A DNA stretch of 11,236 nucleotides. Source: Phycisphaerae bacterium (GTDB taxonomy: Bacteria; Planctomycetota; Phycisphaerae; UBA1845). Shown here one piece after another: positions 1 through 11,236 of this stretch. The position numbers were made by a program, and so were the translations under genes. Below the pieces are notes generated by a model. It saw only the letters and a program-made list of their open reading frames with translations, was not told where the DNA came from and made no database searches. Within the stretch, counting starts at the first letter, position 1; every line of letters begins with the position of its first letter. The DNA lies in assembly GCA_029260195.1 (NCBI GenBank), contig JAJDDS010000494.1, positions 1 through 11,236 on the forward strand. Direction: 5' to 3'.

Positions 1-52
1 GCTGTCCGCGTCGTCCATCGCGGATAAACTCGCGCTCCCGAAGGAACTCGTG

Positions 53-802
53 ATGGCCGCCATCGCCCAAGAGGCCGCCGCCGATCCGGAGTTGCAGGCC
101 ACGCGGAAAACGAACGACGTGTTTCTGTACCGTGGAGCTGCGACGCCTGCCCTGGAGAAAATGTCGATGAATGTCGTGGACCGTATCCGTAAGCTGTTCT
201 CCAGCGAGGGCGGCGAAGCCGAGAAAATCAACCTGCTCTCCGAACGTCGTGCCCAGCTCGCACAACGGCGCGATCGTCTGTATGGGGACATCGGCAAGCT
301 CGAATCCAAAGAGGCCGACCTGCTCAAAGAGGGGCGCGAAAACAAATCTCAGGTTGCCAGGCGGCGGTTGGCTGCTCAGTTGGGACAGCTTCGTAAGGAC
401 ATCGGCCGTCAAAACACGACGACCAACATGCTCAACCAGCAGATCAACATCATCAGCACGGACATTCACAATCTGACGCTGATCCAGCAAGGCAACCTCG
501 CCCAACTGCCAAGCACCGAGGAACTGACCGAAAACGCGGTGCAGGCCGAGGAGATGCTCGAGTCGTTGAAGGTCGACGCCGACATGGTCAGCAGTCTGGA
601 GACCGGACTGTCCGAAGTTTCCACCAGCGACGAAGAACTCGCCATCCTGAAGGAATTCGAGGAGTCCGACCCGCCGCGGAAGGTGGCGGAAGCGGATAAA
701 CCGACGCGCGTCGACTCCGTATTCGAACCGCCCGCGCCCGAACCGGAGTTACCCGACGCGCCCAACTCGTCTCGCGAGAAGGCGGACCCCGAAGCGATCT
801 AG
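53..802 (+). CDS. Snf7/ESCRT-III-like coiled-coil protein A. ATG at 53 has an AAGGAA RBS 6 nt upstream, but the frame is open to the window edge, so the gene may be 5'-truncated.
   Basis: By eye the translation aligns with yeast Snf7/CHMP4 helices a1-a4: KINLLSERRAQL vs HINLLSKKQSHL, then KEGRENKSQVARRRLAAQLGQLRKDIGRQNTTTNMLNQQINIIS vs KGNKVMAKNALKKKKTIEQLLSKVEGTMESMEQQLFSIES. Long heptad-repeat helices. The C-terminal third is strongly acidic and Pro-rich (EELAILKEFEESDPP...EPPAPEPELPDAP), giving the basic-N/acidic-C charge asymmetry typical of ESCRT-III. TAG stop at 800-802. Confidence 0.6.
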   Translation: MAAIAQEAAADPELQATRKTNDVFLYRGAATPALEKMSMNVVDRIRKLFSSEGGEAEKINLLSERRAQLAQRRDRLYGDIGKLESKEADLLKEGRENKSQVARRRLAAQLGQLRKDIGRQNTTTNMLNQQINIISTDIHNLTLIQQGNLAQLPSTEELTENAVQAEEMLESLKVDADMVSSLETGLSEVSTSDEELAILKEFEESDPPRKVAEADKPTRVDSVFEPPAPEPELPDAPNSSREKADPEAI

Positions 803-815
803 CGAGGAGTTATCC

Positions 816-1433
816 GTGCTGCAGTTGGTTGAATGGCTGACAAAACGTAAGAAGCCGTTGTCGCGGATGACGCGGTCCGAGTTGCGGCGCAAGGAGCTGA
901 TGCTCGAAAAGGACCGCACGCGGATGCTGAACCGGGTCAAGAAGCTGGCCGACGAGAAACAGGACATCTTCGCCAAGGGTGCTGATGAGAAAACGCCCGA
1001 AGTCCGGCGCGTGCTCGCTCAGGAGTTCGAGCTCAAGACCACCGAGCAGTTGATGGTCTCGCGGCAGCTCAACATACGAAGCAAGGAAGTGCTGACGGTC
1101 TCGCGGCTTCGGATGCTGCGCGAAAACGCCGATCGCGCGCAGGAGACTGGCGGTTCGCTCGGACTGATCTCCGAGGTCGATATCCTGCGGATGGGCAAGA
1201 TGATCGAGAACGACTCGATTCGTTCGGAAGCGTACTCGGAACGTCTCGACGAGATCCTCGGCGCCGGCGTCGAATCGGACCGCGAGGGCGTCGCGCTCTC
1301 CGAATCGGGACAGACCGTGATGAACATCTGGGACAGGATGGACGCCGGCGTCATCGCCGACAAGAACGAAGCCTTCGATGAGGCTGATCGGCAGGTCCGC
1401 GAGCGACAACGCGCCCCCGAGGAGCCGATATGA
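816..1433 (+). CDS. Snf7/ESCRT-III-like coiled-coil protein B
   Basis: GTG start at 816 with GAGGAG (804-809) 6 nt upstream. Basic N-terminus (KRKKPLSRMTRSELRRKELMLEKDRTRMLNRVKK), then long amphipathic helices with the spacing pattern of ESCRT-III a2/a3, then acidic C-terminal helices (DEILGAGVESDRE...DEADRQ). The stop TGA 1431-1433 overlaps the ATG of the next gene (ATGA). Confidence 0.55.
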   Translation: MLQLVEWLTKRKKPLSRMTRSELRRKELMLEKDRTRMLNRVKKLADEKQDIFAKGADEKTPEVRRVLAQEFELKTTEQLMVSRQLNIRSKEVLTVSRLRMLRENADRAQETGGSLGLISEVDILRMGKMIENDSIRSEAYSERLDEILGAGVESDREGVALSESGQTVMNIWDRMDAGVIADKNEAFDEADRQVRERQRAPEEPI

Positions 1434-1639
1434 TGAACACGTTTTCACGACCGCTGAGGCGCTCGATGGCCAATCGGCAGATCGCCGGTGTGTGCTCGGG
1501 GATTGCGGATTACTTGGGTCTGGACCCGACGGCGGTGCGCGTCGCGTATGTGTTGCTTTCCGTGTTCACCGTAGCCTTTCCGGGATTCTTGGTCTATTGC
1601 ATTCTGTGGTTGGTCATCCCGGAGCGTGAATATTACTAG
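1430..1639 (+). CDS. PspC-domain small membrane protein (phage-shock protein C family)
   Basis: RRSMANRQIAGVCSGIADYLGLDPTAVRVAYVLLSVFTVAFPGFLVYCILWLVIPE matches the PspC domain consensus (R..d.kiaGVcgGlA.yfg.dptlvR..fvll......g.l.Yl.lW...P) followed by one TM helix. The ATG overlaps the upstream stop (ATGA at 1430-1433), indicating translational coupling. Confidence 0.8.
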   Translation: MMNTFSRPLRRSMANRQIAGVCSGIADYLGLDPTAVRVAYVLLSVFTVAFPGFLVYCILWLVIPEREYY

Positions 1640-1672
1640 GCGTCCCCCGCGGGCGTTTGATGAGGCGAACGC

Positions 1673-2278
1673 ATGGGTCTTTTTAAGTCACCTGAAGAGC
1701 GGCGCATCGAGCGGGACATCAAGATCCGCCAGGGCATCCGCCGCATCGAAAAGAGCATCCGCGAGCAGGGCAAGTTCTCCGACGAGTTCATCCGCAACGC
1801 CCAGCACGCCAAGAAGATCGGCGACGACCAGCAGTACGCCTTCATCCGAAACTCGCTCAAGAAAACCGCAGCCGTCAAGAAAATCCTCGAACGCCAACTG
1901 CTCACAGTCAAGAACGCGCTGCTCATCAAGCGCCAAGCCGAAGCGTCCGCCGACTTCGCAAAGAGCATGGGACTCATGGCCAGCGAGATCGGACGCATGT
2001 TCGGCGAGACCGACCTGGTCAAGACCCAGGCTGACTGGGAGAAAGCCATGGTCCAGTCCCAGTCGAGGGAGGAGCGGATGGGCATGTTCCTGGACACCGT
2101 CGAGGACGTCGCCTCGCAGGACGTCGAGATGACCGCCTCCGACGCCATCGACGACGAGGAGATCGACCGCATGATCGAAGCCGAGACCGAGGCTGAGCAC
2201 CGCAAAGAACTCGACAAACTCGCCGGCCTCCGCGCCGAACTGAATTCCCTCAAACAGCAAGGAGAGAAGCAGAAATAG
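1673..2278 (+). CDS. Snf7/ESCRT-III-like coiled-coil protein C (CHMP1/Did2-like), with a C-terminal MIM1-like helix
   Basis: [9 protein letters not shown] N-terminus followed by a highly basic a1 ([25 protein letters not shown]). [44 protein letters not shown] resembles CHMP1 [90 protein letters not shown] resembles KVTKSMAGVVKSMDATLKTMNLEKISALMDKFEHQFETLDVQTQQMEDTM. Acidic stretch [19 protein letters not shown], then a terminal amphipathic [14 protein letters not shown]. RBS GAGG is 9 nt upstream of the ATG. Confidence 0.7.
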   Translation: [201 protein letters not shown]

Positions 2279-2307
2279 GGTCCACGATACGGTCACTGTG
2301 CGATAGC

Positions 2308-2322
2308 AGGGCACGCTGCCCT
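2308..2322 (+). terminator. Short hairpin (AGGGCA-cgc-TGCCCT) 30 nt after the stop of the third ESCRT-III-like gene; candidate weak terminator or RNA structure
   Basis: Perfect 6-bp inverted repeat with a 3-nt loop. There is no T-tract, so the terminator call is weak. Confidence 0.2.
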
Positions 2323-2344
2323 ACTCATGCCCTAATGCGACAAC

Positions 2345-3052
2345 ATGAAAGAAGAAATCCGGACAATCCGAGAACTTCTCGATCGAATAGAGTCGGGTCT
2401 CCACGTTGACGAAGAGCGGTCGTTTCAGGAGTCATTCGAGTTATTCGAGTTACCGGAGATTGTGACAAGCATTGTTGACCATCTTCAGCCTCTCCTGAGC
2501 CCATACGAATCCGCCGTGTTCTGGTACATGTTCCGCCATAGCGTTCTGGAGCATGGAGACGTGTATACTCGTGTCAGTGTCAATGGGCTGAGAAAGAGCG
2601 TCGTCAGGTCCGCTTCCGGGCAGTCGAAGAACCTGAGTCAAGAAACGGCTCGAAATACGCTGCTGGCTCTTGAAAAGAAAGGTGCAATCTCAAAGCAGGG
2701 AGACACGAACCGAGAGGGAACTCTCTACAGGGTGTATCTGCCGGAAGAAATCGACATCTGTCGCGAGCGAATGGCAGAGTATCAAGCAGAATCGCTCCCG
2801 ACGGTGGATCGCAAAAAAGAGCTCGATTACTACAACGTAAAGGAAAACAGGGCGAAGATCTTTGAACGAGATGCGTACAAGTGCCACTACTGCGGAAAAC
2901 AGCTCACAAGATTCAACGCGACGCTCGACCATCTGCAGCCGGTGACTCAGGGTGGCGATAATGCGTACGACAACCTCGTAACCGCCTGTTTGCACTGTAA
3001 TTCGCGTCGGGGATCGCGCCCCGTCATGGATTGGCTTGCGGAGAAGGAGTAG
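2345..3052 (+). CDS. HNH endonuclease with an N-terminal winged-helix domain; low-GC, apparently foreign gene
   Basis: C-terminus CHYCGKQLTRFNATLDHLQPVTQGGDNAYDNLVTACLHCNSRRGSRP is a classic HNH motif (Cys pair, catalytic His, Asn, second Cys-x2-Cys). The N-terminal region LSQETARNTLLALEKKGAISKQGDTNREGTLYRVYLP looks like a wHTH. Codon composition is visibly AT-richer (about 43% GC in the first 56 nt) than the ~65% surroundings. There is no SD upstream. Confidence 0.8.
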   Translation: MKEEIRTIRELLDRIESGLHVDEERSFQESFELFELPEIVTSIVDHLQPLLSPYESAVFWYMFRHSVLEHGDVYTRVSVNGLRKSVVRSASGQSKNLSQETARNTLLALEKKGAISKQGDTNREGTLYRVYLPEEIDICRERMAEYQAESLPTVDRKKELDYYNVKENRAKIFERDAYKCHYCGKQLTRFNATLDHLQPVTQGGDNAYDNLVTACLHCNSRRGSRPVMDWLAEKE

Positions 3053-3071
3053 GGCGGGCTTTGCCCGCCGG
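3053..3071. repeat. GC-rich hairpin repeat, copy 1 (GGCGGGC-ttt-GCCCGCC-GG), immediately after the HNH gene stop
   Basis: Perfect 7-bp stem with a 3-nt loop. The motif GCGGGC-TYY-GCCCGCCGG recurs at 3377-3395. Confidence 0.5.
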
Positions 3072-3132
3072 AACGCGTTGGCGGTTGTGCGATCGCCGAT
3101 GTCTCGAAATCGAACCGCAGTGTGAGAGAATC

Positions 3133-3375
3133 ATGCAAGCGAAGGAACTACAGTTACTCTCTCGGGCTCAGCCGTTCCGTCCGTTCGTCATTCGGTTGGC
3201 GGACGGGAGGGGCGTACCGGTGGATCATCCCGAGTTCATGGCTCTGGCGCCGACCGGGCGCAGCGCCGTAGTTTACGGAAAGGGCGGCGCGTTCGAAGTG
3301 ATCGACGTGCCCCTGGTGATAGGCCTGGAGGTACCCAACGGAAACTCCAGGATCCGTAGAAAGAAGAAGCGGTAG
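3133..3375 (+). CDS. hypothetical small protein (80 aa)
   Basis: ATG at 3133 preceded by GAGAGAA. The ORF ends with a basic tail (RIRRKKKR) at TAG 3373-3375. The longer ORF-track version (from 3031) would read through the HNH stop region and the hairpin, so the internal ATG is preferred. No recognisable family. Confidence 0.35.
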   Translation: MQAKELQLLSRAQPFRPFVIRLADGRGVPVDHPEFMALAPTGRSAVVYGKGGAFEVIDVPLVIGLEVPNGNSRIRRKKKR

Positions 3376-3376
3376 A

Positions 3377-3395
3377 GCGGGCTCCGCCCGCCGGG
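3377..3395. repeat. GC-rich hairpin repeat, copy 2 (GCGGGC-tcc-GCCCGC-CGGG), immediately after the small-ORF stop
   Basis: 6-bp perfect stem. The sequence is near-identical to copy 1, including the flanking CGG. Confidence 0.5.
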
Positions 3396-3405
3396 CAACG
3401 AAACA

Positions 3406-4056
3406 ATGCGAACGACGGTGAATCCAGGTGATATTCCGCAATGGCGCTCGTGGGAGGGGGTGCCGTTGCCTCCCCACGAGGAGATGCTCATGTTCCACAA
3501 GGACGCTGGTCCCGTTCCCGAGACGCTTCGCCGTCTCATGGCCATGCTGCAGAAGGAGAATATCGAATTCGTGGTCATCGGGGCCTTCGCCTTGGGCGCT
3601 CACCAGTATCGACGTGCAACCGAGGACGCGGACATTTGTTTGAGAGCGGCGGACATTGAACGCTTCAGGCGGGAGCTGGTCGGCACCGTCTATCAGCGCG
3701 TCGAAGGCCGCCAGCGCCGATTCTATGACCCTGACACGCAGGTTACGTTTGACCTGCTGATTTCCGGCGAATTGGCCGGCCACCGCGGGCGGAATCAGAC
3801 GATTCGTTTCCCCGACCCGTCAGAGGCGACCGTCGTGGGGGGACTGACGACCGTGTCGCTCGAGCGTCTGATTGAGCTGAAACTCGTCACGTGGCGAATC
3901 AGGGACATGGCCGACGTCATTGAGTTGATCCGCAGAAACAACTTGACCGAGGAATTCGCTGATCGGCTCCATCCGCTGGTCCGAACGCCGTATCTCGAGT
4001 GTTACGACCACAAGCTCGAAGAGGATCGACAGGATGAGGAGTATGGTGAGCACTGA
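3406..4056 (+). CDS. minimal nucleotidyltransferase-fold protein (Pol-beta superfamily; AbiEii/DUF1814-like). An alternative start at ATG 3490 has a GAGGAG RBS.
   Basis: VVIGAFALGAHQYRRATEDADICL fits the hG[GS]-x(10-13)-DxD nucleotidyltransferase signature and resembles the AbiEii GGtAL...R.S.DiD motif. A GAGGAG at 3478-3483 sits 6 nt before ATG 3490, which suggests the real N-terminus may be MFHKDAG.... Confidence 0.55.
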   Translation: MRTTVNPGDIPQWRSWEGVPLPPHEEMLMFHKDAGPVPETLRRLMAMLQKENIEFVVIGAFALGAHQYRRATEDADICLRAADIERFRRELVGTVYQRVEGRQRRFYDPDTQVTFDLLISGELAGHRGRNQTIRFPDPSEATVVGGLTTVSLERLIELKLVTWRIRDMADVIELIRRNNLTEEFADRLHPLVRTPYLECYDHKLEEDRQDEEYGEH

Positions 4057-4079
4057 TCGACCGCGCTCTGGAGCGACTC

Positions 4080-4132
4080 AAGGAGCGAGTATGAATTGTC
4101 CCGCCGGTACTTCGCGCCGGGGCGTGCGGTAG
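4080..4132 (+). promoter_or_regulatory. Perfect SD (AAGGAG, 4080-4085) plus ATG (4091) opening a 13-codon uORF (MNCPAGTSRRGVR) that stops at TAG 4130-4132, 1 nt before the GTG start of the DUF2723 gene
   Basis: Read directly: the spacing AAGGAG-5 nt-ATG is optimal. The uORF frame differs from the downstream gene. Possible leader peptide, reinitiation coupling, or a frameshifted true start. Confidence 0.3.
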
Positions 4133-4133
4133 G

Positions 4134-5741
4134 GTGGGCGCCGCCCGCGGGGTGGTGCCCGCATCGAAACAACGCGCCGTGAATCGGTTCGAGCACCATG
4201 ATGAAACAGGGTCCGAGACCGAGAGGAACCACCCATGGCCCAGGCTGACCCGCCGACAACGGACCTGCATCGCCGCGACCACGTTGCTGATCGCCGCCGT
4301 GGGGATCGCGCATCTGCCGCCCGGTGTGTGCTTCGCGGATTCGGGGGACCTGCAGGTGGCGTCGGCGACGTTGGGGATCGCCCATCCGCCGGGGTACGTC
4401 GGGTACGCCGCCGTCGGATGGTTGCTGTGCAAAGCGCTGTTTTTTCTGAAACCCGCGTATGTGGTGTCACTGGCGTGTCTGGCGTGCGTGGTACTGTCGC
4501 TTGCGATGTTGGCGGCATTGCTGGTACGCATGGGGTTGCACGTTCTCGGTGCGTGTTCGTTGTCGTTGCTGCTGGTCGCGCATCAGTCACCGCTGCAAAG
4601 CACGGTTTGGCAGAGCATGGGGTATCCAGAGGTCTACGCGCCGTCGTGGCTGCTGCTGATCGGCGCGACGCACTTGCTATTCAAATACGGTTGCGTGCAT
4701 CGGGCCGGCGCTTTGTGGACGGCGACGTTTCTTTTCGGATTTCTGGTGACGCAGCGTCCGCCGTCAGCTCTGTTCGCGCCTGGGTTTCTTCTGGCGTGGC
4801 TGTTGATCGAGCGACGACACCGCACGTCGCTGAAGCGGGCGGCGGGACTGTTCCTTGGAGGCCTGCTCTGGGCTTTGGTACCGGTGGTGCTCGTGATCGG
4901 GCTTGTCTGGACACTGGACGCGCCCGGAACGGACTACAATGGTATCGAGCAGTACGCCGAAGGCCACGGAGGTCTACCGAGTTATTCGGACGGCTATGCA
5001 GCCAAGCTACGCCGCGTGCAGTGGTTGATCACGGCGGAGCAGTTCGCCGAGTACGTGGCCACGGATCGGCATGTCGCCGCCAGCCGGCTGCGCTATATCC
5101 GGCGCGTGCTGCACCTATTCGATCGCGCGCCGTTTGCGTGCTTCCTCGTCTTGGTGTGTGCGGGCGTTTGGGTGAGTGCCCGGGGCGGCGGCGAACGAGC
5201 GGTCCTACCGTTGGGCTTGATGTTCGGGAACATCGCATTCTTGTGCATGTACCGCATCTACGGGCAGGCTGCCAATCTGTTGCCGACGGTCTTCGCCGCC
5301 GCGCTACCGGTCGGATCAGTTCTGGCGAAGTGGTTGCCGAATTCGATACGTGGCGGCCGAAGATGGTTCGCCGTAGCCATCTATACGTCGGCGTGCGTTT
5401 GGACCGTGTATCACGGCACAACGCGATACGCCTATGCCGGGCGCGCGGACGCGACGCAATTCCTGGCCGAGGTCGACCTCGCCGCGCTCCCGGGAGATTC
5501 CGTGATCTTTGCGGTCATGGCGAACTCGTGCCCCATCTGGTACGCCCGATCGGTCACTCTCGACCGCAAGGACATCGACATCGTCGTGGGGCCGACTCAT
5601 CGATGGGCCGAAGTCGCGGGACGTTACATCGATCGCCCGGTGTTCTACACGGAAGAGCGAGGAAAGGCGCCTGCGGGCTGGACGGCCGAACCGTCAGGGG
5701 TCCTCAGGCGGTTGACGCCCGATCAGAGACCCCGGGATTGA
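4134..5741 (+). CDS. DUF2723-family polytopic membrane protein (TMEM260-like; putative GT-C-fold glycosyl/mannosyltransferase)
   Basis: CFADSGDLQVASATLGIAHPPGYVGY matches the DUF2723/TMEM260 N-terminal signature (GDSGELxxAAxxLGVAHPPGYPLF). It is followed by more than 8 predicted TM helices. The start is uncertain (GTG 4134/4152/4155). The overlapping 4235..5770 ORF in another frame is Arg-rich high-GC noise. Confidence 0.8.
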   Translation: MGAARGVVPASKQRAVNRFEHHDETGSETERNHPWPRLTRRQRTCIAATTLLIAAVGIAHLPPGVCFADSGDLQVASATLGIAHPPGYVGYAAVGWLLCKALFFLKPAYVVSLACLACVVLSLAMLAALLVRMGLHVLGACSLSLLLVAHQSPLQSTVWQSMGYPEVYAPSWLLLIGATHLLFKYGCVHRAGALWTATFLFGFLVTQRPPSALFAPGFLLAWLLIERRHRTSLKRAAGLFLGGLLWALVPVVLVIGLVWTLDAPGTDYNGIEQYAEGHGGLPSYSDGYAAKLRRVQWLITAEQFAEYVATDRHVAASRLRYIRRVLHLFDRAPFACFLVLVCAGVWVSARGGGERAVLPLGLMFGNIAFLCMYRIYGQAANLLPTVFAAALPVGSVLAKWLPNSIRGGRRWFAVAIYTSACVWTVYHGTTRYAYAGRADATQFLAEVDLAALPGDSVIFAVMANSCPIWYARSVTLDRKDIDIVVGPTHRWAEVAGRYIDRPVFYTEERGKAPAGWTAEPSGVLRRLTPDQRPRD

Positions 5742-5766
5742 ACGGGCACGGCTCTGTGAGTCACCA

Positions 5767-6885
5767 ATGAGCGATTCGTCCATGACATTTGATCGGTACA
5801 AGTCCAAGGGGATCGCCGCCTACAAGAAGGGTGACTACCAGACGGCGAGGGCGTATCTGGTCGACGCGGCTGAGTGCATGGTCGAGATGGCGGAAAAAAC
5901 CGGATCACCCGACACACGACGGCAGCGCGAGGAACTCGCCACCGAACTTATCGAATTAGCAAGGGACTGCGACAATCGCCAGGGATCGCCGCGCACCAAC
6001 CGTCGTCCCCAACGTGAAAAAGAGGATGACGGCGCTGCGGATGCCTCAGACTGGGTCGTCAAGGAGCAATCTAATATCAGCTTCAACGACATCGCCGGGC
6101 TCGAAGACGTGAAGGAGGACATCCGCCTCAAAATGATCTACCCCGCTTCGCATCCGGAGTTGGCAAAACGATACGGCATCAACCTCGGTGGCGGGCTACT
6201 GCTCTACGGACCGCCAGGTACGGGCAAGACCATGATGGCCAAAGCCATCGCCCACGAACTGAACGCGACCTTCTTCGTCATAAGCCCGGCGCAGATTCTC
6301 AGCAAGTGGGTCGGCGAGGCGGAACAGAACGTGCGAAAGCTCTTCGACGCAGCCAAATCCGAACCGCAGGCCATCATCTTCATCGACGAAGTCGAAGCCC
6401 TCGTCCCCAAGCGTCAGGATGGTTCCTCGACTGTGATGCAGCGTGTCGTTCCGCAGATTCTGCAGGAATTGGAAGGCTTTGATCGGAAGAGCGACCGCGC
6501 GTTGCTCTTCGTCGGCGCGACGAACAAGCCCTGGGCGCTCGATGAAGCGATGCTCCGCCCCGGTCGCCTGGACACGAAAGCCTATGTCGGCCTGCCCGAC
6601 GCGCCGGCGCGATACCGCTTGCTGGAGATCTACTTCGGCGATCGGCCCCTGGACGAGGACGTCGATTTTGGAATGCTGTGCGACCGGCTGCAAGGATACA
6701 GTGGCGCCGATATCAAGGGCATCGCCGCCCAGTCGGCTTCGATACCGTTCACCGAAGCCATCAGTGGCCGCGATCCGCGTCCGATCAACATGATCGACAT
6801 CAGCAACGTGATTGACGCGACGCCACCGTCGGTCGGTAAGATATTGTTGGGACGGTTCGAATCATTCGCCGAGACCGGATCGTGA
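5767..6885 (+). CDS. Vps4-like AAA+ ATPase with an N-terminal MIT-like domain (meiotic clade: Vps4/katanin/spastin)
   Basis: The N-terminal ~75 aa (FDRYKSKGIAAYKKGDYQTARAYLVDAAECMVEMAEK...ELIELARDC) has MIT three-helix character. The AAA core has Walker A GPPGTGKT (6208-6231), Walker B IIFIDEVEAL, sensor-1 GATNKP, and the arginine-finger region LDEAMLRPGRLD. The segment IAGLEDVKEDIRLKMIYPASHPELAKRYGINLGGGLLLYGPPGTGKTMMAKAIAHELNATFFVISPAQILSKWVGEAEQNVRKLFDAAK is collinear with Vps4. Confidence 0.85.
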   Translation: MSDSSMTFDRYKSKGIAAYKKGDYQTARAYLVDAAECMVEMAEKTGSPDTRRQREELATELIELARDCDNRQGSPRTNRRPQREKEDDGAADASDWVVKEQSNISFNDIAGLEDVKEDIRLKMIYPASHPELAKRYGINLGGGLLLYGPPGTGKTMMAKAIAHELNATFFVISPAQILSKWVGEAEQNVRKLFDAAKSEPQAIIFIDEVEALVPKRQDGSSTVMQRVVPQILQELEGFDRKSDRALLFVGATNKPWALDEAMLRPGRLDTKAYVGLPDAPARYRLLEIYFGDRPLDEDVDFGMLCDRLQGYSGADIKGIAAQSASIPFTEAISGRDPRPINMIDISNVIDATPPSVGKILLGRFESFAETGS

Positions 6886-6886
6886 T

Positions 6887-6972
6887 GATGTAGCGCCACC
6901 CCATGTGGGTGGCGAGAACAGAGACCGATGTCCGCCCCGAACGGCGCCGCCCACAAGGGGTGGCGCTACATC
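6887..6972. repeat. 27-bp inverted repeat (arms 6888-6914 and 6945-6971, 25/27 complementary) with a 30-nt spacer. Each arm also contains its own 8-bp hairpin (CGCCACCC-catgt-GGGTGGCG).
   Basis: Arm1 is atgtagcgccaccccatgtgggtggcg. The reverse complement of arm2 is atgtagcgccaccccttgtgggcggcg. The repeat begins 2 nt after the Vps4-like stop codon. Confidence 0.6.
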
Positions 6973-6976
6973 GGGT

Positions 6977-7005
6977 GCCATGCCTAAGCGAAGCGCGGGC
7001 ATGGC
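6977..7005. repeat. Second intergenic hairpin (GCCATGCC-13 nt-GGCATGGC) just upstream of the 7026 start
   Basis: Perfect 8-bp inverted repeat read directly. Together with 6887-6972 it makes the 140-bp intergenic region highly structured. Confidence 0.45.
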
Positions 7006-7025
7006 GGATGTAACGAGATAATCTC

Positions 7026-8786
7026 ATGAGCGCCGAACAACCGGATCCCAAGACATTCTTCGAGTCGCCAGATGCGATCGCGATTACCGTCGACGCGGAC
7101 GCCCTGTTCGGTTTCCTCCCACGCGCCCACGAATTGCCCGCCGACCAAGCGGCGCTCGTTACCCGCGCACACGGTGACCGCATCGCTTACGCTCCGGGAT
7201 CGGAGGTCGAGCGCGGAAGCGCTGAAGCCGTGCTCCTGGTTCGCACGACACCGAACACGATTACGTTCGACGCGTTGACCGTCACCTCGCTCGACCGATA
7301 CCAATGTCCCGCGTCAGCCAAGATCCGCGTTTCGGTTGTCCCTGAATCTTCGGAGTTGACTTCGTTTCAAAGGAGCTTACTCGGCGGTCACGGCGCGGTC
7401 GGTCTGGCGGCGCTGCACGACTATATCGAACCCCACGTCATTCGCGCTTTGTCCGCCGTCGCCGACGGCCGCGGAGTCGAGGTGCTGATCGATCCCGCAA
7501 ACGGCGAGGCCTTTTCGACGGAAGTCGCGGACGCGCTCAAGAGGGCTACCTTCGCGGCCGGGCTGCGAATCGACGGATCCATCGACGTCCGATTCGATTC
7601 GCCGGTGTACCGACAGGTCCGCGCGTCGCGTGCCGCAGCCGAACGCCGCGAAGCGGAATTCGACGCCCAGCAACGTATCGCCAAAGCCGTCGAAACAGCC
7701 CAGCGCGAGCGCGCGAAACACCTGGCTGATTTGCTCGAACAGCTATCCCGCAACGCCGATCGCTCGCCGAACCACGACCTGGCCGACCTCCTCGGGACGT
7801 TTCCCGAGACGGAGCGCGGCGAACTGTACGCCGCGCTCTTCGGCGCTGACGACACCCGCGCCGTCACCCGCTGGATCGTCGCCGGCTCTGGGCGCGAACT
7901 GCTCTTCTTCGCGCCCGACCTGCTCGCGACCCCGGCCCGAACCGTTCACATTCCGGACACCATCGGACCCGTGCGATCCGTGCGGTTCCATGCTGACGCC
8001 GACGGCCGATCGCGATTGATCGTCGGCGCCTCTCGAGGCCTGCACGACTTCGCCGTTGACGGTGACGCCCAATTCGCGACCCACACCATCGACTCCGACG
8101 AGGACGTGCGCGGCGGTGTCAATTCAGCCGCCATCGCCGGCGACAACTTGTTTGCCTCACACTCGGAATTGGGCGTGTTGTATTGGAATCGTGGCGACGA
8201 CGCGCCTGCACGCGCGATTCTCGCGGACCGGACGCGCGGTGCCAGCGCCGTGCGCTGCTCCCGCTTTTTCAACGGAAGGGTCTACTTCTCGATCGACGAA
8301 CAGATTCTCTCCGTCCCCGCCGACGCCCCGAACAGTGAGCCCGAGGTTTTCACGGGAAATCACGCCCTCATTACCGCTCTCTGCCCTACGATCGCGGGTC
8401 TCTACGCCGGGAACGCCGACGGGCAGATTCTGCACTGGCCTGAAGGACAATCCGACGAACCCGAACTCCTCCACTCCGGTCGCCAACGCTCGGCCGAATC
8501 GGTTGCGGTGCTCGACTTCGGCGGGCTAAGCCGTCTCTTCTACACCGACACGTCCGTGGCTGTCTTCGCGCGCGTCCTGGGCGACACCTTCACTTGCCGC
8601 TACGAAGCCGCCGGACAAACCCTGCGCCGCGTCGAAGTTGCCCCCGATTTGATCGTTGCGACCAACGAGATTCGCGACCGTCTCATCTTCTGGCGCCCCA
8701 GCCGGCCCGACACGCCGCTCGCCGTGGTGGCGGTTTCACCCCTCACCGGCCACTCCATCCAGGACGTCTGTCTCATCCCCGCATAG
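7026..8786 (+). CDS. hypothetical 586-aa protein: possible SPFH/band-7-like N-terminal domain, coiled coil, and C-terminal beta-propeller-like repeats
   Basis: The long ORF sits on the same strand directly after the Vps4-like gene. Residues ~60-200 (ITFDALTVTSLDRYQCPASAKIRVSVVPE ... GLRIDGSIDVRFDSP) followed by an E/A/R/Q-rich helix (RASRAAAERREAEFDAQQRIAKAVETAQRERAKHLADLLEQ) resemble the SPFH core plus the trailing helix of stomatin/flotillin/HflK. The C-terminal half has repeated Gly/aromatic blade-like segments (GVLYWNRGDD, DGQILHWPEG, DRLIFWRPS). The domain calls are made by eye. Confidence 0.6.
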   Translation: MSAEQPDPKTFFESPDAIAITVDADALFGFLPRAHELPADQAALVTRAHGDRIAYAPGSEVERGSAEAVLLVRTTPNTITFDALTVTSLDRYQCPASAKIRVSVVPESSELTSFQRSLLGGHGAVGLAALHDYIEPHVIRALSAVADGRGVEVLIDPANGEAFSTEVADALKRATFAAGLRIDGSIDVRFDSPVYRQVRASRAAAERREAEFDAQQRIAKAVETAQRERAKHLADLLEQLSRNADRSPNHDLADLLGTFPETERGELYAALFGADDTRAVTRWIVAGSGRELLFFAPDLLATPARTVHIPDTIGPVRSVRFHADADGRSRLIVGASRGLHDFAVDGDAQFATHTIDSDEDVRGGVNSAAIAGDNLFASHSELGVLYWNRGDDAPARAILADRTRGASAVRCSRFFNGRVYFSIDEQILSVPADAPNSEPEVFTGNHALITALCPTIAGLYAGNADGQILHWPEGQSDEPELLHSGRQRSAESVAVLDFGGLSRLFYTDTSVAVFARVLGDTFTCRYEAAGQTLRRVEVAPDLIVATNEIRDRLIFWRPSRPDTPLAVVAVSPLTGHSIQDVCLIPA

Positions 8787-8884
8787 CCCGGTGTGCTGAG
8801 GCGTCATCCTGATCGCAGCGAAGGATCTTGCCGGACCGTCGAGAGATGGCGCTATGCGGGGGGTGGCCTCCGCGGGATGCGCAC

Positions 8885-9958
8885 CTACGGAAGTTCAACG
8901 ACGATGTTCGCGTAGTATGTGTTGTCGAGACGATCGAATCCGGGCTGCGGACTGGAGTTGTATTCGTTGCGCATCCCGACCTTGAGCTTGAATCGATCGT
9001 CTTTGAATGGGATCAACAGGGCTGTGTCCAGATCGAGGCGGTAGTCGTTGAACTCCTCAAAATCTGGACTGTATGTCGTCGAGTGCGTGAACCTCGCCCA
9101 TGGCACGACGTCCAGGCGATAATCCAGCCCGAGGTCAATCACTGCGCTGTCGTTTGTCCGGTCGCCCTGATATGCCTCATGTCGGTAACCGGCGCCGAAC
9201 CGGTTCTTCAGCTCGTGATGCGGTTTCTTGAGCCAGTAGTACGTCCCGCCGCTCGCTGCCGTGGCGCGAAGATCGAGATCCTCGAATTCGTCGAATTCCA
9301 ACTCCATCCGAGCATACCATGACCAGTGATCGTCGATGGTGTATTCGTAGTTCATACCGCCGCGGTACTCGTTGGTTGTTCGGCTGTCGTTTTGCTCGCT
9401 GTACTCCGCCGCGAGATAGAAATGAAGCATATCGACGGCCGTCTTACGCCTGAGATCGAATCGGCCCCGCGCGTCGAGCGTATCCGTGTTGCCCTCTTTG
9501 CGCGATCCCCCGGCCTCAAACGTCGATTTCCACTCCGGCGCATAAGCCCTTTTCGTTTCGGCTGCCTCGGCTTTGACGGCGGCGAGTTCGGGGCTTTCGC
9601 TGCCGGGCGGCCACATCGACTTGATCTGTCCCGCCGACACATCGAGCGCTCCGAGCGCCGTGCGCATCGTCGATGTTCGCTGCTCGTCCCCGGCCGCCAT
9701 CGTCCCGACCAAGCGGTCACCGCTCTCGAACTCAACGGTCAGCGGTTCGTCGAATTCAAATGCGACGATCTGGCTGCTGTCGATCTCGACATGACCGAAT
9801 AGCGCGCTGGCGATCTTGAGCTTGCCACCAGCCATCTGTTCGATCTTGCCAACGAGCTTGCTGCCGTCCGACGTGAATACGGTGTCTCCGAAGCACACCG
9901 TCGGGATACTCGGCAACACAAGAAGGACAACAAGAGCGACCGGTCGCGCCACGTTCAT
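8885..9958 (-). CDS. DUF481-family (YdiY-like) outer-membrane beta-barrel protein with a signal peptide and an N-terminal extension
   Basis: Starting at ATG 9956-9958 gives MNVARPVALVVLLVLPSIPTVCFG (signal peptide). The C-terminal ~230 aa has the alternating Tyr/Asp/Gly-rich beta-strand pattern and the GNTDT...DNTYY motifs typical of DUF481. The longer ORF-track version (to 10033) adds an unlikely Arg-rich leader. Confidence 0.6.
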   Translation of the reverse strand: MNVARPVALVVLLVLPSIPTVCFGDTVFTSDGSKLVGKIEQMAGGKLKIASALFGHVEIDSSQIVAFEFDEPLTVEFESGDRLVGTMAAGDEQRTSTMRTALGALDVSAGQIKSMWPPGSESPELAAVKAEAAETKRAYAPEWKSTFEAGGSRKEGNTDTLDARGRFDLRRKTAVDMLHFYLAAEYSEQNDSRTTNEYRGGMNYEYTIDDHWSWYARMELEFDEFEDLDLRATAASGGTYYWLKKPHHELKNRFGAGYRHEAYQGDRTNDSAVIDLGLDYRLDVVPWARFTHSTTYSPDFEEFNDYRLDLDTALLIPFKDDRFKLKVGMRNEYNSSPQPGFDRLDNTYYANIVVELP

Positions 9959-10029
9959 GATCCGTCCCCTACTTTCCGCATCGAGCGGATTAGCCTCGCC
10001 GCGAGCACCCCTGGATGCGACGACCCGCA

Positions 10030-10251
10030 TCACTGGTCGCCGAAGAACTCATTCACCGCCGTGGTGATGAACTGATCGATTGGTGTCAGGATCGCGCCGC
10101 GCAGCAGACTCGTGATCACTTCGCGGCCGTTGAGCGTCGTCGATGTCGTGATGTCGCCGAACTCGCAGCCCCCGAACTGAAAAAGCATTCCGCCCGCGCA
10201 AAGCAGCCCCACCGCCCGATGGCGGGCCGCAGTCCTGATCCTCGCCGTCAT
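10030..10251 (-). CDS. small hypothetical protein (74 aa) with a hydrophobic, signal-like N-terminus
   Basis: ATG at 10249-10251 overlaps the TGA stop of the upstream gene (10248-10250), i.e. an ATGA overlap. The sequence MTARIRTAARHRAVGLLCAGGMLFQFGGC looks like a signal or lipobox. Upstream of this ATG the ORF-track frame is Arg/Gly junk. Confidence 0.4.
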   Translation of the reverse strand: MTARIRTAARHRAVGLLCAGGMLFQFGGCEFGDITTSTTLNGREVITSLLRGAILTPIDQFITTAVNEFFGDQ

Positions 10252-10889
10252 GTTTTCGCTCCCGTGAGAGTTCGTCTCGAATCCCGGCGCCTCGCGCCAT
10301 GATGTGGGCATCCTAGACGCCTTCCCCGGCCCGTCAACACCGTCAATCCGGAGGCTCGCTCCGTGATCGCTTCTCCGCAGGGTCCATGACGCTTGCGGCG
10401 CCATCGATCCGAGCCCCAAGCGCAAGCGCGGGGTCTCACAGGCGCGAGCACCACCCCAATGAGCCCCACGAACAACACGCACACGCAGAACGCGAAAACG
10501 GACGCACTTGACTCCTGCAACAACTCTATGCGTTGTCGGCGTTCTTCCTCAGGAGAATCCGGCTCTCCTTTACCTTCGATAAACAGATTTCGAGCGACCA
10601 ATAACGGATAGTATCCGGCGGTCATCATCGTAACGACAAGCGCCAGCACGCAACTCTTGAGATAGAAGCTGGAACCATCGTAACGCCAAAACTCAGGGTT
10701 CCAGTACTTGAGACCCTCCACACAGAGAACGCCCCAGGCGTACCAAACTACAAACCAGAGCAATCCCCCTATCCGGGGACGCCCGTTCGCGAGCGCGCGC
10801 AGCAATACTAACGGATACAACATGTACCACCAACGGCTAGCGCGGTCCGCTCTCTGCGCGGGTTCCTTTTCATCCAGCTCGTCTGACAC
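10248..10889 (-). CDS. hypothetical integral membrane protein (about 4 TM helices in the first 150 aa). The Arg-rich C-terminal 60 aa is of doubtful reality.
   Basis: GTG start at 10887-10889 lies 2 nt after the TAG stop of the crotonase-family gene. Hydrophobic segments: WWYMLYPLVLLRALA, LLWFVVWYAWGVLCV, CVLALVVTMMTAGYYPLLVA, VFAFCVCVLFVGLIGVVLAPV. Confidence 0.5.
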   Translation of the reverse strand: MSDELDEKEPAQRADRASRWWYMLYPLVLLRALANGRPRIGGLLWFVVWYAWGVLCVEGLKYWNPEFWRYDGSSFYLKSCVLALVVTMMTAGYYPLLVARNLFIEGKGEPDSPEEERRQRIELLQESSASVFAFCVCVLFVGLIGVVLAPVRPRACAWGSDRWRRKRHGPCGEAITERASGLTVLTGRGRRLGCPHHGARRRDSRRTLTGAKT

Positions 10890-10891
10890 GA

Positions 10892-11236
10892 CTACTCGCC
10901 GCCGCGCTTCCGCACGCCCTCGTAATCGATCGGCCGCTTTTCGACAAACGCCCGCGTACCCTCATGCACCTCCCCCGCACGATTGTGAATACTCAGCCAC
11001 TCCCGAGCGTGCCCGATCGTCTGATGCCAAGACACCTCACGCCAGTAGTTGAGCTGCTGCTTCGTGTACCGCATGCACTCCGGCAGCTTGTCGATCAGCT
11101 TCCCACACATCTCATCCACCGTCGCATCCAGCTCCGCACGCGGAACAACCCTGTTCACCAACCCCCACTCCAGCGCCTTCGCAGCCGGAATCTCATCGCA
11201 CAGCATCAGAATCTCCCGCGCCCGCCGATCCCCCAC
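10892..11236 (-). CDS. enoyl-CoA hydratase/isomerase (crotonase) family protein, C-terminal part (MenB/naphthoate-synthase-like). The N-terminus lies beyond the window end.
   Basis: AREILMLCDEIPAAKALEWGLVNRVVPRAELDATVDEMCGKLIDKLPECMRYTKQQLN...HEGTRAFVEKRPIDY matches the C-terminal helices and trimerisation region of crotonase/MenB. Compare MenB ...[33 protein letters not shown]...QEGRNAFNQKRQPDF. The frame is open to the window edge. Confidence 0.8.
   Translation of the reverse strand: MGDRRAREILMLCDEIPAAKALEWGLVNRVVPRAELDATVDEMCGKLIDKLPECMRYTKQQLNYWREVSWHQTIGHAREWLSIHNRAGEVHEGTRAFVEKRPIDYEGVRKRGGE

Follow-up and report, generated by a model that had tools for sequence, protein, structure and literature searches.

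Our analysis supports the presence in a bacterial genome of a conserved operon in which Snf7-type ESCRT-III-like proteins are encoded together with a Vps4-like ATPase, and this cluster is, in our judgement, probably the bacterial equivalent of the membrane-remodelling machine formed by ESCRT-III and Vps4. The window, i.e. the whole 11,236-nt stretch of Phycisphaerae DNA that was analysed, contains the following ORFs:

2..802, + strand: helical protein cc1, gene truncated by the window edge, 3' part only
816..1433, + strand: helical protein cc2, 205 aa, probable divergent ESCRT-III-like subunit
1430..1639, + strand: PspC-domain protein, 69 aa, Pfam PspC
1673..2278, + strand: cc3, 201 aa, assigned as a Snf7-type ESCRT-III protein
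2345..3052, + strand: HNH endonuclease, Pfam HNH, variable slot
3133-3375, + strand: small ORF, ~80 aa, variable slot
3406-4056, + strand: nucleotidyltransferase-like protein, 216 aa, variable slot
4134..5741, + strand: multi-pass membrane protein, weakly TMEM260-like, optional neighbour
5767..6885, + strand: predicted Vps4/CdvC-like AAA ATPase, 372 aa
7026..8786, + strand: protein J, SPFH domain and WD40-like propeller

[quoted passage not shown] Its observations as a whole were confirmed in part: the ORFs and the PspC, AAA and SPFH domains stood, whereas the completeness of cc1, the paralogy of all three helical proteins and the strength of the MIT and Vps4_C assignments did not. Its ESCRT-III/Vps4 interpretation is supported, with caveats. 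None of the three outcomes that it had named as speaking against it was obtained, namely helical proteins belonging to PspA/IM30, an ATPase with a non-MIT N-terminus and an FtsH/ClpX-type core, and a cluster that is not conserved as a unit.

Dozens of Phycisphaerae MAGs share the order cc1-cc2-PspC-cc3-(variable slot)-ATPase-J, and the association of these genes is therefore far beyond chance. A same-strand cc3 lies upstream of the ATPase in 26 of the 35 related loci, directly adjacent to it in 13, and was absent from the upstream sequence covered in the other 9; both cc1 and cc2 are present in 24/31 loci. In other Planctomycetota and in Bacillota a cc3-like gene is kept beside the ATPase at 26-40% identity, usually with an SPFH gene nearby, which in several cases belongs to the cluster.

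From its sequence and predicted fold, cc3 is assigned to the Snf7-type ESCRT-III proteins and not to PspA. It begins with an MGLFKS motif (1673-1690) and ends in a MIM1-like helix, ELDKLAGLRAELNSLK (2207-2254); the tail consensus of the Phycisphaerae cc3 type is L-R-x-x-L-x-x-L-K, and sister clades carry the canonical R-L-x-x-L-[KR] core in their C-terminal tail. Taken alone, the cc1, cc2 and cc3 proteins of the window match neither Pfam Snf7 or PspA nor any PDB sequence, and it takes orthologues and profiles to bring out the Snf7 signal of the helical proteins. Among cc3 relatives no Pfam family recurs except Snf7 (5/14, nearly full length), with sub-threshold matches in the orthologues L047 (4.4e-5, the best, positions 4-165 of 171) and L053 (2.8e-4), and precomputed PF03357 annotation is found on 14 database homologues of cc3 as well as in L084-86. 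The best PDB match of the cc3 family profile is CHMP2A (E=0.0075), with which it is colinear over helices alpha1-alpha4. By hhalign, cc3 scored 94.7% (E=6.3e-8) against Snf7-type references, as compared with E-values of 0.13 against PspA and 0.23 against a reversed null; for several hhalign tests the reference sequences had been entered by hand. The structural comparison suggested by the sequence-only reading pointed the same way: with an AF2 model of cc3 (pLDDT 74), Foldseek placed CHMP3, CdvB and CHMP2A on top (probability 0.97), followed by Asgard ESCRT-IIIB, the five highest matches all being ESCRT-III proteins, although E-values in the structure searches of the cluster proteins were all >0.2.

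The other two helical proteins are more divergent. The first ORF is incomplete: its reading frame runs open as far as window base 2, whereas full-length orthologues of ~490-510 aa (6969-8507 in L002; 487 aa in L091) carry an extra N-terminal domain and a winged-helix/HTH domain. The window thus holds the end of a winged-helix/HTH-like domain, followed by an ESCRT-III-like helical region that starts with the M of nt 161, then the conserved helix DEELAILKEFEE (629-664) and an acidic tail rich in Pro. In cc2, an amphipathic helix lies at the N-terminus (816-848) and a strongly conserved helix, EAFDEADR.VRE, at the C-terminal end (1368-1403). All three helical proteins had been described as paralogues of Snf7 fold; family profiles show cc1 and cc2 to be clearly paralogous (hhalign 96.9%, E=1.5e-10, 169 columns), but their relation to the Snf7-type cc3 is weak (E=0.002-0.02). 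Against Snf7 references alone cc1 gave E=0.008, with a reversed-sequence null of 0.048, and the cc1/cc2 side gave 2.6e-4 against a null of 0.026. cc1 had no direct Pfam match. Among distant cc2 relatives, Snf7 was again the sole recurrent Pfam family (5/43, best 2.5e-4). The cc2 model has a helical-hairpin architecture, and in the suggested structural comparison it matches BAR domains as well as ESCRT-III. The basic-N/acidic-C charge asymmetry described earlier was found in all three proteins (N-half pI >10, C-half pI ~4). We regard the ESCRT-III assignment of cc1 and cc2 as moderate, not firm, and cc2 as a probable divergent subunit.

The PspC-domain protein between cc2 and cc3 is bona fide, in agreement with the consensus recognized earlier (Pfam 7.9e-24, 83.7 bits, cut-off 25; NCBIfam 1e-14, under the equivalog cut-off). 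It has one predicted transmembrane helix (residues 35-53) and is present in 19 of the 31 related loci with enough upstream sequence (tblastn). Such a neighbour could indicate a Psp-type envelope-stress system, in which PspC recruits the helical proteins as PspA/LiaH-like effectors and the ATPase is not a Vps4-like disassemblase. We hold this to be quite improbable: no member of the three helical families matches PspA_IM30, hhalign against PspA/Vipp1 gave values of 0.13-0.57, which is noise, Vipp1 ranked below the CHMP and CdvB structures in Foldseek, and PspC is missing where distant versions of the cluster keep the Snf7-like/ATPase pair.

The ATPase is predicted to be a competent single-cassette AAA protein (Pfam AAA, 2.4e-40) of Vps4/CdvC-like architecture, with a MIT-like three-helix N-domain (~5788-5991), a linker, the AAA cassette, a lid and, at the C-terminus, a further helix (6823-6873). 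The cassette contains the pore loop (SKWVGE, nt 6301-6318), Walker A (GPPGTGKT, nt 6208-6231), Walker B (IIFIDE, nt 6373-6390) and the SRH (6517-6573), and the arginine fingers are intact. Over its full length it matches archaeal CdvC best in NCBIfam (1.1e-68), residues 10-369 being colinear with profile positions 13-366 of 370, but the equivalog threshold is missed (232 vs 650 bits). For the AAA core alone, HMM scores tie (CDC48 210.8, PAN 210.5, CdvC 197.9 bits; FtsH 181), so that CdvC is not favoured there over Cdc48 or PAN. The earlier claim of a MIT domain plus Walker motifs stands for the latter; the MIT-like N-domain and the Vps4_C-like end are weakly supported, as the N-terminus of the window protein gave TPR-like matches only, while the E-values were 0.048 for Vps4_C and 0.015 for the CdvC C-terminus. 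Orthologues show Vps4_C marked as weak, and a paralogue in L047 exceeds the Pfam threshold for it; no window protein reached the curated threshold for Snf7, MIT, Vps4_C or CdvC. In a neighbour-joining tree from which archaeal CdvC was absent and whose references had been entered by hand, the family was sister to Vps4/spastin/katanin (88% bootstrap) and did not group with FtsH, PAN or Cdc48, a clade placement that we treat as provisional. The SRH retains the RPGRLD of classic-clade ATPases and keeps the two residues that are deleted in Vps4, spastin and katanin.

Protein J combines an SPFH/Band-7 domain (~residues 37-222; Band_7 6.3e-7, 30 bits, gathering cut-off 23.6), a helical linker and a WD40-like beta-propeller (~residues 284-560); the SPFH-like and propeller parts had been recognized from the letters. 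Its profile matched designed WD40 repeat proteins in the PDB at 7e-19 and natural propellers (Prp19, WDR83, KIF21A, Fbw7) at 1.6e-4 to 1e-3. Its gene directly follows that of the ATPase in 32/34 related loci, the most conserved link in the cluster, and SPFH proteins also accompany distant versions (L052, L054, L081-86). Together with the equal scores of the AAA core against the Cdc48/PAN unfoldases and CdvC, this would suit SPFH-centred membrane-protein quality control of the FtsH-HflK/C kind, where the ATPase works mainly with J to extract or unfold membrane-associated substrates and the helical proteins are adaptors or substrates. That reading seems unlikely to us, since Pfam and NCBIfam revealed no protease domain within the ATPase or beside it, J has no predicted transmembrane helix, a Snf7-type protein with a MIM1-like tail lies directly before the ATPase across phyla, and SPFH-ESCRT and SPFH-PspA links are known in ESCRT-III-type systems (PMC10936438, PMC11237479).

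The proposed ESCRT-III/Vps4 counterpart resembles the archaeal Cdv/ESCRT systems (CdvB paralogues with CdvC in Thermoproteota; Asgard ESCRT-IIIA/B with Vps4) in having several ESCRT-III paralogues beside a ~370-aa ATPase made of a MIT-like domain, a single AAA cassette and a C-terminal helix, in its best matches (CdvC for the full-length ATPase, CdvB among the top cc3 structures) and in the winged-helix domain on one ESCRT-III-like subunit, here the cc1 orthologues. It differs in its diderm bacterial host, the lack of CdvA and of recognisable ESCRT-I or ESCRT-II, its PspC-domain and SPFH-WD40 partners, and the CdvC shortfall and RPGRLD-bearing SRH of its ATPase. With eukaryotic ESCRT-III/VPS4 (CHMP2A-CHMP3-VPS4; CHMP7) cc3 shares the MGLF-type start, MIM1-like end and CHMP2A-colinear profile, and the SKW.GE pore loop and a 'PW.LD' motif of the ATPase also occur in Vps4 reference sequences entered by hand. 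The CHMP7 layout of N-terminal domain, winged helix and ESCRT-III-like region resembles that of cc1. However, identity to the eukaryotic proteins is only 13-20%, length and the colinear CdvC alignment leave no evident Vta1-binding beta-domain in the ATPase, and the cluster has neither upstream components of the ESCRT-0, -I or -II kind nor a ubiquitin link. PspA/Vipp1 (IM30) systems with PspB/PspC share the ESCRT-III superfamily and a PspC-domain membrane partner, but the helical proteins here lean to Snf7, PspF-type regulator and PspB are absent from the window cluster, and a Vps4-like ATPase is present. The earlier view that the cluster is closer to canonical ESCRT-III/Vps4 than to PspA/IM30 is supported by the cc3 profile comparison and the full-length CdvC match.

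In the literature searched, ESCRT systems are described as limited to archaea and eukaryotes (PMC10936438), and a 2025 review considers that a Vps4-like ATPase appears absent from bacterial systems (PMC7619361). SPFH proteins are linked to some archaeal ESCRT loci (PMC10936438), and a Band-7/SPFH association is described for PspA operons (PMC11237479; PMC10936438, on YdjI). Our literature search found no published description of such a bacterial system, in line with the sequence-only reading, but earlier computational work had recorded Vps4-like ATPases in a small number of bacteria (Ravi et al. 2024, PMC11237479; example ACB74714.1). According to that paper, snf7 is displaced in those loci by an unrelated TPR + 6TM membrane protein. 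They share with the window and seven related loci a multi-pass membrane protein by the ATPase, whereas here the Snf7-like genes remain in one operon with the ATPase and it is the membrane protein that is optional.

We infer that the cluster carries out ATP-driven remodelling of a membrane-bound ESCRT-III-like polymer. The helical proteins, with their charge asymmetry and N-terminal amphipathic motifs, would assemble into a mixed polymer at the inner membrane, on its cytoplasmic side, at a site marked or anchored by the PspC protein and/or the SPFH-WD40 protein, and cc1, given the additional domains of its full-length orthologues, may act as adaptor or nucleator. The MIM1-like helix of cc3 would recruit the MIT-like domain of the ATPase, whose hexamer would pull subunits through its pore (loop SKWVGE) and extract them from the polymer. 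Such turnover may lead to membrane deformation, scission or repair, and the cellular role might lie in repair, in vesicle formation or in cell division.

HNH, AbiEii-like NTase and PIN/DUF433 genes accumulate in the slot that separates cc3 from the ATPase, and the ATPase matches PADLOC IetA models (8.6e-35) and NCBIfam IteA, as might be expected of a membrane-acting anti-phage or abortive-infection system built around it. To this explanation we give the slimmest chance. The IetA score (119 bits) is far below those of Cdc48, PAN and CdvC (198-232 bits) and thus reflects generic AAA similarity, there is no IetS-type partner, and cc1, cc2, cc3, PspC and J have no meaningful PADLOC matches. Unlike a mobile defence island, the cluster shows stable chromosomal synteny across the whole class, with conserved kinase and GGDEF flanks, and viral contigs hold no relatives of it. 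The four genes in this interval (HNH, small ORF, NTase-like, multi-pass membrane) were missing from the sequence-only reading. The HNH gene (Pfam 1.2e-11), where GC falls locally to 0.546, has no homologue in 80 related loci and recurs in the independent assembly L089; it probably came in recently by insertion and does not belong to the system. The NTase-like protein weakly matches Pfam aminoglycoside nucleotidyltransferase (E=0.01), its gene occupies the same slot in 8 related loci, with faint NTP_transf_5/AbiEii matches for the L090 orthologue, and it is possibly one half of a toxin-antitoxin-type pair with the small ORF; in L091 a DUF433-PIN pair stands there instead. The multi-pass membrane protein (at least six hydrophobic segments; TMEM260-like, E=0.0011, sub-threshold) has homologues directly upstream of the ATPase in the seven related loci mentioned above.

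Ten open reading frames (ORFs), all on the + strand and separated by gaps of 13-140 nt plus one 4-nt overlap, make up the cluster in the window, the G+C content of which is ~60%. Three further genes lie convergent with it on the - strand. The features are as follows.

2-802, + strand: cc1, helical protein, truncated at the window edge
816-1433, + strand: cc2, helical protein
1430-1639, + strand: PspC, PspC-domain protein
1673-2278, + strand: cc3, helical protein
2345-3052, + strand: HNH endonuclease
about 3133-3375, + strand: small ORF, no identity assigned
3406-4056, + strand: nucleotidyltransferase-like (NTase-like) protein
4134-5741, + strand: multi-pass membrane protein
5767-6885, + strand: AAA ATPase
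7026-8786, + strand: J, 586-aa protein
8885-11236, - strand: DUF481 outer-membrane protein, 213-aa 3-TM protein and enoyl-CoA hydratase fragment, convergent with the cluster

The DUF481 outer-membrane protein named in the sequence-only reading was recovered by Pfam at 2.6e-43. Neither it nor the 3-TM and enoyl-CoA hydratase genes have counterparts among the related loci mapped, and the three - strand genes therefore lie outside the conserved unit. A promoter scan returned a single promoter-like match, on the - strand downstream of the cluster, and the + strand terminator-like matches were all located within ORFs or outside the cluster. Exact-sequence look-ups of the window proteins returned neither names nor accessions; the closest relatives of the window are Phycisphaerae (Planctomycetota) MAGs.

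To map the neighbourhood in other genomes, the ATPase was used to scan one genome per species, which rendered 80 loci onto which all window proteins were placed. The following counts refer to orthologues whose identity is 60% or higher, 48 in all, in subsets with enough flanking sequence. J is found downstream of the ATPase in 32 of 34 loci. Of the 35 loci for which 3 kb or more of upstream sequence is available, 26 have cc3 upstream of the ATPase and on its strand, and in 13 of those 26 it adjoins the ATPase (gap <150 nt). Where at least 5 kb of upstream sequence was available, cc1 and cc2 were present in 24 of 31 loci and PspC in 19 of 31. These linkage counts define the canonical order cc1-cc2-PspC-cc3-ATPase-J. 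The genes are thus kept as a unit, and this conserved synteny rules out their chance juxtaposition.

The sequence-only reading had described three paralogous proteins of the Snf7 fold. Searched directly, cc1, cc2 and cc3 of the window matched nothing in Pfam, NCBIfam or the PDB sequences, and a Pfam Snf7 (PF03357) match was absent even at E<=10; the expected Snf7 signal was found instead in their orthologues, below threshold. Orthologues of cc3 reached E=4.4e-5 (23.6 bits, below the gathering score of 27.3) in a nearly full-length alignment to profile positions 4-165 of 171, and among the matches listed Snf7 was the only Pfam family to match several cc3 relatives (5 of 14 diverse members). A precomputed PF03357 label is carried by 14 cc3 homologues in a large protein collection. 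When a cc3 family profile (52 sequences) was searched against 177,635 PDB sequences, CHMP2A was the best match (E=0.0075), in an alignment colinear over helices alpha1-alpha4. Foldseek matched the AlphaFold2 model of cc3 (pLDDT 74; helices 7-49, 52-109, 115-149 and 161-200) first to CHMP3, three CdvB entries of S. islandicus and CHMP2A (probability 0.97, TM 0.69), but with every E-value at 0.24 or above; Asgard ESCRT-IIIB and Vipp1 ranked lower in the same list. Local hhalign alignment against six eukaryotic ESCRT-III sequences gave 94.7% and E=6.3e-8, as opposed to 0.13 against PspA/Vipp1 and 0.23 against reversed references; all these reference sequences were manually entered, so that the comparison is a lead and not a database result. 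The Pfam matches, the PF03357 labels, the profile match to CHMP2A, the AlphaFold2/Foldseek comparison and hhalign agree with one another, and on this basis cc3 is most probably an ESCRT-III protein of the Snf7 type rather than a PspA.

Further features of cc3 lie at its two ends. The protein starts with MGLFKS, which resembles the N-termini of CHMP3 and Vipp1, and the C-terminus of the family is formed by a conserved amphipathic helix, LRAELNSLK in the window. The core of the MIT-interacting motif MIM1 is R-L-x-x-L-[KR], and the tails of sister-clade cc3 proteins, SRLEALKAR or RRLAELE, fit it; the cc3 tail may be regarded as a MIM1-like helix and a candidate MIT-interacting motif. The basic N-terminal and acidic C-terminal halves ascribed to all three helical proteins are indeed present, with calculated pI values of 10.2/4.1 for cc1, 10.8/4.3 for cc2 and 10.4/4.4 for cc3.

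A placement of the helical proteins in PspA/IM30 was also considered. Neither the listed Pfam matches of the window proteins nor the scans of 72 family members, of which the 25 families with the most matching members were listed, contained PspA_IM30 (PF04012), and hhalign alignments of the helical families to E. coli PspA and Synechocystis Vipp1, both manually entered, gave E=0.13-0.57, the same as reversed controls. On these listings and alignments, a PspA/IM30 identity of the proteins was rejected. The PspC domain itself (PF04024) is well above its gathering score (7.9e-24; 83.7 bits versus a cut-off of 25), and the single hydrophobic segment at residues 35-53 agrees with the proposed membrane protein. 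Interpretation of the whole cluster as a Psp-type stress system is nevertheless disfavoured, given that there is no PspA signal and that PspC is lost in distant versions.

The two remaining helical proteins, cc1 and cc2, are paralogues of each other (hhalign 96.9%, E=1.5e-10 over 169 columns). Their direct link to cc3 is weak (E=0.002-0.02), so that the claim of three paralogues stood for this pair and was overstated for the trio; BLASTP among the three proteins returned a single weak match, between cc2 and cc3 (9e-5). Their family is narrow (193 representatives at 50% clustering). In a scan of 43 sequences, the window cc2 plus 42 distant full-length relatives, Snf7 was the only recurrent Pfam family among the matches listed (5 of 43, best 2.5e-4). 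An hhalign alignment to manually entered Snf7 references gave 2.6e-4 over 123 colinear columns, compared with 0.026 for the reversed null and 0.17 for PspA. The model of cc2 (pLDDT 80, pTM 0.71) opens with a short helix at the N-terminus, followed by a long hairpin and three more helices; it is architecturally compatible with ESCRT-III, yet BAR domains match it better, and an ESCRT-III match was absent when the cc2 profile was searched against PDB sequences. We regard cc1 and cc2 as probable divergent ESCRT-III-like proteins and not as proven ones.

In the window, cc1 is the 3' part of a longer gene, its frame being open to base 2. Orthologues of about 490-510 aa carry an N-terminal domain and an HTH/winged-helix domain, as in the full-length copy at 6969-8507 of the related locus L002, where an N-terminal domain of ~230 aa and the HTH/winged helix precede the ESCRT-III-like region. 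The winged helix has weak matches to HTH_20, TrmB and EAP30/Vps36 and is MerR-like in locus L084; only its last portion is contained in the window, at 2-160. This layout is, in its domain order, reminiscent of CHMP7 or of ESCRT-II/ESCRT-III coupling. The tail of cc1 (window 722-763) is rich in proline (FEPPAPEPELPDAP), with a conserved ADPEA at its end. Across orthologues the Pro-rich character is kept and the sequence is not; the tail might represent a MIM2-like element.

The 372-aa ATPase consists of a single AAA cassette (Pfam AAA 2.4e-40) with the Walker A and B motifs noted in the sequence-only reading intact (GPPGTGKT and IIFIDE), an aromatic pore loop 1 (K-W-x-G, in the form SKWVGE) and intact SRH arginines; the motif ATNKPWALDEAMLRPGRLD is likewise present. 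Its best full-length NCBIfam match is archaeal CdvC (1.1e-68), which aligns ATPase residues 10-369 to profile positions 13-366 of 370. The score of 231.9 bits is far below the equivalog cut-off of 650; by NCBI's definition the ATPase does not count as orthologous to crenarchaeal CdvC. Scored alone, the AAA core gave 210.8 bits for CDC48, 210.5 for PAN, 197.9 for CdvC and 181 for FtsH. As the core by itself does not favour CdvC, it is the N- and C-terminal extensions that account for the advantage of CdvC.

Both extensions were analysed separately. The N-terminal 75 residues have a three-helix, TPR-like appearance and weakly match the MIT domain of a chitin synthase (2mpk, E=0.31), with TPR-like matches otherwise. 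Pfam MIT matched one of 18 orthologous ATPase N-termini (5.3e-4), and hhalign against manually entered MIT references gave 7.4e-4 compared with a null of 0.021. Of the proposed combination of MIT domain and Walker motifs, the latter is thus secure and the former weak in the window ATPase. The C-terminal 51 residues matched Pfam Vps4_C at E=0.048 and the C-terminal end of CdvC at E=0.015, and orthologues bear Vps4_C annotated as 'weak'; a PDB search with the last 92 residues did not separate Vps4 from Cdc48 or FtsH.

With regard to clade membership, a neighbour-joining (NJ) tree, built without CdvC and with manually entered references for the eukaryotic proteins, PAN and FtsH, placed the bacterial ATPase family (98% bootstrap) as sister to Vps4/spastin/katanin (88%) and apart from Cdc48 D1/D2, PAN and FtsH. 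Vps4-like features are also seen in the pore loop (SKWVGE) and in the motif 'PW.LD'. On the other hand, the SRH retains RPGRLD without the 2-residue deletion that marks the meiotic clade. The proposed placement in that clade is favoured by the tree; the core HMM scores do not favour CdvC over CDC48 or PAN, and the motifs are mixed. The architecture appears Vps4/CdvC-like, and the evidence on its clade points both ways.

More distant versions of the cluster, with ATPase identities of 36-48%, were found in MAGs of other Planctomycetota and of Bacillota. Most of those with enough flanking sequence (loci L047, L048, L050-L053 and L059) retain a cc3-like gene beside the ATPase. Two layouts were read from independently called genes that carry precomputed Pfam labels. 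The first, in a further lineage of planctomycetes, has the order 497-aa protein (MerR-like HTH), proteins of 250 and 214 aa, AAA, Snf7 (weak), AAA and Band_7; the other, in a second, probably Firmicutes-type lineage, is Band_7_1, two small proteins, a cc3-like protein and AAA. The recurring core is a Snf7-like protein together with the ATPase. In this further planctomycete lineage, two ATPases flank the Snf7-like gene (L047 4488-5786; L084 6218-7471), the upstream one having the 2-residue SRH deletion of Vps4/spastin/katanin and grouping with them in the NJ tree. This upstream paralogue, at 4488-5786 in L047, also reaches 26.7 bits for Vps4_C, above the gathering score of 21.3.

J has the SPFH-like and beta-propeller parts anticipated for it: Band_7 (PF01145) scores 27.6 bits with the full protein and 30.0 with the N-terminal fragment (cut-off 23.6), and a profile search of PDB sequences matched the C-terminal half to WD40 propellers. 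An SPFH-type protein was nearby wherever the wider context could be read (L052, L054, L081-86). An SPFH-centred unfoldase is a possible reading of the cluster, the ATPase-J pair being its tightest link; it leaves unexplained the Snf7-like partner with its MIM-like tail.

A variable slot separates cc3 from the ATPase and in the window holds the four extra genes. Among the related loci, the NTase-like gene recurs in 8 and the membrane protein in 7; the slot of L090 (10739-11341) holds an AbiEii-like/NTP_transf_5-like NTase (faint match) and that of L091 (10782-12345) a DUF433-PIN pair. The HNH protein (235 aa; window 2345-3052) has a C-terminal HNH domain (Pfam 1.2e-11) and an N-terminal half without Pfam match. 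Its gene is peculiar to this genome, as is the small ORF. None of the 80 related loci contains a counterpart of the HNH gene, which an independent assembly of the same organism (L089) does carry and which falls on the G+C minimum of the window (0.546). A recent mobile insertion is its likely origin, and the slot looks like a hot spot for toxin-antitoxin-type genes within an otherwise conserved operon. The membrane protein (4134-5741), directly upstream of the ATPase, has at least 6 hydrophobic segments and a weak TMEM260-like match; TPRs were not detected in it. It may be the counterpart of the 'TPR + 6TM' protein reported next to Vps4-like ATPases in bacteria (Ravi et al. 2024, PMC11237479).

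A role in defence is unsupported. IetA models match the ATPase at 8.6e-35, a generic AAA similarity, and PADLOC gave generic IetA and PtuB similarity only, for which reason a known defence system was rejected. Ietis (IetA-IetS) in particular was rejected, as no other cluster protein matches a PADLOC model meaningfully. The stable synteny and conserved flanks also speak against defence. In the viral collections searched, cc3 relatives were absent and the ATPase had generic AAA matches only.

From the gene content, domain identities and conserved linkage observed here, we infer a function in membrane remodelling, as follows. The helical proteins would polymerise on the inner membrane, where the single-pass PspC and/or the SPFH-WD40 protein would recruit or organise the polymer and cc1, via its extra domains, would serve as adaptor. 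cc3 would then recruit the ATPase by a MIM1-like/MIT-like contact, and the ATPase would extract subunits via its pore and drive remodelling. In the cell, such a system may serve repair, vesiculation or division. Beyond the window edge, in front of cc1, essentially every cc1-bearing locus has a conserved block of three genes (L002 3811-6889 and 23 other loci) encoding a GGDEF diguanylate cyclase, a small membrane protein of ~140 aa and a double-zinc-ribbon Ser/Thr kinase. Ser/Thr kinases are also located beside distant versions (L048 6975-8969; L051 12039-14066; L081 1-753). This gene context suggests possible control by phosphorylation or c-di-GMP.

A far bolder reading would make the cluster the missing FtsZ-independent cytokinesis machine of Planctomycetota, that is, a Cdv-like ESCRT-III/Vps4 division ring regulated by the conserved upstream Ser/Thr kinase and diguanylate cyclase, and either acquired from archaea or inherited from a pre-LUCA ESCRT-III lineage. 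We consider this unlikely; it is weakened by the related clusters in MAGs of Bacillota, members of which normally have FtsZ. The division mode of planctomycetes has been called one of the major mysteries (PMC5147048).

According to a 2025 review, a Vps4-like ATPase appears to be absent from the bacterial ESCRT-III systems, PspA/Vipp1 (PMC7619361). Ravi et al. 2024 (PMC11237479) reported the transfer of Vps4-like ATPases to several bacteria, with a TPR+6TM protein having 'displaced' snf7; homologues of Snf7 were reported from bacteria occasionally, in different contexts. Neither ESCRT nor Vps4 comes up in a 2025 review of the phylum, and our full-text literature searches turned up no account of a Snf7-like/Vps4-like operon in planctomycetes, in keeping with the earlier view that no such bacterial system has been characterised. 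If true, a conserved bacterial operon with Snf7-type proteins and a Vps4/CdvC-like ATPase would change the picture of a Vps4-less bacterial ESCRT-III and make it possible to study the ATP-driven turnover of ESCRT-III in a simple bacterial system, with PspC and SPFH-WD40 proteins as new partners. For planctomycetes that lack FtsZ, it puts forward a concrete candidate for membrane scission that can be tested. It also bears on whether the ESCRT-III/Vps4 partnership came by horizontal transfer from archaea or has an older origin.

Finally, a full Phycisphaerae-type cluster (65% ATPase identity) was found on a 558-kb contig labelled 'Alphaproteobacteria bacterium' (L028, JANQQE010000024.1), a MAG label that is probably wrong.

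What the first reader, a model, noticed from the sequence alone, without database searches (positions are those of the whole stretch)
2279..4133. Low-GC HNH endonuclease, small ORF and minimal NTase islet splitting the ESCRT-like cluster
The wHTH-HNH gene is visibly AT-richer than everything around it and lacks an SD. It is followed by a small basic-tailed ORF and an AbiEii-like nucleotidyltransferase. The block is punctuated by two copies of the same GC-rich hairpin. The likeliest reading is a horizontally acquired selfish or defence islet (homing-endonuclease-like, or a toxin-antitoxin or Abi-type module) inserted between the ESCRT-III-like genes and the DUF2723/Vps4-like genes. Such insertions mark tolerated break points in an operon and may themselves be a novel HNH plus NTase pairing.
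Basis: partly seen in the sequence, partly recalled or inferred. Interest (0 to 1): 0.55.

Follow-up and report, generated by a model that had tools for sequence, protein, structure and literature searches.

The report
Mixed accessory genes in an operon gap
The 1.8 kb block is not one imported module but three unrelated genes that fill a naturally variable gap inside a conserved membrane-remodelling operon: a foreign nuclease of a kind that travels as an integron cassette, a small lineage-specific gene, and a long-resident toxin-like nucleotidyltransferase, separated by ordinary repeat hairpins.

Summary
The HNH gene (2345-3052) is AT-richer than everything around it (GC 0.52 vs 0.62, z -4.5) and has no Shine-Dalgarno. 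An 80-aa basic-tailed ORF and an AbiEii/MenT-like nucleotidyltransferase follow. The GC-rich hairpin occurs three times, not twice.

The "single acquired HNH+NTase islet" reading is only partly right. In 59 Phycisphaerae relatives the gap between the last coiled-coil gene (g4) and the Vps4-like ATPase ranges from 8 to 3690 nt, so it is a real tolerated break point.

- **NTase:** it sits at this position in 15 of 80 species, often alone, and co-diverges with the ATPase. It is an old resident.
- **Small ORF:** it recurs directly after g4 in relatives.
- **HNH:** only this gene is foreign. It is absent from all 80 species and present in one other relative. Its family is 52-69% identical across many phyla and has no conserved neighbour. 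In 20 of 70 loci it carries integron-cassette boundaries, with integron integrases beside it in three loci. The window copy has no attC.
- **Hairpins:** they are GTAG-tagged REP elements whose TAG supplies the stop codons. They are not target-site duplications.

All parts are members of known kinds. Interest is modest.

The parts
1673..2278 (+). g4, the last of three coiled-coil genes. It forms the left border of the variable gap.
   Evidence: 70-88% identical in 80 Phycisphaerae species. It has no Pfam or PDB sequence hit, and only 2 of 32 family members give a faint Snf7 match.
2276..2344 (.). g4-HNH spacer. It holds a degenerate REP head (aTAG GGTCCAC) at the g4 stop codon and a small hairpin at 2308-2322.
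   Evidence: L002 and L170 have an intact GTAG GGTCCGC tgt GCGGACC at the same place. The hairpin folds at -10.9 kcal/mol, which is not distinct from shuffles.
2345..3052 (+). Solo winged-helix plus HNH nuclease gene. It is low in GC, lacks an SD, and belongs to an integron-cassette family.
3049..3069 (+). GTAG-tagged REP copy 1 (GTAG GGCGGGC ttt GCCCGCC). Its TAG is the HNH stop codon.
3133..3375 (+). Conserved 80-aa protein with a basic tail; function unknown.
   Evidence: It has 20 homologues. These lie directly after g4 in L168-L171 and just before the AAA gene in L020.
3372..3392 (+). GTAG-tagged REP copy 2 (GTAG AGCGGGC tcc GCCCGCC). Its TAG is the stop codon of the small ORF.
3406..4056 (+). 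Divergent AbiEii/MenT-like minimal nucleotidyltransferase. There is an alternative start at 3490 with a strong SD.
4129..4149 (+). Degenerate third REP copy (GTAG GGTGGGC gcc GCCCGCG). It overlaps the listed GTG start of the next ORF.
4134..5741 (+). Multi-pass membrane protein, weakly TMEM260/DUF2723-like. It is an occasional resident of the same gap.
   Evidence: Pfam E 1e-3, below the cut-off. Homologues lie in the gap of L016, L031, L032, L046, L073 and L171.
5767..6885 (+). Vps4/CdvC-like AAA ATPase. It forms the right border of the variable gap.
   Evidence: PF00004 E 2e-40. NCBIfam CdvC gives 232 bits over the full length, below the cut-off of 650. It is conserved in 59 relatives.

Best explanation
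Positions 2279-4133 are the occupied state of a variable gap between two genes of a conserved Phycisphaerae operon. The operon order is three coiled-coil genes, PspC, g4, the gap, a Vps4-like AAA ATPase, then an SPFH protein. The gap's contents have three separate histories.

(a) The HNH gene is a stranded copy of a tight, cross-phylum family of solo winged-helix plus HNH nucleases. Elsewhere this family is carried as a promoterless integron gene cassette. Here it has no attC. It keeps the family's AT-rich composition and its lack of an SD. It is presumably transcribed by read-through of the operon (inferred). The winged helix would bind DNA and the zinc-bound HNH site would nick or cut it; the catalytic D195-H196, N210, N219 and the four cysteines are intact. 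The role is probably defence or self-maintenance (inferred).

(b) The 80-aa gene is a lineage-restricted small gene that habitually follows g4. Its function is unknown.

(c) The NTase is a divergent AbiEii/MenT-type enzyme with its active site intact: G59, T72, D74, D76, D116 and a K159-L-V-T-W-R164 motif. It has been inherited with the operon and lost many times. By analogy with MenT it would add nucleotides to tRNA 3' ends and slow translation (inferred, not tested).

(d) The hairpins are GTAG-tagged REP elements, a dispersed repeat class. Their TAG provides the stop codons of HNH and of the small ORF.
For: Gap variability:
- Across 59 relatives the gap is 8-3690 nt; 25 of them are under 300 nt.
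- Cargo families in the gap are the NTase (13 loci), HEPN (4), the membrane protein (4) and many singletons. These include Mrr_cat, MNT, Imm_superinfect, DUF3800 and DUF4238.

HNH:
- It is absent from all 80 species loci and present in L002, in the same gap. The window and L002 copies are sisters in a neighbour-joining tree.
- The best 120 of 931 hits are full-length and 57-69% identical. They come from Planctomycetota, Bacteroidota, Verrucomicrobiota, Chloroflexota, Marinimicrobia, Cloacimonetes and Sumerlaeota.
- No neighbour is conserved across 85 loci.
- The gene's GC lies below its flanks by 6.7 points on average and by up to 19 points.
- A nearly identical 0.8 kb unit sits in three unrelated backgrounds. 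Its boundaries are GTTAAGAG on one side and GCGTTA on the other.
- In 20 of 70 loci, against 1.5% of controls, a GTTRRRY motif upstream of the start is complementary to an RYYYAAC motif at the stop.
- The 60-116 nt downstream of the gene fold like attC sites, and multi-cassette arrays are present.
- Integron integrases lie adjacent in L096, L115 and L158 (TIGR02249, 379-483 bits, cut-off 265).
- Only one full-length hit was found in 2.9 million viral contigs.

NTase:
- It lies 7-1050 nt after g4 in 15 species, and also in L168, L171 and L177.
- It co-diverges with the AAA gene.
- 24 of 45 members hit PF08843, and MenT1 is the best structural and profile match.
- T72 aligns with the phospho-acceptor T39 of MenT1, and D74 with D41 (PMC11375011).

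REPs:
- GTAG is the commonest 4-mer immediately 5' of 7-bp GC-rich hairpins in 1.36 Mb of relatives' DNA (47 of 914, 29-fold enrichment).
- The same GGCGGGC-type unit occurs in L015, L028, L030, L061 and L074.
- REPs are 4.3-fold denser in the gaps than elsewhere.
- Di Nocera et al. 2013 (PMC3733652) describe GTAG REPs, including in Planctomycetes, whose tag often supplies a TAG stop codon.
Against: - The window and L002 HNH copies show no attC or core-site motif. An integron origin for this particular copy is therefore inferred from its family, not seen directly.
- How the gene entered the gap is unknown.
- 50 of 70 family loci also lack the strict cassette signature. The test needs a perfect complement of at least 7 nt, so this count is a lower bound.
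- The sister relation of the window and L002 HNH copies is weak: L002's raw nearest neighbours are other sequences, at 71% against 69%.
- No activity was tested for any of the three proteins.
- Most gap cargo in relatives has no annotation, so the phrase 'defence-flavoured' rests on a minority of genes.
- The higher REP density in the gaps partly reflects the larger share of intergenic DNA there.
Confidence: 0.75

Rival explanations
1. The whole 1.8 kb block is one horizontally acquired selfish or defence islet, a functional HNH + small ORF + NTase module bounded by hairpin repeats.
For: The three genes are adjacent and on the same strand. HNH has a deviant GC. All three belong to families with a defence or toxin-antitoxin flavour. 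The repeats punctuate the genes.
Against: Only HNH is compositionally deviant. The NTase and the small ORF occur at the same site in many relatives without HNH. HNH occurs in 84 other loci without either of them. The hairpins are dispersed REPs found elsewhere in this window (6890-6969) and in other species. There is no significant target-site duplication.
Confidence: 0.05
2. The small ORF and the NTase form a MenA1/MenT1-like toxin-antitoxin pair. The roughly 9 kDa upstream protein neutralises the nucleotidyltransferase toxin, for example by inducing auto-phosphorylation of T72. HNH is an unrelated neighbour.
For: MenT1 is the best structural and profile hit. MenA1 is a 7.4 kDa protein encoded upstream of MenT1 (PMC11375011, PMC10435456). 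The same small-ORF-then-NTase order is seen in the window and in L168. T72, D74 and K159 are conserved.
Against: The NTase stands directly after g4, without the small ORF, in 15 species. The small ORF occurs without the NTase in L020 and beside other genes in L069, L027 and L172. In L171 the two genes are separated by a 515-aa membrane protein. The small protein has no family hit and no structure was predicted for it.
Confidence: 0.2
3. The NTase, and perhaps the small protein, is a working accessory of the membrane-remodelling operon rather than a passenger. It could, for example, nucleotidylate a component or a small molecule under envelope stress.
For: Its position right after g4 is conserved in 15 of 80 species. 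That position holds even where the AAA gene does not follow it (L008, L012, L056; L177 from another source). It co-diverges with the AAA gene. Structural hits also include small-molecule NTases: ANT(2'')-Ia, LnuA and JHP933.
Against: It is absent from about 80% of species that keep the operon. Homologues also stand alone between housekeeping genes (L174-L176). Co-divergence is equally expected for a neutral passenger.
Confidence: 0.15
4. HNH is a free-standing homing endonuclease that copied itself into this site by cutting an empty allele.
For: It is a solo HNH gene with a DNA-binding domain, foreign composition and a patchy distribution.
Against: Its insertion sites in 85 loci share no homologous target gene. 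It lies in no intron or intein. The family's mobile boundaries are integron core sites next to IntI. It is strongly conserved over its full length, unlike decaying homing endonuclease genes.
Confidence: 0.07

Closest known systems
Integron gene cassettes that encode single-gene nucleases or defence proteins (sedentary chromosomal integrons; bioRxiv 10.1101/2024.07.02.601686 and 10.1101/2024.07.02.601719)
   Same: Family members are promoterless single ORFs. They are bounded by GTTRRRY on one side and RYYYAAC plus an attC site on the other. They sit in arrays next to IntI and are found in unrelated hosts.
   Different: The window copy has no attC or core sites and sits inside an operon, not in an array. 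No defence activity is known for this family.
Gme HNH nicking endonuclease (PDB 4h9d) and the Cas9/IscB-type HNH domain
   Same: These are the best structural and profile matches to residues of about 160-235. The CxxC...CxxC zinc site and the DH...N...N motif are conserved.
   Different: This protein carries an N-terminal MarR/BlaI-like winged helix and has no RuvC domain and no guide RNA. The NCBIfam IscB score is far below the cut-off (46 against 175 bits).
MenT1/MenA1 (Rv0078A/B) nucleotidyltransferase toxin-antitoxin of M. tuberculosis
   Same: It has the same minimal NTase fold. The active-site T, DxD and K are conserved. A small gene lies upstream in the window and in L168.
   Different: TM-score is only about 0.5 and identity 20-23%. 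Most family members have no small upstream partner. The gene is embedded in a membrane-remodelling operon.
AbiEii/AbiEi type IV toxin-antitoxin (PF08843, DUF1814)
   Same: 24 of 45 family members hit PF08843, and the C-terminal K...R...D..D motif is present.
   Different: No AbiEi-type (winged helix, COG5340) antitoxin gene lies beside it in any locus. The protein is shorter (185-225 aa). The window protein itself is below the Pfam threshold.
GTAG-tagged REP elements and REPINs (Di Nocera et al. 2013, PMC3733652; Nunvar et al. 2010, PMC2817692)
   Same: There is an unpaired GTAG tag followed by a GC-rich palindrome of about 17 nt. The elements are extragenic and dispersed, occur in several sequence families, and their TAG is used as a stop codon. 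An inverted pair lies at 6890-6969.
   Different: Genome-wide copy number and a RAYT gene could not be checked, because only 11 kb of this genome is available.
Core-gene-flanked hot spots for accessory and defence genes
   Same: Conserved flanks (g4 and AAA) enclose highly variable cargo. This includes a type IV REase-like Mrr protein, MNT-HEPN, a HicB-like protein, HNH and an AbiEii-like NTase.
   Different: The hot spot lies between two same-strand genes of one apparent operon. Most of the cargo is unannotated.

Membership tests
HNH endonuclease (PF01844) | A beta-beta-alpha-metal motif with the catalytic His and Asn residues | tested here: met
   PF01844 E 1e-11, 45 bits (cut-off 21.4). D195, H196, N210, N219, C180, C183 and C215 are invariant in 44 sequences. 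The structure matches 4h9d and Cas9 HNH domains.
Integron gene cassette | An attC site (RYYYAAC ... GTTRRRY, 57-141 nt, imperfect hairpin) at the 3' end of the ORF and a core site at the 5' boundary | tested here: not met
   The window copy and the L002 copy have neither. The feature is met for 20 of 70 other family loci.
Integron gene cassette | Location in an array beside an integron integrase | tested here: not met
   The window has no integrase and no array. Family members in L096, L115 and L158 lie beside TIGR02249 integrases, and arrays are present in L116 and L159.
Homing endonuclease gene | Residence in an intron or intein, or a recurrent homologous target site | tested here: not met
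   The 85 loci share no target gene and the gene is never interrupted or nested.
AbiEii / MenT (DUF1814) NTase toxin | An NTase core (hG[GS], DxD, a third acidic residue) plus the C-terminal K...R...D motif | tested here: met
   G59, D74, D76, D116, K159, R164, D167 and D170 are conserved. 24 of 45 members hit PF08843. MenT1 is the best hit by fold and by profile. The window protein alone is below threshold.
AbiEii / MenT (DUF1814) NTase toxin | A cognate antitoxin gene immediately upstream (AbiEi/MenA3 type or MenA1 type) | tested here: not met
   No AbiEi-like gene is present. The small ORF is upstream only in the window and L168. Fifteen species have the NTase directly after g4.
AbiEii / MenT (DUF1814) NTase toxin | Toxicity, and nucleotide transfer to tRNA | not testable with these tools
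   This needs expression and tRNA assays.
GTAG-tagged REP | An unpaired GTAG followed by a short GC-rich palindrome, extragenic | tested here: met
   Three copies are in the block and two more at 6890-6969.
GTAG-tagged REP | A dispersed multi-copy family | tested here: met
   The same unit occurs in L015, L028, L030, L061 and L074 (seven copies in L074). GTAG is 29-fold enriched 5' of hairpins in 1.36 Mb. The copy number in this genome itself could not be counted.
GTAG-tagged REP | A RAYT (TnpA-REP) gene in the genome | not testable with these tools
   Only 11 kb of the genome is available. A faint Y1_Tnp gene lies next to a small-ORF homologue in L172.
Inserted genomic islet with target-site duplication | Direct repeats at both ends of the inserted segment | tested here: inconclusive
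   The longest repeat is 8 nt (TGTGCGAT, at 2297 and 3086). The chance expectation is about 0.15, and both copies lie in degenerate REP arms.
ESCRT-III / PspA superfamily (flanking genes g1, g2, g4) | Sequence or structural similarity to Snf7 or PspA | tested here: inconclusive
   There is no Pfam or NCBIfam hit. The g4 profile finds nothing in the PDB at E up to 10. Two of 32 members give Snf7 at E 0.089. No structure was predicted.

The most novel reading that the evidence does not exclude
The g4-AAA gap is not just a tolerated break point. It would be a dedicated cargo bay in which toxin or defence-type genes (AbiEii/MenT-like NTase, MNT-HEPN, HNH, Mrr) are placed under the control of a stress-induced ESCRT-III/Vps4-like membrane-repair operon. 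On this reading the antitoxin-less MenT-like NTase is a working, co-regulated brake on translation during envelope damage or phage attack.
Probability: 0.15. Interest if true: 0.6.

Novelty: new member of a known kind. Interest (0 to 1): 0.35.

Why it matters
First, the case shows that adjacency plus one compositional outlier can wrongly suggest a module. Comparison with 80 related species separates one recent foreign gene from two old residents.

Second, it identifies a compact, cross-phylum winged-helix plus HNH family as integron-cassette cargo. That makes it a candidate single-gene defence or addiction nuclease worth testing. I found no description of this family as integron cargo in two full-text searches.

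Third, it documents a hypervariable slot inside an otherwise conserved bacterial operon encoding a Vps4-like ATPase, PspC and an SPFH protein. That slot repeatedly houses nucleotidyltransferase and HEPN-type genes, which may hint at a link between membrane-stress systems and toxin or defence genes.

Tried and rejected
- **Target-site duplications.** Only an 8-nt repeat was found, with a chance expectation of about 0.15, and it lies inside REP remnants.
- **attC scan of the window and L002.** Hits fell only inside coding regions and were taken as false positives. A first, stricter attC scan failed even on the positive controls and was discarded.
- **Rfam.** No RNA family was found in the window.
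- **Sigma-70 promoter scan of 1500-6000.** None was found. The terminator-like sites do not coincide with the REPs.
- **Phage origin of HNH.** One full-length hit in 2.9 million viral contigs, so this was rejected.
- **Conserved partner of HNH.** None was found in 85 loci other than the integron integrase, which is present in four.
- **Terminal inverted repeats around HNH.** None was consistent across loci.
- **PADLOC on ten cargo proteins from the gap.** Only the Mrr protein of L007 matched.
- **Hairpin thermodynamics.** The hairpins are not distinct from shuffles.
- **g4 as ESCRT-III.** Sequence methods were inconclusive.
- **Small ORF.** No hit in Pfam, NCBIfam, PADLOC or PHROGs.
Full report
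**What is in the window.** All relevant genes are on the + strand.
- Three coiled-coil proteins: g1 at 50-802, g2 at 816-1433, and g4 at 1673-2278.
- A PspC-domain protein at 1430-1639, between g2 and g4 (PF04024, E 8e-24).
- The block in question, 2279-4133.
- A multi-pass membrane protein at 4134-5741, weakly TMEM260/DUF2723-like (E 1e-3, below the cut-off).
- A Vps4/CdvC-like AAA ATPase at 5767-6885.
- A 586-aa protein with an SPFH/Band 7 domain at 7026-8786.

**Checking the observation.**
- *Composition.* The HNH gene (2345-3052) has GC 0.521. The 182 other 708-nt windows average 0.617 (sd 0.021, minimum 0.572), giving z = -4.5. Its GC3 is 0.614 against 0.754 for the other genes (z = -2.7). 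About half of the deficit comes from amino-acid composition. The remainder of the block, 3053-4133, is normal at 0.610.
- *Ribosome-binding site.* The HNH start has the weakest anti-SD pairing of all starts.
- *HNH domain.* It is clear (PF01844, E 1e-11). The AF2 model shows an N-terminal MarR/MecI/BlaI-like winged helix and a C-terminal HNH resembling the Gme nickase and Cas9 HNH domains.
- *Small ORF (3133-3375).* It is a real, conserved family of 76-80 aa proteins with a basic tail.
- *NTase (3406-4056).* On its own it gets only weak hits. However, 24 of 45 relatives hit PF08843 AbiEii. Its confident model (pLDDT 96) is closest to the MenT1 toxin, followed by ANT(2'')-Ia, JHP933 and LnuA.
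- *Hairpin.* It occurs three times, not twice, and each copy starts with GTAG.

**The gap is variable.** I searched one genome per species with the g4 protein and recovered 80 Phycisphaerae loci. An exact-protein look-up added L002. The order g1-g2-PspC-g4-...-AAA-SPFH is conserved. In the 59 loci where both borders are visible, the g4-to-AAA distance runs from 8 to 3690 nt. Twenty-five loci have no gene in the gap and 34 have cargo. Clustering the cargo gave the following families:
- The NTase family, in 13 loci.
- HEPN, in 4 loci, usually together with an MNT partner.
- The membrane-protein family, in 4 loci.
- Another family of about 500 aa, in 3 loci.
- Many singletons. These include an Mrr_cat restriction-like nuclease (in L007, directly upstream of the NTase), Imm_superinfect, DUF3800, DUF4238, a histidine phosphatase and a 923-aa F5/8-type-C protein.

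**The NTase and the small ORF are residents, not imports.**
- The NTase lies 7-1050 nt after g4 in 15 of the 80 species. In L018, L037, L041, L042, L055, L061 and L078 it is the only gene in the gap.
- Its pairwise identities track those of the AAA gene (Mantel r 0.38, p 0.0008). This is comparable with AAA against g4, so it has mostly been inherited with the operon and lost repeatedly.
- L031 has g4-NTase-membrane protein-AAA, which is the window's order minus HNH and the small ORF.
- The small ORF sits directly after g4 in L168, L169, L170 and L171, with two tandem paralogues in L171. It lies just before the AAA gene in L020.
- The NTase and the small ORF are adjacent only in the window and L168. 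The NTase also stands alone between housekeeping genes in L174-L176.
- Both genes have the host's composition.

**The HNH gene is the foreign element.**
- *Distribution among relatives.* It is absent from all 80 species loci at any coverage. It is present in L002, in the same gap, but with different neighbours: a HicB-like gene upstream and MNT-HEPN downstream. There too it has low GC (0.528, against 0.57-0.64 for the core operon genes). The two copies are sisters in a neighbour-joining tree, though only weakly.
- *Wider family.* The best 120 of 931 hits are full-length proteins, 57-69% identical, from at least seven phyla. At 50% clustering only 36 clusters reach E 1e-30. Only one full-length copy was found in 2.9 million viral contigs.
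- *Context.* In 84 further loci no other gene of this window is nearby and no neighbour is conserved. The gene is on average 6.7 GC points below its flanks, and up to 19 points below in GC-rich hosts.
- *Mobility.* L114, L115 and L129 carry a nearly identical 0.8 kb unit in three unrelated backgrounds (flank GC 0.51, 0.65 and 0.48). The sharp boundaries are GTTAAGAG 21 nt before the start and GCGTTA 72 nt after the stop. In 20 of 70 loci, against 1.5% of mismatched controls, a GTTRRRY motif 14-41 nt upstream is perfectly complementary over 7-12 nt to an RYYYAAC motif overlapping the stop codon. The 60-116 nt that follow fold as imperfect hairpins ending in GTTRRRY. These are the core site, inverse core site and attC of integron gene cassettes.
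- *Integron setting.* L116 and L159 are multi-cassette arrays. The only recurrent neighbour, in four loci, is a tyrosine recombinase. In three of these it scores 379-483 bits on the integron-integrase model TIGR02249 (cut-off 265). In L158 the HNH gene is the first cassette beside a divergent intI.

The family's solo state, missing SD, AT-rich bias and cross-phylum spread are therefore explained. The window and L002 copies have no attC or core site. Their cassette ancestry is inferred, and their route into the gap is unknown.

**The hairpins are REP elements.**
- *Form.* Each copy is GTAG followed by a 7-bp GC-rich stem and a 3-nt loop. The TAG of the tag is the stop codon of HNH and of the small ORF.
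- *Other species.* The same unit occurs in L015, L028, L030, L061 and L074 (seven copies in L074). Sister families (GGTCCGC, CGCCACCCC, GGCAGGTC) sit at gene ends in L002, L168 and L170, again donating TAG stops.
- *Enrichment.* In 1.36 Mb of Phycisphaerae DNA, GTAG is the commonest 4-mer immediately 5' of perfect 7-bp GC-rich hairpins (47 of 914, 29-fold enrichment). GTAG REPs are 4.3 times denser in the gaps than elsewhere (P 4e-10). Part of this reflects the larger share of intergenic DNA there.
- *Literature.* Di Nocera et al. 2013 (PMC3733652) define GTAG-tagged REPs, report them in Planctomycetes, and note that the tag often supplies a TAG stop codon.
- *Not insertion scars.* The best direct repeat around HNH is 8 nt (TGTGCGAT), about what chance gives, and it lies in degenerate REP arms.

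**How the parts most likely work.** Everything in this paragraph is inferred unless a call is cited.
- *HNH.* The winged helix binds DNA and the zinc-stabilised HNH site, whose catalytic residues are intact, nicks or cuts it. As former cassette cargo it has no promoter of its own. No sigma-70-like site lies in 1500-6000, so it would be read through from the operon and poorly translated. A defence or self-maintenance role is plausible, given that integron cassettes often encode single-gene anti-phage nucleases (bioRxiv 10.1101/2024.07.02.601686).
- *NTase.* It keeps G59, T72, D74, D76, D116 and the K159...R164...D167...D170 motif. T72 and D74 align with T39 and D41 of MenT1. In MenT1, T39 is the auto-phosphorylation site that switches the toxin off (PMC11375011). 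It may therefore be a MenT-like tRNA nucleotidyltransferase. However, it lacks a consistent antitoxin partner, so a non-toxin role, such as acting on a small molecule or a protein, remains open.
- *Small ORF.* The function is unknown. Its being a MenA1-like antitoxin is a lead only.

**Comparison with known systems, and novelty.** Every component belongs to a known kind: an HNH nuclease carried as integron cargo, an AbiEii/MenT-type NTase, and GTAG REPs. There are three new points. This particular HNH family is integron-borne; two full-text searches found no description of it as integron cargo. The NTase subfamily is an antitoxin-less resident of a membrane-remodelling operon. The operon contains an internal variable slot. 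I rate the finding a new member of a known kind with modest interest (0.35).

The most novel reading not excluded is that the slot is a functional cargo bay coupling toxin or defence genes to a membrane-stress operon (probability about 0.15).

Noticed in passing
window 6885-6975: Two GTAG-tagged palindromes (GTAG CGCCACCCC ...) in inverted orientation, 30 nt apart, lie just after the AAA gene. Together they fold at -61.4 kcal/mol (z -9.1). This is a REPIN/BIME-like structure. L002 has one copy of the same REP family at the equivalent place (9326-9350).
   Followed up: partly
window 50-8786, and L002, L006-L085, L168-L171, L177: An operon is conserved in at least 80 Phycisphaerae species. It encodes three coiled-coil proteins, PspC, a Vps4/CdvC-like AAA ATPase and a 586-aa SPFH protein. 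A Ser/Thr kinase lies upstream in L002, L170, L171 and L177, and a GGDEF gene in L002 and L171. Makarova et al. [quoted passage not shown] Ravi et al. 2024 (PMC11237479) note Vps4-like ATPases transferred to bacteria, with a TPR + 6TM partner. Whether g1, g2 and g4 are ESCRT-III-like could not be shown by sequence, so structure prediction would be worthwhile.
   Followed up: partly
window 3490: An internal ATG (Met29 of the NTase) has a strong GAGGAG ribosome-binding site, whereas the upstream ATG at 3406 has none. NCBI annotates the 188-aa form. Even so, the first 28 residues are conserved in homologues and are confidently modelled. Two protein isoforms are possible.
   Followed up: partly
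window 4129-4155: The listed GTG start (4134) of the membrane protein lies inside the degenerate third REP. In-frame GTG codons at 4152 and 4155, just after the hairpin, may be the true start.
   Followed up: no
L114, L115, L129 (HNH at about 8001-8705 in each): A nearly identical 0.8 kb HNH cassette sits in three contigs whose flanking GC is 0.51, 0.65 and 0.48. This is direct evidence of recent transfer of the cassette between unrelated genomes.
   Followed up: yes
L012 7216, L030 17727, L033 1401, L035 10657, L051 8914, L058 15334, L073 2832, L074 6252: A second palindromic repeat family (consensus about GAGCCGCGGGCTTCAGCCCGCGCGGA) lacks a GTAG tag and is shared by many Phycisphaerae species. 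In L012 and L035 it lies directly after g4.
   Followed up: no
L172 4918-6884 and L173: The most distant homologue of the small ORF (46% identity) lies outside the operon, in a run of small genes. Its neighbours are a PIN-domain pair and a 165-aa ORF with a faint Y1 transposase (possible RAYT) hit.
   Followed up: no
L177 3781-7591: In this 4.8 Mb Phycisphaerae genome, other junctions of the operon also carry cargo. An NTP_transf_2 gene lies between g1 and g2, and MNT-HEPN lies between g2 and g4. The NTase still follows g4, but no AAA gene follows it.
   Followed up: no
L005 10001-11126 and L007 5557-7092: Small Mrr_cat nucleases turn up next to both focal families. One lies directly downstream of the HNH homologue in a Verrucomicrobiota genome. 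Another lies directly upstream of the NTase in L007.
   Followed up: no
L086 10001-10687: This is the single full-length HNH homologue found in a contig classed as viral (IMG/VR). The gene's GC is 0.30 against 0.38 in its flanks. I did not check whether the contig is really a phage or a misclassified integron region.
   Followed up: no
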